From: a virus
Lineage: Duplodnaviria > Caudoviricetes
Length of the DNA stretch: 54,470 bases
Reading direction: 5' to 3' (one strand)
IMG/VR virus record: IMGVR_UViG_3300030107_005947
Span: 1-54,470 of that record
Shown: positions 1 through 54,470 of the stretch, one piece after another
How the letters are laid out: each line of letters begins with the position of its first letter
Position numbering within the stretch: the first letter of the stretch is position 1
Notes under the pieces: generated by a model
Told to the model about the DNA's origin: nothing
Seen by the model: only the letters and a program-made list of their open reading frames with translations
The model's database searches: none
Made by a program: the position numbers and the translations under genes

Positions 1-23
1 AAAGAAAATATTATGTTTTTCAT
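1..23 (-). CDS. 5' end of a possible gene running off the window (MKNIIFS...)
   Basis: ATG at 23 lies 5 nt after a TATAAT of the late-type motif; frame open to the window edge. Confidence 0.3.
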
Positions 24-27
24 TAGT

Positions 28-37
28 AATTATACTT
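28..37 (-). promoter_or_regulatory. late-type promoter variant AAGTATAATT
   Basis: 8/10 match to the recurring TAGTATAATA motif; intergenic. Confidence 0.4.
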
Positions 38-44
38 ATTACCT

Positions 45-1211
45 CTAGCTTTTTTTCTTAAACTTTTTTAATGCTTCAGCGATTTTATCTCGTTTTTTAT
101 CACCAGGAGAACCTTCTTTAAAGTTCTTGTATCCCATTCGTTTTGCTTGTGCAGTCGCTACTGCAAAAGGATTTGTTACTTGTTTTTTTAACCATTTAGT
201 AAGTTCTTTTGATTTAGAAACATCTTCATAATCTTCCCATTCAAAAACAACTTTCTCCTTGTTTCTCATTAATCCAGTAGCATACTCTATGGCTTCTTGA
301 AGTCCTGCATCTGAGTAATCAAAATCTTCACCATTTACACTACCTTTATTAATCCATTTATTAAAAGAAGTTAAATAGTCTACTTTTCCATCTTTATAAA
401 GCAATTTTATTGGAGTATAGGAAACTACTTCTTTTTCGATAGTACAATCACAAGTTTCTTCTTTTTCTATAAGGCAACTACCATCAATACAGGAAGTTGT
501 TGCTGGTTCATCTGCTTTTAATATTTCAAAAGATGCTTCTTGATTTACACCTTTTTGACATATAGTAACCTCAGCTAATTCCAGTTTATTTACTTGCATA
601 ACATCTAATAAACCTTTTTTAACTGTTTCAGTTTCTATGGCACTACCAGCAATGCTATATGATTGCATTTCGCCTTTTGCTATTTGATCTCTAACCCTTT
701 CAGAAATTTTTGTATCATTCCTTAATTCAGTTATAAAGAATAAACCCTCATTATTAACACCAGACTTAAACACATTCCCAGATTTTGATATGTAGGCAGG
801 TAATGCCCAACCAATCTGAACGTCAGAATGTAAAACCATAGCGTTTCTTGTTCGTATATTTGACATATATTTCTCGAAAGCTGGTTCCAATGCTGAGGTT
901 AAAATTAAGTGTCCTTCTCTATCAATTATTTCAACAGAAGCTGGACCACCTATAACTAAATCATCATTATCTTCTAAATTTAAATTCTGCATTGCTTTTT
1001 GATATTTTTTGTTGTCGGGATATGCCCTAGCTAAAGTTAAAACTTCAGCAGGAGTAGAAAATCCACCCATAAACAATCTTTCGTATTCATCTAACGCTTC
1101 ACTAATATCTCCATAAGACGCTTTACCATCAATCGCTTTTTCTAGAAAAACAATCTCTGCTTCTGTATCTATATCTTGTATGTATGTTGATACTTTGATA
1201 TCGGTAGTCAT
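45..1211 (-). CDS. prohead maturation protease (HK97/S78-like) with N- and C-terminal extensions
   Basis: GPASVEIIDREGH, catalytic-type H in VLHSD, SYSIAG, LAEVTIC..GVN.EASF motifs; start MTTDIK overlaps upstream stop (TAATG). Confidence 0.85.
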   Translation of the reverse strand: MTTDIKVSTYIQDIDTEAEIVFLEKAIDGKASYGDISEALDEYERLFMGGFSTPAEVLTLARAYPDNKKYQKAMQNLNLEDNDDLVIGGPASVEIIDREGHLILTSALEPAFEKYMSNIRTRNAMVLHSDVQIGWALPAYISKSGNVFKSGVNNEGLFFITELRNDTKISERVRDQIAKGEMQSYSIAGSAIETETVKKGLLDVMQVNKLELAEVTICQKGVNQEASFEILKADEPATTSCIDGSCLIEKEETCDCTIEKEVVSYTPIKLLYKDGKVDYLTSFNKWINKGSVNGEDFDYSDAGLQEAIEYATGLMRNKEKVVFEWEDYEDVSKSKELTKWLKKQVTNPFAVATAQAKRMGYKNFKEGSPGDKKRDKIAEALKKFKKKS

Positions 1212-2140
1212 TAGAACGAACTTCCTCCCCAAATAACGCCACTAACTGTCGGAGTATTTTGTGCCGCTATTAATGTAATTTTTTGCGTAAAGTGTAGTGG
1301 GAAATTAGTCTGGAATGTATCGCCACCGACAATTGGTATCCCACTATCCTCATCAGCGGCATCATTATCAAATCCTACATAAACAATATCGGCTGCTGTA
1401 CCACTTTCATTCTTGATAGTTATACCTCGAATAATGCTCATAGCGTGTCTTTTATAGGATTCAGAAGCATTTGCTGTCCCAGTCCAGAAATGATTGATTC
1501 CGAATGATCCATCAGTGTAATCCGATACTGCTGTGGTATCATGTCGTAATTCAAATTGAAATTTATCTAAATACCAGTTGATATTATGTTGAGTATTGGA
1601 TACTACATATAATCGATAAGTTGTAGCTGCTGTTAGTGGTGGGATAGTGTATTGTGCTGTTATTCTTCTCCAACTAGTTGCTAAGTTATCACTACCTGAG
1701 GTAGCGTGTATTGTTGTACCTGATGAATCTCTAATATCAATTTTTACGTTGCCAGAAGCTGATGCTCCTCTATGTTCAACGGCTACTGTTAAGAATTGAG
1801 GCTTTGTGCTTATTGGTATAGTAGTGCTTTCCCAGTACATACCTTCACCAGCTGCTGAGTTTGCTGGATTAACAAGCAACGATGCTGCACCAACAGATTG
1901 TTGACCAGTATCTCTTGATATCGCTGAACCTGTAGCAGTAAACATTGATATTGTAGAGCTTTCAACTCTTGGATTTGTAACAAGGTTAGTCGCAGTTTCA
2001 CCTCTAGCAACTGTAAACAAAGTACTTAGGGTGGTAGAAGTTGCCTCTCTAAAAGGTTGGTACTTTGTGTGTGGGTGCGTAGAGGTTCTTGTAGAGCCAT
2101 CGAACTCAAACTGTTTAACTGTTGTATGATCGAATAACAT
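1211..2140 (-). CDS. virion structural protein with carbohydrate-binding-module-like domain
   Basis: NLVTNP.VE ... SWRRITAQYT ... WYLDKFQFE jelly-roll pattern; Thr/Ser/Gly-rich; in head module. Confidence 0.55.
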   Translation of the reverse strand: MLFDHTTVKQFEFDGSTRTSTHPHTKYQPFREATSTTLSTLFTVARGETATNLVTNPRVESSTISMFTATGSAISRDTGQQSVGAASLLVNPANSAAGEGMYWESTTIPISTKPQFLTVAVEHRGASASGNVKIDIRDSSGTTIHATSGSDNLATSWRRITAQYTIPPLTAATTYRLYVVSNTQHNINWYLDKFQFELRHDTTAVSDYTDGSFGINHFWTGTANASESYKRHAMSIIRGITIKNESGTAADIVYVGFDNDAADEDSGIPIVGGDTFQTNFPLHFTQKITLIAAQNTPTVSGVIWGGSSF

Positions 2141-2152
2141 TAAATTCTCCTC

Positions 2153-2416
2153 TTATTTATTCATTAGATTTATCATCGCGGCTATACTCCCTAAGATTGC
2201 TGTGGTATGAAGTGCAATAACCCCTAAGGCTATCATTAAGACTCTGGCTCCATAAATCTTAGTTCTCCAAGCATTTATATCGCTTATTTGTTCGTTAGCA
2301 TTATCCAAACTCTCTTTTAATGAAGTATTTATGTCTGTTTGTTTATCTATATAAGAATCTAAACGTTCCATATAAACTGCAAGATTTACTTCTGTTTGGA
2401 TAGCATCACGAGCCAT
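2153..2416 (-). CDS. small membrane protein, holin/XhlA-like
   Basis: N-terminal coiled coil plus C-terminal hydrophobic segment VLMIALGVIALHTTAILGSIAAMI. Confidence 0.45.
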   Translation of the reverse strand: MARDAIQTEVNLAVYMERLDSYIDKQTDINTSLKESLDNANEQISDINAWRTKIYGARVLMIALGVIALHTTAILGSIAAMINLMNK

Positions 2417-2453
2417 TTCACTTCCTTATATAATTAAAATTTATCATAAATAG

Positions 2454-2479
2454 TAGCCACCCCTTAATAGAGGTGGCTA
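2454..2479 (-). terminator. hairpin, probable terminator
   Basis: TAGCCACC/GGTGGCTA inverted repeat just downstream of 2495..3151. Confidence 0.55.
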
Positions 2480-2494
2480 TCTAAAATTACTTAA

Positions 2495-3151
2495 TTATGC
2501 TGGATAACCATAAAGGGTAATCCTAAATATTCCAGCTGTATAATCAGCATCAGTAGTTCCACCACCACCGACTAAATACAAGTATTCGTCAGCAGCTGGG
2601 GACGCTGTTAATCCAGCACTGTTATACTGATTAGCTGAAAGTCCTGCTATCCAATCTTGACCAGCAGTTAATAGGGCTGTTTCTGTAAGGGAACTAATTG
2701 CTCCATCTTCAACTCCAGTACCTTCATCAGCTGAATATAAATCGATATCAGGCTCACCACCTGCAGGAGTTTCTAAACAAGTCATTTCTCCAGCAAATAT
2801 TGTTCCATTAAGGGCTGCTGTTATTTGTCCTATATGACAAACATTGGAAGTACCATTTACACCAATTATATCTCCAGCTGCTGTATTTCTTAGACCTGTT
2901 AAATCTATCAGAATAGTTGTGGTTATCAAATCTCCAGCAACTTCTACATTAGCCTTATAAACAGTTCCAGTGCCGCCAGTAATCCCAGTACCAGCAGACA
3001 TATTTTGCATTCTAAATGCAGTTTCATCTGTGCTACCGAAAAGCAAAGTTTCAGCATCAGCCAGATAATTCCAGTCATACCCCAACGCACTTCGGGCTAT
3101 AACCCTTGTGTCGCCAGTGATATCACTTTGTTTAAAAGTATGTTTTACCAT
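2495..3151 (-). CDS. putative head decoration/structural protein
   Basis: Gly/Thr/Ala-rich beta-type protein downstream of the major capsid gene; GGAG RBS. Confidence 0.5.
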   Translation of the reverse strand: MVKHTFKQSDITGDTRVIARSALGYDWNYLADAETLLFGSTDETAFRMQNMSAGTGITGGTGTVYKANVEVAGDLITTTILIDLTGLRNTAAGDIIGVNGTSNVCHIGQITAALNGTIFAGEMTCLETPAGGEPDIDLYSADEGTGVEDGAISSLTETALLTAGQDWIAGLSANQYNSAGLTASPAADEYLYLVGGGGTTDADYTAGIFRITLYGYPA

Positions 3152-3165
3152 TTTTTATTCTCCAT

Positions 3166-3366
3166 TCATTCTATGATCGTACTATTCATATCATTTTGAA
3201 TATTTCTACTGGATCTCCATATAGCTTGTTTTATAGACTTTTTCAGTGCTATCGTTGAAGAAGTATCTTCTAATGATGCCTCCATCAAATTCATCACTTC
3301 TCCTACTAATCGTTTGCTATGAATGTCTACGCTTTGAAAAACATTTTCTAGATATACAGTTTTCAT
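3166..3366 (-). CDS. hypothetical helical protein, paralog of 6740..6952
   Basis: HSKRLVGEVMNLMEASL..LKKSIKQ vs HSRMVGKVLDLVEASL..LKKLVQQ. Confidence 0.65.
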   Translation of the reverse strand: MKTVYLENVFQSVDIHSKRLVGEVMNLMEASLEDTSSTIALKKSIKQAIWRSSRNIQNDMNSTIIE

Positions 3367-3395
3367 ATTCCCATTACATTACATAAATAATTAAT

Positions 3396-3421
3396 GGGTG
3401 GAGGATAGAATCGCTCCACCC
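3396..3421 (-). terminator. hairpin after major capsid gene
   Basis: GGGTGGAG/CTCCACCC stem followed by an A/U-rich tract on the minus strand. Confidence 0.6.
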
Positions 3422-3434
3422 TTTAAAGTCAATT

Positions 3435-4775
3435 CTAGGTATTAAGATCAGCAATTTTTGCCTGATGTGTAAATGTCTTACAACGTAATTCAGCCATTGT
3501 ATAGATTAAACCTCTAACAACTAAGCTGTTAGCTGCAAAGTAATCTCTATTTTCAATAGCTTGTGTTGGACTTGCAATTGCAACTTCCAAACTATTTGTC
3601 GAAAGTACATATACATTTGATCCTAACACTGCATCAGCACTTGATACGGATTTAGCAGTGTCTGCATCTGGTAGAATTGGTATACCCATATAAGTAGCAA
3701 GTACCATACCAGTTCTTGTTCCTGGGTAAGTTCTTTCATCACCAATACCTACGCTGAATTCTTCTTGCCCTAAATATCTTTGTTGGGAATTTAGGAGCCT
3801 CTCGAGTTTAAAGTATTGGTCATGGCCCATCAGGATAAGATCAGGTTCACCACCATTTTCTCGAATCTTTTGAATTGCTGTGTCGATAAGGTTAAGAGAT
3901 AAATCTCTACCAGTACCACTATTATAGGAAGTGTTTGCTGCTGCATTCCAACCACCTGCTGTTCTACCACCAAGTGTTAAGTCGTATGCTCGAACTCTTG
4001 AACTACCTCCACCTCCGACAGCATCACCATCTTCAGCAACGATATCATCAATAGAAGTTAAACCAGCCCTTTCATAAATGAAAACTACGTCTCCGTCTGC
4101 ATAAGTTGTTCCAGATGCTACAGTCATAGCACCAGTGGAAGTGTTTATTGCTGAAATTGCCGAACCAGAAGTTCTATCAAAACCAGTAGCTGAAGCATCA
4201 TATTGTGATACTTTGTCACCAATTCTAAAGGAACTGGTAGCTATTGCTGCTGGGATTGTTACTGATGTTGAACCACCAGCACTTGCCAAATAGGCACTAC
4301 CAGCGTTAAGTTGCTGTCCAACCTCTTTGATGTGGTCAGTTTCAGCATTTTCAGTTTCCATTCCCAGAACATCTCCGACACCACCTTCAAGTCCTGCTGA
4401 AAATATTGCTTTTACAGAAGCACCGAATGTAGTACCGACAATTCTAGGTAATGAACTAACTGTTTGAATAGCACTTACGTCTACAGTTGGGAGACTTCCA
4501 GTTTCAGTTATTGGTAAACTTCTATTGGAACCACGATCGGATCGTATTCTCCAACCTGCTGTGCTTCCCCAAACTGTTTTAGGTAGTGCGTTAAAAAATC
4601 GTGTTTTATTGTTTAATGAGTCAAATACCTTTTTGCCAAAGGTTGCAGTAAAAATACCAGTATCCGTGTCCACAGTAAAGTATGTCTGCTTTTGCAAATA
4701 ATCTTCACCAAATACGGATTGATATATTCCTTTTTTCGATTGGGCAAGGAACTCACTTAAAGATGGATTAGCCAT
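3435..4775 (-). CDS. major capsid protein (HK97 fold) with inserted beta domain
   Basis: 446 aa after scaffold gene; LIDTAIQKIRENGGEPDLILMG, TYMGIPILPD, ELRCK..HQAKIADL C-terminal pattern; followed by terminator. Confidence 0.85.
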   Translation of the reverse strand: MANPSLSEFLAQSKKGIYQSVFGEDYLQKQTYFTVDTDTGIFTATFGKKVFDSLNNKTRFFNALPKTVWGSTAGWRIRSDRGSNRSLPITETGSLPTVDVSAIQTVSSLPRIVGTTFGASVKAIFSAGLEGGVGDVLGMETENAETDHIKEVGQQLNAGSAYLASAGGSTSVTIPAAIATSSFRIGDKVSQYDASATGFDRTSGSAISAINTSTGAMTVASGTTYADGDVVFIYERAGLTSIDDIVAEDGDAVGGGGSSRVRAYDLTLGGRTAGGWNAAANTSYNSGTGRDLSLNLIDTAIQKIRENGGEPDLILMGHDQYFKLERLLNSQQRYLGQEEFSVGIGDERTYPGTRTGMVLATYMGIPILPDADTAKSVSSADAVLGSNVYVLSTNSLEVAIASPTQAIENRDYFAANSLVVRGLIYTMAELRCKTFTHQAKIADLNT

Positions 4776-4801
4776 TATATATTTCCCCTTTTAGCTTGTG
4801 A

Positions 4802-5500
4802 TTACTGACGCATAAGTTCGTTAGGAACTCCGTCAGTATCTCCTACTTGAATTTTATATTGTAAATTTCTTAACTCTCGATATGAAAGTTTAGATAGTTG
4901 ATCTATCACACCATCATTTGTATCTTCAGATTTTTTGATAGGAGTTTCTTCATCAACACCAATAGTAGAATCATATTTAATTAACTCTGGTGCTTGAAGT
5001 CCACTTTCCTCTCTAAATCCTAATTGACGTAATCGAGTAGTAGCTTCTTTTTCTATTTTCTCATCAATTCCTTTTTGAAGTTCATCGAGTTGATTTTTCA
5101 AAAAAGCAATCTCATCTTCTTGAGATTTCTTATAGCCCATTCCACCCTTTTCAGCTTCTTCTTCCTCTTCTTCTTCTTCATCTTCTTTAGTATCATGACC
5201 TTCAACGTGGTCTTTCTCTAAAGTAACCTTAACGTGATCCTCATCTTTTTCCAATACTACTTCCTCTTCAGAAGTTTCTTCTTTCGCAAGATTAAGTCCT
5301 GCAAGTGCTTCGGAGACTGCTTTTGAAATCATTTCTTGGATTTCAGTGCGTTGAACTTCGGCTTCTTCCTGAGCCTTAGCTATTTCAACAGCTTCTTCCT
5401 CTTTAGCAAGTCTTTCGTCCATTTTAGAAAGGACTTCAGCAACGGCTTGTAGGGCTAAAGTTACTCCTTCATTGGAACTTTGTACATTTTCATCAGACAT
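4802..5500 (-). CDS. capsid scaffolding protein
   Basis: very acidic coiled coil directly upstream of MCP; GGAGG RBS supports MSDEN start at 5500. Confidence 0.7.
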   Translation of the reverse strand: MSDENVQSSNEGVTLALQAVAEVLSKMDERLAKEEEAVEIAKAQEEAEVQRTEIQEMISKAVSEALAGLNLAKEETSEEEVVLEKDEDHVKVTLEKDHVEGHDTKEDEEEEEEEEAEKGGMGYKKSQEDEIAFLKNQLDELQKGIDEKIEKEATTRLRQLGFREESGLQAPELIKYDSTIGVDEETPIKKSEDTNDGVIDQLSKLSYRELRNLQYKIQVGDTDGVPNELMRQ

Positions 5501-5607
5501 TTTAACCTCCAGATGATGTATGTTTTTCACATAGAAGAATGGTCTTAGCCACTTCCGTTCTTCTAAAAATAAATAAATATAAACGCTTGTATAAAAACGT
5601 CTATACT

Positions 5608-5617
5608 TATTATACTA
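5608..5617 (-). promoter_or_regulatory. late-type promoter TAGTATAATA for scaffold-capsid operon
   Basis: exact copy of a 10-mer recurring in front of genes. Confidence 0.65.
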
Positions 5618-5664
5618 AAAAGCTAAAATTTTCTATTCAAAATGTAAAAAATTATACAAAAAGG

Positions 5665-5693
5665 TTGACATATTGCGAATAATAAAGTACCTT
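5665..5693 (+). promoter_or_regulatory. sigma70-type promoter
   Basis: aaaaaggTTGACA-N17-TACCTT. Confidence 0.7.
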
Positions 5694-5772
5694 TTACTTT
5701 AATTATGTATAAAATTCTACAGGAGGTTAGACACTACAGCTAAATAAAATTACAGTAAAAGGAGTTTTAATT

Positions 5773-5886
5773 ATGTGGGATAAATGGGCAGTAATAGAAC
5801 AAGCCACAGAAAAATTAGAAGATGAGTTAGGACGTGAGCCAACCCAAGAAGAACTATTGCAAGAAATAAAAAGAAGGAGCGTATAA
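5773..5886 (+). CDS. 37-aa mini-protein resembling sigma70 region 3 (not in ORF track)
   Basis: MWDKWAVIEQATEKLEDELGREPTQEELLQEIKRRSV; AAAGGAG RBS 8 nt upstream; downstream of promoter. Confidence 0.7.
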   Translation: MWDKWAVIEQATEKLEDELGREPTQEELLQEIKRRSV

Positions 5887-5887
5887 A

Positions 5888-6091
5888 GTGCGAACAGCGA
5901 CAAGACAAGAACGGGAACATTTTAGACCAGATGAACTTGACTATGAAACAAAAGAGCTTATAATAATATCTATGTGTAATGAGTTCGAAATGACCCGAAA
6001 GCAAGTTTTACAATCTTGGAAAGATGATAAAATGCAAATGAAACGAGATTGGCATTATGTAATAGATAATTATGTACCAGATTTTTCGTAA
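5888..6091 (+). CDS. hypothetical protein
   Basis: GTG start with AAGGAG RBS; followed by terminator. Confidence 0.65.
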   Translation: MRTATRQEREHFRPDELDYETKELIIISMCNEFEMTRKQVLQSWKDDKMQMKRDWHYVIDNYVPDFS

Positions 6092-6114
6092 GGTTTCACC
6101 TCCCTTATGAGTAT

Positions 6115-6143
6115 AAAACTCCCCTGAAAATGGGGAGTTTTTT
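6115..6143 (+). terminator. intrinsic terminator
   Basis: AAAACTCCCC-loop-GGGGAGTTTT followed by T run. Confidence 0.8.
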
Positions 6144-6162
6144 ATTTCTTTTTAAAAAAAGG

Positions 6163-6191
6163 TTGACAAATATTATTTTATGTTGTACCAT
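6163..6191 (+). promoter_or_regulatory. sigma70-type promoter
   Basis: aaaaaaaggTTGACA-N17-TACCAT. Confidence 0.75.
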
Positions 6192-6227
6192 GTATTCATA
6201 TTAAATAAATTATACAAGGAGTATAAC

Positions 6228-6683
6228 ATGAGTAAGCATATGATATTAATTAGTCCAGACACAAACCGACGTGAAGAACACACACAAATTGATCTTGCCA
6301 ACGGATGGAATGCCAACGATGAATTTTTTAACAACTTCATTAAAGATGAACCAAGATACCATACCTGTACTTGCAAGAACGCTAACCACACCATAATAGA
6401 GAGAATTGAATGTGAAGAAGTACTTGTTGAAGGGTTAGAAGCATTACACCGAAAGACTGGCTTAGAAGCATCAATTTTAATTGAAGATGCTATAGCTAAG
6501 ATTAAGAGATACCTTGCACCACACCAGTTTGAGAATCGAAAGAGTGGAGATTTAAACGACTTTGATACTAGAAGACAACCAATGGGAGATATTAACCACG
6601 GGCAATGGGCAATGTTACGATTAATGGAACTTTATGTAGCTTGTGTAAACAACCCAACCTACACAGTGTGGTACAGTTGCTAG
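6228..6683 (+). CDS. hypothetical phage protein
   Basis: AAGGAG RBS before MSKHM at 6228; own promoter and terminator. Confidence 0.7.
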   Translation: MSKHMILISPDTNRREEHTQIDLANGWNANDEFFNNFIKDEPRYHTCTCKNANHTIIERIECEEVLVEGLEALHRKTGLEASILIEDAIAKIKRYLAPHQFENRKSGDLNDFDTRRQPMGDINHGQWAMLRLMELYVACVNNPTYTVWYSC

Positions 6684-6705
6684 ACATAACATAGCTAAGG
6701 TAAAT

Positions 6706-6741
6706 AAAATAACTCCTCCGAAATATGGGGAGTTATTTTTT
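6706..6741. terminator. bidirectional intrinsic terminator
   Basis: AAAATAACTCC/GGAGTTATTTT stem between convergent genes. Confidence 0.75.
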
Positions 6742-6952
6742 ATTTGTCGTCTGGAGGAGAACCCTTGGCTTCTAGAATTAATATCTCATTTCTATAATCA
6801 TACATCGGTTGTTGTACTAACTTTTTTAATTTCTCTAATTGATTGCCTTCAGGTAAACTAGCCTCAACGAGGTCTAATACTTTACCTACCATTCGGCTAT
6901 GCTTTGCAATTATATATTCTTGATTTGGTGAAACTTTATTCATATCAACCAT
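6740..6952 (-). CDS. hypothetical helical protein, paralog of 3166..3366
   Basis: shared HS.R.VG.V..L.EASL motif; GGAGG RBS. Confidence 0.7.
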   Translation of the reverse strand: MVDMNKVSPNQEYIIAKHSRMVGKVLDLVEASLPEGNQLEKLKKLVQQPMYDYRNEILILEAKGSPPDDK

Positions 6953-6962
6953 TACTACCCTC

Positions 6963-7451
6963 CTAGGTTACTATACTTTTTGGCATATTATCTTGTATTA
7001 TTTGAGGTTGTCTGCTTTTGATTTTTTGAAATGCTCTTTCCAACCATGGGTTTGCTTTTATAGGTTGGCTCATATCAAAATTTCTCCAGCCGACACCTGA
7101 TATTTTTATAGGTTTAACATTACGCTGTTGTACTCTTCGGTGTTGTCTTACTGTATGCAGTTTTCTGGAATCATCTCTTTGATGTTCTCTAACAACTGAT
7201 ATCCAAGGATTTGGTCTTAGTGCTTCTCTTGTACCTTTATGAACTTCCATGGCATAAGGTGCATGGTACTTAATATTCCAACCATACGGGGTTACAACAA
7301 ACTCTGCTGAATTTTTTAGTCTACCAGAACTTACTGGGCAAGTTGCTTGTGCCTCGGCAAATACTTGTCTACCAACATCTATGAGATATTTTTTCATATC
7401 TCTATCTAGGTATTTAGAAACTCTTTTAAGTTTTCGAAATTGTCTAACCAT
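6963..7451 (-). CDS. HK97 gp10-like neck/tail-completion protein
   Basis: CPVSSGRLKNS, APYAMEVHKGT, ANPWLERA motifs; basic. Confidence 0.7.
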   Translation of the reverse strand: MVRQFRKLKRVSKYLDRDMKKYLIDVGRQVFAEAQATCPVSSGRLKNSAEFVVTPYGWNIKYHAPYAMEVHKGTREALRPNPWISVVREHQRDDSRKLHTVRQHRRVQQRNVKPIKISGVGWRNFDMSQPIKANPWLERAFQKIKSRQPQIIQDNMPKSIVT

Positions 7452-7456
7452 AACTA

Positions 7457-7466
7457 TATTATACTA
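7457..7466 (-). promoter_or_regulatory. late-type promoter TAGTATAATA, probably leaderless transcript
   Basis: TATAAT ends 6 nt before ATG 7451; no RBS; TAG doubles as upstream stop codon. Confidence 0.6.
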
Positions 7467-8774
7467 ATGAATCATGTTTGCCCACGTCGAATTTATAGAA
7501 TCATCAAATTTTTCATCGGACTTGTCATATTTAGAAAGATAAATAACTTCTTTACCTAGATATCCGTGCAGAGGATGCCAGTAGGTCGCTATTTGCTTAG
7601 GTTTTGTTGATACATGAAGTCTTTGGAGTGCAAACTCATCGACTCCTTTAACACAACCACAAATATGTAATTCACCAGTACCTATATCAGTTTCGTCAAC
7701 TCTATGGAAATGTCCAATCATCACAGAATCAAAATAATTAACCTTTCTTAATTCTTCTAATTCGATATTTAAATTATTTTTAGTTTGTAAGGCACTTCTA
7801 AGATTATTTACTGACCTAGAAACGGAAGTACTTGATCCCCCACCAGAAATGCTATCTCCGTGCATTATTAATATTCTATTATCATATACATTAAACACAT
7901 GGAGAAACGATTGTGGTATTTCAAATGTTATATTACTTTGATTCTTTAGCATAACAGAAATCCACTGATATAACATATAATCCCAATCGGTTGTTACTTT
8001 ATTTTTCATAGGAGGTTTAGCACTCATTCTCCCATGGTTGCCTACAACGCAAGGTATTCGTATCTTTTTGACGTGTGGTGCTAGTAGTAATATAGCTTGA
8101 CTTATTAAATAAGCGCCTTTAATCATTTGACCCATATTGTTTTCTATATTAGTTCTAGCCAATTCATCGTGAATATCCCCAGAAATCATATCGCCTAACA
8201 TAGGTATAACCAATTCTTCTATCTCAGTAATGTTTCTACGATAAGTGATTAAAGCGAGTAATTGATTTGCCCAACCATACAAACGCTTATTAAATAATTC
8301 CATATCATATGAATTTAAACCGACCATTTGTGCTGAATCAATATATTCGCCTATGTGAGTATCAGTTAAAGGGGCTACTACTGTTTGTGGGTGTTGTGTT
8401 TTTGAATCAAGAGGTTTTCTTTTTATTTGTGGCACTTCTTTGAAACTATTAGATACTTGTCTAATAACATCAGAAATTACTAAATTTTTAGTGGAGTTTT
8501 TTACAGTGGTGTTATAAAGTTTTCGGAAATATACTGCTTCTGCTTTCCATGCCTCAAGTTTTTTATCAGCTTTATTTAGTTTATCTCTAAGAGTTTCATC
8601 TGGACTTAAATAATCCGTAGGAGTTTGTTCCCAAAAAGCTCGATCGTGCCATCTTTTTACTGTTTTTCGACTGATTAGTATTCCATGTATCTCGTAAATT
8701 TTTCTCGATATTCTCTCCCAACTCAGCCCCTCTGCTCTCAAATCTATGATATCTGATATCGCCTCTGAACTCAT
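7464..8774 (-). CDS. calcineurin-like metallophosphoesterase with N-terminal HTH and coiled coil
   Basis: TDTHIG, GDMISGDIH, GNHGR, MHGD, GHFH motifs. Confidence 0.85.
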   Translation of the reverse strand: MSSEAISDIIDLRAEGLSWERISRKIYEIHGILISRKTVKRWHDRAFWEQTPTDYLSPDETLRDKLNKADKKLEAWKAEAVYFRKLYNTTVKNSTKNLVISDVIRQVSNSFKEVPQIKRKPLDSKTQHPQTVVAPLTDTHIGEYIDSAQMVGLNSYDMELFNKRLYGWANQLLALITYRRNITEIEELVIPMLGDMISGDIHDELARTNIENNMGQMIKGAYLISQAILLLAPHVKKIRIPCVVGNHGRMSAKPPMKNKVTTDWDYMLYQWISVMLKNQSNITFEIPQSFLHVFNVYDNRILIMHGDSISGGGSSTSVSRSVNNLRSALQTKNNLNIELEELRKVNYFDSVMIGHFHRVDETDIGTGELHICGCVKGVDEFALQRLHVSTKPKQIATYWHPLHGYLGKEVIYLSKYDKSDEKFDDSINSTWANMIH

Positions 8775-8886
8775 CGTAACTCCTTCTTATCGTTAGCACC
8801 ACAATCTTTCCACATATCCTGCATTGCAAATCCTTATCTTCATTCAAATACATAGTACCAGAACATTTTGAGCAAACATTATTCAT
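8596..8886 (-). CDS. zinc-ribbon protein overlapping the phosphoesterase 5' end
   Basis: CSKC-x14-CRIC in the non-overlapping part; fills the gap between genes. Confidence 0.55.
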   Translation of the reverse strand: MNNVCSKCSGTMYLNEDKDLQCRICGKIVVLTIRRSYDEFRGDIRYHRFESRGAELGENIEKNLRDTWNTNQSKNSKKMARSSFLGTNSYGLFKSR

Positions 8887-9217
8887 CTTTTAATATCGGC
8901 TCTACCAATGATACTATATCGGTAAATGGAACATTTTCGGAAGTATCTTGTTCAGTTTGTTCCTGCTCATCTCTTTTTCTTTTCTTGTTTTTCATTTCCT
9001 CAATAATATCTTCTTTTCTCATATCAGATTTTATCCAATTCATTAAATTGGCTATTGATTTAGAATTTAATTTCATCGTAGGCGTACCATCATTTAAAAA
9101 TCTTTTTAAATTATCGATACCATCTTTTCGTTTCTTTTTATATTTTCCATGGGTAGGAGTAAAAGTTCCTGAATCGGTTGAAGTAAAAACTTCTTTTTCA
9201 AAATCATTATTCATCAT
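8879..9217 (-). CDS. hypothetical protein
   Basis: ORF tiled between portal and Zn-ribbon gene with short overlaps. Confidence 0.6.
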   Translation of the reverse strand: MMNNDFEKEVFTSTDSGTFTPTHGKYKKKRKDGIDNLKRFLNDGTPTMKLNSKSIANLMNWIKSDMRKEDIIEEMKNKKRKRDEQEQTEQDTSENVPFTDIVSLVEPILKDE

Positions 9218-11045
9218 CGTCAGACTCTACTGGCTTTTCATGATGTTCAGTTGTTTTGGGAGTTTGTATTATAGGATTAAAAGTACCCTTCTCTATCATT
9301 GATATTCCCTCCGAATTTAAATACGCAATATAATCCGTGTTGTCTTGTATAAACCACATTTTAGTAAAATCTGGACTAACTTGTTTAATTAATGGGTGCG
9401 TAAAACCCTTTTCCACTAAATCATCTATGAAACTTTTTGAAGTTTGTATAATGTCACCAGATCTAGCTTCAGCATAACTATCTAAATCCCGTTCTTCATT
9501 AGGTGCTTTATCGGCACTATTTGGCGTTACTCCACCTGTTCTACCTTGGAACTTTCTTTCAGAATCTGGTTTAATATTATCTACATCAGACTGGTCTAAC
9601 TCTTTCTTCTTAGATTCTATATTTAAAGCAGCTTGTTCTGCTACAAGTTTTGCTGTTTCAACAGGTTCTCCAGTAACAACAAATTCCGCTTCAGTTACGT
9701 CAGCATTTTGTTCCTTTAATCTGACATTAAAACCAAGTTTAGCGAACTGCGATGCTATATTAATTTTTTGCATGGCAAATGCTAGTTTGGTATTTTCAGC
9801 TTTTTCTTCAGGTTGCGGTAAAACAATATCAAAATCTGTAATAGCTAAACACTCTAGCAAGTGTGGAAAAACAGCTTCCATAAATAATCGTTGATCAGAT
9901 TCAACAACCCTACTCATAACTGTTAATTGTTGCGTCTGACTTGATAAACCACCAAATGCCTCTGGTGCACCTTGCCAAGCAGGGCTAACTCCCCATATGG
10001 CTGCAACTCTTTCACGAATTTCTTGCCTAACTGGTAAATAATCCATTTCTTGTAAGGTATGGAATAATCTTACTAAATCAACTCTACCACGCTGATTTCT
10101 AGAAGAAACAGCAATCATAGGAACATAGTTGGGGTCGGCTCGTGTTTGTGCCACTATATGTTCTCGTTCTCTACGCAATGATTCAGGATCATCAGTGGTT
10201 ACCATCAACATACTTGCAGGCATTCTTCTTTGATAGAAATAATTAAATAAGTTTCTATCCATTCCTACTAAAGTCATGGCTTTTTCAAAAATAGTTAGAA
10301 CAGGAGACCAACCATAAGTTTCAGAAGGTGAAAATTTACTTAAATGAATAACTTCCGAGTCTAATAAAAATATATCTTTTGTTCTATGACGCATTTTAAA
10401 CATTGCAGGCACGCATTTTAATTCGCAGTTAGTGTCTAAGCACGCACCAGCCTCGGATCGCACTTCCTCGCGATGGATAGGACAAATAAAGTGAAGATTC
10501 TTAGGTAATCCATTCTCATCAAGATCAAATTCAATAACAGATGGATTAATTCTTCTTATTTCTAATAATCTTGAGGATACTTTCCCATTTCCTAAATCTT
10601 TATATTGTTTAGATATATGCAAAAAGCCATCATCGAGGGAAATAACGTCATGATGAAATTGACGTAATACTTCCTCTAAAGATTGACCAAAAACATTACA
10701 ACTGGCTCTTATATCCTCTAATTTTTGTTTTTGTATAGGATCAGGATTTTCTACTGTTGCTTGAAAATCTAATCCTCTCCTAAAAACTTCGGAAGTTATG
10801 TGGTTTAGTGGTCCACGTATTTCTTCTACAGTCATAACAATAGTTTGAACATCTCGGATTAATTGATTTCGATGTGTTATGTTGTTTCTAACCATTGGGT
10901 TAACAACACCATCAATACCTAAGGTAGGAGTACCACCCGTTTCTCCAGCTGCTTTTAATAAGTCCAACTGATTTATTTTTCTATTAACTTCAGTTAGCTT
11001 TTCATTTAAAAACGGGAGTTGTGGTACATACTCGCTTAATTTCAT
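9207..11045 (-). CDS. portal protein
   Basis: 612 aa; EVIHLSKFSPSETYGWSPV, FYQRRMPASML, IRERVAAIWGVSP portal patterns; Cys/His insertion CPIH..C..C. Confidence 0.85.
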   Translation of the reverse strand: MKLSEYVPQLPFLNEKLTEVNRKINQLDLLKAAGETGGTPTLGIDGVVNPMVRNNITHRNQLIRDVQTIVMTVEEIRGPLNHITSEVFRRGLDFQATVENPDPIQKQKLEDIRASCNVFGQSLEEVLRQFHHDVISLDDGFLHISKQYKDLGNGKVSSRLLEIRRINPSVIEFDLDENGLPKNLHFICPIHREEVRSEAGACLDTNCELKCVPAMFKMRHRTKDIFLLDSEVIHLSKFSPSETYGWSPVLTIFEKAMTLVGMDRNLFNYFYQRRMPASMLMVTTDDPESLRREREHIVAQTRADPNYVPMIAVSSRNQRGRVDLVRLFHTLQEMDYLPVRQEIRERVAAIWGVSPAWQGAPEAFGGLSSQTQQLTVMSRVVESDQRLFMEAVFPHLLECLAITDFDIVLPQPEEKAENTKLAFAMQKINIASQFAKLGFNVRLKEQNADVTEAEFVVTGEPVETAKLVAEQAALNIESKKKELDQSDVDNIKPDSERKFQGRTGGVTPNSADKAPNEERDLDSYAEARSGDIIQTSKSFIDDLVEKGFTHPLIKQVSPDFTKMWFIQDNTDYIAYLNSEGISMIEKGTFNPIIQTPKTTEHHEKPVESDDDE

Positions 11046-11047
11046 TT

Positions 11048-11500
11048 TTATTCCTTACTTTGTTCCGACAAATATTGCATTGAAGCTAGTTTTAGTATAC
11101 TGTCCATAGCTTGTACATTTAGATCATATTTTTCTGATCGTTTAGGTTTACTTTGAACAGTTGTTACTTCTTTATTAGCTTTTTCTAATTCTTCAGTTAA
11201 ACTTTCTATTTTTTTATACGCATTATTTAATTCATCTTCAAACTGTTGTATATCAATATCTTGATATGATGGATTAGGCAATTCCCCTTGCAAAGATGCT
11301 TCTTTTAATAAAGCAGTAAACTGACCATCAGATAGTATTGTTACAGCTGGGTTATCATCTGCTATATCATCATCTGCTGTTAATGTTCTAATAGCATCAT
11401 TCCATTGATCTAGTATTCTCCAAGTTTTTGTAATGGAATCAAATTTTGCTGCATAACGAACATTTTCTTCCTGATTACTGAGTATGTTTCCTAAAGTCAT
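11048..11500 (-). CDS. hypothetical protein with C-terminal coiled coil
   Basis: first gene after a late-type promoter; G-rich RBS. Confidence 0.65.
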   Translation of the reverse strand: MTLGNILSNQEENVRYAAKFDSITKTWRILDQWNDAIRTLTADDDIADDNPAVTILSDGQFTALLKEASLQGELPNPSYQDIDIQQFEDELNNAYKKIESLTEELEKANKEVTTVQSKPKRSEKYDLNVQAMDSILKLASMQYLSEQSKE

Positions 11501-11530
11501 AAATCCCCCAAACTTATCTAATCTTCTAAT

Positions 11531-11540
11531 TATTATACTA
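11531..11540 (-). promoter_or_regulatory. late-type promoter TAGTATAATA for portal operon
   Basis: exact motif in the intergenic gap after nrdJ. Confidence 0.65.
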
Positions 11541-11563
11541 GTATTATTGTTATATTCGTTTCA

Positions 11564-13438
11564 TTACGCAACTAAACAAGCTGACCAACCACAGGATTTA
11601 CAAGTCTGGCATCCAGCTTCCTCAATAATGATAGGAGATTCGCAACAGGGTTTAATTGTAGATTCTTCTGAACCTTTTACTAACACTTCTTTATCCCTGC
11701 TCCCTGCCCTATAGACAGTGATTCCTTTACAACCAGTGTGATAAGCTAATAAATAAGCATCTTTAACTTCTTGCATGGATGCCTCATTAGGCATATTAAT
11801 TGTTTTACTAACACCGCTATCAATATGCTGTTGAAAAACTGATTGCATTAATACATGATCTTTTGCAGAAATGTCTGGAGAAGTAGTGTAAACTTCTTTT
11901 ACCCAGTCGGGCATTTTAAATTTTGCATCTTGTAAAGAACCACCCTCTGCTAAATAGTTCATAAGTTCTTCAGAATAAAAATCATATTTTTTAGCATCAG
12001 ATTCAAAATATTTATTGATGTAGTTTAAAGTTTTACCTTCAAGAATATTTTGTTTTTTCCATGCTAAAGCAAATGTAGGTTCGATGCCACTTGAAGTGTC
12101 AGCTATCATGGATATTGTTCCTGTTGGAGCAACTGTTAATCTACAATGATTTCTAAAACGTTCGTTTTCTTTGTCATAAGTACTATCATTAAAAGCTGGA
12201 AATACTCCTCGTATTTTTGCTAACTCTATAGATTCCTTATCAGCTTCAGAACGTATTTCTTGCATTACTTGATCGGCAACTTGTCTAGCCAATTCTGAAT
12301 TATAAGGAATACGCAACTGAATTAATAGATCAGCAAATCCCATAATACCTAAACCTATTTTTCGAGTTGCCTTTGTCATTTCCTCTATTTCTGGAGTAGC
12401 GTACTTATTAGCATCAATGACATTATCTAAAAATCTAGTGGCTATTCGAACTACCTCTTTTAACCTATTCCAATTTATCTGGGCGTGCCATCTATTAGGA
12501 ACATCTTTAAATTCCCCATCATAAGGAATAAAAAACTGTGATAAATTTATAGACCCTAGGTTACAACTTTCATTAGGCAATAAAGGTTGCTCGCCACATG
12601 GGTTGGTTGCAATCATATTGCCATATTTTTCTATTACATGGTTATCTTTATTTATTGTATCAAGAAATACCATACCAGGCTCACCATTAGTCCAAGCACC
12701 CATAATAATTCTGTCAAGAACTTCTTGAGCATTTAGCTGACCTGCAACAGTATTATCTTTAGGATTAATTAGCTTATAAGGCAAACCTTTGATTGCTGCT
12801 TCCATAAAATTAGAATCTACTCCTACAGAAATATTAAAGTTGTGAATATCTCCTTCAATAGATTTACAATTAATAAATTCAAGAATATCTGGGTGGTATA
12901 CTGACATAACTGCCATGTTCGCACCATCTCGTTTTCCCCCTTGAGTAATCATGGAACTTACCCTACTTAAAGTTTTCAAAACTTCTATAGGACCACAAGC
13001 AATACCATGGGTACTTTTAATATCATCTCCTCGTGGTCGTAATTTAGACAAGGCAAATCCAGTACCTCCACCAAACTTTTGTACCATAGCACTATCGGTA
13101 GACGCTTTCATTATTTCTTGCATGGAATCTTCTAATGGTAGAACAAAACACGCTGACAGCGTACCTTGGTCAGTTCCTGCGTTCATTAAAGTTGGACTAT
13201 TAGGTATGAATTCCAGATTTTTCATAATTGTATAGAAGTCCATAGCGATTAAATTTTTCTCGACTGATAACGTATAATAGGAATCTTCTATACTGGCTAT
13301 AGCTTTCGCAACTCGTTGAAACATTGCAGTAACATCTTCAATTACTTCGTTATGGGAATTTTTTAAATAGTATCGATGGTTTAAAATAACCTCTGCTTGT
13401 TCGGATACTTTTGCATTAGTATCAATAACGGTTGCCAT
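11564..13438 (-). CDS. nrdJ: class II (adenosylcobalamin-dependent) ribonucleotide reductase
   Basis: [51 protein letters not shown]-terminal Cys cluster; no nrdB gene in window. Confidence 0.93.
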
Positions 13439-13453
13439 ATTTTTTCTTCTCCT

Positions 13454-15070
13454 TTAGTTGGTATTTCTATGTCCACAATATAAGCACAAACCTCTCTCAG
13501 GAATCCAGAAATTAGAATTACACACTATTTCAGTACAATTAGGATTTGGTGCACCTTTAGGTGTTTCTGGTTCATTAACAGGCTTTAGTTTACTTTCCAA
13601 ATCTAGTTTCTGAGAGTCTTGTCCGTCTGCTAGCCATTCCGTTACTGATCCCATACTACTAAAGCTATATCTATTTTGATCATGCAAAGCTAAAGCTGCT
13701 AAAGCAACTGAGAAAAAAGCATCTCCATGTCCTGTAACGGTATCAGGTGCTTTTAAATCATTAGTTACTGCTAACATAGATTCAGTTTGCATCGAGTCAT
13801 CAATTAATTTAAATCTGCCTGAATGAACAAGTTGTTCTAAGGCTGATGCCATTTGATTTTTTGATTTAGAAGTAAAATTTAGTGGTCTCCAACGATTATC
13901 TAAACCTCTATCTTCTAATTCACCTCTGGTATTATCTAAATATCCTGATGTGATATCGAAATTTTCAGCAGCTTCATTTAAATACTCTATTTGGTCAGAA
14001 TACGACCAGCCTCTTAAAAAAGATTGGTGTATTTGCTCTATAGTATCTCCTCGTTTTCTAAACAAAACGAGATGAGAGGGATGCCGTCTTTTACCGACAT
14101 CAAACCCTGCATATATTTCTTCGTCATTATACTCTTGATGATATCTTTTTTCTACTGCAAAAGAACGTAAATTAACATTTATACATTTTTCAATATCTTC
14201 CCTACTAAAGAAACTTTCCGTTGCCGAGTGTGGTGTTAATAAAAACTCAGAAGCGAAAGATTTTGGTCTTGCCCTTTGTTGATCTAATAACCATTCCTCA
14301 CTATACAATTCAGGCATCAAAACTCTTCTCCCAGGTAAGGGATCTAAGGCAGGCAATATCCTGCATTTAAAACGATCATCGTCCTGCAATTTAGCTATCA
14401 AATCATTAGGCGACATAGGAGTACCGAGTACAATTACTGGAGTACCCTTTAAAGGAATAAATAATGATTCAGTCATAAAATGATCTTCAGCTTTTTCTAA
14501 CTGAGAATGATTAAGGGGATTTTCTGGATCACGCAATAGGTCATCAGCAATAAGTCCCCCGTTAACGTGTAATCCTCTTTTAAAACTAAATAGTCCTCCG
14601 TGCATAACTTCGGTAGGTTTATTGTTTATTAAATATCTGCCAGTATATTCAGCTTGTGAGTTTCTTTTTTTAATCAATTCTTTTAGAATAGGATTTCGCA
14701 TAATAGCTTTATTTATTTCTTGAACATGGTATCTAGCCATTGTGTCTGAATATGATAAATATAAAATAGAACAATCCCTTTTAGAAGTTAACATTCTCCA
14801 AGCAGAAAAACCATGTCCTAATATTGTTGATTTAAAATGGAATCTAGGCAAAACTGCCATATAATGTTTTCCAGTTTCTAAACATTCTTGAATATCATCA
14901 GCTAGTATACCGACGTGCCATGCTTTAAAATATTCTGGATTATCGTAACTATAGCACCAAATATTTCGTAAAAATTCTTTAAATGTTCCCACTTCATATT
15001 TATTCTGTTCCACTAAGGCATCAGAAATCATACTAAAAGCAGCTTCAATAGATACTAAATCTTTACTCAT
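13454..15070 (-). CDS. terL: terminase large subunit
   Basis: PRFHFKST Walker A variant, LIADD Walker B, VLGTP, GFDVG nuclease Asp, HGDAFFS; C-terminal Cys cluster. Confidence 0.9.
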   Translation of the reverse strand: MSKDLVSIEAAFSMISDALVEQNKYEVGTFKEFLRNIWCYSYDNPEYFKAWHVGILADDIQECLETGKHYMAVLPRFHFKSTILGHGFSAWRMLTSKRDCSILYLSYSDTMARYHVQEINKAIMRNPILKELIKKRNSQAEYTGRYLINNKPTEVMHGGLFSFKRGLHVNGGLIADDLLRDPENPLNHSQLEKAEDHFMTESLFIPLKGTPVIVLGTPMSPNDLIAKLQDDDRFKCRILPALDPLPGRRVLMPELYSEEWLLDQQRARPKSFASEFLLTPHSATESFFSREDIEKCINVNLRSFAVEKRYHQEYNDEEIYAGFDVGKRRHPSHLVLFRKRGDTIEQIHQSFLRGWSYSDQIEYLNEAAENFDITSGYLDNTRGELEDRGLDNRWRPLNFTSKSKNQMASALEQLVHSGRFKLIDDSMQTESMLAVTNDLKAPDTVTGHGDAFFSVALAALALHDQNRYSFSSMGSVTEWLADGQDSQKLDLESKLKPVNEPETPKGAPNPNCTEIVCNSNFWIPERGLCLYCGHRNTN

Positions 15071-15566
15071 TGTTACCTTGTTGTTGTATTAATGATTTAA
15101 ATTTTATAGAAATTCTATTTAACATCTCAGAATCATTAACTTCTTCAATAATTACAGCTAAAACATCTTGGACAAACTGAAGGTTTACCATTCCCTGCAT
15201 AACTTCCCGTTGCCCCTTAATTCCCATGTCCATTGCTCTGGCGGCTTCGAACGGTCTTTCAAACTCCATAGAGTCTAAGGAGATTTCCGCTTTTTCAGCC
15301 AATTTTGTATATGAGTTTAGCTGTCTTTCTTGTATACGGGCAAATCTTTGTCCGTCATTTTTTATAATTTTTTGTTGTTGATCGGATCGTTCAACTGCTG
15401 ATCTTTCCGACCAATTACCTCGTTTTGCCCAGGCATATATTGTTACTGGTTTTACGTTATGTTCTTTAGTAGATACAATTTCAGCAATTTCTCTGGCTGT
15501 CATATCTCCTTTTATAAATAAAGACATAGCGTGGTCTTTTATTGTTTGAGGAATTGCTTTTCCCAT
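15063..15566 (-). CDS. terminase small subunit (putative)
   Basis: N-terminal HTH (TAREIAE..VKPVTIYAWAKRGNW); overlaps terL start. Confidence 0.7.
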   Translation of the reverse strand: MGKAIPQTIKDHAMSLFIKGDMTAREIAEIVSTKEHNVKPVTIYAWAKRGNWSERSAVERSDQQQKIIKNDGQRFARIQERQLNSYTKLAEKAEISLDSMEFERPFEAARAMDMGIKGQREVMQGMVNLQFVQDVLAVIIEEVNDSEMLNRISIKFKSLIQQQGNNE

Positions 15567-16076
15567 TTAAACTCCCCATACATTGTTACCTTGCATAATA
15601 TCATATCCAGACAGATCTGGTGCCCTACTTTCAATACTACCTCCATAAGGTGTGCCATCACTTTGTAAGAATTTAGCAAAATCCAAATGACCAGTTTTAG
15701 TTGTTGATGAAGTGAAACAATGTGGAATTTTTTGTTTATTGCCACTAGCTGTAATAACCTGATCAAACTGTATGGCAATTTCACCTCTAGTACATATACC
15801 AGTCCAAATGTGTTCTTGTTCTCCTATTGGTTTGTACGACCTATTCCTTAAAATTGTTCCTGATGTTCTTTGTAATTTTTCAACTGCTTGATTGTGTAAG
15901 CATTCGAAATATTTACACCAGACAACAGTTCCGTATTTTTCTTTTACTTCTTCTATGGACTTAGCGTCTTTAGGAAAAGTATCTTTATACTTCAACTTCT
16001 GTTTTTTTGGTGGTTCATAAAAATCTACCCTTATCTCTGGTCCAAGTTTTTTCAAATTATTTCTCCTTTTGCCCAC
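15567..16076 (-). CDS. hypothetical Cys-containing protein
   Basis: tiled ORF; WCKYFECLHN, GIC, PHC. Confidence 0.6.
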   Translation of the reverse strand: MGKRRNNLKKLGPEIRVDFYEPPKKQKLKYKDTFPKDAKSIEEVKEKYGTVVWCKYFECLHNQAVEKLQRTSGTILRNRSYKPIGEQEHIWTGICTRGEIAIQFDQVITASGNKQKIPHCFTSSTTKTGHLDFAKFLQSDGTPYGGSIESRAPDLSGYDIMQGNNVWGV

Positions 16077-16513
16077 TTAGCTATGCAAGAAGCATCTGCA
16101 AAGTCTTGTTCTTTGAAGATATCTCCCCATATATCTATGCTAAAATTTTTAATATCTACCTTAGTAGCATTACCTTTTCCTACAACTACTTTTTTCCAAC
16201 TTTTATTATCTACTAATAAAGGTTTATAACCATTTAATAGTAAAATAGTAAAAACTGCACCAACAACTAAAGATATCCTGATAGTAGTCATAGCATTTTG
16301 AATAAATATGGGTTTTTCTATTGCTACTATTCTTGGTCGTATATTTATTTTACTAACAAAATCAGAAAAATTAGTCGTAATTTCAGGAAAACGTTCTTCA
16401 AAAGTTTTTCCTTTTCCTAAAGATTTTTCTAATTTAAGTAATTTTTCTTTTTTATTTATAATTGCTGTGTGAACTGCTAACGTAGAGCAGTCAATTCCCA
16501 TATAAGTAATCAT
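16052..16513 (-). CDS. RuvC-like Holliday junction resolvase
   Basis: MGIDCS, VAIEKP, WKKVVVGKGNATKVDI, DFADAS motifs. Confidence 0.85.
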   Translation of the reverse strand: MITYMGIDCSTLAVHTAIINKKEKLLKLEKSLGKGKTFEERFPEITTNFSDFVSKINIRPRIVAIEKPIFIQNAMTTIRISLVVGAVFTILLLNGYKPLLVDNKSWKKVVVGKGNATKVDIKNFSIDIWGDIFKEQDFADASCIAKWAKGEII

Positions 16514-17013
16514 GAAGTTTGTGCAGTATAAGTTCGTAAAGATATTATTCTAGAAACGGAATTATATAGTGATGTGTGCATCGATAACGAACCAGTAACT
16601 TTTCTATGGAGGGCTTTTCTTTCTATTATATCTTTTACTGAATCAGATAAAGTCGTGTACCTATTTAGAATTACTCCTCGAAACTCATCACGGGTAGGTT
16701 TTCTTCTTTCTTCTTGTTCATATTCTTGGGCAATTTTATACAAAGCGGCACTATAGTTTTCATCAAAACTTGATTGAAGAATACCTAGCACTGATTCTAT
16801 TTCAGCTACCTTTATTTCCAAATATGCTTTCCAACCACCATGAAATGCCAATAATTTTTGCAAATCAATATCAGAAGAATTCATAATATCGTTAAAATCA
16901 ACATCTATTTCATCGGACTTTGGAGTAAATGAGGGAACTCCGTAAGATTCAATTTCATTGTTAACTTTTTCTAAGGCTACTTTTGGACTCCATTTTCTTC
17001 CATCAGTTGACAT
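16510..17013 (-). CDS. helical protein, possible recombination mediator
   Basis: GGAGG RBS before MSTDG; coiled coil within recombination cluster; function is inference. Confidence 0.5.
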   Translation of the reverse strand: MSTDGRKWSPKVALEKVNNEIESYGVPSFTPKSDEIDVDFNDIMNSSDIDLQKLLAFHGGWKAYLEIKVAEIESVLGILQSSFDENYSAALYKIAQEYEQEERRKPTRDEFRGVILNRYTTLSDSVKDIIERKALHRKVTGSLSMHTSLYNSVSRIISLRTYTAQTS

Positions 17014-17696
17014 ATTACCTCCTGTGTTATTTTCATACATTCACAATATCGATTTCCAGTACAATCTTTAGGAACTTCTTTCATGTCTTGTATTCTCAAA
17101 CATCTTTCAATTATTTGATTCCACTCAAAGTCGTTTTTTTCTAATGTGAACGCTTTTATTTTTTGATCATTTTTGCATTCGTATAATACAGTGCCTTGAT
17201 CATAATTACCAAGATTTAAATATGTTTGCAGTTGTATTCTATGTTCTGGCTTAGGTCTACGCAATGCAGCAAAACCACGCTGATTAATAGATTTTAATTC
17301 TATGGGATAAATGTGACCATCTTGATGTTTTATAAGAAAATCTATTCTACCAGAAATAGGAGGGTTTTCATTTTTTACAGATACTTCCCTATCTAGTAAT
17401 AGATTTAATTCCTCAAACCATTTAGCAAATCTTTCTTCAAGGTACGAACCATTTTCAAAAATTCTTCTCAAGTTTGGGGGCATTGGAGATGGAGGCATTA
17501 AACCATTATATGATAACCATATAACTCTATCGCAAGTATTGGATATTGCTGAAGGATAAAAAACTCCTTTTCTAGGAGAATCCATTTCCCCTTCAAGATG
17601 ATTATCTATTGTTTCCATTAACCAAGAATCTTCTCTACTAGGAGATTCCCTTAAATCTCTTCCAGAATTTTTTACTATGTCGACAAGGCTTCCCAT
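16977..17696 (-). CDS. Cas4/AddB-like PD-(D/E)XK exonuclease
   Basis: PSAISNTCDR, GRIDFL, ELKS, QLQTY and C-terminal Cys cluster. Confidence 0.85.
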   Translation of the reverse strand: MGSLVDIVKNSGRDLRESPSREDSWLMETIDNHLEGEMDSPRKGVFYPSAISNTCDRVIWLSYNGLMPPSPMPPNLRRIFENGSYLEERFAKWFEELNLLLDREVSVKNENPPISGRIDFLIKHQDGHIYPIELKSINQRGFAALRRPKPEHRIQLQTYLNLGNYDQGTVLYECKNDQKIKAFTLEKNDFEWNQIIERCLRIQDMKEVPKDCTGNRYCECMKITQEVICQLMEENGVQK

Positions 17697-17971
17697 ATTT
17701 TTACCTTCATTTCTTTTTCAGTTTTTTCTGTTATATGTAATATAGAGTCTACATCTTCACTTTCCAATAAAAAAGAATCCCTTTTTTTATCCCTTTTTGA
17801 TAAATGCCCATAAGTACCATCAGCTTCAATTACCATTTTTATATCTGGTATATAAAAATCAACAGTATATGGATAAATTTCAAACTGCTCAACATAGCGT
17901 AATCCTATATTTTCTATAGCTAGAGCCAATTGTTTTTCTTGTGGTGTATAATCTCTAGGTAGATACCTCAT
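17675..17971 (-). CDS. DUF559/Vsr-like endonuclease
   Basis: TPQEKQL, YTVDFY, VIEADGTYGH, DKKRDSFL. Confidence 0.8.
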   Translation of the reverse strand: MRYLPRDYTPQEKQLALAIENIGLRYVEQFEIYPYTVDFYIPDIKMVIEADGTYGHLSKRDKKRDSFLLESEDVDSILHITEKTEKEMKVKIWEALST

Positions 17972-18932
17972 TAGTTAATTTCTCCATATCCTCTTTATTA
18001 TTTACAAAATGTTCTTTTAAATTATGCAAACCCATAAATTTGTTTTCATTATAAGTATACCAAGCACCAGTTTGAATAATTAAATCTTTTTCAATACCTT
18101 CACGAATAAAGGATTCAATAACATCGATACCACCCTCTTGTCTAAAAGGAACTATTGCTGATTGCCAGTTATCTCCACCAACTTTAGATTTTCTTAATCT
18201 AACTTCTATGTTAAAACCTACATTAGCGTTATTTTCTTTTATCCAATCTTTTCTTCTTACTTGTAATATAGAATGGGAGAAAAATGTTTGCCCAATTCCT
18301 CCAGGCATAGCATCTAGAGCAGTGGGTCCCATACTCGATCTAACTTGATTTATAGCAACAAAGGCTGTTTCTTTTCCTATATTCGGTAGCAGTTTAGGCA
18401 AAGCACTATTAACAAATCTGGCTTGCCATGCCATAGGATTGTAACCAAAACTTTCATCAGATACAGAAGCTGGTACAAGACCTGCTATAGAATCTAAAAC
18501 AATTATAGAAACTCCATGCTTCATTAAAGTTCTAATGTGGTCAAATGCTTCTTCTCCTGAGTTTGGAGTATGTACTAATAATCTACGGGTATCTACTCCA
18601 CAAGTTTCGAACCAATCTTTATCATACGAAATCTCAGTGTCCACCCACGCGGCTATAGCGTTTTTATCCTTTAGAGCATTAGATACTATTTGAGAGGCTA
18701 AATAAGACTTTCCTACGTTTGTTGCACCATATAATAATGTCATACGTCTTTTTGGTATACCCCCACCTGTCAATTTGTCCAATGCAGGAATACCAAATTT
18801 TATTCTTTCATATTCAAAAGAACTATTACTACCTAATTCCACATTAGTAATTGCTTTATCATTGAAAATTTCTTTTAACTTATCAGTAGCACTGGTTAAA
18901 TTTTCATCGGACTTCTTTTTACTTTTTATCAT
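17955..18932 (-). CDS. recA: RecA-family recombinase
   Basis: LDKLTGGGIP, GATNVGKS, VDTE, IVLDSIAGL, INQVR, GAWYTY. Confidence 0.9.
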   Translation of the reverse strand: MIKSKKKSDENLTSATDKLKEIFNDKAITNVELGSNSSFEYERIKFGIPALDKLTGGGIPKRRMTLLYGATNVGKSYLASQIVSNALKDKNAIAAWVDTEISYDKDWFETCGVDTRRLLVHTPNSGEEAFDHIRTLMKHGVSIIVLDSIAGLVPASVSDESFGYNPMAWQARFVNSALPKLLPNIGKETAFVAINQVRSSMGPTALDAMPGGIGQTFFSHSILQVRRKDWIKENNANVGFNIEVRLRKSKVGGDNWQSAIVPFRQEGGIDVIESFIREGIEKDLIIQTGAWYTYNENKFMGLHNLKEHFVNNKEDMEKLTNEVST

Positions 18933-18940
18933 TAATTGTT

Positions 18941-19138
18941 TTATCCTTTATCTTTGTAATCTTCATTTATAAAATTAGAAAGCCAGTTAGAAAGTGTAGT
19001 GATATATTCTTTGGCAACTTCTATCTGAGGTTCTATAGGCAAATCAGTATCCACATTATCAATTCTAAAATCTACCCTCTTTGAATTAAAATCCCCTAAA
19101 TTTTTTGTATAACCTTTTCCTATGCTAATTAAACTCAT
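18941..19138 (-). CDS. hypothetical protein
   Basis: tiled ORF; GYTKNLGDFNSKRVD. Confidence 0.6.
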   Translation of the reverse strand: MSLISIGKGYTKNLGDFNSKRVDFRIDNVDTDLPIEPQIEVAKEYITTLSNWLSNFINEDYKDKG

Positions 19139-19393
19139 CTATTTCTCCTTTTCACTAAAAAATAATAATAACATTGCATAATGTATTATCTTAAATATAT
19201 CATTTCTTGGGCTTCCCTTTTTATCATATCTAGAAGCATATTTAATAATGTTTGCCCTACAAAAAGGTAAAACATCTCCACAGGCTTCAATGAAATCAAG
19301 CGTTTGAATATTACCTTCGCTATAATGCTCATCATAGGTGTTTTTCACATATTCAGAAATTTCTTCTATAGTCTTATCTTCATTATATTTCAT
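19139..19393 (-). CDS. DUF3310-family protein (T7 gp1.7-like, putative nucleotide kinase)
   Basis: HYSEGNIQTLDFI..FCRANIIKYASRYDKKG..DIFKIIHY. Confidence 0.75.
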   Translation of the reverse strand: MKYNEDKTIEEISEYVKNTYDEHYSEGNIQTLDFIEACGDVLPFCRANIIKYASRYDKKGSPRNDIFKIIHYAMLLLFFSEKEK

Positions 19394-19398
19394 AAGTA

Positions 19399-19617
19399 TT
19401 ACCAACCAAAATCTAATTGTTTTTCATTATGTGTATAATAGACATATTTACCACGCATCTCTCTAGTAAGAATACCTTTTTCAGCTAATTTCCTAGCTGT
19501 TCTATCGGCAGAAGTTCCTAGCCAACCCCACTCGGTATTAACTTTTTGTAAATTCCATGATGGTACGGGCTCTCTTGAATGGTAAACCACATTTTCTACT
19601 ATCTTTGCTTGTGTCAT
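19399..19617 (-). CDS. small winged-helix-like protein
   Basis: ADRTARKLAEKGILTREMRGKYVYY; AAGGAG RBS (GTG at 19623 is an alternative start). Confidence 0.55.
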   Translation of the reverse strand: MTQAKIVENVVYHSREPVPSWNLQKVNTEWGWLGTSADRTARKLAEKGILTREMRGKYVYYTHNEKQLDFGW

Positions 19618-19639
19618 TTTCACAATATTGCTCCTTTGC

Positions 19640-20350
19640 TTAATAAACATTCCAAAATAATACATCGTTACTTTTTTTCAACTGCATACATAATTCCAAT
19701 GCTTTTAAATCATAATTAGGCATACACTGAAAAGGTGCTTTGTATTTACTACTATAATCAAAACTTTTAGGATATTTAATTAAACGTAATCGTTCATGTT
19801 CATAATTAAAATCTTTACCTACTATAATACCAGTTACTTGTGCATTATTACTACCTGATAATATCCCTTTGACTAAAGTTCCACTACCTACTGCACAAAA
19901 AATTTCAGCAGGTTCTTTTCCTAATTCCTTAATTATAGTTTTCATGGTATTTGCTATGCTATTTATAGCAATTGGGTGATTAGCACCAAATTCTAAATAC
20001 TGATAATTACTATTTACATTTACAAAGTCTTTGGCACGTTTTTGTACTACGTTTAAATACCCAGGAGTAATTTCTACTACTTCACTACCTAACTCACTAG
20101 CTAATAAAGTGTTTGGGTGTTTTTCCTTGCGTTTGGCACAAAATATGATGCTTTTTTTACCAACGTTTTTTGCTACCTCACTTAAGGCTATTTGAAAACC
20201 TCCATATACTGGACTTGCGTATACATAACCATTTTTATTTTCATTTAAAAGTAAAGGTAAAAAACGGCTTTTAGTACCACCAATTAATAAATCATCTCGT
20301 AATACTGTTATACCTTCATAACTTTCCAAAGTAATTGTATTATCCGACAT
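19640..20350 (-). CDS. PLP-dependent enzyme, fold type II (ACC deaminase/cysteine synthase-like)
   Basis: VLRDDLLIGGTKSR Schiff-base Lys motif, CAVGSGT phosphate loop, YDLKA. Confidence 0.8.
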   Translation of the reverse strand: MSDNTITLESYEGITVLRDDLLIGGTKSRFLPLLLNENKNGYVYASPVYGGFQIALSEVAKNVGKKSIIFCAKRKEKHPNTLLASELGSEVVEITPGYLNVVQKRAKDFVNVNSNYQYLEFGANHPIAINSIANTMKTIIKELGKEPAEIFCAVGSGTLVKGILSGSNNAQVTGIIVGKDFNYEHERLRLIKYPKSFDYSSKYKAPFQCMPNYDLKALELCMQLKKSNDVLFWNVY

Positions 20351-20358
20351 TACAGCAA

Positions 20359-22296
20359 CTACTCCTTTCCCGTTAACTGTAAATCCTTCTTGGTAGCCCA
20401 TGACGGACTACATATTTCAACATCTACTTCTAATGGTATACCTAAACTATTGTTTTGTAAAATTTCTTTAATTACTAAAGGTAAAGTTTCCATTTCCGAA
20501 TTATGTATTTCACATATAATTTCATCATGTACTTGTAATAAAATACTGCTTTTAGTATCGGAAAGTCGCTTTTCTACTTCTATCATTCGTTCGGATAATA
20601 AATCTGCTGATGTTCCTTGAACTAAATAGTTGACGCCTTTATAAGCAAAGTCGGAATCTATTTGATATCGTCTGCCATAACGATTTTTAATCCAACCTCG
20701 TTTCACAACTATCCTTACTACATGATCAAAGAAATCTCTACTACCTTTTAAACCTTCAAAATATTTCTTTTTGTATAAAGACGCTTCTTTAACTGTTGTA
20801 CTTAATTGATGTGCCAGATTCTTTGCTCCCATACCATATATTGTTCCAAAAGTTATACCTTTTGCCATTTGACGATAATATTTAAATTGTTCATCTTCTT
20901 CAGTAACATTAAAGGCTAATTTTGCAGCTTCGCCATGAAAATCCACATCATTTTTGTTTAGAAGTGCATCTATAACATCATTCCTAAAATATGACATAAA
21001 AACTCTAACTTCCATTTGGCTATAGTCAAAAGAAACCAAAGTATGTTCTGGTCTTGCCACAAATAAACGCCTAATTGATATTTGATTACTATCATTTTCA
21101 TCAAAATACTCATCACCAACAAAAAACCACGAATCTATCAACTCATTAGAAACATTAACAGCTATGTTTTCTCTTTTTTGTGCTGACATTTTATTTCTAA
21201 TATCTTCCCTATCTTTATCTGTTATATTTTCACTAGATAAACGAAAGCTATTTCTTGGTATATTTTGCAAATTAGGTTCTCTTGATGACAATCTACCTGT
21301 TGCAGTACCCCAATTACAAAAATTTGTTCTCATTAGAGTTGTATCTATATAAGGTACTACATATGTTGAGTTTAATTTTGCAAAACCTCTATATTGTTTA
21401 ACTAATCCAGCCAATTTGTGATCTATAGTCATTAAAGCTGCTTCATTCCAAGAAGGATTTCCTTTTTCAGTTTTTACAGGAGATTCTATTCCAAGATATT
21501 CAAACACTTTTCCGAGTTGTTGTGTACTTAAAATATCAAATTCTTGCTTTGCAATATCATAAATTTCTGCTTGTAATTCAAGTAATTTATTATCAATCAA
21601 TTTTTTACACTTTATAGCATAGCCTTGATCAATAGTAATTCCACGCTTTTCTATTTTATGCAAAACTTCCGTTAATTCACATTGCAGTTCATAAATTTCA
21701 TTCTGCTGTGTGTTTTCTATTTGCTGAAGTGCATCTTCATAAACTCTAGCTGTTAACTCCACATCTTTTTTACAGTATTCTCCTAAAAATGTTGCTGGAG
21801 AAACAGAAAAATCCTTATGCCATTTATAGGACTTTAATGCTTTTTTTGTATCAATATCATATTGTACGGACTCTTTTCCGTACCATCTGGAACCAGTAGG
21901 AGTTAATCCAAAATCCCTAACTGAAGAAGATTCAACCAATCTTACCATAACAATGACATCAATTAGCTTTTTATCTTCTGAAATAAAACCATCATTTTCA
22001 AGAAAACGCAAATCAAATTTCAAATTGTAACCAATAACTGCTTTGCTTTGGTTTAATACTTCCATTAATTCTGGTAACTTATCGTAATCAAGGTTTTCTC
22101 CTTGATGATGCCTAAAGGGGAAATAGAAAGATTTTCCTTTAAAGGTAGCTTCTCCAACACCAATACCACATGATTGATTTATATCAGAATTTAAGCCGTT
22201 TGTTTCTACGTCAACAACAATTTTTTCAGTTCTTGCAATAATGTCCCTAACGTGCTGTAAATTTTCTCCGAAAGTTGCGTTTGTTACAACTGACAT
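20359..22296 (-). CDS. polA: family A DNA polymerase with 3'-5' exonuclease
   Basis: DVETNG ExoI, YNLKFD ExoII, YCKKD ExoIII, TGRLSS..PNLQNIP, DYSQMEVR, RQMAKGITFGTIYG, QVHDE. Confidence 0.95.
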   Translation of the reverse strand: MSVVTNATFGENLQHVRDIIARTEKIVVDVETNGLNSDINQSCGIGVGEATFKGKSFYFPFRHHQGENLDYDKLPELMEVLNQSKAVIGYNLKFDLRFLENDGFISEDKKLIDVIVMVRLVESSSVRDFGLTPTGSRWYGKESVQYDIDTKKALKSYKWHKDFSVSPATFLGEYCKKDVELTARVYEDALQQIENTQQNEIYELQCELTEVLHKIEKRGITIDQGYAIKCKKLIDNKLLELQAEIYDIAKQEFDILSTQQLGKVFEYLGIESPVKTEKGNPSWNEAALMTIDHKLAGLVKQYRGFAKLNSTYVVPYIDTTLMRTNFCNWGTATGRLSSREPNLQNIPRNSFRLSSENITDKDREDIRNKMSAQKRENIAVNVSNELIDSWFFVGDEYFDENDSNQISIRRLFVARPEHTLVSFDYSQMEVRVFMSYFRNDVIDALLNKNDVDFHGEAAKLAFNVTEEDEQFKYYRQMAKGITFGTIYGMGAKNLAHQLSTTVKEASLYKKKYFEGLKGSRDFFDHVVRIVVKRGWIKNRYGRRYQIDSDFAYKGVNYLVQGTSADLLSERMIEVEKRLSDTKSSILLQVHDEIICEIHNSEMETLPLVIKEILQNNSLGIPLEVDVEICSPSWATKKDLQLTGKE

Positions 22297-23039
22297 TAAA
22301 ACAACTCGTCAATGGCTTCTTGTTGTTCTTCATTACTTTCAAAAGGGTTACTAAAGTCAAATTGTGAATCTTGTTTGGGTAATGTAACTCCACTTTTCTC
22401 TAAGAAATATTCTTCAAGAGATGGTAAAGAACTTTGTTCTTTAAGTTTGTCCGATGGAATTTGCATATCTTTTCTAGTTATATTGAAATTATAGCGTGTA
22501 TCACGTTCTTCCCCAGTTCTACTAAGTTTAAATACTGCTGTATCAAGTCTGGAATCATTTTCCATTACTGCATCTATAATCGCATCTTTTAAAGAGTATG
22601 GTAATTCAACAATTTTATAATCATTTATTTGTTCTCTATAAATATAGCTTTTTGTTTGGTGTACTGGTATCTTTTCCCAAGAATCAGCTCCGTATCTCCA
22701 AGAACCATCTTTGTTTTGTGCTGTCTTATGTTCTACATAATGAACATATACCCACAATAAAAGTCTGGAGCGTGTATTTGCTTCTAAAGGTACATCGGAC
22801 ATATCGATGCTTTCATGATTAAAACGTGAAGTCCATCTACCTCCATCAGCTCTCCAAGTAGTCATTTTACAATCTAAAAGGTATCGTTCTTGTTCTGTAT
22901 CATCTTGAATACCTGTAACATATAAAGAATCACCATCTTTTAAATAAAATTCACGTCTAACCTGTGTAGGAGTATTTCTTTGAACACTTTGTGTAGGTTT
23001 CTCTAAATTCTTGGACAACAATGTATCTAAATTTGCCAT
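22296..23039 (-). CDS. putative single-stranded DNA-binding protein
   Basis: between primase and polymerase; FKLSRTGEERDTRY motif; acidic tail ending IDELF. Confidence 0.6.
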   Translation of the reverse strand: MANLDTLLSKNLEKPTQSVQRNTPTQVRREFYLKDGDSLYVTGIQDDTEQERYLLDCKMTTWRADGGRWTSRFNHESIDMSDVPLEANTRSRLLLWVYVHYVEHKTAQNKDGSWRYGADSWEKIPVHQTKSYIYREQINDYKIVELPYSLKDAIIDAVMENDSRLDTAVFKLSRTGEERDTRYNFNITRKDMQIPSDKLKEQSSLPSLEEYFLEKSGVTLPKQDSQFDFSNPFESNEEQQEAIDELF

Positions 23040-23051
23040 TTTTTTTCTCCT

Positions 23052-23912
23052 TTACCAATAATGGGTATTTTCTAAAATGTTTTCTAATTCTATTTTACTT
23101 CTAACTTCTTGAATATCTTTATATTTTTCAGGTAAGTCTATATATGATAACAAAAATCTATTTTTCATGTCAAAGGTAGCTTTTTTTATACCCTTTTGTC
23201 CTGCTTCATCGTTATCAAGGCACAAAACAACTTCACTAGGTGCTAGAGAACTAACCATATTTACTTGAGAAACGCTTATTATCGCCCCTAGTATAGCTAA
23301 CGCTGAATATCCGTTTTGATTAAGCCATATAGTGTCTAATGCACCCTCTGTAATGTAAATTTTTTCATAATCAGTTATATGATTAATTCCAAACAAACAT
23401 AAAGATTTTTTAAATCCTTTGCTGTACAAGTATTTCGGTTCTTCGTGTAATCTTCTTTTTATCCAACCAATTGATTCGGACAATTCGTTTTCAACTGGTA
23501 TAACTAAATCGCCGAATAAATTTTGTCTACAATTCCATTCCAATAAAGTTTGCTTTGTAAAACCTCTTTCATAAATCCAATGATCATCTTCTAAATCATA
23601 CAAAATATATGGACTACTTACTTCTTGATTGACTTGTTGTATTGATTCATTTGTATTAAAAAAAGTAAAATTCACATCTTCTTTATAAGGCATTAATTCT
23701 TTGCTTACATCTTGCCAACTTTTACCAGTAAGCATCTGAATAAACAATGCTAACGATCCAGAACCACAACCAGCAAAACAAATCCAAAGTCCTTTATCAA
23801 GATTAATTGAACAAGATGAAATATTATCGACATGAAACGGACACTGAATTGAGTATTCGTCTTCCAGTGAGGTATCTATACCATATTCTTCAAGAACTGA
23901 ACGCCAATCCAT
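23052..23912 (-). CDS. DNA primase (CHC2 zinc finger plus TOPRIM)
   Basis: CPFH..WICFAGCG, PKYLYS, ITEGALD, LCLDNDEAG, KD. Confidence 0.9.
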   Translation of the reverse strand: MDWRSVLEEYGIDTSLEDEYSIQCPFHVDNISSCSINLDKGLWICFAGCGSGSLALFIQMLTGKSWQDVSKELMPYKEDVNFTFFNTNESIQQVNQEVSSPYILYDLEDDHWIYERGFTKQTLLEWNCRQNLFGDLVIPVENELSESIGWIKRRLHEEPKYLYSKGFKKSLCLFGINHITDYEKIYITEGALDTIWLNQNGYSALAILGAIISVSQVNMVSSLAPSEVVLCLDNDEAGQKGIKKATFDMKNRFLLSYIDLPEKYKDIQEVRSKIELENILENTHYW

Positions 23913-23916
23913 TTTT

Positions 23917-24105
23917 TTACTTTCTCGTTTTTTTAGGATTTCTTACATAAGCAACAATCTGCTGAATATTACCATCAGTATCTAGACCATAACCTCGTTT
24001 GAAATCTTCAGCAGTTACCGAAAAAAGTTTTTTATTCTTTTTGCTTTTAAACTTTCGTATAACTTCTTCTTCTTTGCTAGAAGTGAACCATTCTAATAAA
24101 CCCAT
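23917..24105 (-). CDS. hypothetical protein
   Basis: tiled ORF with AAAGGA RBS. Confidence 0.55.
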   Translation of the reverse strand: MGLLEWFTSSKEEEVIRKFKSKKNKKLFSVTAEDFKRGYGLDTDGNIQQIVAYVRNPKKTRK

Positions 24106-24120
24106 AATCTTATCCTTTCT

Positions 24121-25392
24121 TTAATAATTATTAGTTTCATATCCTTCTAATTCTTCAATATGTCCAACGTCAACATTCCATTGTAAATACATTGTATCAA
24201 TATTAAGGCTACCATTTCTATATTTTTGTACTTGAACTGCTCGTTTGTTTAATGAATTTTCTACTGCTGACATAGACAAAGCAACATCAGAAGCCCGTAA
24301 CAAAGCATCGCCAAAAGCTACTTGACCAGCTTGTGGTGGTTTGTATATATCTGAAGCATCTCTATTAGCTTGTGTGGTAACAAATACAGGTGTTTTAGTT
24401 GCAACTGCTAGATTTTTTAAATTATAGAATAGTGTGTGAGATTGCTCCCAAGTTGCTTTGTTTTTTTCTCCAGTTTGAACAAGATAAGCACCATCAATTA
24501 CTAAAAATTCTGGGGAATGTTTTCGCACTAATGAAGCTATTGAATCCGTTGATATTGCTGTATCTCCACTTATATGATCGCATATTAATAAATTTTTATC
24601 TGTAATGCTTTCGAGAAAATCTGCGTATTTCAATGAATCGATAGATTCTCCTCTACGCAAAGAATTATGAGAAAACGAATAACCTTGTAGATTGGCAACA
24701 ACTACATCTAATCGCATTTTTATATCTAATACAGGAGTTTCTGTAGATATTAACAAAGTTCGAACACCATTCATTGCGGCTATTGCAGCGGCACTGACGC
24801 ATATCCAAGTTTTACCTACAGCAGGTCTGGCATATAAAGAAACTAAATCCCCTGGCATCCAACCTACTCCAGTTTTGTTTATTGATTTAAATGATGTGAC
24901 AATACCTAAAAGACCATCACCTTTTTGTCTTAATTCTACCCGTTCATTCCATTCATCTAATCTATCTAAAGAACCATCATCATAAGTTACAACATCTTCA
25001 TCATATTTAATCTCAATATCTGTTAAACCATTCATTATGGCTGATAGAGCTTTTTGTGGCTCTAGAACAATTTCTTTTTCATGTTTTTGAATAACACTAA
25101 TCATATTTCTACTTTGTAACTGTTTAGTAAATTGGTCTATTGCATAATCATAGGTTACGGATATAGCTGTTTTATCTAAAGTTTCATATTCATTAAGTAT
25201 TGTTTCAGCACTAGGTATTTCACCATATTTTATGAAATGTTCTCGTATAAATATTAAAACTTCTCCGTGTCTGGAAAAATCTTTTGAGGTATAGCGAAAA
25301 GATTTAAATCTCTTAGTATCTAAATTTAATAAAATCGCACTCTCTATAAATTCATAACTATAGCGGCGATCTTCAACCCTTTTATTATCCAA
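24121..25392 (-). CDS. dnaB: DnaB-like replicative helicase
   Basis: ARPAVGKT Walker A, ISTE, LVIDGAY, TTQANR, KYRNG. Confidence 0.9.
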   Translation of the reverse strand: MDNKRVEDRRYSYEFIESAILLNLDTKRFKSFRYTSKDFSRHGEVLIFIREHFIKYGEIPSAETILNEYETLDKTAISVTYDYAIDQFTKQLQSRNMISVIQKHEKEIVLEPQKALSAIMNGLTDIEIKYDEDVVTYDDGSLDRLDEWNERVELRQKGDGLLGIVTSFKSINKTGVGWMPGDLVSLYARPAVGKTWICVSAAAIAAMNGVRTLLISTETPVLDIKMRLDVVVANLQGYSFSHNSLRRGESIDSLKYADFLESITDKNLLICDHISGDTAISTDSIASLVRKHSPEFLVIDGAYLVQTGEKNKATWEQSHTLFYNLKNLAVATKTPVFVTTQANRDASDIYKPPQAGQVAFGDALLRASDVALSMSAVENSLNKRAVQVQKYRNGSLNIDTMYLQWNVDVGHIEELEGYETNNY

Positions 25393-25397
25393 TTTTT

Positions 25398-25622
25398 TTA
25401 CCTTGTATAGACTATTCTATTACTGTTCTTATTTTGTATATATAACCTTACATTATCTTGTGTATACTTGTCAATTTCTTGTTTGGCTAAATCCAATTCA
25501 GTAAATTCATCAGCTACCCAAATATCTAAAGTTTTATGATTTACGCACAAAATCCTATAAATAGGATCATCATCTATAACTTGTTTTCTTAGTAATTGAT
25601 TTCGTATTTTTTTCTTCTTCAT
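25398..25622 (-). CDS. hypothetical protein
   Basis: tiled ORF. Confidence 0.55.
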   Translation of the reverse strand: MKKKKIRNQLLRKQVIDDDPIYRILCVNHKTLDIWVADEFTELDLAKQEIDKYTQDNVRLYIQNKNSNRIVYTR

Positions 25623-25630
25623 TGGTTATT

Positions 25631-26806
25631 TCAATATTTTTTCAAAATATAACAAAATTCGAATTTATTGGAATTGCCTTCTTCATCAACCTGATTACTA
25701 GTTCGGGTAGATTCCGTTGGAGGTAATATACGATAGGTATCTACTAAGGTAAATTTTTCTTCTGCTATTTTTAACATATCAGAAGCTAGAGGTATTCCTG
25801 AAATTAATGCACCCATTACAAATGAAAATACTCCATCTTTTTTAAGTACATTATCGCTTTCTATAACTGTCTGTCTCCAGTATTTATCTAACCAAGTATC
25901 ATAATCATTATACAAAGCAGTAGATTGATTTTCACCAGCATAAACTTCTAAATCAAAATATGGTGGGCAGAAAAAAATCTTGTCATATTTTTCAGGCAAA
26001 ACACTGGACATTTTCTCAGAAGGAATACAAAAAGTTTCTAATTTATATGGGGCATCGAATAGCATTCGTGAATGAATATAATCAAATAATTCTTTTGTAA
26101 CATCTAATACCTTACACTGAACATCAACAATATGAATATCTGAATAATTATCACTCGTAACAGTGGCTAATACTGGACTTGACCAACTAGCTGAAGGAAT
26201 TAATAGCTTTTGTTTTTCCACATTAATATATTTATCAGTTTCTTGGAGTAGTGTTTTATATATTGCTGGACTAAATACTGAAACTTGTCCTGATTTTGTT
26301 TTTGCAGTAACAACAAAAGATATATAATCTTTATAATAAACAGTTTCAAAAACAGATGGTACAGTAACAAAATCTGGAACCTTTCCAGTTTCTAATGCTA
26401 ATTTATAAGCTGTTTTAAGATTTCCTCCATGTGCTGGTGCACAATCTAACATACTATCAAGATGAATATTTCTAATAACCCTTGTGTTGTTTGCAGAATG
26501 TTGTATAGCTTTATCAACTATTGGTAAAAATGGAACACTTCTAATATCTTTATAGGTATTTCCACTAATTTTATATTCTAATCTTTTTTTAAAGTATTCA
26601 ATTAACGGCTCATCATCGAGTAAAAAATTATAGCAGTATTCATAAAAAGTTTCTTTGGTTTTTAAGGTAGTAACACGAATATCATCAGGCTGTAATTTAT
26701 CCCACAATCTACTAAGCTGTTTAGTTTTGAGAAATTCATCTAATGATAAAGGAACAATATCTTCTCGAATAAGTTTTACAAAATCAGTTGAGGTAAATGT
26801 TTTCAT
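25631..26806 (-). CDS. amino-DNA methyltransferase-like protein with atypical motifs
   Basis: DKIFFCPPYFDLEVY..QS..Y..WL..LKKDGVF; degenerate SAM motif IPSASWSS. Confidence 0.7.
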   Translation of the reverse strand: MKTFTSTDFVKLIREDIVPLSLDEFLKTKQLSRLWDKLQPDDIRVTTLKTKETFYEYCYNFLLDDEPLIEYFKKRLEYKISGNTYKDIRSVPFLPIVDKAIQHSANNTRVIRNIHLDSMLDCAPAHGGNLKTAYKLALETGKVPDFVTVPSVFETVYYKDYISFVVTAKTKSGQVSVFSPAIYKTLLQETDKYINVEKQKLLIPSASWSSPVLATVTSDNYSDIHIVDVQCKVLDVTKELFDYIHSRMLFDAPYKLETFCIPSEKMSSVLPEKYDKIFFCPPYFDLEVYAGENQSTALYNDYDTWLDKYWRQTVIESDNVLKKDGVFSFVMGALISGIPLASDMLKIAEEKFTLVDTYRILPPTESTRTSNQVDEEGNSNKFEFCYILKKY

Positions 26807-26814
26807 AGATAATA

Positions 26815-26843
26815 AATATAATATTTATACCGATAGTTGTCAA
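26815..26843 (-). promoter_or_regulatory. sigma70-type promoter of the MTase-like gene
   Basis: TTGACA-N17-TATATT ending 8 nt before ATG 26806. Confidence 0.6.
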
Positions 26844-26845
26844 AA

Positions 26846-27379
26846 TTACTCATTTAACTCAAAAGCAATATCAGAAAATTTATCTCTGAGTGTTTGTCGA
26901 ACGTTGTAAGCATTTTCTCCTAAATCTTCGGTTATTTCTTGCATTGTTAAACCTTCAATTTTTAACTGTATAAATTGTTTTTCTAAAGATGTTAATCCTT
27001 TGGAATTAATAAAATTGTTTAATTCAACGTCAGCTAAAACCTCACTATCTTCTTTTAAGGCACTATTTAATTCTGTAGGCATCGTATTAAAATCATCAAA
27101 AGTAAAATCCAGACTTTTTGTAAATACTTTTCGTTCTGATTTGCTAACTAGTGTTCTAATAGTGTTTACCATAGAGGTATGTAGATATGTGTGGAATAAT
27201 GTACCTTTTGTTTCATCGAACGATTTTGCTGCTTTTACAATACAAATCCTTAATTCTTGTGCTAAATCTTCTTTCTCCATGTCGGCAATATACTGATTTT
27301 GTCGGTACATATTTGAAATCATTCGTTGTATCTTTGGCTCCCATTGTAGTATTAAATCATTATCTATTAACATCGGCAA
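26846..27379 (-). CDS. phage RNA polymerase sigma factor (regions 2 and 4 only)
   Basis: EDLAQELRICIVKAAKSFDETKGTLFHTY region 2; LTSLEKQFIQLKIEGLTMQEITEDLG region 4 HTH. Confidence 0.85.
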   Translation of the reverse strand: MPMLIDNDLILQWEPKIQRMISNMYRQNQYIADMEKEDLAQELRICIVKAAKSFDETKGTLFHTYLHTSMVNTIRTLVSKSERKVFTKSLDFTFDDFNTMPTELNSALKEDSEVLADVELNNFINSKGLTSLEKQFIQLKIEGLTMQEITEDLGENAYNVRQTLRDKFSDIAFELNE

Positions 27380-27383
27380 TCCC

Positions 27384-27809
27384 TTAAAATATATAATCTG
27401 AAACCTTGCGTTTACTGCTTATTCCGTCGGCTCTTCCTTTATAATAACATTGGCGACTACAATACATATATTTATAGTCTATTTTATATAAAAATCTGAT
27501 ATCTTTTTTCTTTTTCCAAAAGGGAACATGACAAAAAGCACAGTTCACTTTTATATTATAATTAATAAATCTACATTTCGCACACACAACAGGATTATAG
27601 TAATTTTTAGATTTAGGAGTTGGATTTCCACACACTGGACAATAACGTATTGGTTTACTATCTTTCCTTCTCTTTGTAGGACCTTGCTTTATATCATTAT
27701 CTTTAAGATATTTATAAATGTATTGCCTACTTGTTTTAAAATGTATTCCTATTTCTTGTAATGTTGCTAATGGGTGTAATTCTTTATATTGTAAAATATC
27801 TTTTCGCAT
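27384..27809 (-). CDS. HTH plus zinc-finger protein
   Basis: TLQEIGIHFKTSRQYIY HTH; CPVC, CAKC, CAFC, CSRQC. Confidence 0.7.
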   Translation of the reverse strand: MRKDILQYKELHPLATLQEIGIHFKTSRQYIYKYLKDNDIKQGPTKRRKDSKPIRYCPVCGNPTPKSKNYYNPVVCAKCRFINYNIKVNCAFCHVPFWKKKKDIRFLYKIDYKYMYCSRQCYYKGRADGISSKRKVSDYIF

Positions 27810-28009
27810 TAAAAGGTTGCTTTTAAATCATTCATTTTCTTTTTTTGTATTGAACTTTCTAATCTTGAAGTTACAACCATTGATAAATAAGTATTCATTC
27901 TAGTTACAGTAAGTTCTTCTTCACCTTTATCAGTAGCAATAGCTTGTAAATCAGCCTGAACTCTTGTCCATAAATCATCTGTTATACTGACTGTAAATGA
28001 TTGTGCCAT
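27809..28009 (-). CDS. hypothetical protein
   Basis: tiled ORF; AAGGAG RBS. Confidence 0.55.
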   Translation of the reverse strand: MAQSFTVSITDDLWTRVQADLQAIATDKGEEELTVTRMNTYLSMVVTSRLESSIQKKKMNDLKATF

Positions 28010-28010
28010 A

Positions 28011-31000
28011 TTATTCTCCTTCTAAAGCATCTAATCTATCTTTTAATTTCTTGACTTCTTCTAATAATAAAACCGACAACAATTGATAGTGTAACGCATC
28101 TGGTTTTCCATCTTTATCTGGTATGACAATCTCTGGTAAAACTTTTTGCACATCTTCAGCTAAATATCCAAAAGTTGATCCATTTAACAATGATTGATGT
28201 CCATCTTTATAGTTAAAGTTTTTAGCTTTTAGATCAAATATTCTTGAAGTGTCCATGTCTAATGGTTTTATATTTTCTTTGTAATCAACGCTTGATGATG
28301 TTGAAACAAAAGTTAAAACACCAGCACTATCCGTCTGCAAAAGTCTATCTCCACCAGGTGCAGTTGTCGGTAAATACAAAACATATCTAGCACTTGAGGT
28401 ACTATCACTACTTGAATAGTTTGTTGGTCCTGCTATTGTGGCAAATTCTTCATAAGAGTTATTACCTGATTGGAAATTTACTGCTTCCGTATTAACGTTA
28501 TTATAATTTGACCCAATAGTGTTTCCTATATCAGTAGAACCATCATTATTACCAATAATATCGTTCGGAGATACTATATCTAATGCGTATGCACCAGCAG
28601 CATTAGGATTGTGAATAATCATTGTGCCTTTTGCATAAGTAACACCAGCAAGTGTTGTATCTGCTTGTAATCTGTACATTTGAGCATTAAATAATCCGGG
28701 GGCTGTCCATGTTCTTATACCAACGGGATTTACTGTATCTCCAGCTTGGTCTTTACTAGTTCCCTGAATTTCTGAAGTAGTAGGAATATTCGTAATTGAT
28801 TGGATAGTGTCTAGTATTGCAGCACTTTGAGAAAGTTTTTGTACTGGTATATCAGCATTAGAATCTTCTTTTGAAACAATATCATACTCTGTATAAGAAA
28901 TTCCCGGTTGTTCTGTATAGACAGCTTTTGTTATTAAATAGTTTTTATTTTCATCAACTAAATCATTTCTATATCTTACAAAATCTCCTGCTCGTATTGG
29001 TATAAAGTATCTGACAATAGAACTGGTTGATATTTGACCAGTATCCCAAGTGCCTGTTACTTGTGTTGAGCTTACAGCAGAAGCATAACCATAAGTTGTA
29101 GTTGGAGCATTGTTGGAATCCAGTTCTGATAAAGTTGTTCCAACTCTAATACCAAAATTTAAGGGATTTGAACTAATATCATATATTTGTGTACCAGTAG
29201 TATGTTCAGCAGCTGAGGTACTACTTTGAGCCCTATTTGCTGAAATATTAGTTGAACTATTTATGGCTGTTACAGCAAATTTCTCATTATCTATTTGAAA
29301 TGTCTGTCCAACGTACATTTCATCGCTTGATGTAACATCTATGGCTGTTTCAGAATCATCTAAAGCCTCATTAAGAGTAGTTACAAGTACTTTGCCGAAG
29401 GTAAGTGTTTCTGTATACTTAGTTGTTCCTTCTACAGTTGCCGAAGAACTACTACCTACAGCAGTCGGCACTGCATCAACATAAAAGCGAGGTTTTTCAT
29501 ATGTTGTTACTGTACCTCTAGTTATTTCGTGGGTACTTTTCATTAATTTAGCCACAATATCTTCTTTTATGTTTAATGGAGCTGTTTGTGATGGTGCTAT
29601 TAAGGATAATGTGCGTTTTATTTTATGTGTATCCTTAGGTCTACTTAAAATGGTAAATGTTGCATTTCTATTATAATGCCCTCTACAAACTGTACCTACT
29701 GTTAATGTTGCTTCAGGAGTTGATGTAGCCGCTGTACCTCGCAAAACGCTGGAAAGAAGAACAAATGCTGGAGCGTTTGCTGTAATATCAGAACCACCAC
29801 TTGTATCTGTTCTACTAACATACTGCATAGTAGCTACTGCATAAGCATAAACATATGAATTGTCAACATGAGTTACTGCTGAAAAACCTAATTGAGCCCT
29901 GGTGGCAGTAATTTCTGTACCATTCGCATTAACTGCTGTAACTTTTATATATTCCCTAGCACCAGCGTTAATACTGGGCGTTATGTAAAGCATTTGATTT
30001 ACATATATACCAGCGTTTGAATCCACTGTAAATGTTGTACTACTTGTATTAGTATGGGCACCATTTAATTGAGTAAGTCTAGTATCTATTTTTTCTGGAG
30101 CTGTAATTGATGCTGCTGAACCGAAAAAGTTATCATCTATCTGATGTTCTGGATTTCCCCATGTAAAACAAGATTTAATTGCCGTTCCGTTATCGTGTTC
30201 TGCAGCAGTAGTATAGTTAACACCTCTTACAACTGTTAAATCATTACTAGATACGGATTCTACCCACATGGCTTCGTCATCAATTTGTATTGTCATACCT
30301 GCTATTATTGCCTGAGAAGCTGTATTTCCACTAGAAGCATCACTGACTGTAACTACAGTTTCGGTAGCATCTAATGCCTCATTTACTGTGGTTAAAGTAG
30401 TATTAGCGTATTCAGATATTTGGATTAATTCAAAGTCAATGGTTTTTTCTGGGCGTATTAAATCTGTTCGGTTTGAATGTGATGCCATTGTTACTTTTGC
30501 ATCTGTATACAATTCATCTTTAGGTCTATCTACAGAAAAACTAGTTGTTGGTGTACTTCTACCCGTTATATTAAATCCAGAATAAGGTTGTATTAATCTA
30601 GCTCCATATTTTTCTGGTTCTGTTGTTGGTCTATTACCTCTTTTAAAATAATTTAAAAACATCGCAGGTTTATGTGATGTGGCTGTTGATGTAAAGTTGG
30701 GATCTCCGTAATAATCATATCCAAAATTTCCACCAGAAGCATCGATTGGGTCTGAATTAGATAAATCTCTAATGTGTGATAATACGGATTTTTTGTTTCT
30801 TTCTCCCAACTGATAAGTAAAGTTTGCAGGAAATTTTCTTACCGATTCTGTAAATCTATTAGTATCACCTGTGAAAGTTAAATCCAAAGGATTAGTTACT
30901 GAAGCTGCTAAAGATTTTATTAATCCCCCTCTAGTTGAAGCTGTTGATGTAAAAACTAATTGGTCGTCTGTAGAAGTGGCAGTAATATCAGCAGAATCAT

Positions 31001-31634
31001 CTACATCTAAAGTAATATCCACATCGAAAGCAAATTCTCCAGAAGTCGTGTTATCCCGTAGTTCTTGAAGAAAATCATGGCATCTTAATTGAATCATCAT
31101 ACCTACACCAAAATGATATTCTTCTTTTATGTCATACACCATACCATAAAACATGATTTCTTTTGTTTCATCATCTCTTAATCTAACAGCTGTAAAACTA
31201 CCAAAAGTTGGACTATATGGTCCAGTAGATGCTCCACTTTCTCCACCATAAGCGTTTGAAGTCTGATTTAATATCTGTACCTTTAATGCTTTTGGAGAAC
31301 CTAAATTATCTGTTAATACTAGGCTTTGTATTGCACTAGCTGTTGTTCCGGGTATAACAACATCTTGCCAAATTTCAGCGTTATAGACAATATCTCCGTT
31401 TTCGTGAGCTTCAGCACCTGTTCCTTTAGTTTGTCGTGTAACTGTTATAGTATTGTGGGCAGTTATTGCCGTTACAGTAACATATTCGCTTTCTATTAAA
31501 AGTATTTGACCAACTCTCATGTTGTTAGAACCATTGGTAGCTAGGGTTAATGAAGTTGCGCCTGTAGTCGCATCTGCTGCCAAAGTGGTTATTTGTTTTT
31601 TATTGTAATACGATAATATTGACCTACTAGGCAT
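28011..31634 (-). CDS. tail tip/hub protein with four repeated beta modules and C-terminal intramolecular chaperone (peptidase S74)
   Basis: follows TMP and Dit-like gene; SSSVDYKENI..FGYLAEDV..LPEIV..LHYQLLSVLLLEEVKKL chaperone signature. Confidence 0.8.
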   Translation of the reverse strand: MPSRSILSYYNKKQITTLAADATTGATSLTLATNGSNNMRVGQILLIESEYVTVTAITAHNTITVTRQTKGTGAEAHENGDIVYNAEIWQDVVIPGTTASAIQSLVLTDNLGSPKALKVQILNQTSNAYGGESGASTGPYSPTFGSFTAVRLRDDETKEIMFYGMVYDIKEEYHFGVGMMIQLRCHDFLQELRDNTTSGEFAFDVDITLDVDDSADITATSTDDQLVFTSTASTRGGLIKSLAASVTNPLDLTFTGDTNRFTESVRKFPANFTYQLGERNKKSVLSHIRDLSNSDPIDASGGNFGYDYYGDPNFTSTATSHKPAMFLNYFKRGNRPTTEPEKYGARLIQPYSGFNITGRSTPTTSFSVDRPKDELYTDAKVTMASHSNRTDLIRPEKTIDFELIQISEYANTTLTTVNEALDATETVVTVSDASSGNTASQAIIAGMTIQIDDEAMWVESVSSNDLTVVRGVNYTTAAEHDNGTAIKSCFTWGNPEHQIDDNFFGSAASITAPEKIDTRLTQLNGAHTNTSSTTFTVDSNAGIYVNQMLYITPSINAGAREYIKVTAVNANGTEITATRAQLGFSAVTHVDNSYVYAYAVATMQYVSRTDTSGGSDITANAPAFVLLSSVLRGTAATSTPEATLTVGTVCRGHYNRNATFTILSRPKDTHKIKRTLSLIAPSQTAPLNIKEDIVAKLMKSTHEITRGTVTTYEKPRFYVDAVPTAVGSSSSATVEGTTKYTETLTFGKVLVTTLNEALDDSETAIDVTSSDEMYVGQTFQIDNEKFAVTAINSSTNISANRAQSSTSAAEHTTGTQIYDISSNPLNFGIRVGTTLSELDSNNAPTTTYGYASAVSSTQVTGTWDTGQISTSSIVRYFIPIRAGDFVRYRNDLVDENKNYLITKAVYTEQPGISYTEYDIVSKEDSNADIPVQKLSQSAAILDTIQSITNIPTTSEIQGTSKDQAGDTVNPVGIRTWTAPGLFNAQMYRLQADTTLAGVTYAKGTMIIHNPNAAGAYALDIVSPNDIIGNNDGSTDIGNTIGSNYNNVNTEAVNFQSGNNSYEEFATIAGPTNYSSSDSTSSARYVLYLPTTAPGGDRLLQTDSAGVLTFVSTSSSVDYKENIKPLDMDTSRIFDLKAKNFNYKDGHQSLLNGSTFGYLAEDVQKVLPEIVIPDKDGKPDALHYQLLSVLLLEEVKKLKDRLDALEGE

Positions 31635-32185
31635 TAAAAAGATACTCCTTCACGCAATTTAGCCATAAACTGTATTGTAAAAGTCCATCTATCTTCTATA
31701 CCCGGTGCTTGTGTAAACTGAACTTGTGTAACAGCAACTTTATATATAGAACCTCCTGTGGCTAAATTACTTCCATTTGTTGCTACTGGTCTAGTTGCAT
31801 CTCCAATTTCTATTTGTAAATCCGTTGAATCCGAAGTAACCCAAGTTATTAGTTTATCTTCTAAATAGTTTTTATAGGGAATTACATAATCTTTAGATGT
31901 ACTTCCATCAGATATCGCAATTTTTTCCATACCCCAAGTTTCATCAGCATCAAAATCCGAACCTGTATTAGCTGGGTCTTGACCAATAGTATCAACAACA
32001 CCCGATATAGTAATAGTTGGTTTAGCAATGCCTAAATCTAGTAATATAGGTGTACCTCTTGGCACTGGCACTTGAATTGGAGATTTTGCGACAGCTATAG
32101 AAACTTGATTTACTTTCAAAGCTAGGTGACTAGAAGCTCCGCTATGTGTTCCATCTCGTAGTAATACTGATAATGGTGAATCCAT
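31634..32185 (-). CDS. distal tail protein-like
   Basis: position after TMP; PTITISG and RWTFTIQF pattern. Confidence 0.55.
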   Translation of the reverse strand: MDSPLSVLLRDGTHSGASSHLALKVNQVSIAVAKSPIQVPVPRGTPILLDLGIAKPTITISGVVDTIGQDPANTGSDFDADETWGMEKIAISDGSTSKDYVIPYKNYLEDKLITWVTSDSTDLQIEIGDATRPVATNGSNLATGGSIYKVAVTQVQFTQAPGIEDRWTFTIQFMAKLREGVSF

Positions 32186-32200
32186 TTTTAATTTCCTTTG

Positions 32201-33193
32201 TTACTCAATGTAAATAAAACCATTACTTTGTTGATTGAACATCTCAACCATTTCTGCATCTTGTTGTTCTTCTGATAGCCATATTTTATTCGAATATGCT
32301 TCACTTAAAGTAGCGTAGACATTTCCATTTAATCTAAAGTTAACAGCTGCAGCAGTTTGAGGCGTTGGATCACCCTGAGCTGCTGGCCCAGCTGCCATCT
32401 GATTACCACCAAAATTACTTGCCTGTGTTGTATTAGCCAATTCTTTTGCTAGGTCTTGTTGACTTCTTTCTAGTTCAGAAATTTTATTATCTAAATCTAC
32501 ACCTGGTATTAGATTTAATGCTTTAACTATTTCTATTTGTAAATTACTGAATATTGTTTGCAAAGTAGTCCAAATTCCCTCAGCCCAACCTTTTACTGTT
32601 TCCCAAGCATTTTTTAAAGCACCTTTTGCTCCACCAAAAACAGCACCTTGTATAGCGTCTTTTGATGAGTTTATAAATTCAATTAACAATGCTTTACCAT
32701 CATTTTTTGCCCAAGTAAAAAATACGTCCCATAATGGTTTAAGAATATTATCTACTAAAGCAGTTATCGCCTCTTTAATTACAAAAAGTCCTTTGTCTAA
32801 CCAAGTACCTTCCATAGTTGATACTTTATCAAAAAGTCCTTGAGTCCAAGTTTGAACTTTCGGTATAAATGAAGCTAATTTCCCTAAACCTTTAAAAATT
32901 AAAGGTAAAAAGGGTGCCACAAGAACATCTACAAATGCTCCAATAATTTGAAAAAAACTACCTACTAAAGCAGTAAATCCTTTGGACATTTTTAAAATAC
33001 TCGTAACTCCAAGTCCTATTGCAAGTTTTTTTATAAAACCACCAGACACCATTTTCTCTTGATTTTTTGCCATGTCTTTTATATCTTTATTTGCGCCTCC
33101 ACCTGCTGTTGCTCCACGACTAGCGCCACGAGCCATGGTGCCAGCTGTTCTCGCTGCTCCCATCATAAGACCTGCTATTAAAGGTATTGCCAT
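32201..33193 (-). CDS. tape measure protein (short, 330 aa)
   Basis: directly after chaperone pair; helical, hydrophobic segment and periodic Trp/Phe (AWETVKGWAEGIWTTL). Confidence 0.65.
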   Translation of the reverse strand: MAIPLIAGLMMGAARTAGTMARGASRGATAGGGANKDIKDMAKNQEKMVSGGFIKKLAIGLGVTSILKMSKGFTALVGSFFQIIGAFVDVLVAPFLPLIFKGLGKLASFIPKVQTWTQGLFDKVSTMEGTWLDKGLFVIKEAITALVDNILKPLWDVFFTWAKNDGKALLIEFINSSKDAIQGAVFGGAKGALKNAWETVKGWAEGIWTTLQTIFSNLQIEIVKALNLIPGVDLDNKISELERSQQDLAKELANTTQASNFGGNQMAAGPAAQGDPTPQTAAAVNFRLNGNVYATLSEAYSNKIWLSEEQQDAEMVEMFNQQSNGFIYIE

Positions 33194-33195
33194 AT

Positions 33196-33423
33196 TTATC
33201 TCCTAAAATTATTCATGGACATAGCACTAGCTTCTTTTTCTGCTTGATTTTCTTTTATTGCCATATCAACTCCTAATATTAAATTAATTTCTTGTTCAGT
33301 AAAATTATTAATGGCGTCATAAGGAATTCCCAGTTCTAAAAGATATAACATAGTTGTCCAGTAGGAATATGCCATCTTTTCTTGTGGGTGTTGTTCTCCA
33401 ACCCCCCTCATGAACGCCCTCAT
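33196..33423 (-). CDS. tail assembly chaperone, T-like (frameshift extension)
   Basis: in the -1 frame of upstream gene, ATGA overlap; lies between chaperone and TMP. Confidence 0.65.
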   Translation of the reverse strand: MRAFMRGVGEQHPQEKMAYSYWTTMLYLLELGIPYDAINNFTEQEINLILGVDMAIKENQAEKEASAMSMNNFRR

Positions 33424-33794
33424 TCTTTTTTTACTATTTTAGGATCTAGTTTATTTTCTGCACTAAATGCCTGTGGCACGAGTGTTTCTAAAGCTGTTCC
33501 TAATCGTTCATCTATAGAAACTAAAAACGCCTCTGTGGTTTTACCCCAAGGCGCTTCAACAATCATTTCTTTTAAACATTCTCTAATATATTTATCTCCA
33601 TCAAAGCTAGTGTCCCCTGAATCAGACCATTTTAAACAACTACTAACTAATTGATTTCTTTTAGACCAACTTAGTTGTTTAATAGTAACGTCAAACCCAT
33701 CTTCTGTTCCATCTATTTTTAAAGAAACAACCTGTGTATTAGGTGCTATTTGATATTTAGATAAATCAAAACTGCTTACACTTTCCTTAACCAT
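33420..33794 (-). CDS. tail assembly chaperone, G-like
   Basis: between tail tube and TMP; ends in a slippery A7 run. Confidence 0.7.
   Translation of the reverse strand: MVKESVSSFDLSKYQIAPNTQVVSLKIDGTEDGFDVTIKQLSWSKRNQLVSSCLKWSDSGDTSFDGDKYIRECLKEMIVEAPWGKTTEAFLVSIDERLGTALETLVPQAFSAENKLDPKIVKKE
33426..33432 (-). other. -1 programmed frameshift site A AAA AAA
   Basis: GTA AAA AAA GAA TGA; a -1 slip reads KKR-MRAFM into the next ORF. Confidence 0.6.
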
Positions 33795-33813
33795 CTTAAT
33801 CTCCTATCTATTT

Positions 33814-35625
33814 TTATGGATATACTGGTACTGAATCTTGTATTGTTATCTTTAAACTCCTAAATATACAATCTATATCTACTTGTAATGGATTGTCTGT
33901 TGTTATATTGTGAGGCGCTGTATTAATAAACATTCCTTGACTATTAAGTGCGTTTGAACCAGCTGTTGGTGTACCTGCTGTGCTACTGGTTGGGATATCT
34001 ATATAGATATGGTCATTTGTCCCTCTGGTAAATTGTAGGGTAGCAGTCATACCAGTCATAGCTGTTGCTTGAGTACTACCACCATAATTACCTTCTAGTA
34101 GAAGCTGTTTAAACAACTCCGTTGCCCCTGTTTGTAGGTTTGAAACATTATAAGCTGCGTTAGCATCAAAGTCAGCGTCTGGCAACACAACTGTGGCAGA
34201 CATGGTATAATCCCTTGCTCCTTCAACTATTTCAGAAGGTCCTCTTGATCTAGCCCCTTGCCTACTCAAATAATATCTAGGTTCTTCATTGTTACTGATT
34301 GAAATACTAAAATTTCTAATTCTAGCAAACTCAACACCGAAATACTTAATTGTTCCTTGACTAAAGTAGTAGGGCGATGTGCTAGGATATCCACTACCAT
34401 CATTGCCACTTCCTACAGCCTGAGAACCCATATTAATATCATCACTATCTATCTGTTGCATAAGTGCGTATCTGGGCATATTTGCTTGAATACTCGCACC
34501 ATTATAAAGATTAGTTCCGACTGTAGTTTGTTCTTGTTGATTATGAACCATATTGAGAAAATTCACACTATCCCAACTCATCATAACCATACCACCTTCT
34601 TCTGCTGATATAGTTGAAGTTCCAATCATACCACCTAAATATCTTCTATTGAAGTCTTTTGCAGCGGTTTCTGAACTATCTTTCATATGAACATGCCAAG
34701 AAACGGTATCCAAATCGTTTGTTTCTGTAATAACATGAGTATAATAAGCACTGGTGCTAACTTCATCTATGGAAACGTCATCATCATGATCAAACTGCAA
34801 AGGATAATCTAATTTAAAAGTATCTGAGGCTGGTTCTGCAATTATTCTTCTAACCTCAGATAAAGTTGAGGAACCATCATCAATATTTATATAATCACCT
34901 ACAGCCAAATTACTTACATTTGCCCCATCTGCTGATATATATACATCGCCTTTTTTAGTTGCTCCGTTTAATAATATGGTAGAACCTTCTAATGCAGAAG
35001 GCGTTGTTACAACTTTTCCTATAGGGAATCGTAAGGGCCAACCATTCAATAAGACAAAATCGGCTACTGAACCAACCAATGTTTGTTGACCAGCATACGC
35101 AACTGAAAAATTTCGTTTACTTTGTGTTGATAAAAACCTTTTACCCTCTATAGACATTTCTGGATCAGGAGTATCTAGTGTTTCATAAACACCTGGTATA
35201 AAAGTTATATATTTTGCTTTATCATTTCTAGTAGCATCACCACCTATTGCTGTAGCTTCTTTTACTTCTTCATTGTTAGCATGATAAAAAGCTGTCGGTC
35301 TATCTAATAATACTGTTATTACATTACCCGGGCTTGTGCCAACTTGCTGAGTTCCTGTCAGTGCTTCAATTCTTCGAACCTCGTGTTCATTAACTGTGGC
35401 AGAGGCAGTTCCAGCAACAGTGCCAATTCGAATAAAATCTCCAACTACAAGAGAAGCTGTAGCAATTGTATCTATTGTTATTGTTTTTGATCCAGCATTA
35501 ACCGCTGCTGCTAACAATGCAGTTGAACCACTAACTGTAGCTTCAATCATTTCAGCATCAGCGCCTTGTCCACCAAATTCTGATGCAAATGTTAGCTGTG
35601 CTTGATCGCTTCTATATACTGCCAT
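33814..35625 (-). CDS. major tail tube protein with two inserted beta modules
   Basis: after terminator-like gene; RNFSISISNN..PRYY..EIVEGARDYTMSATV tube pattern. Confidence 0.75.
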   Translation of the reverse strand: MAVYRSDQAQLTFASEFGGQGADAEMIEATVSGSTALLAAAVNAGSKTITIDTIATASLVVGDFIRIGTVAGTASATVNEHEVRRIEALTGTQQVGTSPGNVITVLLDRPTAFYHANNEEVKEATAIGGDATRNDKAKYITFIPGVYETLDTPDPEMSIEGKRFLSTQSKRNFSVAYAGQQTLVGSVADFVLLNGWPLRFPIGKVVTTPSALEGSTILLNGATKKGDVYISADGANVSNLAVGDYINIDDGSSTLSEVRRIIAEPASDTFKLDYPLQFDHDDDVSIDEVSTSAYYTHVITETNDLDTVSWHVHMKDSSETAAKDFNRRYLGGMIGTSTISAEEGGMVMMSWDSVNFLNMVHNQQEQTTVGTNLYNGASIQANMPRYALMQQIDSDDINMGSQAVGSGNDGSGYPSTSPYYFSQGTIKYFGVEFARIRNFSISISNNEEPRYYLSRQGARSRGPSEIVEGARDYTMSATVVLPDADFDANAAYNVSNLQTGATELFKQLLLEGNYGGSTQATAMTGMTATLQFTRGTNDHIYIDIPTSSTAGTPTAGSNALNSQGMFINTAPHNITTDNPLQVDIDCIFRSLKITIQDSVPVYP

Positions 35626-35655
35626 TTTGTATTCTCCATTTTTGTTTCATATTAA

Positions 35656-35665
35656 TATTATACTA
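35656..35665 (-). promoter_or_regulatory. late-type promoter TAGTATAATA for tail operon
   Basis: exact motif; TAG is the stop of the upstream gene. Confidence 0.65.
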
Positions 35666-36100
35666 AGTGTCTAATAAAACTGCGTTATTTACCAACTCTA
35701 TCTCAATAGTTCCAGTCCATATGTTTACTTGATCACTTACCTCTTCGTTAAAGTCTATAAATTCTTGGCGTTGAAAATTTGTTAATGAGTGCATTCGATT
35801 ATGTGTAATTCTTCTAATTTCTTGCATTAGGTTATACAATCTTTGCCTACTATTTAATGTCCATAGTTCAATTTCAACACTATAGATTCTATCTCCATAT
35901 TTCCAGTTTCCTATAGGAATTTCATCAAATGCTGGAGAACCCGTTCTCCCTATAATATGATCACCTACGTTTAAATCATATCTAATAGGTTCATTTGCTT
36001 TGTTAACTGTTATCATGGAAGGCTTTGTAACGTTAGAGGCATTCCATTGACTATCTAAGTCAGTCATTATTGCATCTATGGGTATCGGTTCATCAGCCAT
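35663..36100 (-). CDS. tail terminator-like protein
   Basis: 145 aa just before tube gene; YSVEIELWT..RLYNLMQEIRRI. Confidence 0.6.
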   Translation of the reverse strand: MADEPIPIDAIMTDLDSQWNASNVTKPSMITVNKANEPIRYDLNVGDHIIGRTGSPAFDEIPIGNWKYGDRIYSVEIELWTLNSRQRLYNLMQEIRRITHNRMHSLTNFQRQEFIDFNEEVSDQVNIWTGTIEIELVNNAVLLDT

Positions 36101-37209
36101 TAAAACACCTCAAATGCTTTTAGGTTATCTAAATTGTTTGCAGTTTCTTGTTCCCAAGAACTAACTCTATCAGCTAACCCTATTCGATCTAAACCACTAA
36201 CTACAGCACCACCAAAGTCTGCTGTACGCACAACCTCGATTGCTGATAGTTTAGTACAAATATCAGATATAATATTTCCTTGCCGTATATCTAAAGCAAT
36301 ATCATTACCTGCTAGATATCTAATTTTTACAGGAAAATTATATTCTCCTCCACCCCATCTCCAAACTGGAGAATTATAGACTGTAAATTTTGCTGGTAAA
36401 GTGAACACCCTTGCAAAGTGAACCATGCCTGTATCTGGTACTAAAAAGTAATCGCTTGCTCTACCTTGAGTTTTAGATTCCCAACTATTACCATTCCATA
36501 TTTTTAAAGATATTAATTTATAAGGATAATTGTGTGTTAACTTTATTCCGTTAATATTAAAACCATGTAGCTCATTAGCTACATAATTAGGTCTCCAACT
36601 TTTTCTCGTGTAAGAATCAATATAACTTTGAGAATTTAGTATAGCTGTTTCTACTGTAGAAAGTGAAGGTACTGTTGAAGACGTAAAGTCTGTCCCACTA
36701 GTTACGTTTTTTAATTGTAAAAGTTCATATACATCTTTGGTAGTACAATAAGAGGCTATTGCTCTCATTTGTATCCTTTTAATTGTCGGAGCTGTAGTAA
36801 CACTAGCAGGGGTTACTCGAACCCAATATTTGGTAGCACTATTTATCGTTTCTGTTGACCAATCGCTTAATATGTTTTGTGGAAATATTTCTACGCCATC
36901 TGCTGAAAAATCATAGGCTGTACCTTCTCCATCATCAGGATCAGTTTCATATCTAGCTGAAGCAGGAACAAACGTGGTCCAAGTACTACCATTATAATAT
37001 TGCCATGTTAACGCACCTAAACTACCTGCGGTATCTACATCAAATACAGCCATATCAAATTTGGTAGCGTGTCCTAAATATAAATAATGGCTACTCCCAC
37101 TGAGAATGGAAAAAGAAGTTCCTGCAGGAGATTGAGCCTCTAGGGTTACGTTTGTATAACTACTTCCATTGTATGTAAAAACTGTATCAAATTCTGAACC
37201 AGCTGACAT
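36100..37209 (-). CDS. head-tail adaptor with extra N-terminal beta domain
   Basis: SYCTTKDVYELL..AILNSQSYIDSYT..VKIRYLAG..ICTKL adaptor pattern in C-terminal half. Confidence 0.65.
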   Translation of the reverse strand: MSAGSEFDTVFTYNGSSYTNVTLEAQSPAGTSFSILSGSSHYLYLGHATKFDMAVFDVDTAGSLGALTWQYYNGSTWTTFVPASARYETDPDDGEGTAYDFSADGVEIFPQNILSDWSTETINSATKYWVRVTPASVTTAPTIKRIQMRAIASYCTTKDVYELLQLKNVTSGTDFTSSTVPSLSTVETAILNSQSYIDSYTRKSWRPNYVANELHGFNINGIKLTHNYPYKLISLKIWNGNSWESKTQGRASDYFLVPDTGMVHFARVFTLPAKFTVYNSPVWRWGGGEYNFPVKIRYLAGNDIALDIRQGNIISDICTKLSAIEVVRTADFGGAVVSGLDRIGLADRVSSWEQETANNLDNLKAFEVF

Positions 37210-37448
37210 TATTCTCCTTCGGTATTATCCTCATTTTCTTCAATAGTAACTTGTTCTATTTCTGGTTCAACTTGTTGAGGATTTAGTTTTCCCCTAATCC
37301 AAGCTGCAGCCCCTTGTAAATGTGCTACTCTAGTATCTATTTCTCGTATTTCTTTTATTTTTTCATCACGTTGTTGCGCCATTCTAGTGTAATCTTTTTC
37401 AATAAGTCCTAAATCATTTTGATATTCTGCTATCTGTTCTTCTGTCAT
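37209..37448 (-). CDS. small coiled-coil protein
   Basis: tiled ORF; heptad pattern. Confidence 0.6.
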   Translation of the reverse strand: MTEEQIAEYQNDLGLIEKDYTRMAQQRDEKIKEIREIDTRVAHLQGAAAWIRGKLNPQQVEPEIEQVTIEENEDNTEGE

Positions 37449-37466
37449 TGCTATATCCTTTCTTTT

Positions 37467-37826
37467 TTATACTGATACATGATATACAAGTTGCCCTGTA
37501 TATAAATTAATTTTAAAAATTTTATTTGCTGTGTTTACTCCATAAATATAATCGTTTTTAATAGTAAAATTCCCAAATAATGCTCCACTAGTATCGCAAG
37601 TCCATAAAACTTCACCATCTTCAAAATTTATAGCTAATATTTTTCCGTTTTCTAATGCTAAATAAAAACATTGGCTTTTCTCTAAAATAACAAAATCAAA
37701 AGCAACTGGAGATTCTAAAGTTTTTTCCCAATAAACATTGGCAGTAATATTATCTCTAAGAGAAATTTTATTGCTATCTTCTCCAATAAGTAATTTATTA
37801 TTTATACAAACTAAATTTACCTTCAT
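37467..37826 (-). CDS. PQQ-type beta-propeller repeat protein
   Basis: GKILAINFEDGEVLW and KIFKINLYTGQLVY blade repeats. Confidence 0.6.
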   Translation of the reverse strand: MKVNLVCINNKLLIGEDSNKISLRDNITANVYWEKTLESPVAFDFVILEKSQCFYLALENGKILAINFEDGEVLWTCDTSGALFGNFTIKNDYIYGVNTANKIFKINLYTGQLVYHVSV

Positions 37827-37839
37827 ATTATTATCCTAT

Positions 37840-40800
37840 CTAACTTGAAACATCAGTTGAAATATATGCCCCATTTACTAATAATTTAGTCGCTGCTGTG
37901 GCAACTCCTGCATAAATAGGTCTAGCAATACCTGAGTTTGTAGTGTGTAAATTCCCACCACCATCTGCGTAGTATCTTGTTCCTACAGTTAGCCCTGTCT
38001 GGTTTTCGTTTACCCCTCCAGCAACTGTTATTGTTGCAGTAGCCCCATCAGAAACTGCTGAGGTATTATATCCAATAAAACCATTACTTGAATCGTCTAA
38101 ATCTCCAGCAGTATATGGTTCTGTAAAAACAATGGTTGTAAATCTGTTAGAATTTTCTCCATCTCTATAAACAAAAATTATTTTATTATGTTCTTCTGAC
38201 CAACAAGCTGCAAGTTGCCCATACTGTTCAGGATATGGGTCTGTTGAAGTCCAAGTTGCAACTGTTCCCGCAGCACTAGGGTTGCCACTAGGAATGGTAA
38301 AGGTAAATATACCACCACTATCAGGTTTATACGCAATACACATCATTTTATTTTCTTCGGTGTCATAAGCCAATGACGCATAATTATAAGCTAAGTTAGT
38401 ATCTCTTTCAGTCCCTAAATCTAAGGTGTTCCCTGAAGCTGCGTGGTCTAGTGTGTTAAGAAAAATCTCGTTACCAACATTGTAAGCCACAACCATATAG
38501 TTTCCAGATGTGTCTGGGTCATATTCTAAATCCATTATTCCATTTATACTCGCTTTAATTTCTACAGCCCCTCCAGTTGTACAAGCACCTGTCCCAGATG
38601 GCATGGCAAATGTTGCCCCCCATGCTGTTTCGACACTGCCTCCATCTTTTTGCTGTCTCCATGTCACAACATTTTGTTGGCTACTAGGATTGTATGCGGC
38701 AACAATATAATAAGCATTAGAATCATCTTTAACACCTGTGCTACTACCACCAGTATTGGAATTTTGCATAAACAAAACAGTTCCAGTAAATCCATTATCT
38801 GGATCAAATGAACGAACTTTCATTCTTCTATAACTGGTATTACCAGCACCACCAAGGTTTACATCATTGTAGGCAACAAACACTTTATTTCTATTATCGT
38901 CCCAACAAGCAGAATAACCATTATAATTATTTTCACCAGTATCACCTGTTGTTCGTTCTGTACCTACAGAAAAGGTATTGTCACTATTATCCACAGTAAC
39001 AATTACACCTTTTGGCACACTTGAAACAGTATATCCACAAAAAACTTTTGTGAAATCGTCAGATGCTTGGCACACTGGCCCAAGGTCACTAGCTGCTTCC
39101 TTTACAGCCGCTGGTGTTCCCCAAGTAACGGAATTGTTACTTTGGACAGTTCCAACGCAACCCCAGATATATCCGTTACTGCTTTGTTTCCAATAAGCAA
39201 AAACTCTTGAATTTCCAGAACCAGATATATTAAGGTCTATTACATACCCACCATTCGAAGCTATACCTTGTGCATTTTCGCTATCCATTACTTGTGGCAG
39301 ACCTATACCAGATGTTGCCTGTTTGGCTTTTCCGTCTGTGTGTACATAGACTGGCGCTCCTGCGGCAATGGCTCCATCAGCTACCAAAGTAGTTGTACCA
39401 CCTCCACCACCAGCATCTTCCCAAGCTGGAGCAGCACCAGCTCCACCAGAAGTTAAGACTTGACCATCAGTACCATAGTTAGCACCACCAATACCAATCT
39501 CACCTTGTGAAGTAAATCTGAATTTTTCTGTAGCAGCTTCGGAATGTCCTGTATAAAATACTAAGTCTGTAGCATTTACTGAAGAACTAAAAGTACCTTG
39601 AGCAATTGCTTGAATGGAAGCAGCAACTGTAATAGCGTCTGTTCCACCACCTTCATGTGGTGCTTGAAAGTCTATCTTACCAATTACATCGTTTGCATTA
39701 ATGTCTGTTAAACTTGTGGCAAGAAGTAATTTACCTGTACTTGTGGTTGCATCTGCTGATGCTCCCATAACTACAAGCTGATCTTCGGATTGATCGTATA
39801 ACATATATGCACCAGCTGATGCTCCAAAGAATTTAACATCATGCCCAGTATCATCTACGCCTATAACAAAATCACCACCTGTAAGCGTTAGCGTATTAGA
39901 AGCATGAGTAAGCAAAACATCGCCATTGTTAAAATTAACAACAGCCCCTGAAGCTACAAATAAGTCTGACCACATTAATGAGCCTGTACCTAATGCAACA
40001 CCATCACTTGTTACTGGTGATAGGGCATTTTCTACCAACTCTACTTCATCAACATTGTTAACTCTAAGGATAATTTTATTATCAGTAGTTGCGAAATCTA
40101 TTAGATTTTCTGAATCTCTACCCATTTTAAGAGATGTGTTATATATTGATGTTAGTGCTGTGTTAGCACCTGACGCTGATTCAATGTCAGTACCATTTAA
40201 AGCAACAGTCATACCTGATGCCATATCAATACCACCATCGTCAATATCTAGTATTTCAGCACCATCAATATATATTGCGATCTTACCATGATTTGCAGTA
40301 CCAGAAGCTGTAGCAGTTGTTATTCGTATTTCTTCAGCAGTTTTATTAGCCCCACCATTTAATACTTCTATGCTTAAAGATTCTGTGGCTGAAGTACCCA
40401 TTTTCAATGACACATCAGCATTATTGGCATCCTCGTAGATAGTTAAATCCCCACCAGTTAAAGCTGTTATTGCCTGGGAAGCATCTACTCCTATAACTGA
40501 ACTAGATGCAGTAAGACCAGTCCCTGCAAATAGCGTAGCCAAAGAGGCAACTGTTGTTAATTGTTCAGTGGAACCATCAGAATCTATTGTGGCTAATTTA
40601 TCTCCATTAGCTGGTGTAACATCGCTTAACTCACTTAAATCTAAGGTAAGGGTTACTCCACCAGTAGTGCCACCTCCTGACAAACCAACCCCGGCAGTTA
40701 CTCCAGTTATGTCGCCAGTAGTCGGTGTTGCCCATGAAGGTACACCAGAAGCTAAAGTAAGAACTTGATCATCAGAACCTCTAGCCAGTCGTACATAAGC

Positions 40801-41556
40801 CGAGCCATTAGAATATAAAATATCGCCTTCTGCGTCAGAACCTCTAGCAAATCCTGATGAAAATGTTTTAACCCCACTAAAGGTTTGCGTACCAGTTAAA
40901 TGTGCTGTATCTGAATCAAGATATGCTGAAGCAATTGCAGTACCTTGCCATGTTCCTGTGGATATAGTGCCAACACCAGTAATATTCGTTTGTGATGCAA
41001 CCTGAATTACACCAGAACTATTAACAAAGGAAGTGGAACCAGTAGTAAGTCCTCCAGCAATTATTACATTTCCAGAAGTATCTATGGAAAGTTTTGTAGC
41101 ACCACCTACAGTTCCCCCTGTATCGATTTTAAAAATATCTGAATCTGAATCGTCTACTCCAATAGTAAACTCATCAGTACCACCTATTTGGAAACTTAGA
41201 TGTGGGTCACCAGAACTAATATCGATATCAATTTCACCCCCATCGTTGGTGAGTATAGTTCCATCAAATAATAAGTTGGCTTCACCAGCTATTGCATTGG
41301 CACCAGTTACAGTTACCAAGGTATTATCAGTGGATCCAGTTAATGCTGTGAGTCCAGCAATAAGATTGGATTTGGTCATATATTTTATTTCATCAGGATC
41401 TTCACTAACATCTAATAACAACACTAAGTCATCATCTGCTATGGAAGTTAGTACTTCCTGATCTGTAAATATATCCCTATCAATTTGAGTGGCTTTTACG
41501 TTCGTATCAAAAAGATTAGCTTTTCCTAATCCTCCCGATCTATAGCGGCTAGGCAT
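37840..41556 (-). CDS. tail fibre / long virion protein
   Basis: 1238 aa, Gly/Thr/Ser-rich mosaic of fibre-like segments (GTWQGTAI, GQVLTS..APAW) and propeller-like C-terminal domain. Confidence 0.75.
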   Translation of the reverse strand: MPSRYRSGGLGKANLFDTNVKATQIDRDIFTDQEVLTSIADDDLVLLLDVSEDPDEIKYMTKSNLIAGLTALTGSTDNTLVTVTGANAIAGEANLLFDGTILTNDGGEIDIDISSGDPHLSFQIGGTDEFTIGVDDSDSDIFKIDTGGTVGGATKLSIDTSGNVIIAGGLTTGSTSFVNSSGVIQVASQTNITGVGTISTGTWQGTAIASAYLDSDTAHLTGTQTFSGVKTFSSGFARGSDAEGDILYSNGSAYVRLARGSDDQVLTLASGVPSWATPTTGDITGVTAGVGLSGGGTTGGVTLTLDLSELSDVTPANGDKLATIDSDGSTEQLTTVASLATLFAGTGLTASSSVIGVDASQAITALTGGDLTIYEDANNADVSLKMGTSATESLSIEVLNGGANKTAEEIRITTATASGTANHGKIAIYIDGAEILDIDDGGIDMASGMTVALNGTDIESASGANTALTSIYNTSLKMGRDSENLIDFATTDNKIILRVNNVDEVELVENALSPVTSDGVALGTGSLMWSDLFVASGAVVNFNNGDVLLTHASNTLTLTGGDFVIGVDDTGHDVKFFGASAGAYMLYDQSEDQLVVMGASADATTSTGKLLLATSLTDINANDVIGKIDFQAPHEGGGTDAITVAASIQAIAQGTFSSSVNATDLVFYTGHSEAATEKFRFTSQGEIGIGGANYGTDGQVLTSGGAGAAPAWEDAGGGGGTTTLVADGAIAAGAPVYVHTDGKAKQATSGIGLPQVMDSENAQGIASNGGYVIDLNISGSGNSRVFAYWKQSSNGYIWGCVGTVQSNNSVTWGTPAAVKEAASDLGPVCQASDDFTKVFCGYTVSSVPKGVIVTVDNSDNTFSVGTERTTGDTGENNYNGYSACWDDNRNKVFVAYNDVNLGGAGNTSYRRMKVRSFDPDNGFTGTVLFMQNSNTGGSSTGVKDDSNAYYIVAAYNPSSQQNVVTWRQQKDGGSVETAWGATFAMPSGTGACTTGGAVEIKASINGIMDLEYDPDTSGNYMVVAYNVGNEIFLNTLDHAASGNTLDLGTERDTNLAYNYASLAYDTEENKMMCIAYKPDSGGIFTFTIPSGNPSAAGTVATWTSTDPYPEQYGQLAACWSEEHNKIIFVYRDGENSNRFTTIVFTEPYTAGDLDDSSNGFIGYNTSAVSDGATATITVAGGVNENQTGLTVGTRYYADGGGNLHTTNSGIARPIYAGVATAATKLLVNGAYISTDVSS

Positions 41557-41559
41557 TTT

Positions 41560-41883
41560 TTACCTCCCCCATATAATTCCACGAATTCTAGCGTTCGTTG
41601 AACTAGATCGTATTATAGATATTTTAGTCCCAATATAAATTCCTTCGTCAGAATATCCTTCACCAGCAGGTATTAGCATATTACTAGAAGTAGCCGTTTC
41701 ATCAAAAGCGATATAGGCATCACCAAGTTCTACTACAAAAGAAACTTTGTTTGCTTCTTCCATAGTTCCTGCTAAAGTAACAGCATCTTCGGCTGAACCA
41801 CTTGAGGTAGTCATAGTAAAAGTTTTTACTTTGCCGTAATTCTGTTTTAATTCTATATCTTGCCTAAATGGTCTAGTTGTCAT
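41560..41883 (-). CDS. small virion beta protein related to C-terminus of 1211..2140
   Basis: YIAFD..A..IPAG..KISII..RGIIWG vs YVGFD..A..IVGG..KITLI..SGVIWG. Confidence 0.55.
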   Translation of the reverse strand: MTTRPFRQDIELKQNYGKVKTFTMTTSSGSAEDAVTLAGTMEEANKVSFVVELGDAYIAFDETATSSNMLIPAGEGYSDEGIYIGTKISIIRSSSTNARIRGIIWGR

Positions 41884-42880
41884 CGGTTTTCTCCTGTTTA
41901 AACTTAATCAATGGTTGAGATGCGTTACCAACGCTTCGTCTAAATACAGTTTCCGTTGGCATATTTAATTTTTCTTTCCTTGATATTGTTGCCATAGACA
42001 TATATCTCGGTTTATTCAATTCTTCTCGATATTGTTTATTCAATGCTCGTATATAAGAATTTTCTTCCATAATTTGCTCTATAGTAGTAGCCATATCTTT
42101 TACGGTTTTTTCAAAAGTTTCAAGTTTTTTATTCAAAGTTGTGTTTTTTCCTTTTGTTTTTGCTGTATTAGATTCTAAGTCATTAACCCAAACCCGCAAT
42201 TTAGACTCTACCATCTTGGATTCATCAAGGGCAATTAATCTTTCCTGTGCTTCTTTTCTATGAAGATTAACTTCATCTCGTAAAGTTTTATTATCTTCTT
42301 TTACCCTTTTATTAATTATACTAAGCTCGTTAGCAGTATTTTTTAATTGTAAATTTTCAGACTGTGCCATATTTCTTTCTTCTTCTGCTGAAAATTTATC
42401 AGCCTCTGCTTGTAGCGAATTAATCCTATATTGTTCGTTTTCTTTAACAAGGGCATCTTTTTGTTTTGTTATTAATTCCAAATCGTTTGATACTTTTGCG
42501 TTTTGAGAAATAATTCTAGTGTGATCATTATTAAGGCTAGAAAATTTAGAAGCAATTTCTTTTAATTCTTCTTCAGCACGGACTTTTTCTTTCATTTTTT
42601 CTTTATAAAATGAAACATCTTTTAATAAAAACAAATTTTCTTCTTTTGTTTTTTCATAAAGAATTCTGGTCTCGGTAGCTTTTGCTTTTTCAGAAGATAG
42701 GCTTGAAATTGCATCATCTCGCTGTTTTTGGAGATTAGAATATTTTTGTATTTCAGAATTTAATTTTTCAATTTCTTGAAGCAAGGAATTTTCGTATTTT
42801 GTGTTTCCAAGAATATATTTTGTAGTTGTGGGAGAATTAAATTTTCTGTTCGATTTTAAAGTAAAGTCTTTTAGTTTCAT
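41873..42880 (-). CDS. long coiled-coil protein
   Basis: K/E/N-rich heptad repeats over most of the length. Confidence 0.7.
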   Translation of the reverse strand: MKLKDFTLKSNRKFNSPTTTKYILGNTKYENSLLQEIEKLNSEIQKYSNLQKQRDDAISSLSSEKAKATETRILYEKTKEENLFLLKDVSFYKEKMKEKVRAEEELKEIASKFSSLNNDHTRIISQNAKVSNDLELITKQKDALVKENEQYRINSLQAEADKFSAEEERNMAQSENLQLKNTANELSIINKRVKEDNKTLRDEVNLHRKEAQERLIALDESKMVESKLRVWVNDLESNTAKTKGKNTTLNKKLETFEKTVKDMATTIEQIMEENSYIRALNKQYREELNKPRYMSMATISRKEKLNMPTETVFRRSVGNASQPLIKFKQEKTDDN

Positions 42881-43363
42881 TTACTCTATTTCTTGGGCAC
42901 TAGTCGCAATAAATGGATTTGCTTGAAATTCTAAGGAATAACAAAGATTTCTAACCCATTTTTCTGGTTCTTCTTCTCGGGATATCATAGTTATTTGCCC
43001 TGTTTTTTCATCTCGTATAGAAGCATCACCCAAAATAGCGCCTTCAACTTGTGCTTCATAATTTTGTGCATATGTTTTAAGATGTATTTCTTTTAAAGCA
43101 TATCTATAAATTAAATCAGCAACGTGTAATCTGTTTTGATCGCTATCAATGGTAATAAATAAAGGAACAAGTAAATCCGTATTTTTTGTCGCTTCCTCTA
43201 AGTCGCTTTTTATTTCTTCAGTGTCTTCTACTACTACTCCTATTACAGAAGTTGTTTCCTGTTGATCCTCGTGCGTTATATCAGCAACGGAAATTGAATC
43301 TTCTACTTTGTCTGGCGTTATGGAAGTGTTTTTGCCTTTTGTTGTTTTTCTTCTTTGTGTCAT
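42881..43363 (-). CDS. hypothetical protein
   Basis: tiled ORF; ATGA overlap. Confidence 0.6.
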   Translation of the reverse strand: MTQRRKTTKGKNTSITPDKVEDSISVADITHEDQQETTSVIGVVVEDTEEIKSDLEEATKNTDLLVPLFITIDSDQNRLHVADLIYRYALKEIHLKTYAQNYEAQVEGAILGDASIRDEKTGQITMISREEEPEKWVRNLCYSLEFQANPFIATSAQEIE

Positions 43364-43551
43364 TTCTTATCCTTTCTATTAAATACATATTTTTTAAATT
43401 TTTTCAAAGCGAGGGATTTTTGTTTTTCCCTAACCTCTTTTACTTGTCTTTTCAAATCTTTTTTTTCTTTATCGGATAAATCTTGTATGTTAATTTGTCT
43501 ACCGACAACCCATTGTGTTAATTTATCTAAAACTTCTTTATAAACATTCAT
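43360..43551 (-). CDS. hypothetical basic protein, probably leaderless
   Basis: ATG 6 nt after the TATAAT of the late-type motif. Confidence 0.55.
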   Translation of the reverse strand: MNVYKEVLDKLTQWVVGRQINIQDLSDKEKKDLKRQVKEVREKQKSLALKKFKKYVFNRKDKK

Positions 43552-43556
43552 TTAAT

Positions 43557-43566
43557 TATTATACTA
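43557..43566 (-). promoter_or_regulatory. late-type promoter TAGTATAATA
   Basis: exact motif; TAG is the stop of 43564..43665. Confidence 0.65.
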
Positions 43567-43665
43567 TTTCAAGTTTTTTTTCGTACAAACATAACAAACT
43601 CGAACCTTTTTTTTAGCGTGTAGCTTTACCCCACATTTACATCTAATCCATGTTCTTTTAGCCAT
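43564..43665 (-). CDS. 33-aa basic zinc-ribbon mini-protein (not in ORF track)
   Basis: MAKRTWIRCKCGVKLHAKKKVRVCYVCTKKNLK; TAATG coupling to nuclease stop; fills the gap exactly. Confidence 0.6.
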   Translation of the reverse strand: MAKRTWIRCKCGVKLHAKKKVRVCYVCTKKNLK

Positions 43666-44078
43666 TATGTTAATATACCTTTTTCAATTAATTTTTGTTT
43701 ATTTGCCTCGTGTAAAGCATCTAATTCATCTTTATTTCCACCAGTATAAGGAACTGCGTAGCCATCTTCAATCATTTTTTGATTTATACTTATATCGGAA
43801 TCAATTTCGTATATATCTCCTAATATCCTTCCGAATTTTCCTCGATCATAACTCCGTAATCTAATAAAACTATCAACTGGACATCTGTCCTGAACATATT
43901 TTTTAGAAAGTAGCCCACGAACTTTTTCCTCTTTATTCCGAGTTCTGGATTCAGGTGTATCGATTCCATATAAACGAACCCTTTGGTTGTACAAAACAAC
44001 ATCGAAACCTAAAAAGATATTAACATCTATGGTATCTCCGTCTACTATTTTTGTTACTTGCGATTTATATTCATACAT
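43665..44078 (-). CDS. thermonuclease (SNase-like) family nuclease
   Basis: IVDGDTID, RVRLYGIDTPE, GKFGRILG, INQKMIEDGYA. Confidence 0.9.
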   Translation of the reverse strand: MYEYKSQVTKIVDGDTIDVNIFLGFDVVLYNQRVRLYGIDTPESRTRNKEEKVRGLLSKKYVQDRCPVDSFIRLRSYDRGKFGRILGDIYEIDSDISINQKMIEDGYAVPYTGGNKDELDALHEANKQKLIEKGILT

Positions 44079-44405
44079 TTACCACTTCACCTTATCTGCC
44101 CAATAGGCTGCCGACATTTTTCCACGTTTAATGTTTTTGGCGTGTCGAGCCTTAAACGCTTTTCGTCTTGCCTTTTCTGCTTTAGAATCCCACTTAGATG
44201 GATCACCTTCACCTTTCACGCCTTGAGAACCAAATCTAATTAATTTAACTTTATCTCCTACTTTAGCCAATACGGCATGACTTTTTGTAGGGTGGTTAGG
44301 AGTTCTTTTAGGTTTGTTGTATCCTCTAAAAGTTTCTCCTGATTGAGTAATTTTCTTTTTTAAAATTCTTTTAAATAATCCTATTGAGTAATCAATACTT
44401 TCCAT
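44079..44405 (-). CDS. conserved basic phage protein
   Basis: KVKLIRFG..RRKAFKARH..SAAYWA..KW pattern recalled from aquatic phages. Confidence 0.7.
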   Translation of the reverse strand: MESIDYSIGLFKRILKKKITQSGETFRGYNKPKRTPNHPTKSHAVLAKVGDKVKLIRFGSQGVKGEGDPSKWDSKAEKARRKAFKARHAKNIKRGKMSAAYWADKVKW

Positions 44406-44408
44406 ATT

Positions 44409-45800
44409 TTATCCTATAGTTGCTGGTTCTGATATACTAACCTCAACATTATCATTAATTGTCATATTAGCCGCTGTAACTGTAGTGGCTATGGTAAAAT
44501 CTTTTGTAGCAAACCCATCGCCATTACCGATTTCATTAAGTTTAATTCTTGCTGTACCTACGTCCATTTTACTAAGAACGCAATTACCACCTTTGGTATA
44601 TAAGTTTGAAAGTTTTAATGTCCCAATTTTTCCATTTACACCACTAGAAGGTGCTTGAATCCATATTCGGTCATAAGTACCACCAGATGTGGTCATCTCG
44701 TCTGCTTGGTGATGCCCACCCCCTATAGCTCTCATTCTAGCAGTCCCAGGAGATGGTGCTATTGATTGACCATCAGAAGCATTACCAATAACATTAAGGG
44801 TATGTATATTCATTTCGGAAAGTGTTAGGGTTTTGCATCTATTTTTTTCAAATATTAATTCACCAACCTCTAATCTTGTTGGGTTAAAGTTTTCTGCGTT
44901 TGGGTTCCCTGATATCTGAACAACGTTAGCTTCCCCTTGTGGTAAGGTTGAGTTTGCAAAAACAGTACCTACTGAAACATTTTCAATTGTTATGTTTCTT
45001 ACTGGTGTTACTCCTAAATCAATTCGAAGCGTGTTTTCTTTTTCCGAATAACTAGTTGGTACATCTAAAGGTAAATCTTCTCCAATTAATGAAGCGGCAT
45101 AAACACCAGAATCACCTCCAGAAAAAGACCTTTCAGCTAAGATAGTTTCATTGACCACAACACCAGTGGTTGCAGTCGAGCCTACTGTCAATAATGCGAC
45201 TGCCATTTGTGGACTAAAGCCTAATGTTCTTAGCAAACTATATGGAGATTTCATCACCATAAATGCTTTGTGCCACTTAGCAGATTCGGCATTTAAATAT
45301 TCTATTTTAGCTAATAACCAATCTCTAAATTTCTTCAGTTTTCGATAAAATGACATCGGAAAATTTAGTATTGCTCTTGGCATTGCTTTTATGTTTTTTG
45401 CCCAAGTTTTAAAATTGGTAATGTGCATTAATAAACCAACTACTATTAAAGCAACTGATGTTCCAACAACTGTTTGTAAGTTATTGTATATCAGAACAAC
45501 TTGCTGGTTAACTAACTCACTGGTTGTATAGTACTGATTTATAAATGGTAAAGGATTAATATAGGAAACTAATAAACCAATGGAACCAGAAACAATCAAT
45601 GCGGTAGAAACTAAATCTCTAAGTACAAGACCTATTTTTCTAAAAGGTATGTTTGTTTGTGGTATTGTTATTTTTAAACGAGGTTTTTTTATAGTGATTT
45701 TTGGTATCGAGAATGACGGAATAGAAAACTTCCGTCTAGTGAAGATTTTATTTAAAATCCTTTTAAACACGTTTGGCTTCTTTCCGTTATTTTCAAACAC
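44409..45800 (-). CDS. membrane protein with large beta-rich C-terminal domain
   Basis: basic N-terminus, about three hydrophobic segments, Gly/Thr/Asn-rich C-terminal half; AAGGAG RBS, GTG start. Confidence 0.65.
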   Translation of the reverse strand: MFENNGKKPNVFKRILNKIFTRRKFSIPSFSIPKITIKKPRLKITIPQTNIPFRKIGLVLRDLVSTALIVSGSIGLLVSYINPLPFINQYYTTSELVNQQVVLIYNNLQTVVGTSVALIVVGLLMHITNFKTWAKNIKAMPRAILNFPMSFYRKLKKFRDWLLAKIEYLNAESAKWHKAFMVMKSPYSLLRTLGFSPQMAVALLTVGSTATTGVVVNETILAERSFSGGDSGVYAASLIGEDLPLDVPTSYSEKENTLRIDLGVTPVRNITIENVSVGTVFANSTLPQGEANVVQISGNPNAENFNPTRLEVGELIFEKNRCKTLTLSEMNIHTLNVIGNASDGQSIAPSPGTARMRAIGGGHHQADEMTTSGGTYDRIWIQAPSSGVNGKIGTLKLSNLYTKGGNCVLSKMDVGTARIKLNEIGNGDGFATKDFTIATTVTAANMTINDNVEVSISEPATIG

Positions 45801-45844
45801 TTCTTCGCTCCTTTGAAAAAAATAATTTGCTTTTTTAAAAATCC

Positions 45845-45950
45845 TATTATAATATCTTAAAATTATAATTAGATTAACTATAATATTATTATACTTATAA
45901 TATTAGAAATAATTATATTAATATAATATATATAATATATATATATATAA
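45845..45950. repeat. extremely AT-rich divergent intergenic region with five TATAATAT copies
   Basis: copies at 45848, 45879, 45896, 45922, 45931; 45907-45950 contains only A/T; includes AAGTATAATA on minus strand (45887-45896). Confidence 0.7.
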
Positions 45951-45960
45951 GGGAGGAAAA

Positions 45961-46146
45961 ATGATCCAGTCCATAGAAGAAGACCAAGTAATAGAACTTT
46001 TCAAAAAATATTACGCAAAAGTTCCAGATCTTATTTCGGAATTAGGAATGGACGTGTATGGTACAGACGCTAGAGCTGATTTGGCAAAAACATTTTTACT
46101 GGCACACTGCATAAACGAAAACACGAAAGCTGTTCGTGATTACTAA
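45961..46146 (+). CDS. hypothetical protein
   Basis: GGAGG RBS; TAATG coupling to nadA. Confidence 0.65.
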   Translation: MIQSIEEDQVIELFKKYYAKVPDLISELGMDVYGTDARADLAKTFLLAHCINENTKAVRDY

Positions 46147-47330
46147 TGGTAAATAAATTACCAACAACGGAATTAGAACAATCTGCTTTTTGTCAAGAAG
46201 ATGCTTTAATTACCAAACCTCTAATTGAAGAATTAAAAATACCTGTTAACTGGCAAGAAGTACCTCAAGAATATCTTCACTTAGCTCCTGAAATTATTTC
46301 GGACAGAATTTTTACTGCAAAAAGAAAACTATCTACAGCAGTAACTATTTTAGGACACCATTACCAAAGAGAAGAAGTAATTCAGTTCGCTGATACTATT
46401 GGAGATTCTTATTTATTATCCGTACAAGCATCTAAACAACAAGCAAAATATATCATTTTTTGTGGTGTACAGTTTATGGCTGAAACTGCTGATATAGTTT
46501 GTCAAGATTGGCAAAAAGTTATACTACCAAATTTAGCAGCTGGGTGTTCTATGGCTGACATGGCTCCAACCGAGCAAGTTCAAGATGCTTGGTTAGAAAT
46601 TTTGACTAATGTTGGATCGTGGTTTGATGTTATACCTGTAGCATATATGAACTCCACTGCTGAGATTAAATCACTATGTGGTAGAAATAAAGGAATTATA
46701 TGTACCAGTTCAAATGTAACCAAGGCGTTTAAATGGGCTTTAGATAGAGGAAACAAAATATTTTTTCTACCCGATCAACACCTTGGAAAAAACACAGCTA
46801 AAAAATGGGATATTCCAGATAACGAAATAATTATTTGGGATCCATATAAACCTTTAGGTGGTAACACCTTAGAGGATTTAACAAGAGCAACAGTAATATT
46901 ATGGAAAGCCCATTGTTCGGTACATACCAGATTCACAACAAAACAAATAGAGTCAGCCAGACAAAAATTCCCTAAGGTTAAAGTTATTGTTCACCCAGAA
47001 TGTACTTCTGAAGTTGTCGATATGGCTGATATGAATGGTAGTACAGAAATGATTATAAATAGAGTTAACAATAGTAAATCAGGTAGTATTTTTGCAATTG
47101 GTACAGAAATAAATCTTGTTAATAGGTTAGCTAAGAATAATCCAGATAAAACAATATTTTGCTTGGACTCTATTGTGTGTCCTTGTTCTACGATGTATAG
47201 GATACACCCTGCTTATTTATTGTGGGTATTAGAATCGATTATTTATAAAGATCCTGTTAATGTTATTGAAGTTTCAGAAGAAACTAAATTTTACGCAAAA
47301 CGGGCAATTAATAGAATGATGGTGTTATAA
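46146..47330 (+). CDS. nadA: quinolinate synthase A
   Basis: ILGHHYQ, GDS, FCGVQFMAE, AGCSMADMA, YMNS, CTSSN, FLPDQHLGKN, HCSVH, VHPEC, GST, GTE, CSTM; three Fe-S cysteines present. Confidence 0.95.
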   Translation: MVNKLPTTELEQSAFCQEDALITKPLIEELKIPVNWQEVPQEYLHLAPEIISDRIFTAKRKLSTAVTILGHHYQREEVIQFADTIGDSYLLSVQASKQQAKYIIFCGVQFMAETADIVCQDWQKVILPNLAAGCSMADMAPTEQVQDAWLEILTNVGSWFDVIPVAYMNSTAEIKSLCGRNKGIICTSSNVTKAFKWALDRGNKIFFLPDQHLGKNTAKKWDIPDNEIIIWDPYKPLGGNTLEDLTRATVILWKAHCSVHTRFTTKQIESARQKFPKVKVIVHPECTSEVVDMADMNGSTEMIINRVNNSKSGSIFAIGTEINLVNRLAKNNPDKTIFCLDSIVCPCSTMYRIHPAYLLWVLESIIYKDPVNVIEVSEETKFYAKRAINRMMVL

Positions 47331-47630
47331 ATGGAAAATGATAACAAAGAAAATTCACAAACAGACGAATACTTTTTATTTAGATTAAAAAATCTAGATA
47401 AATACTTTAAAATATATAAAGATACCTACGCCAAATCGTTTGATTTTTTAACAAACTCGGAAAAAGAAATGTATCTATCCATGTTAGAATCAACGTTAAT
47501 ATTACGGGCAACACATATGAACATGATTGCTGCTTGGGAAAAATACCGAGAAAAAACATTTCCGAAAAAGACTGATGTTCCTAAAGCGTTTGAAGATGCT
47601 TTTGATGATGAAAGTAAGCCAAAACCTTAA
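47331..47630 (+). CDS. hypothetical protein
   Basis: abuts nadA stop. Confidence 0.6.
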   Translation: MENDNKENSQTDEYFLFRLKNLDKYFKIYKDTYAKSFDFLTNSEKEMYLSMLESTLILRATHMNMIAAWEKYREKTFPKKTDVPKAFEDAFDDESKPKP

Positions 47631-47636
47631 ACAAGG

Positions 47637-47665
47637 TTGACAAACAAAATTCCTTAATATACTAT
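47637..47665 (+). promoter_or_regulatory. sigma70-type promoter
   Basis: aaggTTGACA-N17-TACTAT. Confidence 0.75.
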
Positions 47666-47699
47666 GGCTTTCATAATATTTAATTATAGGAGTGTAAAT

Positions 47700-47846
47700 A
47701 TGGTAGAAATAGATAATGAAGAAAGACTTAGTTTTTGTTGTGAAGCTCCTCCATTAGGTGGAATAGAGGAATACGGATTTTGTGGACATTGTGAAGAACA
47801 CACAGAGTTCCTTACCGAACAAGAATTTGAAGAACGTATGAAATAA
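47700..47846 (+). CDS. small zinc-binding protein
   Basis: AGGAG RBS before MVEID; SFCCEAP..CGHCEEH. Confidence 0.7.
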   Translation: MVEIDNEERLSFCCEAPPLGGIEEYGFCGHCEEHTEFLTEQEFEERMK

Positions 47847-47859
47847 AAACCTAAAAGCT

Positions 47860-47925
47860 AAATAAAGGAGAGGGGGCTACTTTCGTAACCCCCCATGCTA
47901 TAAACGTCCCCAAAAAGACATATAC
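47860..47925 (-). ncRNA. candidate small RNA (about 65 nt)
   Basis: own minus-strand promoter; 9-bp GGGGGUUAC-GAAA-GUAGCCCCC hairpin then UCUCCUUUAUUU. Confidence 0.45.
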
Positions 47926-47931
47926 AAATAT

Positions 47932-47960
47932 ATGATAAATAAAACGCCTACGTTTGTCAA
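47932..47960 (-). promoter_or_regulatory. sigma70-type promoter, antisense to local genes
   Basis: TTGACA-N17-TATCAT. Confidence 0.6.
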
Positions 47961-47978
47961 GCTACATAAACCAATATT

Positions 47979-48010
47979 AAAAAGAGGTTATTTGATAGCC
48001 TCTTTTTTTT
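47979..48010 (+). terminator. intrinsic terminator
   Basis: AGAGGTTA/TAGCCTCT stem then T run. Confidence 0.75.
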
Positions 48011-48011
48011 A

Positions 48012-48021
48012 TAGTATAATA
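48012..48021 (+). promoter_or_regulatory. late-type promoter TAGTATAATA on plus strand
   Basis: exact motif immediately after a terminator. Confidence 0.6.
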
Positions 48022-48026
48022 AAAAT

Positions 48027-48155
48027 ATATGGTACCTTGCTAGGGCGGGTGGAATTTTATTCTTCTTACTTGGTACCCTTATCGTAAGTAGAGTAAAGGG
48101 TAGTATAGGTGGCTAAATCCATATCGAGGGGAATTAATAGCCTAAGGTTCCCCGA
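48027..48155 (+). ncRNA. candidate structured RNA or leader with two pseudoknots
   Basis: GC-richer non-coding stretch with stems 48056-69/48084-97 and 48128-35/48146-53 whose loops can pair outside. Confidence 0.35.
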
Positions 48156-48173
48156 AAAGAAAAGAGGTTAATT

Positions 48174-48365
48174 TTGTATAGTAGAAGAAAAGAAGTTTTT
48201 AAGGACTACATAAGAGTGGACCTAACCAATTCAGAAGATGCAGAACTAGTACTAGAATATATTCGTTCGATGAAATCTAACTATAAAGGTAGAGTCGAGA
48301 TGAGAATTCAACAAGCTAGAAATTCCCAGATCTGGAGAGAACAATCAGAAATTGTGAGCGGTTAG
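48174..48365 (+). CDS. hypothetical protein
   Basis: GAGG RBS, TTG start. Confidence 0.55.
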   Translation: MYSRRKEVFKDYIRVDLTNSEDAELVLEYIRSMKSNYKGRVEMRIQQARNSQIWREQSEIVSG

Positions 48366-48589
48366 TGGCAGCCCAAAAAGGAGTTCCTGTTATCAATAGG
48401 AAGAAAACTATTCTTCCTGTAACTCTTCCTGAAGAATCTTATGGAGTTTGTCTAAAGCACAATAGGTGTGGCAACCATGAACCACAACTTTTGGGAAACG
48501 GCTTATGTCTTGACTGCTGGGATTTGAAACAATACCAATTCGATCGCACCAGCAAAAAAGCAAAAGCTCGTGTTCGAGAAAAGTGGTAA
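48365..48589 (+). CDS. small Cys-containing protein
   Basis: C..HNRC..CLDC; coupled to upstream stop. Confidence 0.55.
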   Translation: MAAQKGVPVINRKKTILPVTLPEESYGVCLKHNRCGNHEPQLLGNGLCLDCWDLKQYQFDRTSKKAKARVREKW

Positions 48590-48610
48590 AAGAAAACAGG
48601 AGTCAGAAAA

Positions 48611-48778
48611 ATGATACAGGATTTAGAGAATACTTTTTCTATAGTTATAGAAAAAAATAAAAGCGGTTTGTTATGTCAATTTTGCGATGGTGTTGCAATA
48701 GTTGAACAGACACCTTATATTGAAGGTGCGGCATACTGCGATTGTGATTTTATCCCCCCAACATTTATCCAAGAATAA
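48611..48778 (+). CDS. 55-aa Cys-containing protein (not in ORF track)
   Basis: AGGAG RBS; MIQDLEN..CQFC..YCDC..FIQE. Confidence 0.55.
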   Translation: MIQDLENTFSIVIEKNKSGLLCQFCDGVAIVEQTPYIEGAAYCDCDFIPPTFIQE

Positions 48779-48920
48779 TACCGACTTGTAATGTTTTATA
48801 TAATGTACTATATTTAATTTATTATAGGACTTTTTTGTTTAACTTTATTTAAAGTCCAGATAATTTTTGTCTGGCATGAAAAAAGAGTGAACTGAATAAA
48901 CGCTACAGTCCTATAGTTAA

Positions 48921-48971
48921 TTGTTGAGCTAATTGTGAAGGCTTATGTAGTTTTCATAATTAGCTCAATAA
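48921..48971 (+). promoter_or_regulatory. 23-bp RNA hairpin just upstream of the glycosyltransferase RBS
   Basis: 48921-43 pairs fully with 48949-71, including four G-U wobbles; 5-nt loop. Confidence 0.7.
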
Positions 48972-48988
48972 AAATATAGGAGCTTTAG

Positions 48989-49843
48989 ATGATAGAACGA
49001 ATATATATACCGACAGTTAGACGTACAGACAAACAAATTACCTATGATAATCTTCCTGATGAATTAAAAAAGAAAGTTGTTATGGTAATTGAGCCAAACG
49101 AACGCCATCTTTATAATTATGATTGTGAGTATCTGGAAATACCTGAAAAATTAGTAGGCACATGGACACAACTGGCTGAAACCAGATTGTTTATTCATAA
49201 ACACGCAGGTAACATTAAATACTGCGTTTCTGATGACGATATAGTTATAGAAAGAAGAAATGCAAAATATTGGACTGGAAAATCCAACATGGAAAAAAGT
49301 AGGCAACGTGCCAATAATAGCGATATACTAGAAATGTTTTCAAAAATTGATACTTGGTTAGATGAACCTAATATCGGAATTATCGGACTTAGTGATGCAG
49401 GTATACCTCCACAAAGTGTTGAATATGTAGATACTGTTGGTGTATATTGTATGGTTTTTATTGATGGTACAATGTTATCAAAAATTATAGATGATATAGA
49501 TATAACATCAATTAGAATTGCTGAAGATGTTTTGTTTTTGTTTGAATGTCTATCAAGAGGCATTAATACCCGCAGAGTAACTGAGTGGATATACGATAAC
49601 AAAAGTCTTTATCAAAAAGATTTACAAAACAGTAGGGAAGTGTGGACTGGTATGTTTAAAGATGGAGAAATGCCACCAAATCATTATCAACATAATTTAC
49701 ATATTGAAGTTATGCAATATATTCAAAGTAAATATCCAGAGTGTATTGATATTTACGAAAAAAACGGAAAGTTTAAATTTCGAAAAAAATGGAAAAAGGC
49801 ATATAAAAGTAGGTTAGTTGAATCTCAAAAGCAATTATTATAA
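48989..49843 (+). CDS. GT-A fold glycosyltransferase, TAGT/GREB1-like (divergent copy)
   Basis: IYIPTVRR, ETRLFI, VSDDDI (DxD-type), IAEDV. Confidence 0.75.
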   Translation: MIERIYIPTVRRTDKQITYDNLPDELKKKVVMVIEPNERHLYNYDCEYLEIPEKLVGTWTQLAETRLFIHKHAGNIKYCVSDDDIVIERRNAKYWTGKSNMEKSRQRANNSDILEMFSKIDTWLDEPNIGIIGLSDAGIPPQSVEYVDTVGVYCMVFIDGTMLSKIIDDIDITSIRIAEDVLFLFECLSRGINTRRVTEWIYDNKSLYQKDLQNSREVWTGMFKDGEMPPNHYQHNLHIEVMQYIQSKYPECIDIYEKNGKFKFRKKWKKAYKSRLVESQKQLL

Positions 49844-49855
49844 GGAAAATTATTT

Positions 49856-50128
49856 ATGAATCAAGAAGATAATCAAGAACAATTGGAATTATTTGAAATG
49901 AAGGCTGATCCTAAGGAATGGGAAGTTGAGTGGCAAGGTATGCCAGAATTTATTCAGGAAAAACGTGATCCTTTTCACATGATCCAAATTCGTTTTGCAA
50001 GTGAAAAAGATTATAGGGAATTTGCTGAACTTATTGAACAAAACCTTACTAAAAAAACTCTAAGCATATGGTATCCAAAACTACAGATAGGTGCCAATGC
50101 TCATTTAAGGTATGCTGATGAATCCTAA
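49856..50128 (+). CDS. glycosyltransferase-associated small protein 1
   Basis: EWQGMPEFIQE..IRF..FAELIEQNLT.KT.SIWYPK; N-terminal QLELF. Confidence 0.75.
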   Translation: MNQEDNQEQLELFEMKADPKEWEVEWQGMPEFIQEKRDPFHMIQIRFASEKDYREFAELIEQNLTKKTLSIWYPKLQIGANAHLRYADES

Positions 50129-51077
50129 ATATCCCATATATATTATTTCCAAAGGACGTTGGGATTTGCCAAAAGGTACTCACGCACATTTAACCAGAAT
50201 GAATGTTGAATTTTTTATTGTCGTTGAAGAACAAGAATATGAACAATACGCAAAACACACCGACAAAGAAAAATTATTAATTTTGCCTAAAAAGTATTTA
50301 GAAGATTATGACACGTTTTGGGAAAAAGATATTAATCAATCTACTGGTCCAGGGGCTGCAAGAAATTTTTGTTGGGATCATGCGATTAGTTTAAATGCTT
50401 CCAGACATTGGGTCATGGACGATAATATTTATGGCTTTTTTAGATTTAATAGAAATAGTATTTACTTAGTTGAAACTGGTGCTATGTTTCGAGCAATGGA
50501 AGATTTTGTAGATCGATACGAAAACGTGGCTATTGCTGGACCAAACTACCAAAAATTTATTGTTACAAATGAAAAATATTTACCTTTTAGAAAAAACATT
50601 AGGATTTATTCGTGTTTATTAATTAAGAATGATTTACCATTTAGATGGCGAGGTAGATATAATGAGGATACTGATTTATGTCTTAATGCTTTAAAATTAA
50701 ATTATTGTACTATTCAGTTCAACGCCTTTTTGCAAGAAAAAATCACAACCCAAAGAATATCTGGTGGTAATACTGCTGAATTTTATGCTCAAGAAGGAAC
50801 ATATAATAAATCAAAAATGCTTGTCGATATGCACCCTGATGTTACTTCCCTTGTCTGGAGATTTGATAGATGGCACCACGAAGTTTATTATGAAGTTTTT
50901 AAAAAAATATCACTTATTAGAAAAAAAGATATTGAAGTTTTGGATAGAATAAATAATTACGGAATGACCTTAGTTGATAGTGAAACAAATGAGGTTATAG
51001 GACCTAGTTTAGAAAAATCACCACACAAACAAAATATAATTGAATTTAAAGAAAGTTTTCAAAAGTCGTTATTTTAA
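50118..51077 (+). CDS. GT-A fold glycosyltransferase, TAGT/GREB1-like
   Basis: YPIYIISKGR, ARNFCWDH, HWVMDDNI, RIYSCLLI, GRYNEDTD, GGNT. Confidence 0.85.
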   Translation: MNPKYPIYIISKGRWDLPKGTHAHLTRMNVEFFIVVEEQEYEQYAKHTDKEKLLILPKKYLEDYDTFWEKDINQSTGPGAARNFCWDHAISLNASRHWVMDDNIYGFFRFNRNSIYLVETGAMFRAMEDFVDRYENVAIAGPNYQKFIVTNEKYLPFRKNIRIYSCLLIKNDLPFRWRGRYNEDTDLCLNALKLNYCTIQFNAFLQEKITTQRISGGNTAEFYAQEGTYNKSKMLVDMHPDVTSLVWRFDRWHHEVYYEVFKKISLIRKKDIEVLDRINNYGMTLVDSETNEVIGPSLEKSPHKQNIIEFKESFQKSLF

Positions 51078-51095
51078 AAGTATAGGAGTATTGCT

Positions 51096-51338
51096 ATGAG
51101 TGAAGATGGAATTTCTCAGCTTACTTGGTGGGAAGAAGAATGGCAAGATATGCCTGAGTTTATAAGCGAGGATATCCAACCTTATCAAAAAATTGTTATA
51201 CGTTTTGAAACCAAAGAACATTTTGATGAATTTGCAAAATTGATTGGACAAAATCTAACTTCAAGAACAAAAAGTATTTGGTATCCTAAATTAATTCACA
51301 AAGATTGGCAAAAGTTGAGGTATAGAGATGAATCCTAA
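51096..51338 (+). CDS. glycosyltransferase-associated small protein 2
   Basis: paralog of 49856..50128 (EWQDMPEFISE..SIWYPK); AGGAG RBS. Confidence 0.75.
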   Translation: MSEDGISQLTWWEEEWQDMPEFISEDIQPYQKIVIRFETKEHFDEFAKLIGQNLTSRTKSIWYPKLIHKDWQKLRYRDES

Positions 51339-52239
51339 ATACCCTATTTATATTGTATCCAAAGGTCGTTGGGAAAGTCGAATAACTAGTAAATCCCTAG
51401 AACTTATAAATGTGCCTTATTATATTGCTGTAGAACCACAAGAATACGAGCAGTACGCAAGTGTTATTGACCCTAAAAAAATACTGGTATTGCCTTTTAG
51501 CAACCACGGATTAGGACCAACACTTGCCCGTAATTGGTGTTGGGAACATTCTATTTCTTTAGGTGCAAAACGTCACTGGGTAATGGACGATAATATTTCG
51601 CATTTTTACAGGTTAAATAAAAATGTTCGAGTACAAGTAAGTTCTGGCACAATATTTCGTGCTGCTGAAGACTTTGTTGATAGATATGAAAATGTTCCAT
51701 TAGCTGGATTACAATATCGTTTTTTTGCTGTACCAGATGGTAAATTACCTGCATACGTCAAAAACACCAGAATATATTCATGTCTACTTATAGAAAACTC
51801 TACTCCTTATAGATGGCGTGGTAAATATAATGAAGATACGGATATATCTTTGAGGATATTAAAAGACGGATTATGTACAATTCAATTTAACGCTTTCCTC
51901 CAAGGCAAAGTGGCAACACAAACTGTTTCTGGTGGTAATTCCATGGAATTTTACGATCACGAAGGTACCTTAAATAAATCCCAGTATTTAGTAGATTTGC
52001 ACCCAGACGTTTCTAGTCTAGTTATGAGATATAATAGATGGCATCATTACGTTGATTATTCTCCGTTTAAAAAAAATAAATTAATTAAAAGAAAAGATTT
52101 AATAATTCCCGAAGGCGTTGACAATTACGGAATGATTTTAGTAGATGAAGAAGCAGTTCCAGAAATTAAAAAACCTGTTGATACTAATAAGTTTTTTCCT
52201 GATTCTGATATTGATTTTCAATACTCTCTTTTTTCTTGA
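51328..52239 (+). CDS. GT-A fold glycosyltransferase, TAGT/GREB1-like
   Basis: close paralog of 50118..51077 with the same motifs. Confidence 0.85.
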   Translation: MNPKYPIYIVSKGRWESRITSKSLELINVPYYIAVEPQEYEQYASVIDPKKILVLPFSNHGLGPTLARNWCWEHSISLGAKRHWVMDDNISHFYRLNKNVRVQVSSGTIFRAAEDFVDRYENVPLAGLQYRFFAVPDGKLPAYVKNTRIYSCLLIENSTPYRWRGKYNEDTDISLRILKDGLCTIQFNAFLQGKVATQTVSGGNSMEFYDHEGTLNKSQYLVDLHPDVSSLVMRYNRWHHYVDYSPFKKNKLIKRKDLIIPEGVDNYGMILVDEEAVPEIKKPVDTNKFFPDSDIDFQYSLFS

Positions 52240-52264
52240 ACGAATAAAAACTTTGTTATATAAT
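52236..52264 (+). promoter_or_regulatory. sigma70-type promoter
   Basis: TTGAAC-N17-TATAAT. Confidence 0.5.
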
Positions 52265-52284
52265 TACTTAGAAAGGTTAGAATA

Positions 52285-52464
52285 ATGACGCAGATTAATG
52301 ATTATAGATATTTTGAGATTACTGTTTTAATCGGGATTCCTGATTATACACCAGACCAAGATACAATGGATCCAACATTATATGTTACTGTTGATGGTGA
52401 TGCAGTAGAATTAGGAATGACCGAACCAAAGGAATTTGTATTGACTGAAAAGCATAAAATCTAG
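52285..52464 (+). CDS. 59-aa acidic hypothetical protein (not in ORF track)
   Basis: AAAGG RBS; MTQINDYRYFEITVLIG..EKHKI; lies between promoter and terminator. Confidence 0.55.
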   Translation: MTQINDYRYFEITVLIGIPDYTPDQDTMDPTLYVTVDGDAVELGMTEPKEFVLTEKHKI

Positions 52465-52503
52465 AAAAAGATATCTTCACGCTCCAAGATATTCTTTTAC
52501 TGT

Positions 52504-52548
52504 AAGAAGAAGCCCTGTTTTACCCTAGTTAGCAGGGCTTTTTCTTTT
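52504..52548 (+). terminator. intrinsic terminator
   Basis: AAGCCCTGTT/AGCAGGGCTT stem plus T-rich tail. Confidence 0.75.
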
Positions 52549-52551
52549 ACC

Positions 52552-52590
52552 AAAAAAAAGAGAGATACTTTTGTACCTCTCTTTTTATTT
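52552..52590. terminator. second, possibly bidirectional, terminator
   Basis: AAAAAGAGAG/CTCTCTTTTT stem at convergence of two gene blocks. Confidence 0.65.
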
Positions 52591-52618
52591 CTATATAACT
52601 AGTAATTAATTTAGGTAA

Positions 52619-52882
52619 TTAAAACTGTAACCCATTTTCACTTATTTCCTCAGCAGACATATTATCATATATCATAGATTCTAATATTACTATTGTACCC
52701 ACGGTGTTACCATTACTATCATGCAAAACATCTGAAATATGTTGGTGTACAGAACTACCCTTTACAAATTTACTCATGATATTTTTTACGTCTCCGTCAA
52801 AAATATTTTTTACTTCTGCATCTTTGCCATTGTCCTCAAAAGCGGCATTGTCTGTATTAATTACCATTTTTATATGTATCAT
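52619..52882 (-). CDS. hypothetical phage protein
   Basis: INTDNAAFED..DSNGNTVG motif; GGAG RBS. Confidence 0.7.
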   Translation of the reverse strand: MIHIKMVINTDNAAFEDNGKDAEVKNIFDGDVKNIMSKFVKGSSVHQHISDVLHDSNGNTVGTIVILESMIYDNMSAEEISENGLQF

Positions 52883-52883
52883 C

Positions 52884-53258
52884 TTATTTACTCCTTTTGG
52901 CTGGTTTTTCTACTCCAAGAATATCATATATATTTGACATTGGTCTGCGTACCATTACTTTTTCAACTTCAGCTAGTTCTTCTCTAAGAGCATTGATCAT
53001 TATTATTGCCTCATTATTAGTGTAAAAGTAATTTCTTCTATTACCAATATTTCGTAATGATTCAATGGCATCAAAAGCAGCTTGGAATCTTTTAACGCCA
53101 ACTTCTACAAATCGTTCTCGCCCATTTTTTATTCTTGGCTTTGGCTTACTTTCGATTAGTGGTTCAACTGCAGTCATTACTTCATGAAATCGTTCTTCGG
53201 TAATATCGTATTTTGTGATAATATCTAGTTCTAAATCTTCAAATTTTTCATTTCTCAT
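52884..53258 (-). CDS. hypothetical helical protein
   Basis: RERFVE..KR..NIGNRRNYFYT motif; AAGGAG RBS. Confidence 0.7.
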   Translation of the reverse strand: MRNEKFEDLELDIITKYDITEERFHEVMTAVEPLIESKPKPRIKNGRERFVEVGVKRFQAAFDAIESLRNIGNRRNYFYTNNEAIIMINALREELAEVEKVMVRRPMSNIYDILGVEKPAKRSK

Positions 53259-53279
53259 TTTATTCGCTCCTTTTTAAAA

Positions 53280-53477
53280 TTAAAAGTTTGGTCGATAGTT
53301 ATCGGCTCTAAGTATTTCTTCAACTCTTGCCCGTTGGATTTTGGATATTATATTTACGGTTTTTGGTGAAATATTTTTTCCAAAAATCTCAAACGCAAGG
53401 TCGGACATATCTCCCGAATCAACTAAACTGGATATTCGGAATTTAAAATCCTCTACTGCCTGTACTAATTTACTCAT
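53280..53477 (-). CDS. hypothetical protein
   Basis: AAGGAG RBS; first gene after promoter. Confidence 0.65.
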   Translation of the reverse strand: MSKLVQAVEDFKFRISSLVDSGDMSDLAFEIFGKNISPKTVNIISKIQRARVEEILRADNYRPNF

Positions 53478-53512
53478 TCTACGCTCCTTACTTTTATTTA
53501 AACTATGATACC

Positions 53513-53541
53513 ATCATACACCATAAGCAGATGCTTGTCAA
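53513..53541 (-). promoter_or_regulatory. sigma70-type promoter (leftward of a divergent pair)
   Basis: ggTTGACA-N17-TATGAT. Confidence 0.75.
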
Positions 53542-53566
53542 CCATTTCATAAAATCTTTAGAAAGG

Positions 53567-53595
53567 TTGACATACTACTTCTATTAATATATTGT
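53567..53595 (+). promoter_or_regulatory. sigma70-type promoter (rightward of a divergent pair)
   Basis: aaaggTTGACA-N17-TATTGT. Confidence 0.7.
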
Positions 53596-53630
53596 GGTGT
53601 TATTATATATATTAGTAGAAAGGAATTATT

Positions 53631-53846
53631 ATGACAGCGGAAATATTAACAGGACAACAGATACCGAAATTTAGACTCATAGTATTACGCAAAGGTATAG
53701 AAGTTGAATCCTCGGGTTTTAAAATGATGCGAGGTGCTAGAAGTTGTTTATCTATTGTTAAACAAGAGTTTGGTTGGAAAGGAAATAGAGAAAAAATCCT
53801 AGCCAAATTAACCGAACTTATTGACTCGATGCCTGACACACCTTAA
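53631..53846 (+). CDS. hypothetical protein
   Basis: AAAGGA RBS; own promoter and terminator. Confidence 0.7.
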   Translation: MTAEILTGQQIPKFRLIVLRKGIEVESSGFKMMRGARSCLSIVKQEFGWKGNREKILAKLTELIDSMPDTP

Positions 53847-53892
53847 CCATAGAAATGACTTTTCGGTAAAGTCATTAGGAACTAATAAGATT

Positions 53893-53922
53893 AATCCCAG
53901 TTTTTACTGGGATTTTTCTTTT
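53893..53922 (+). terminator. intrinsic terminator
   Basis: AATCCCAGT/ACTGGGATT stem plus T tail. Confidence 0.75.
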
Positions 53923-53937
53923 GGCAAAACAAAAAGG

Positions 53938-53966
53938 TTGACAATTCCTATAAAATGTTTTACCAT
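53938..53966 (+). promoter_or_regulatory. sigma70-type promoter
   Basis: aaaaaggTTGACA-N17-TACCAT. Confidence 0.75.
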
Positions 53967-54003
53967 GCTTTTATTGTATTTAATTTTTTTTAAGGAGTGG
54001 GAA

Positions 54004-54369
54004 ATGGGAAATAGAGCAGTAATAGAATTAGAAGGATCAGGAAAAGGAATTTATATGCACTGGAACGGAGGAAAAGATACGATTGATCCACTGTTGGAAG
54101 TTGCTAAAGAATATGAAATCCAAAAAGAAGGAGGAAATGTTTTTTTAATGTTCAAATTAAGTCAGATTATATCAAACGCTTTTGGTGAAACTAAAGTAAG
54201 TTCTATTGATATGCTTGATTGTGATAATTATGATAATGGTGTCTATGTAATAAATTCTGATTTAGAAATAGTTGATAGAAAATTTACTAGACACCCAGAA
54301 CAAAACCACTGGGATTTTGATGGAATGAAAGAGTTTATTGAAAAAGCAAACTATGGTTTTTTTGTTTAA
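54004..54369 (+). CDS. hypothetical phage protein
   Basis: AAGGAG RBS before MGNRAVI; IYMHWNGG and DNGVY motifs. Confidence 0.7.
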   Translation: MGNRAVIELEGSGKGIYMHWNGGKDTIDPLLEVAKEYEIQKEGGNVFLMFKLSQIISNAFGETKVSSIDMLDCDNYDNGVYVINSDLEIVDRKFTRHPEQNHWDFDGMKEFIEKANYGFFV

Positions 54370-54382
54370 AAAAATGAAAAGG

Positions 54383-54411
54383 TTGACAATAAATAATTAT
54401 TGTTGTACCAT
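54383..54411 (+). promoter_or_regulatory. sigma70-type promoter
   Basis: aaaaggTTGACA-N17-TACCAT. Confidence 0.75.
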
Positions 54412-54450
54412 ATATTTATTAGTTTTAATTATAGTATAGGAGCGTGAATT

Positions 54451-54470
54451 ATGAGTATATTTTTAGATGA
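54451..54470 (+). CDS. 5' end of a gene truncated by the window edge
   Basis: AGGAG RBS, ATG AGT ATA TTT TTA GAT, downstream of promoter. Confidence 0.5.

Follow-up and report, generated by a model that had tools for sequence, protein, structure and literature searches.

A 37-residue marine phage protein resembling the start of sigma factor domain 3 is the product of a conserved, mobile accessory gene

A viral metagenome record of 54,470 bp (71% complete by estimate, 33.7% G+C; hereafter the window, that is, the whole stretch of DNA analysed) contains an open reading frame of only 37 codons whose product carries an LGREPT motif reminiscent of sigma factors. The locus raises the question of whether a phage encodes a free-standing piece of a sigma factor and, if it does not, what the peptide is. 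The original prediction described the ORF as an unannotated gene for a stand-alone sigma region 3, with a strong ribosome-binding site and a promoter of its own, and pointed to a phage sigma factor, encoded elsewhere, that lacks this region. Two roles were offered: the product could be a decoy, either displacing host sigma or titrating an anti-sigma factor, or a trans-acting part of a split sigma factor. The reading frame, the quoted peptide, the Shine-Dalgarno site and the promoter were all recovered as described (Table 1). We refer to the ORF as the mini-gene and to its product as the mini-protein.

Table 1. Positions of the mini-gene, its signals and related elements (window coordinates unless a contig is named)
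Feature	Position	Strand	Remarks
Moron island, 1.2 kb	5531-6739	+	between two - strand head genes, scaffold (4802..5530) and a 70-aa ORF (6740..6952)
Early-type promoter, AAAGG + TTGACA-N17-TACCTT	5660..5693	+	-35 at 5665-5670, -10 at 5688-5693
Second Shine-Dalgarno-like site, AGGAGG	5721..5726	+	in the mini-gene leader
Shine-Dalgarno site, AAAGGAG	5757-5763	+	9 nt 5′ of the mini-gene ATG; counterpart in 5 of 5 distinct copies
Mini-gene, 37 aa	5773..5886	+	predicted helix 4-19, GREPT turn 20-24, helix 25-36; pI 4.6
GAAGGAG, Shine-Dalgarno site of the 67-aa ORF	5873..5879	+	within the final Arg-Arg-Ser codons of the mini-gene
Embedded Shine-Dalgarno stretch	window 5873-5890; L093 4630-4645; L095 710-725; L092 320-334		three contexts
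67-aa ORF, GTG start	5888..6091	+	no known family; homologues without the mini-gene in L004-L008
Intrinsic terminator, strong	6115..6151	+	also given as 6115-6141; closes the two-gene unit
AAAGGTTGACA, six copies	5660, 6158, 47632, 53562, 53933, 54378	+	motif scan, at most 1 mismatch
AAAGGTTGACA, one copy	53546	-	motif scan, at most 1 mismatch
Phage ECF-type sigma gene, regions 2 and 4	26846..27379	-	outside the mini-gene unit

A word-indexed search of 5.8 billion proteins for relatives of the mini-protein gave 97 candidates, among which 19 clusters matched at E ≤ 1 (a first search had given four). All 19 are 37–47 residues long, and 16 of them have exactly 37 residues. Of 23 candidates for longer, fused forms none scored, which is weak evidence. 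Besides the window, DNA copies of the gene were found in a complete 63.7-kb relative with terminal repeats (G001), in three short contigs from metagenomes (L092, L094 and L095), and in L003. Each of the five distinct copies has a Shine-Dalgarno site 7–9 nt upstream of the ATG. Nei-Gojobori dN/dS ratios of the window copy were 0.25 with G001, 0.29 with L095, 0.27 with L092 and 0.55 with L003. When all ten pairs were considered, seven, these four among them, fell between 0.25 and 0.55, and three between 0.78 and 1.05; two of the latter (0.78–0.89) involve L003, the most divergent copy, and the third (1.05) comes from only six changes. Over 11 aligned sequences twelve residues are invariant (M1, D3, E9, Q10, E13, L15, E16, L19, R21, P23, T24 and E27); tryptophans 2 and 5 are not conserved across the family.

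Since homologues keep the length, the Shine-Dalgarno site and the reading frame, the ORF is a real, conserved gene and not a chance one. Its very small size, the fragmentary match to either of the domain models considered below and its position in a hypervariable island might still suggest that it arose by chance or is what is left of a sigma or homing-endonuclease gene in decay. Against this stand the fixed length in 16 of 19 clusters, the Shine-Dalgarno site in 5 of 5 copies, the intact frame in four different genomic contexts and dN/dS below 1 in most pairs; the conservation largely refutes such a reading, which we regard as extremely improbable.

The mini-gene had already been called and labelled sigma-like by automatic pipelines, and its description as unannotated therefore does not hold everywhere. 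An identical protein is present on three contigs of the protein collection, where Pfam family PF04539 (Sigma70_r3) is precomputed; the same family is precomputed on 3 of 5 and on 4 of 19 listed clusters, and one relative was named 'RNA polymerase specialized sigma subunit' by JGI. The INPHARED phage collection contained no DNA match to positions 5400–6800 and no protein match to the capsid, PHROGs had no family for the mini-protein, and PADLOC gave no match. No literature on the family, or on any free region 3-like phage peptide, was found among open-access papers and bioRxiv preprints.

The promoter of the mini-gene belongs to a class with several members in the window. Exact matches to TTGACA-N15-18-TACCWT number four, that of the mini-gene being one of them, versus 0.17 expected, and none of 100 shuffled sequences had four. 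The motif AAAGGTTGACA was found seven times at no more than one mismatch versus 1.66 expected, a count reached in none of 100 shuffles. Promoters of the class have the form AAAGGTTGACA-N17-TA(C/T)(C/A/G)(A/T)T, with TACCAT as a frequent −10 element. Elsewhere they precede the next ORF (6158) and occur in the + strand small-gene region at 47.6–54.4 kb. The class marks the small-gene (early) regions of the window. A generic consensus promoter scan did not list the site at 5665, because its −10 hexamer has only three of the six consensus bases. Given that the class is shared with the small-gene region, the mini-gene unit looks early and would be transcribed by the host polymerase from a sigma-70-like promoter.

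A 67-aa ORF begins 1 nt past the mini-gene stop codon and is followed by a strong terminator, and from this arrangement of signals the two genes appear to be co-transcribed as one unit. A variant of the leader was seen in DNA of another marine sample (run X2, one contig), which is about 91% identical to the window over 5632–6214 and does not have the 37 nt at 5733–5769. The joint of 5732 to 5770 brings AGGAGG to 9 nt before the ATG, so that one Shine-Dalgarno site is exchanged for another with unchanged spacing. This contig also carries 21 additional nt behind 6094, close to the terminator. From two metatranscriptome runs there are contigs over 5408–5560 and 6377–6584; both segments lie outside the mini-gene and have no bearing on its expression.

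The surroundings of the gene were compared among relatives of the phage. Among viral contigs 267 relatives of the capsid gene were found, and the loci of the best 80 of these were inspected. The mini-gene was present in 1 of the 80. In 51 loci the two genes that flank the island in the window, the scaffold gene and the 70-aa head-completion neighbour, were both placed in order; 11 loci with negative gaps, produced by weak matches elsewhere, and the remainder, which had no counterpart of one flanking gene, were left out. In 34 of these 51 loci nothing is inserted, and 154–247 bp separate the flanking genes. The gap measures 631–806 bp in ten, an overestimate since the scaffold match is partial there, and 1.2–4.3 kb in seven.

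In the window the island consists of two units on the strand opposite to the flanking genes, each with a promoter and a terminator: the mini-gene with the 67-aa ORF, and an ORF of about 151 aa. The latter is listed as a 167-aa ORF (6180–6683), the start of which falls inside the −10 region of its own promoter; ATG 6228, behind AAGGAG (6216–6221), is the likely start. No family was found for its product in Pfam, PHROGs, NCBIfam or PADLOC. In L004–L008 the island carries a homologue of the 67-aa ORF and other small ORFs, and the mini-gene is absent. The closest capsid relative, L003, has a homologue of the mini-gene (41 aa, 47% identity) and no 67-aa ORF. An obligate pair of mini-gene and 67-aa ORF was considered and rejected, as each is found without the other in relatives. 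A search for related loci with the 67-aa protein as query returned no relative.

Two further neighbourhoods were found. In G001 and L095 the mini-gene is part of a tight operon of small + strand genes and precedes a 216-aa ORF; in L092 and L094 it lies between a cysteine-rich and a hydrophobic ORF, each of 54 aa. With the window and L003 this makes four settings, and none of the neighbours of the other copies adjoins the mini-gene in the window. DNA similarity among the copies extends from about 15 nt before the ATG to just past the stop codon, from which it follows that the gene moves as a compact cassette. The mini-gene is thus accessory and mobile, and its unit has the properties of a moron: a promoter and terminator of its own, insertion between conserved genes, and presence in only some relatives.

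The similar DNA includes AGAAGGAG, the Arg-Arg-Ser codons at the 3′ end of the gene, which are kept in the window, G001 and L095 and take the form AGAAGGGA in L092, in spite of different downstream genes. The conserved 3′ end is a ribosome-binding site as well, and part of the conservation may therefore act at the nucleotide level. On this ground the peptide could be of little import and the ORF chiefly a leader that passes ribosomes to the next gene by translational coupling; in L092 and L094, as in the window, a single nucleotide separates the stop codon from the following start, and in G001 and L095 the two overlap. Several observations argue otherwise. Synonymous changes per site exceed non-synonymous ones in the diverged pairs, and the 12 invariant residues are central and not confined to the 3′ end. 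In L003, moreover, no gene stands between the homologue and a terminator-like hairpin, and nothing is thus coupled to it. We therefore consider it improbable that the ORF is chiefly a leader. Conservation of the embedded Shine-Dalgarno site does suggest a secondary role as translational coupler for the downstream gene, which, in view of the peptide-level constraint and of the L003 copy without a downstream gene, would not be the whole story.

What, then, does the peptide resemble? The search against Sigma70_r3 that the original prediction had proposed as a check did return a match, with E 1.5e-5 and 25.4 bits against a cut-off of 25.3, but this match spans only positions 2–26 of the 78 in the profile and in six-frame mode falls below the cut-off, to 22 bits. 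The six-frame profile search found no further match to region 3 in the window. At E ≤ 1 the Sigma70_r3 profile picks up 10 of the 11 family members (best 8.4e-7). The NCBIfam model FliA_WhiG matched with E 0.0025 over model positions 81–110, which is the position of domain 3. When the family profile was run against the PDB, the Aquifex FliA chain 1rp3 was the sole one below E 0.001 (E 7.2e-5, 23.8 bits for the domain); of the 55 chains listed at E ≤ 10, 40 are sigma factors aligned at the same place. Thirteen of 27 residues are identical between the mini-protein and residues 99–125 of Aquifex FliA.

AlphaFold2, supplied with the 11-sequence family alignment, predicts two helices joined by the GREPT turn (mean pLDDT 83.7). 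The top Foldseek rows for this model are domain 3 of FliA and SigA at rmsd 0.4–1.1 Å, that with FliA being 0.4 Å over 30 residues, although no row reached E ≤ 0.001 and the fit is not significant by E-value. The nearest ESM Atlas clusters, small proteins (67 and 44 aa) labelled 'Sigma-70 region 3 domain-containing', have a score of 0.84 that is below the meaningful level.

Taken as sequence similarity, the resemblance to the start of sigma region 3 appears real. The mini-protein shares with domain 3 of group 3 sigma factors such as FliA/WhiG (regions 3.0–3.1, PF04539) an amphipathic helix, the LGRxPT turn and an acidic second helix. It is, however, too short for a sigma domain 3: it corresponds roughly to the domain's first third, with two helices over 37 residues where the complete domain has three over some 78 positions, and is without the third helix, region 3.2 and the flanking regions 2 and 4. 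Nor does it lie between regions 2 and 4 of a longer protein, being a free product, with its own start and stop, of a phage accessory island.

A second resemblance became apparent in a phmmer search of 1.84 billion representatives. At E ≤ 0.001 the mini-protein had 24 hits, two of which are mini-proteins and 22 are long proteins of 257–987 aa with 3–7 matched stretches each. There was no sigma factor among these 22, and all of them (10 of 10 and 12 of 12) carry the homing-endonuclease-associated repeat HNH_repeat (PF18780) above its cut-off; they are the only long proteins with database-wide significance for the mini-protein. Sigma70_r3 cross-matched nine of the 22 at E ≤ 0.01 (best 3.3e-9), and this model therefore responds to helix-LGRxPT-helix wherever it is present. 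Judged by these matches, sigma region 3 is not the only domain with the LGRxPT motif. The original prediction had taken it for a hallmark of that region; Pfam, NCBIfam, the PDB match to FliA and Foldseek do point there, but the HNH repeat shares the motif equally. As the nearest relatives that are significant database-wide are HNH-repeat proteins, the sigma-like reading of the motif may be wrong.

The phmmer ranking needs to be read with care. It favours repeat proteins because the scores of their units add up, and single-copy sigma matches cannot reach significance in a library of 1.84 billion. Scored with the family profile, no single repeat unit exceeded 20.3 bits (117 units, median 4.2), versus 23.8 for FliA domain 3. 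Unit for unit, FliA-type sigma domain 3 thus appears at least as close to the mini-protein as the HNH repeat.

The mini-protein might accordingly be a free half-unit of the PF18780 repeat, whether descended from it or mimicking it, that acts on the DNA or protein partners of repeat-bearing nucleases or restriction-like enzymes. All 11 family members match HNH_repeat at E ≤ 1 (best member 8.1e-4), and the alignments with repeat proteins begin at residue 2 of the mini-protein, many units having the same W-x-x-W start. The window protein, however, scores 15.9 bits (E 0.016) against a 26-bit cut-off, the tryptophans of that start vary within its family, and no repeat protein besides the mini-gene product itself was found in the five phage records searched. 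The architecture differs too. PF18780 proteins have 3–8 units of about 60 aa (roughly 55–65) in tandem, and in a model of one of them (P0019, pLDDT 91.4) the units are made up of four helices; the mini-protein amounts to one half-unit, and its second helix is predicted to have 12 residues compared with six in the repeat. A wide VIA-align search with the P0019 model gave residues 616–668 of SauUSI as the best row (Z 7.6, rmsd 1.5 Å over 53 residues), which counts in favour of this reading, and TetR-type helix-turn-helix domains at Z 4–4.7; sigma domain 3 was absent among the best 50 rows listed, and Foldseek returned no row at E ≤ 0.001 for this model. Taking both sides together, we think the half-unit reading rather unlikely. 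In several of the HNH-repeat proteins P0006–P0029 a shared helical domain is conserved at the C-terminus and a nuclease domain is absent. In open-access papers and bioRxiv, PF18780 was found in one paper, solely as an entry in a table of repeat families whose structures are not known.

From these comparisons we conclude that the mini-protein probably represents the N-terminal hairpin of a helix-turn-helix-like module. It fits neither family as a member, since the third helix and the sigma context are absent on one side, and on the other it stays below the repeat threshold and is not tandem.

Whether the hairpin could serve as a missing part of the phage sigma factor was examined separately. 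As had been stated, this factor has recognisable regions 2 and 4 only: Pfam finds region 2 (E 9.7e-9), the sequence passes the sigma70-ECF model TIGR02937 (45.7 versus 42.9 bits, positions 7–155 of 165), and it aligns end to end, across regions 2 and 4, with a sigma-H chain of 164 aa (3mzy). Its ORF is listed from TTG 27379 (177 aa); alignment with five homologues makes ATG 27373 the probable start (175 aa). Regions 2 and 4 without region 3 are the normal architecture of ECF-type sigma factors. Nothing is therefore 'missing' from the phage sigma, which is of ordinary ECF type, and the mini-protein does not supply a region that it needs.

Nor do the two genes travel together. The phage sigma gene is present in all five related large records (three of three that are at least 90% complete) and the mini-gene in one of the five (one of the three); counting the window, the figures are 6/6 versus 2/6. 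They lie on opposite strands, separated by 21 kb. Prediction of a complex from the alignments of the phage sigma and the mini-protein gave a score of 0.01, the mark being 0.32, and counts neither way.

Split sigma factors are known in phages and mobile elements (bioRxiv 10.64898/2026.10.01.756105), and the mini-gene resembles them in that a phage or mobile element encodes a small part-sigma-like protein. The pairs named in the accessible part of that preprint (B. subtilis SigO-RsoA, Tn916 Sig7-Sig8, T4 gp55/gp33 and SPO1 gp33/gp34) divide regions 2 and 4, both parts being needed together, and a separate region 3 occurs in none of them. In our case, by contrast, the phage sigma already contains region 2 as well as region 4, and the mini-gene is unlinked to it and dispensable across relatives. 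The normal ECF architecture, the uneven occurrence, the absence of linkage and the lack of a separate region 3 among the named pairs together make a split sigma unlikely, and the mini-protein is unlikely to be a subunit of the phage sigma.

There remains the broader proposal of a stand-alone sigma region 3 that acts in trans or as a decoy. In its favour are the best matches in curated libraries, all of which are to sigma domain 3, the superposition of the hairpin on FliA and SigA, and a promoter class that suggests early expression. Against it, the match covers only the beginning of the domain, and repeat proteins that are not sigma factors carry the motif too. We judge the proposal to have a low probability. 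A narrower form of it, in which the hairpin mimics helices 1 and 2 of a host sigma domain 3 and docks on core RNA polymerase or captures an anti-sigma-type partner, is in our view likewise a long shot. If true, it would define a new, unusually small class of phage early transcription modulator that can be synthesized as a peptide.

We consider it fairly probable that the mini-gene is a genuine accessory gene of an early moron unit and that its product, an acidic two-helix hairpin of 37 residues, binds a protein of the host. The mini-gene would be the first gene of a two-gene moron unit read from a host-type (sigma-70-like) early promoter, the unit sitting between the genes for scaffold and head completion, on the strand opposite to theirs. 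As a cassette it behaves as self-contained, bringing its own Shine-Dalgarno site and providing in its last codons such a site for whatever gene follows, and it occurs in differing small-gene clusters of related marine phages. In sequence the protein matches the first helix, the LGRxPT turn and the second helix of sigma domain 3, the FliA/WhiG type being nearest. In the hairpin a hydrophobic face (W5, I8, L15 and L19 with L28, L29 and I32) that is covered by the third helix in the parent fold would be exposed. By analogy with other small early phage proteins, this face may bind a host protein. A sigma or RNA polymerase surface would be a reasonable, if speculative, candidate target, one among others.

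The analogy is with small early phage proteins that bind host RNA polymerase or sigma, such as T4 AsiA and T7 Gp2. Like them, the mini-protein is small and acidic and is encoded behind an early promoter in an accessory position. Unlike it, these proteins have 60–90 residues, folds of their own and experimentally known targets, and no sequence relation is claimed. The mini-protein can be placed among the small accessory early proteins of phages, a broad class, and its likeness to sigma domain 3 is partial.

If the hairpin does bind a component of host transcription, it would be among the smallest natural ligands of sigma or RNA polymerase, and a test with a synthetic peptide would be easy. The mini-proteins also make up a well-defined micro-protein family of marine phages, and the mini-gene is an example of a cassette with ribosome-binding sites both for itself and for the gene downstream. 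For annotation the case calls for caution: Sigma70_r3 cross-matches the LGRxPT of HNH-associated repeats, and a 37-aa protein has already been named a sigma subunit.

One other feature of the window was noted. A gene for the large subunit of ribonucleotide reductase (11564–13438, − strand; phrog_84, E 3.7e-139) sits between the portal gene (9207..11045) and the large terminase gene (13454..15070), an unusual place for nucleotide metabolism.

Follow-up and report, generated by a model that had tools for sequence, protein, structure and literature searches.

The window analysed here, a stretch of 54,470 nt from an uncultured marine phage, carries at positions 48989-52239 one compact plus-strand operon of five genes, GT1-small1-GT2-small2-GT3, which we read, at a probability of about one half, as a clamp-tethered, multi-enzyme DNA glycosylation system. 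GT2 and GT3 are clearly TAGT enzymes, GT1 appears to be a divergent marine TAGT-type GT-A glycosyltransferase, and each small protein is probably, to judge from its sequence and that of its relatives, an adaptor that hooks the glycosyltransferases to the DNA sliding clamp. We infer both DNA as the substrate of GT1–3 and an order of action for the three enzymes. The features concerned are as follows.

48780..48988, no strand: nested inverted repeats in a non-coding leader that precedes GT1
48989-49843, plus strand: GT1, 284 aa
49232-49240, plus strand: DDD motif of GT1
49856-50128, plus strand: small1, 90 aa
49880..49894, plus strand: QLELF, residues 9-13 of the small1 tail, a putative beta-clamp-binding-type peptide
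50118-51077, plus strand: GT2, 319 aa
50418-50426, plus strand: DDN motif of GT2
51096-51338, plus strand: small2, 80 aa
51117-51131, plus strand: SQLTWW in the small2 tail, a doubtful clamp motif
51328-52239, plus strand: GT3, 303 aa
51586-51594, plus strand: DDN motif of GT3

All five open reading frames were found on the plus strand in the order previously proposed, with gaps between successive genes of 12, -11, 18 and -11 nt, and SD-like sequences (AGGAG, AAGG or GAGG) lie 7–10 nt before the start codon of every one of them; GT2 has an alternative in-frame ATG at 50112, which would add two residues. The operon probably starts at the leader, 210 nt without an ORF, in which the inverted repeats include 19-nt arms (48921-48939 and 48953-48971) with 89% complementarity, and where promoter-like matches did not exceed their count in shuffles. 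Genes for replication, recombination and nucleotide metabolism surround the operon and the modules related to it.

The sequence-only reading had seen in this layout a duplicated, translationally coupled two-gene unit, citing an identical 11-nt overlap at both small-GT junctions, paralogy of the small proteins and close paralogy of GT2 and GT3. The observations largely stand. The window has exactly two copies of ATGAATCCTAA (50118-50128 and 51328-51338), and none of 100 shuffles gave two or more matches; small1 and small2 share 57% identity over 69 aa (E 8e-25), and GT2 and GT3 are indeed paralogs, but at 56% identity over 290 aa (E 1e-119) the word 'close' was overstated. What does not stand is the duplicated unit itself, as GT2 and GT3 fall in separate clades and the overlap is ancestral. 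In related loci, an 11-nt ATG overlap occurs at 18 of 46 distinct small-GT junctions (eight of the 46 with the literal ATGAATCCTAA), and because this is the most frequent small-GT junction across the whole family, an identical overlap is no mark of recent duplication; its origin lies in dual coding, with ...DES-stop written over MNPK.... A recent duplication of the small-GT unit was, on these grounds, rejected.

The identification of the three large proteins as TAGT/GREB1-like GT-A enzymes was supported, by PF20691 for GT2 and GT3 and by the fold of an Atlas model for GT1. The HMM search against TAGT that had been suggested gave, relative to the Pfam gathering score of 27.5 bits for PF20691, 140.8 bits for GT2 (7.4e-41; phrog_842 2.1e-50) and 153.3 bits for GT3 (1.1e-44; phrog_842 2.2e-51), which places both in the family, and 25.9 bits, just below the cut-off, for GT1 (phrog_842 1.3e-11). 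The ESM Atlas model of GT1 (pTM 0.84) superimposes on TAGT/GREB1 clusters with TM 0.85–0.90, and of its 263 homologs with E <= 0.001 the best 120 are 58–76% identical to it (the window's own record 100%), most of them with PF20691. GT1 has no similarity to GT3 by BLASTP (E 2.8) and a weak one to the GT3 clade by profile-profile comparison with hhalign (E 0.002, probability 13.6%). Catalytic motifs are intact in all three enzymes: the active-site motif R...DD[D/N]...ED of phage GT-A DNA glycosyltransferases, described as a shared R...DDD...ED by Pyle et al. (bioRxiv 10.1101/2023.12.21.572611), is present in each, and R68, D87, D88, E169 and D170 (GT3 numbering) are invariant among GT1, GT2, GT3, T6 ggt, Aeh1 and Kuja. 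GT2 keeps 42 of the 42 invariant columns of a 47-sequence alignment (A2), and GT3 shares 47–57% identity with the GT domains of Aeh1, phiAS5, 65, PTm1, POP12, Kuja and henriette.

The small proteins were confirmed as conserved, translationally coupled partners of these enzymes, being always adjacent or fused to them. small1 comprises an N-terminal tail and a conserved W..W..MPEF domain (residues 22-90; residues 12-80 in small2), and in an alignment that includes it (A1) the W, MPE, F, F, L, Q, W and P positions are invariant. A word search with small2 returned 38 homologs and a profile search 3,218 representative clusters (50% identity), in a family almost confined to viruses: a search of 185,579 species genomes gave just 12 loci, most of them on MAG contigs. 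Among the viral loci, the 80 that ranked best out of 501 confirmed matches all have a TAGT gene immediately after the small gene, on the same strand, and three of them (L032, L037 and L043) have fused small-GT forms; the same arrangement was found in all 12 loci on cellular/MAG contigs, in six of the six cultured phage types examined, and in 42 of the 45 GT1-seeded loci having a GT3-type gene, the remaining three all being cut at the locus edge. Small domain and GT form one polypeptide in Aeh1, PTm1, POP12, Vibrio 1.076.O and, twice, in Kuja (split in henriette), as also in proteins of ~505–515 aa and in seven of the 30 longer representatives scanned. Some carriers are non-hazardous and in culture, among them henriette 12B8, a phage of Vibrio splendidus, and the Aeromonas phage Aeh1.

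The further idea that each elongating GT needs its own dedicated partner was not supported. A small gene with a GT3-type gene is the sole GT module in complete phages of 32–38 kb, and therefore the GT3-type enzyme must also be able to act first. Small genes also precede GT1-type enzymes in related modules, the small domain is fused C-terminally to a GT1-type enzyme in L147 and to a different GT-A family, Gly_transf_sug, in P0194, and cognate co-variation between small proteins and GTs was looked for and none was seen. Some modules have a double small domain before the GT3-type enzyme. By itself, small2 is predicted to fold poorly (mean pLDDT 67.5).

The case for the clamp comes from the tails. 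In small1, QLELF precedes an acidic linker, and it fits the clamp-binding consensus QL[S/D]LF, the central residue of that motif being the most variable (PMC3716654); small1 has a peptide of this type in its terminal segment, and small2 does not, its SQLTWW being kept in P0001 and P0002, which are 94–95% identical. Across the family, 44 of 75 distinct tails have an xLF[DE]- or L..F[L]-type motif, whereas shuffles gave 14% (24% at most) and random windows taken from other ORFs 10%. With 50%-identity representatives the motif was again found, in 89 of 135 tails versus 15% in shuffles (max 24%), and QLxLF-like patterns, literal QLSLF and QLTLF included, in 27 of 135 versus 1% (max 4%), although such shuffles overstate independence because the patterns were picked after inspecting the tails and the family members are related. 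About one third of family tails have no motif, and the fused proteins of Aeh1, POP12, PTm1 and Kuja have none of the clamp type. Among motif-bearing tails, [ST]L..F[L] occurs in 8 of 16 from loci with T4-type replication genes versus 4 of 28 elsewhere, and these tails resemble the clamp-binding ends of T6 gp43 and gp55 (SLDFLFG and SLDFLYEAND). In one complete genome (G015), about 1 kb separates the TAGT gene from a beta-clamp homolog encoded by the phage itself, and two small-domain proteins have weak ParB_N-like N-termini, below the Pfam cut-off. Searches of the window for a clamp gene, of which the one for gp45 lacked a positive control, were negative, and as the phage has a PolA-type polymerase, the host clamp would have to serve.

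From these data we propose that the adaptor would comprise an N-terminal clamp-binding-type peptide, an acidic, variable linker and a conserved domain of ~65 residues, the last of which would dock physically onto the TAGT-type GT-A enzyme and, in many other phages, forms the N-terminal domain of that enzyme. With its tail bound to the clamp, as the motif suggests, the adaptor could carry the transferase to the clamp on newly replicated DNA, so that sugars from host nucleotide-sugars would be added to phage DNA after replication, and three different transferases may provide for more than one sugar, linkage or site. Related modules also encode GT-B enzymes, a second GT1-type enzyme and methyltransferases of the FkbM or class I kind, and the stepwise building of a glycan, part of the original proposal, fits these extra GTs and sugar-type methyltransferases. 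The heptose-1-P adenylyltransferase-like gene that precedes the GT1-type gene in 24 loci is in keeping with it too.

As had been noted from the sequence, the window shows no TET/JBP dioxygenase or hydroxymethylase: Tet_JBP and ThyA-family searches of its 54,470 nt, from a record that is ~71% complete (~29% of the genome missing), found no such maker of a hydroxy- or hydroxymethyl-pyrimidine. Among 29 carrier records, a ThyA-family match occurs in one, the 675-kb 'provirus', and a Tet_JBP match in none (a search without a positive control), and neither type of enzyme was found in any of the four complete carrier genomes scanned ORF by ORF (G006, G025, G004 and G015; ORFs of at least 90 aa; G002 left out). 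Aeh1 has no extra ThyA-type gene, and genes 42 and 56 are reported as absent from Aeh1 and 65 (PMC2993671). With no known acceptor-making enzyme, DNA glycosylation would therefore depend on unknown acceptor chemistry or an unknown oxidase. When five complete genomes were compared with the window, the small+GT cassette was all that they shared with it; the cassette therefore moves, and presumably works alone. A bolder version can be offered tentatively, in which adaptor-linked TAGTs would ride the clamp and sugar DNA without a hydroxymethyl or hydroxy precursor, the acceptor being a canonical base or the product of an unrecognised enzyme, and the three-enzyme array would build an oligosaccharide.

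A cassette that requires no base-modifying partner, and whose spread through unrelated phages resembles that of a self-standing gene for host takeover or counter-defence, would also suit a protein target, as for GREB1, a TAGT-family member that O-GlcNAcylates protein (PMC7968844). The adaptor would then lead the enzymes to the clamp or replisome, its peptide being equally useful for reaching clamp-bound proteins, and a replication protein of host or phage would be glycosylated to seize or block host replication, or some other phage or host protein would be modified. We consider this unlikely, however, as three to four GTs with sugar-type methyltransferases point to a sizeable glycan on an abundant acceptor, the characterised phage members of the fold act on DNA, and the neighbourhoods examined held no candidate acceptor protein co-varying with the module.

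The classical hydroxymethyl-pyrimidine pathway, which was the route originally envisaged, would have a hydroxymethylase or TET/JBP enzyme in the unsequenced part of the genome, and 5hmC or 5hmU would receive a di- or trisaccharide from GT1–3. The incomplete record leaves room for such a gene, and a 63.8-kb contig carries an identical GT1; there is a second, divergent ThyA-like ORF in PTm1, and the tandem GTs of Kuja are ~7 kb away from a ThyA-like gene. Moreover, the T6 TAGT elongates glucosyl-hmC, and Pyle et al. describe how metavirome clusters were used to reconstitute mono-, di- and trisaccharides on 5hmC. Even so, this route appears distinctly improbable, given a cassette that resides in complete genomes without such an enzyme (0/4) and with a ThyA-family match in one of 29 carrier records, that occurs in Aeh1 and 65 without gene 42, and that, as the only share of five complete genomes with the window, is presumably autonomous. 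Modification of a cytoplasmic LPS, teichoic acid or capsule precursor for superinfection exclusion, suggested by the structural likeness of phage GT-A DNA transferases to TarP (Pyle et al.) and by a heptose-1-P adenylyltransferase-like gene directly upstream of the GT1-type gene in 24 loci, is very improbable for a nearly virus-restricted family (12 loci in 185,579 species genomes) whose genes lie among the replication genes of lytic-type phages, whose clamp-type adaptor peptide has no role in envelope synthesis, and whose module shows no flippase or membrane component.

Of 753 phage genomes with GT genes, 288 are reported to have solitary TAGT homologs (PMC13216743), and an adaptor family with a clamp-type peptide offers a concrete, testable mechanism for these orphan enzymes and points to a DNA substrate. 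If clamp-tethered DNA glycosylation is correct, it would mean either a new kind of acceptor chemistry on DNA or an oxidase so far overlooked, a general means of tethering DNA-modifying enzymes to the replisome, and new enzymes for DNA labelling; if no precursor is needed, it would mean new DNA glycosylation chemistry in a self-sufficient cassette across thousands of phage lineages.

Among known systems, the T2/T6 TAGT member puts a second glucose on glucosyl-hmC DNA (PMC13216743, PMC13390438). T6 ggt is like GT2 and GT3, and probably GT1, in belonging to the PF20691/phrog_842 family; it has the catalytic R, DD and ED of all three, and is a phage enzyme among replication genes that acts as a second-step DNA sugar transferase. 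[quoted passage not shown] It also has no direct HMM similarity to GT1–3, so the transfer of function from T6 goes by the Pfam/PHROG profile alone. The metavirome clusters of Pyle, Lund, O'Toole and Saleh use serial GT-A and GT-B enzymes on phage DNA, with R...DDD...ED and methyltransferase or sugar-modifying neighbours, but, as described there, depend on a C5-methyltransferase with 5mYOX, or on ThyS. About 65% of the GT contigs of Pyle et al. lacked a neighbour of this kind, and the authors put them aside, regarding them as 'less likely' DNA enzymes; in the main text of that paper, 'N-terminal' and 'accessory' do not occur, and 'clamp' solely in a list of neighbouring genes. Arabinosyl-5-hydroxycytosine systems (RB69, NP and others; 1–3 arabinoses) also build an oligosaccharide stepwise on phage DNA with two or more transferases (PMC13390438), but depend on genes for arabinose precursors and on a ThyA-family 5-hydroxy-dCMP synthase; the window yielded neither. 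PMC13326640 does not mention TAGT.

By the names of its Atlas clusters, GREB1 belongs to the same domain family as TAGT. To our knowledge, no adaptor of the small-protein kind is known for it. It differs in being an animal, cytoplasmic, protein-modifying O-GlcNAc transferase (PMC7968844). A small, separately encoded partner is described for the phage thymine dioxygenase 5mYOX176, which requires its cognate activator ParB176, a relative of DNA-clamp proteins (O'Toole et al., PNAS 2026, PMC13229309); enzyme class and partner fold differ from those of the small-GT pair, where ParB_N matches are sub-cut-off. Lastly, T4 alpha-GT binds the gp45 clamp (Sommer et al. 2004, via PMC13216743) and offers a parallel for bringing a DNA sugar transferase to the clamp of the replisome. 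Its fold is GT-B and it contacts the clamp directly; in the present system an adaptor domain, separate or fused, would make that contact.

At 54,470 nt, the window is an entire IMG/VR viral record, and the completeness of this viral genome is put at about 71%. The minus strand carries head, portal, terminase and tail genes as well as genes for a PolA-type polymerase, a primase, a DnaB-type helicase, a ribonucleotide reductase and a UvsX-like recombinase, and a plus-strand block that starts at about 45.9 kb contains a tight operon of five ORFs, specifying three TAGT-type GT-A glycosyltransferases (GT1 to GT3) and two small proteins (small1 and small2), here called adaptors.

The five-gene operon of the window
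48989-49843, + strand: GT1, glycosyltransferase, 284 aa
49856-50128, + strand: small1, adaptor, 90 aa
50118-51077, + strand: GT2, glycosyltransferase, 319 aa
51096-51338, + strand: small2, adaptor, 80 aa
51328-52239, + strand: GT3, glycosyltransferase, 303 aa

The gene order, the paralogous pairs (small1 and small2, 57% identity; GT2 and GT3, 56%) and the identical 11-nt overlaps described in the sequence-only reading were all borne out, with ATGAATCCTAA occurring only twice in the window, once at each small-GT junction, and at least two matches being found in none of 100 shuffles. BLASTP found no similarity between GT1 and GT3. The duplicated small-GT unit proposed in the same reading was not supported, and a recent tandem duplication was rejected. 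In a midpoint-rooted FastTree phylogeny (LG+gamma, supports not inspected) of 47 GT3-type sequences, GT2 and GT3 belong to separate clades and are not sisters, their common ancestor covering 27 of the 47 tips, and the 11-nt overlap, which encodes a conserved ...DES-stop over MNPK..., is the commonest small-GT junction of the family (it is seen at 18 of the 46 distinct junctions, and 8 of those have the very sequence ATGAATCCTAA). The window therefore combines two old lineages of one cassette with a GT1-type gene.

The first gene of the plus-strand block encodes a full-length quinolinate synthase, NadA (46146-47330, +; scores of 324 bits with PF02445 and of 310 bits with TIGR00550, cut-off 263), relatives of which were found in no more than 9 of 50,697 phage records, the majority of them metagenomic fragments without annotation. 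NadA was rejected as a module member since it is not a repeated neighbour of the GT module in the 143 related loci clustered. Between NadA and GT1 are three small ORFs of 55-74 aa (47664-47846, 48365-48589 and 48611-48778, all +) with paired, zinc-ribbon-like Cys motifs and no family matches, and the 210-nt leader 5' of GT1 contains nested inverted repeats (48816-48981), including 19-nt arms (48921-48939 / 48953-48971) that are 89% complementary; the repeats might serve as an operator or form an RNA structure. On the minus strand, the PolA-type DNA polymerase gene is overlapped at its start by an ORF for a PLP-dependent protein of 253 aa (PALP-family, threonine-dehydratase/synthase-like; 19640-20401), unusual company for a replication gene. 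Within the window, an Rfam scan gave no match and a tRNA search found none, and the 3'-end ORF used as a query had no relative among viral or metagenome contigs.

An HMM search agreed with the TAGT-like character suggested earlier for the enzymes: against Pfam TAGT (PF20691), GT2 and GT3 score 140.8 and 153.3 bits, and both also match phrog_842, while GT1 reaches 25.9 bits, slightly below the 27.5 cut-off. GT1 has 263 homologs at E <= 0.001, the best 120 of which share 58-76% identity with it (the window's own 100% record aside) and are in the majority labelled PF20691, and its ESM Atlas model gave TM values of 0.85-0.90 against TAGT/GREB1 clusters. A protein identical to GT1 (P0039) is encoded by a 63.8-kb contig, about 9 kb longer than the window. 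Residues R68, D87, D88, G127, E169, D170 and H225 are invariant in a six-way alignment of GT1-3, Aeh1, Kuja and T6 ggt, the characterised T2/T6 beta-glucosyl-HMC-alpha-glucosyltransferase, and agree with the R...DDD...ED motif described for phage DNA GT-A enzymes in section 8 of Pyle et al. (bioRxiv 10.1101/2023.12.21.572611); all three enzymes look catalytically intact. Among 50,697 deposited phage records, no GT1-type relative was found at E <= 1e-5 and GT3-type proteins occur in 25, from Aeromonas, Vibrio, Tenacibaculum, Pectobacterium, Paraglaciecola and Nonlabens phages. Profile searches of solved structures with the GT3 and GT1 clades gave no matches, and none of the five proteins has an NCBIfam model.

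The small proteins are a predicted adaptor domain that is widespread, with 38 homologs by word-based search and, by profile search of 1.84 billion representatives, 3,218 at E <= 0.001 and 2,271 at E <= 1e-10. The gene for small lies directly upstream of a same-strand TAGT gene in 80 of 80 loci (the best 80 of 501 confirmed viral loci). In 17 of those 80 the GT starts 130-1,050 nt downstream of small, and ORFs in the gap, where present, specify an FkbM or class I methyltransferase, a GT-B-like protein, or a 354-aa protein with no Pfam match (L053/L055). The same pair was found in 12 of 12 loci from 185,579 species genomes, nearly all MAG contigs, and the small domain was present in all six cultured phage types examined, fused to the GT in Aeh1, PTm1, POP12, Vibrio 1.076.O and (twice, in tandem) Kuja, and split from it and unannotated in henriette 12B8. 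No name for the family came from Pfam, PHROG function, NCBIfam, PDB or Atlas. Predicted alone, small2 gave a poor model, mainly coil (pLDDT 67.5); an ESM Atlas search with it returned viral hypothetical clusters only, and a profile search of solved structures with small gave chance-level matches (best 8.4e-4, a collagen adhesin, no matched stretch significant alone). Solitary TAGTs and orphan GT contigs are on record in PMC13216743 and Pyle et al.; no literature describing this adaptor was found, and the supplements of these two papers could list such ORFs.

In henriette 12B8 (L091 7591-8846; NC_021073.1 ~20960-22215), the small and GT3-type ORFs, both unannotated in RefSeq, lie in a 1.27-kb gap between annotated CDSs, beside clamp-loader genes. 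Just 3' of the fused GT, Aeh1 (L084 7098-7310) and POP12 (L093 8831-9028) carry a second, stand-alone ORF of 66-71 aa with a weaker match to the small-domain HMM (E 5.5e-6 and 3.4e-7, respectively), which could represent a remnant or an additional adaptor. The tandem fused genes of Vibrio phage Kuja (Ackermannviridae; L094 7581-10269; 452 and 446 aa) lie roughly 7 kb away from the only ThyA-like gene of that phage. Relatives within the Ackermannviridae are known for hydroxymethyl-uracil-derived bases.

A second set of 63 loci, seeded on GT1 in place of small, held GT1-type, small and GT3-type genes together in 42 loci and GT1 alone in 16, several of the latter truncated. The gene orders included small-GT1-GT3, small-GT1-GT1'-GT3, GT3-small-GT1, and GT1 followed by a 505-515 aa protein made up of two small domains and a GT3-type domain, and one locus (L147) has a GT1-small fusion. 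Because of these variable orders, and of one representative (P0194) in which a small domain is fused to another GT-A family, Gly_transf_sug, the adaptor is not tied to a single enzyme type. The dedicated partner envisaged for each elongating GT found no echo in a crude test of cognate co-variation (63 pairs, Spearman rho -0.11, p 0.41), and co-evolution was rejected. Directly 5' of GT1-type genes, L130 (2795-3244) and 23 further loci encode a cytidylyltransferase-like protein of 149 aa, in L130 matching phrog_7878 (heptose 1-phosphate adenylyltransferase-like, 4.9e-32), a hint of a donor of the ADP-heptose type; no gene of this kind is present in the window. In the complete genome G004, a GNAT acetyltransferase gene abuts a TAGT gene (L101 4333-4758), and a Glyco_transf_34 enzyme, a GP88-family protein and an ART-PolyVal giant protein are further encoded.

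Most small tails have a short hydrophobic-acidic motif 10-25 residues before the conserved W..W..MPEF core. With patterns set only after the tails had been inspected, [LMIF]F[DEGSAQNK] or L..F[LIFMAY] matched 44 of 75 distinct tails from the loci (shuffles 14%, at most 24%; random windows of other ORFs 10%), the motif recurred in 89 of 135 tails of independent 50%-identity representatives (shuffles 15%, at most 24%), and Q[LMIV].[LMIF][FLM] fitted 27 of these 135 (shuffles 1%, at most 4%). Literal QLSLF, QLTLF, QESLF and QIPLF occur among the representatives, and the beta-clamp consensus is given in PMC3716654 as QL[S/D]LF with a variable centre. The small1 tail has QLELF, that of small2 only SQLTWW, and no clamp-type motif was seen in the fused proteins of Aeh1, POP12, PTm1 and Kuja. 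This enrichment supports clamp tethering of adaptors as a lead, predicted from tail sequences and not universal in the family.

In the most likely reading, with a probability of roughly 0.5, the operon would be a clamp-tethered, multi-enzyme DNA glycosylation array. That the clamp instead leads the enzymes to a protein target is doubtful. A little less probable again is a classical hydroxymethyl-base pathway encoded off-contig, which the incompleteness of the record would allow. As the sequence-only reading had noted for TET/JBP dioxygenases and hydroxymethylases, neither Tet_JBP nor ThyA-family genes were found in the window (the Tet_JBP search, like the gp45 genome search, had no positive control). 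Among 29 carrier records, those with a small and GT cassette, Tet_JBP was found in none, again without a positive control, and a ThyA-family gene in one, a 675-kb 'provirus'. Neither was present in four complete carrier genomes scanned ORF by ORF (a 38-kb siphovirus, a 32-kb P22-like phage, and phages of 61 and 69 kb; the complete genome G002, 57 ORFs, was left out), which share only the cassette with the window and one of which encodes ThyX and, about 1 kb away from the GT, a beta-clamp homolog of its own. Aeh1 has only one ordinary thymidylate synthase, and Petrov et al. (PMC2993671) describe it as without genes 42 (dCMP hydroxymethylase) and 56. Neither gene 42 nor TET is present in the cultured carriers Aeh1, Aeromonas phage 65 and the Vibrio splendidus phage henriette 12B8. 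Since such enzymes are almost missing from all these, the classical route is unlikely to be general; for the window's own record it is possible. An envelope glycan as the target is very improbable.

Among T-even phages, T6 ggt is 261 aa long and starts 53 nt after gene 42, and the small domain was not found within T6 1-50,000. The [ST]L..F[L] form of the tail motif is commoner beside T4-type replication genes (8 of 16 motif-bearing tails, against 4 of 28 elsewhere) and resembles the clamp-binding ends of T6 gp43 and gp55 (PMC2988020), and the T4 alpha-GT, according to PMC13216743, binds the gp45 clamp.
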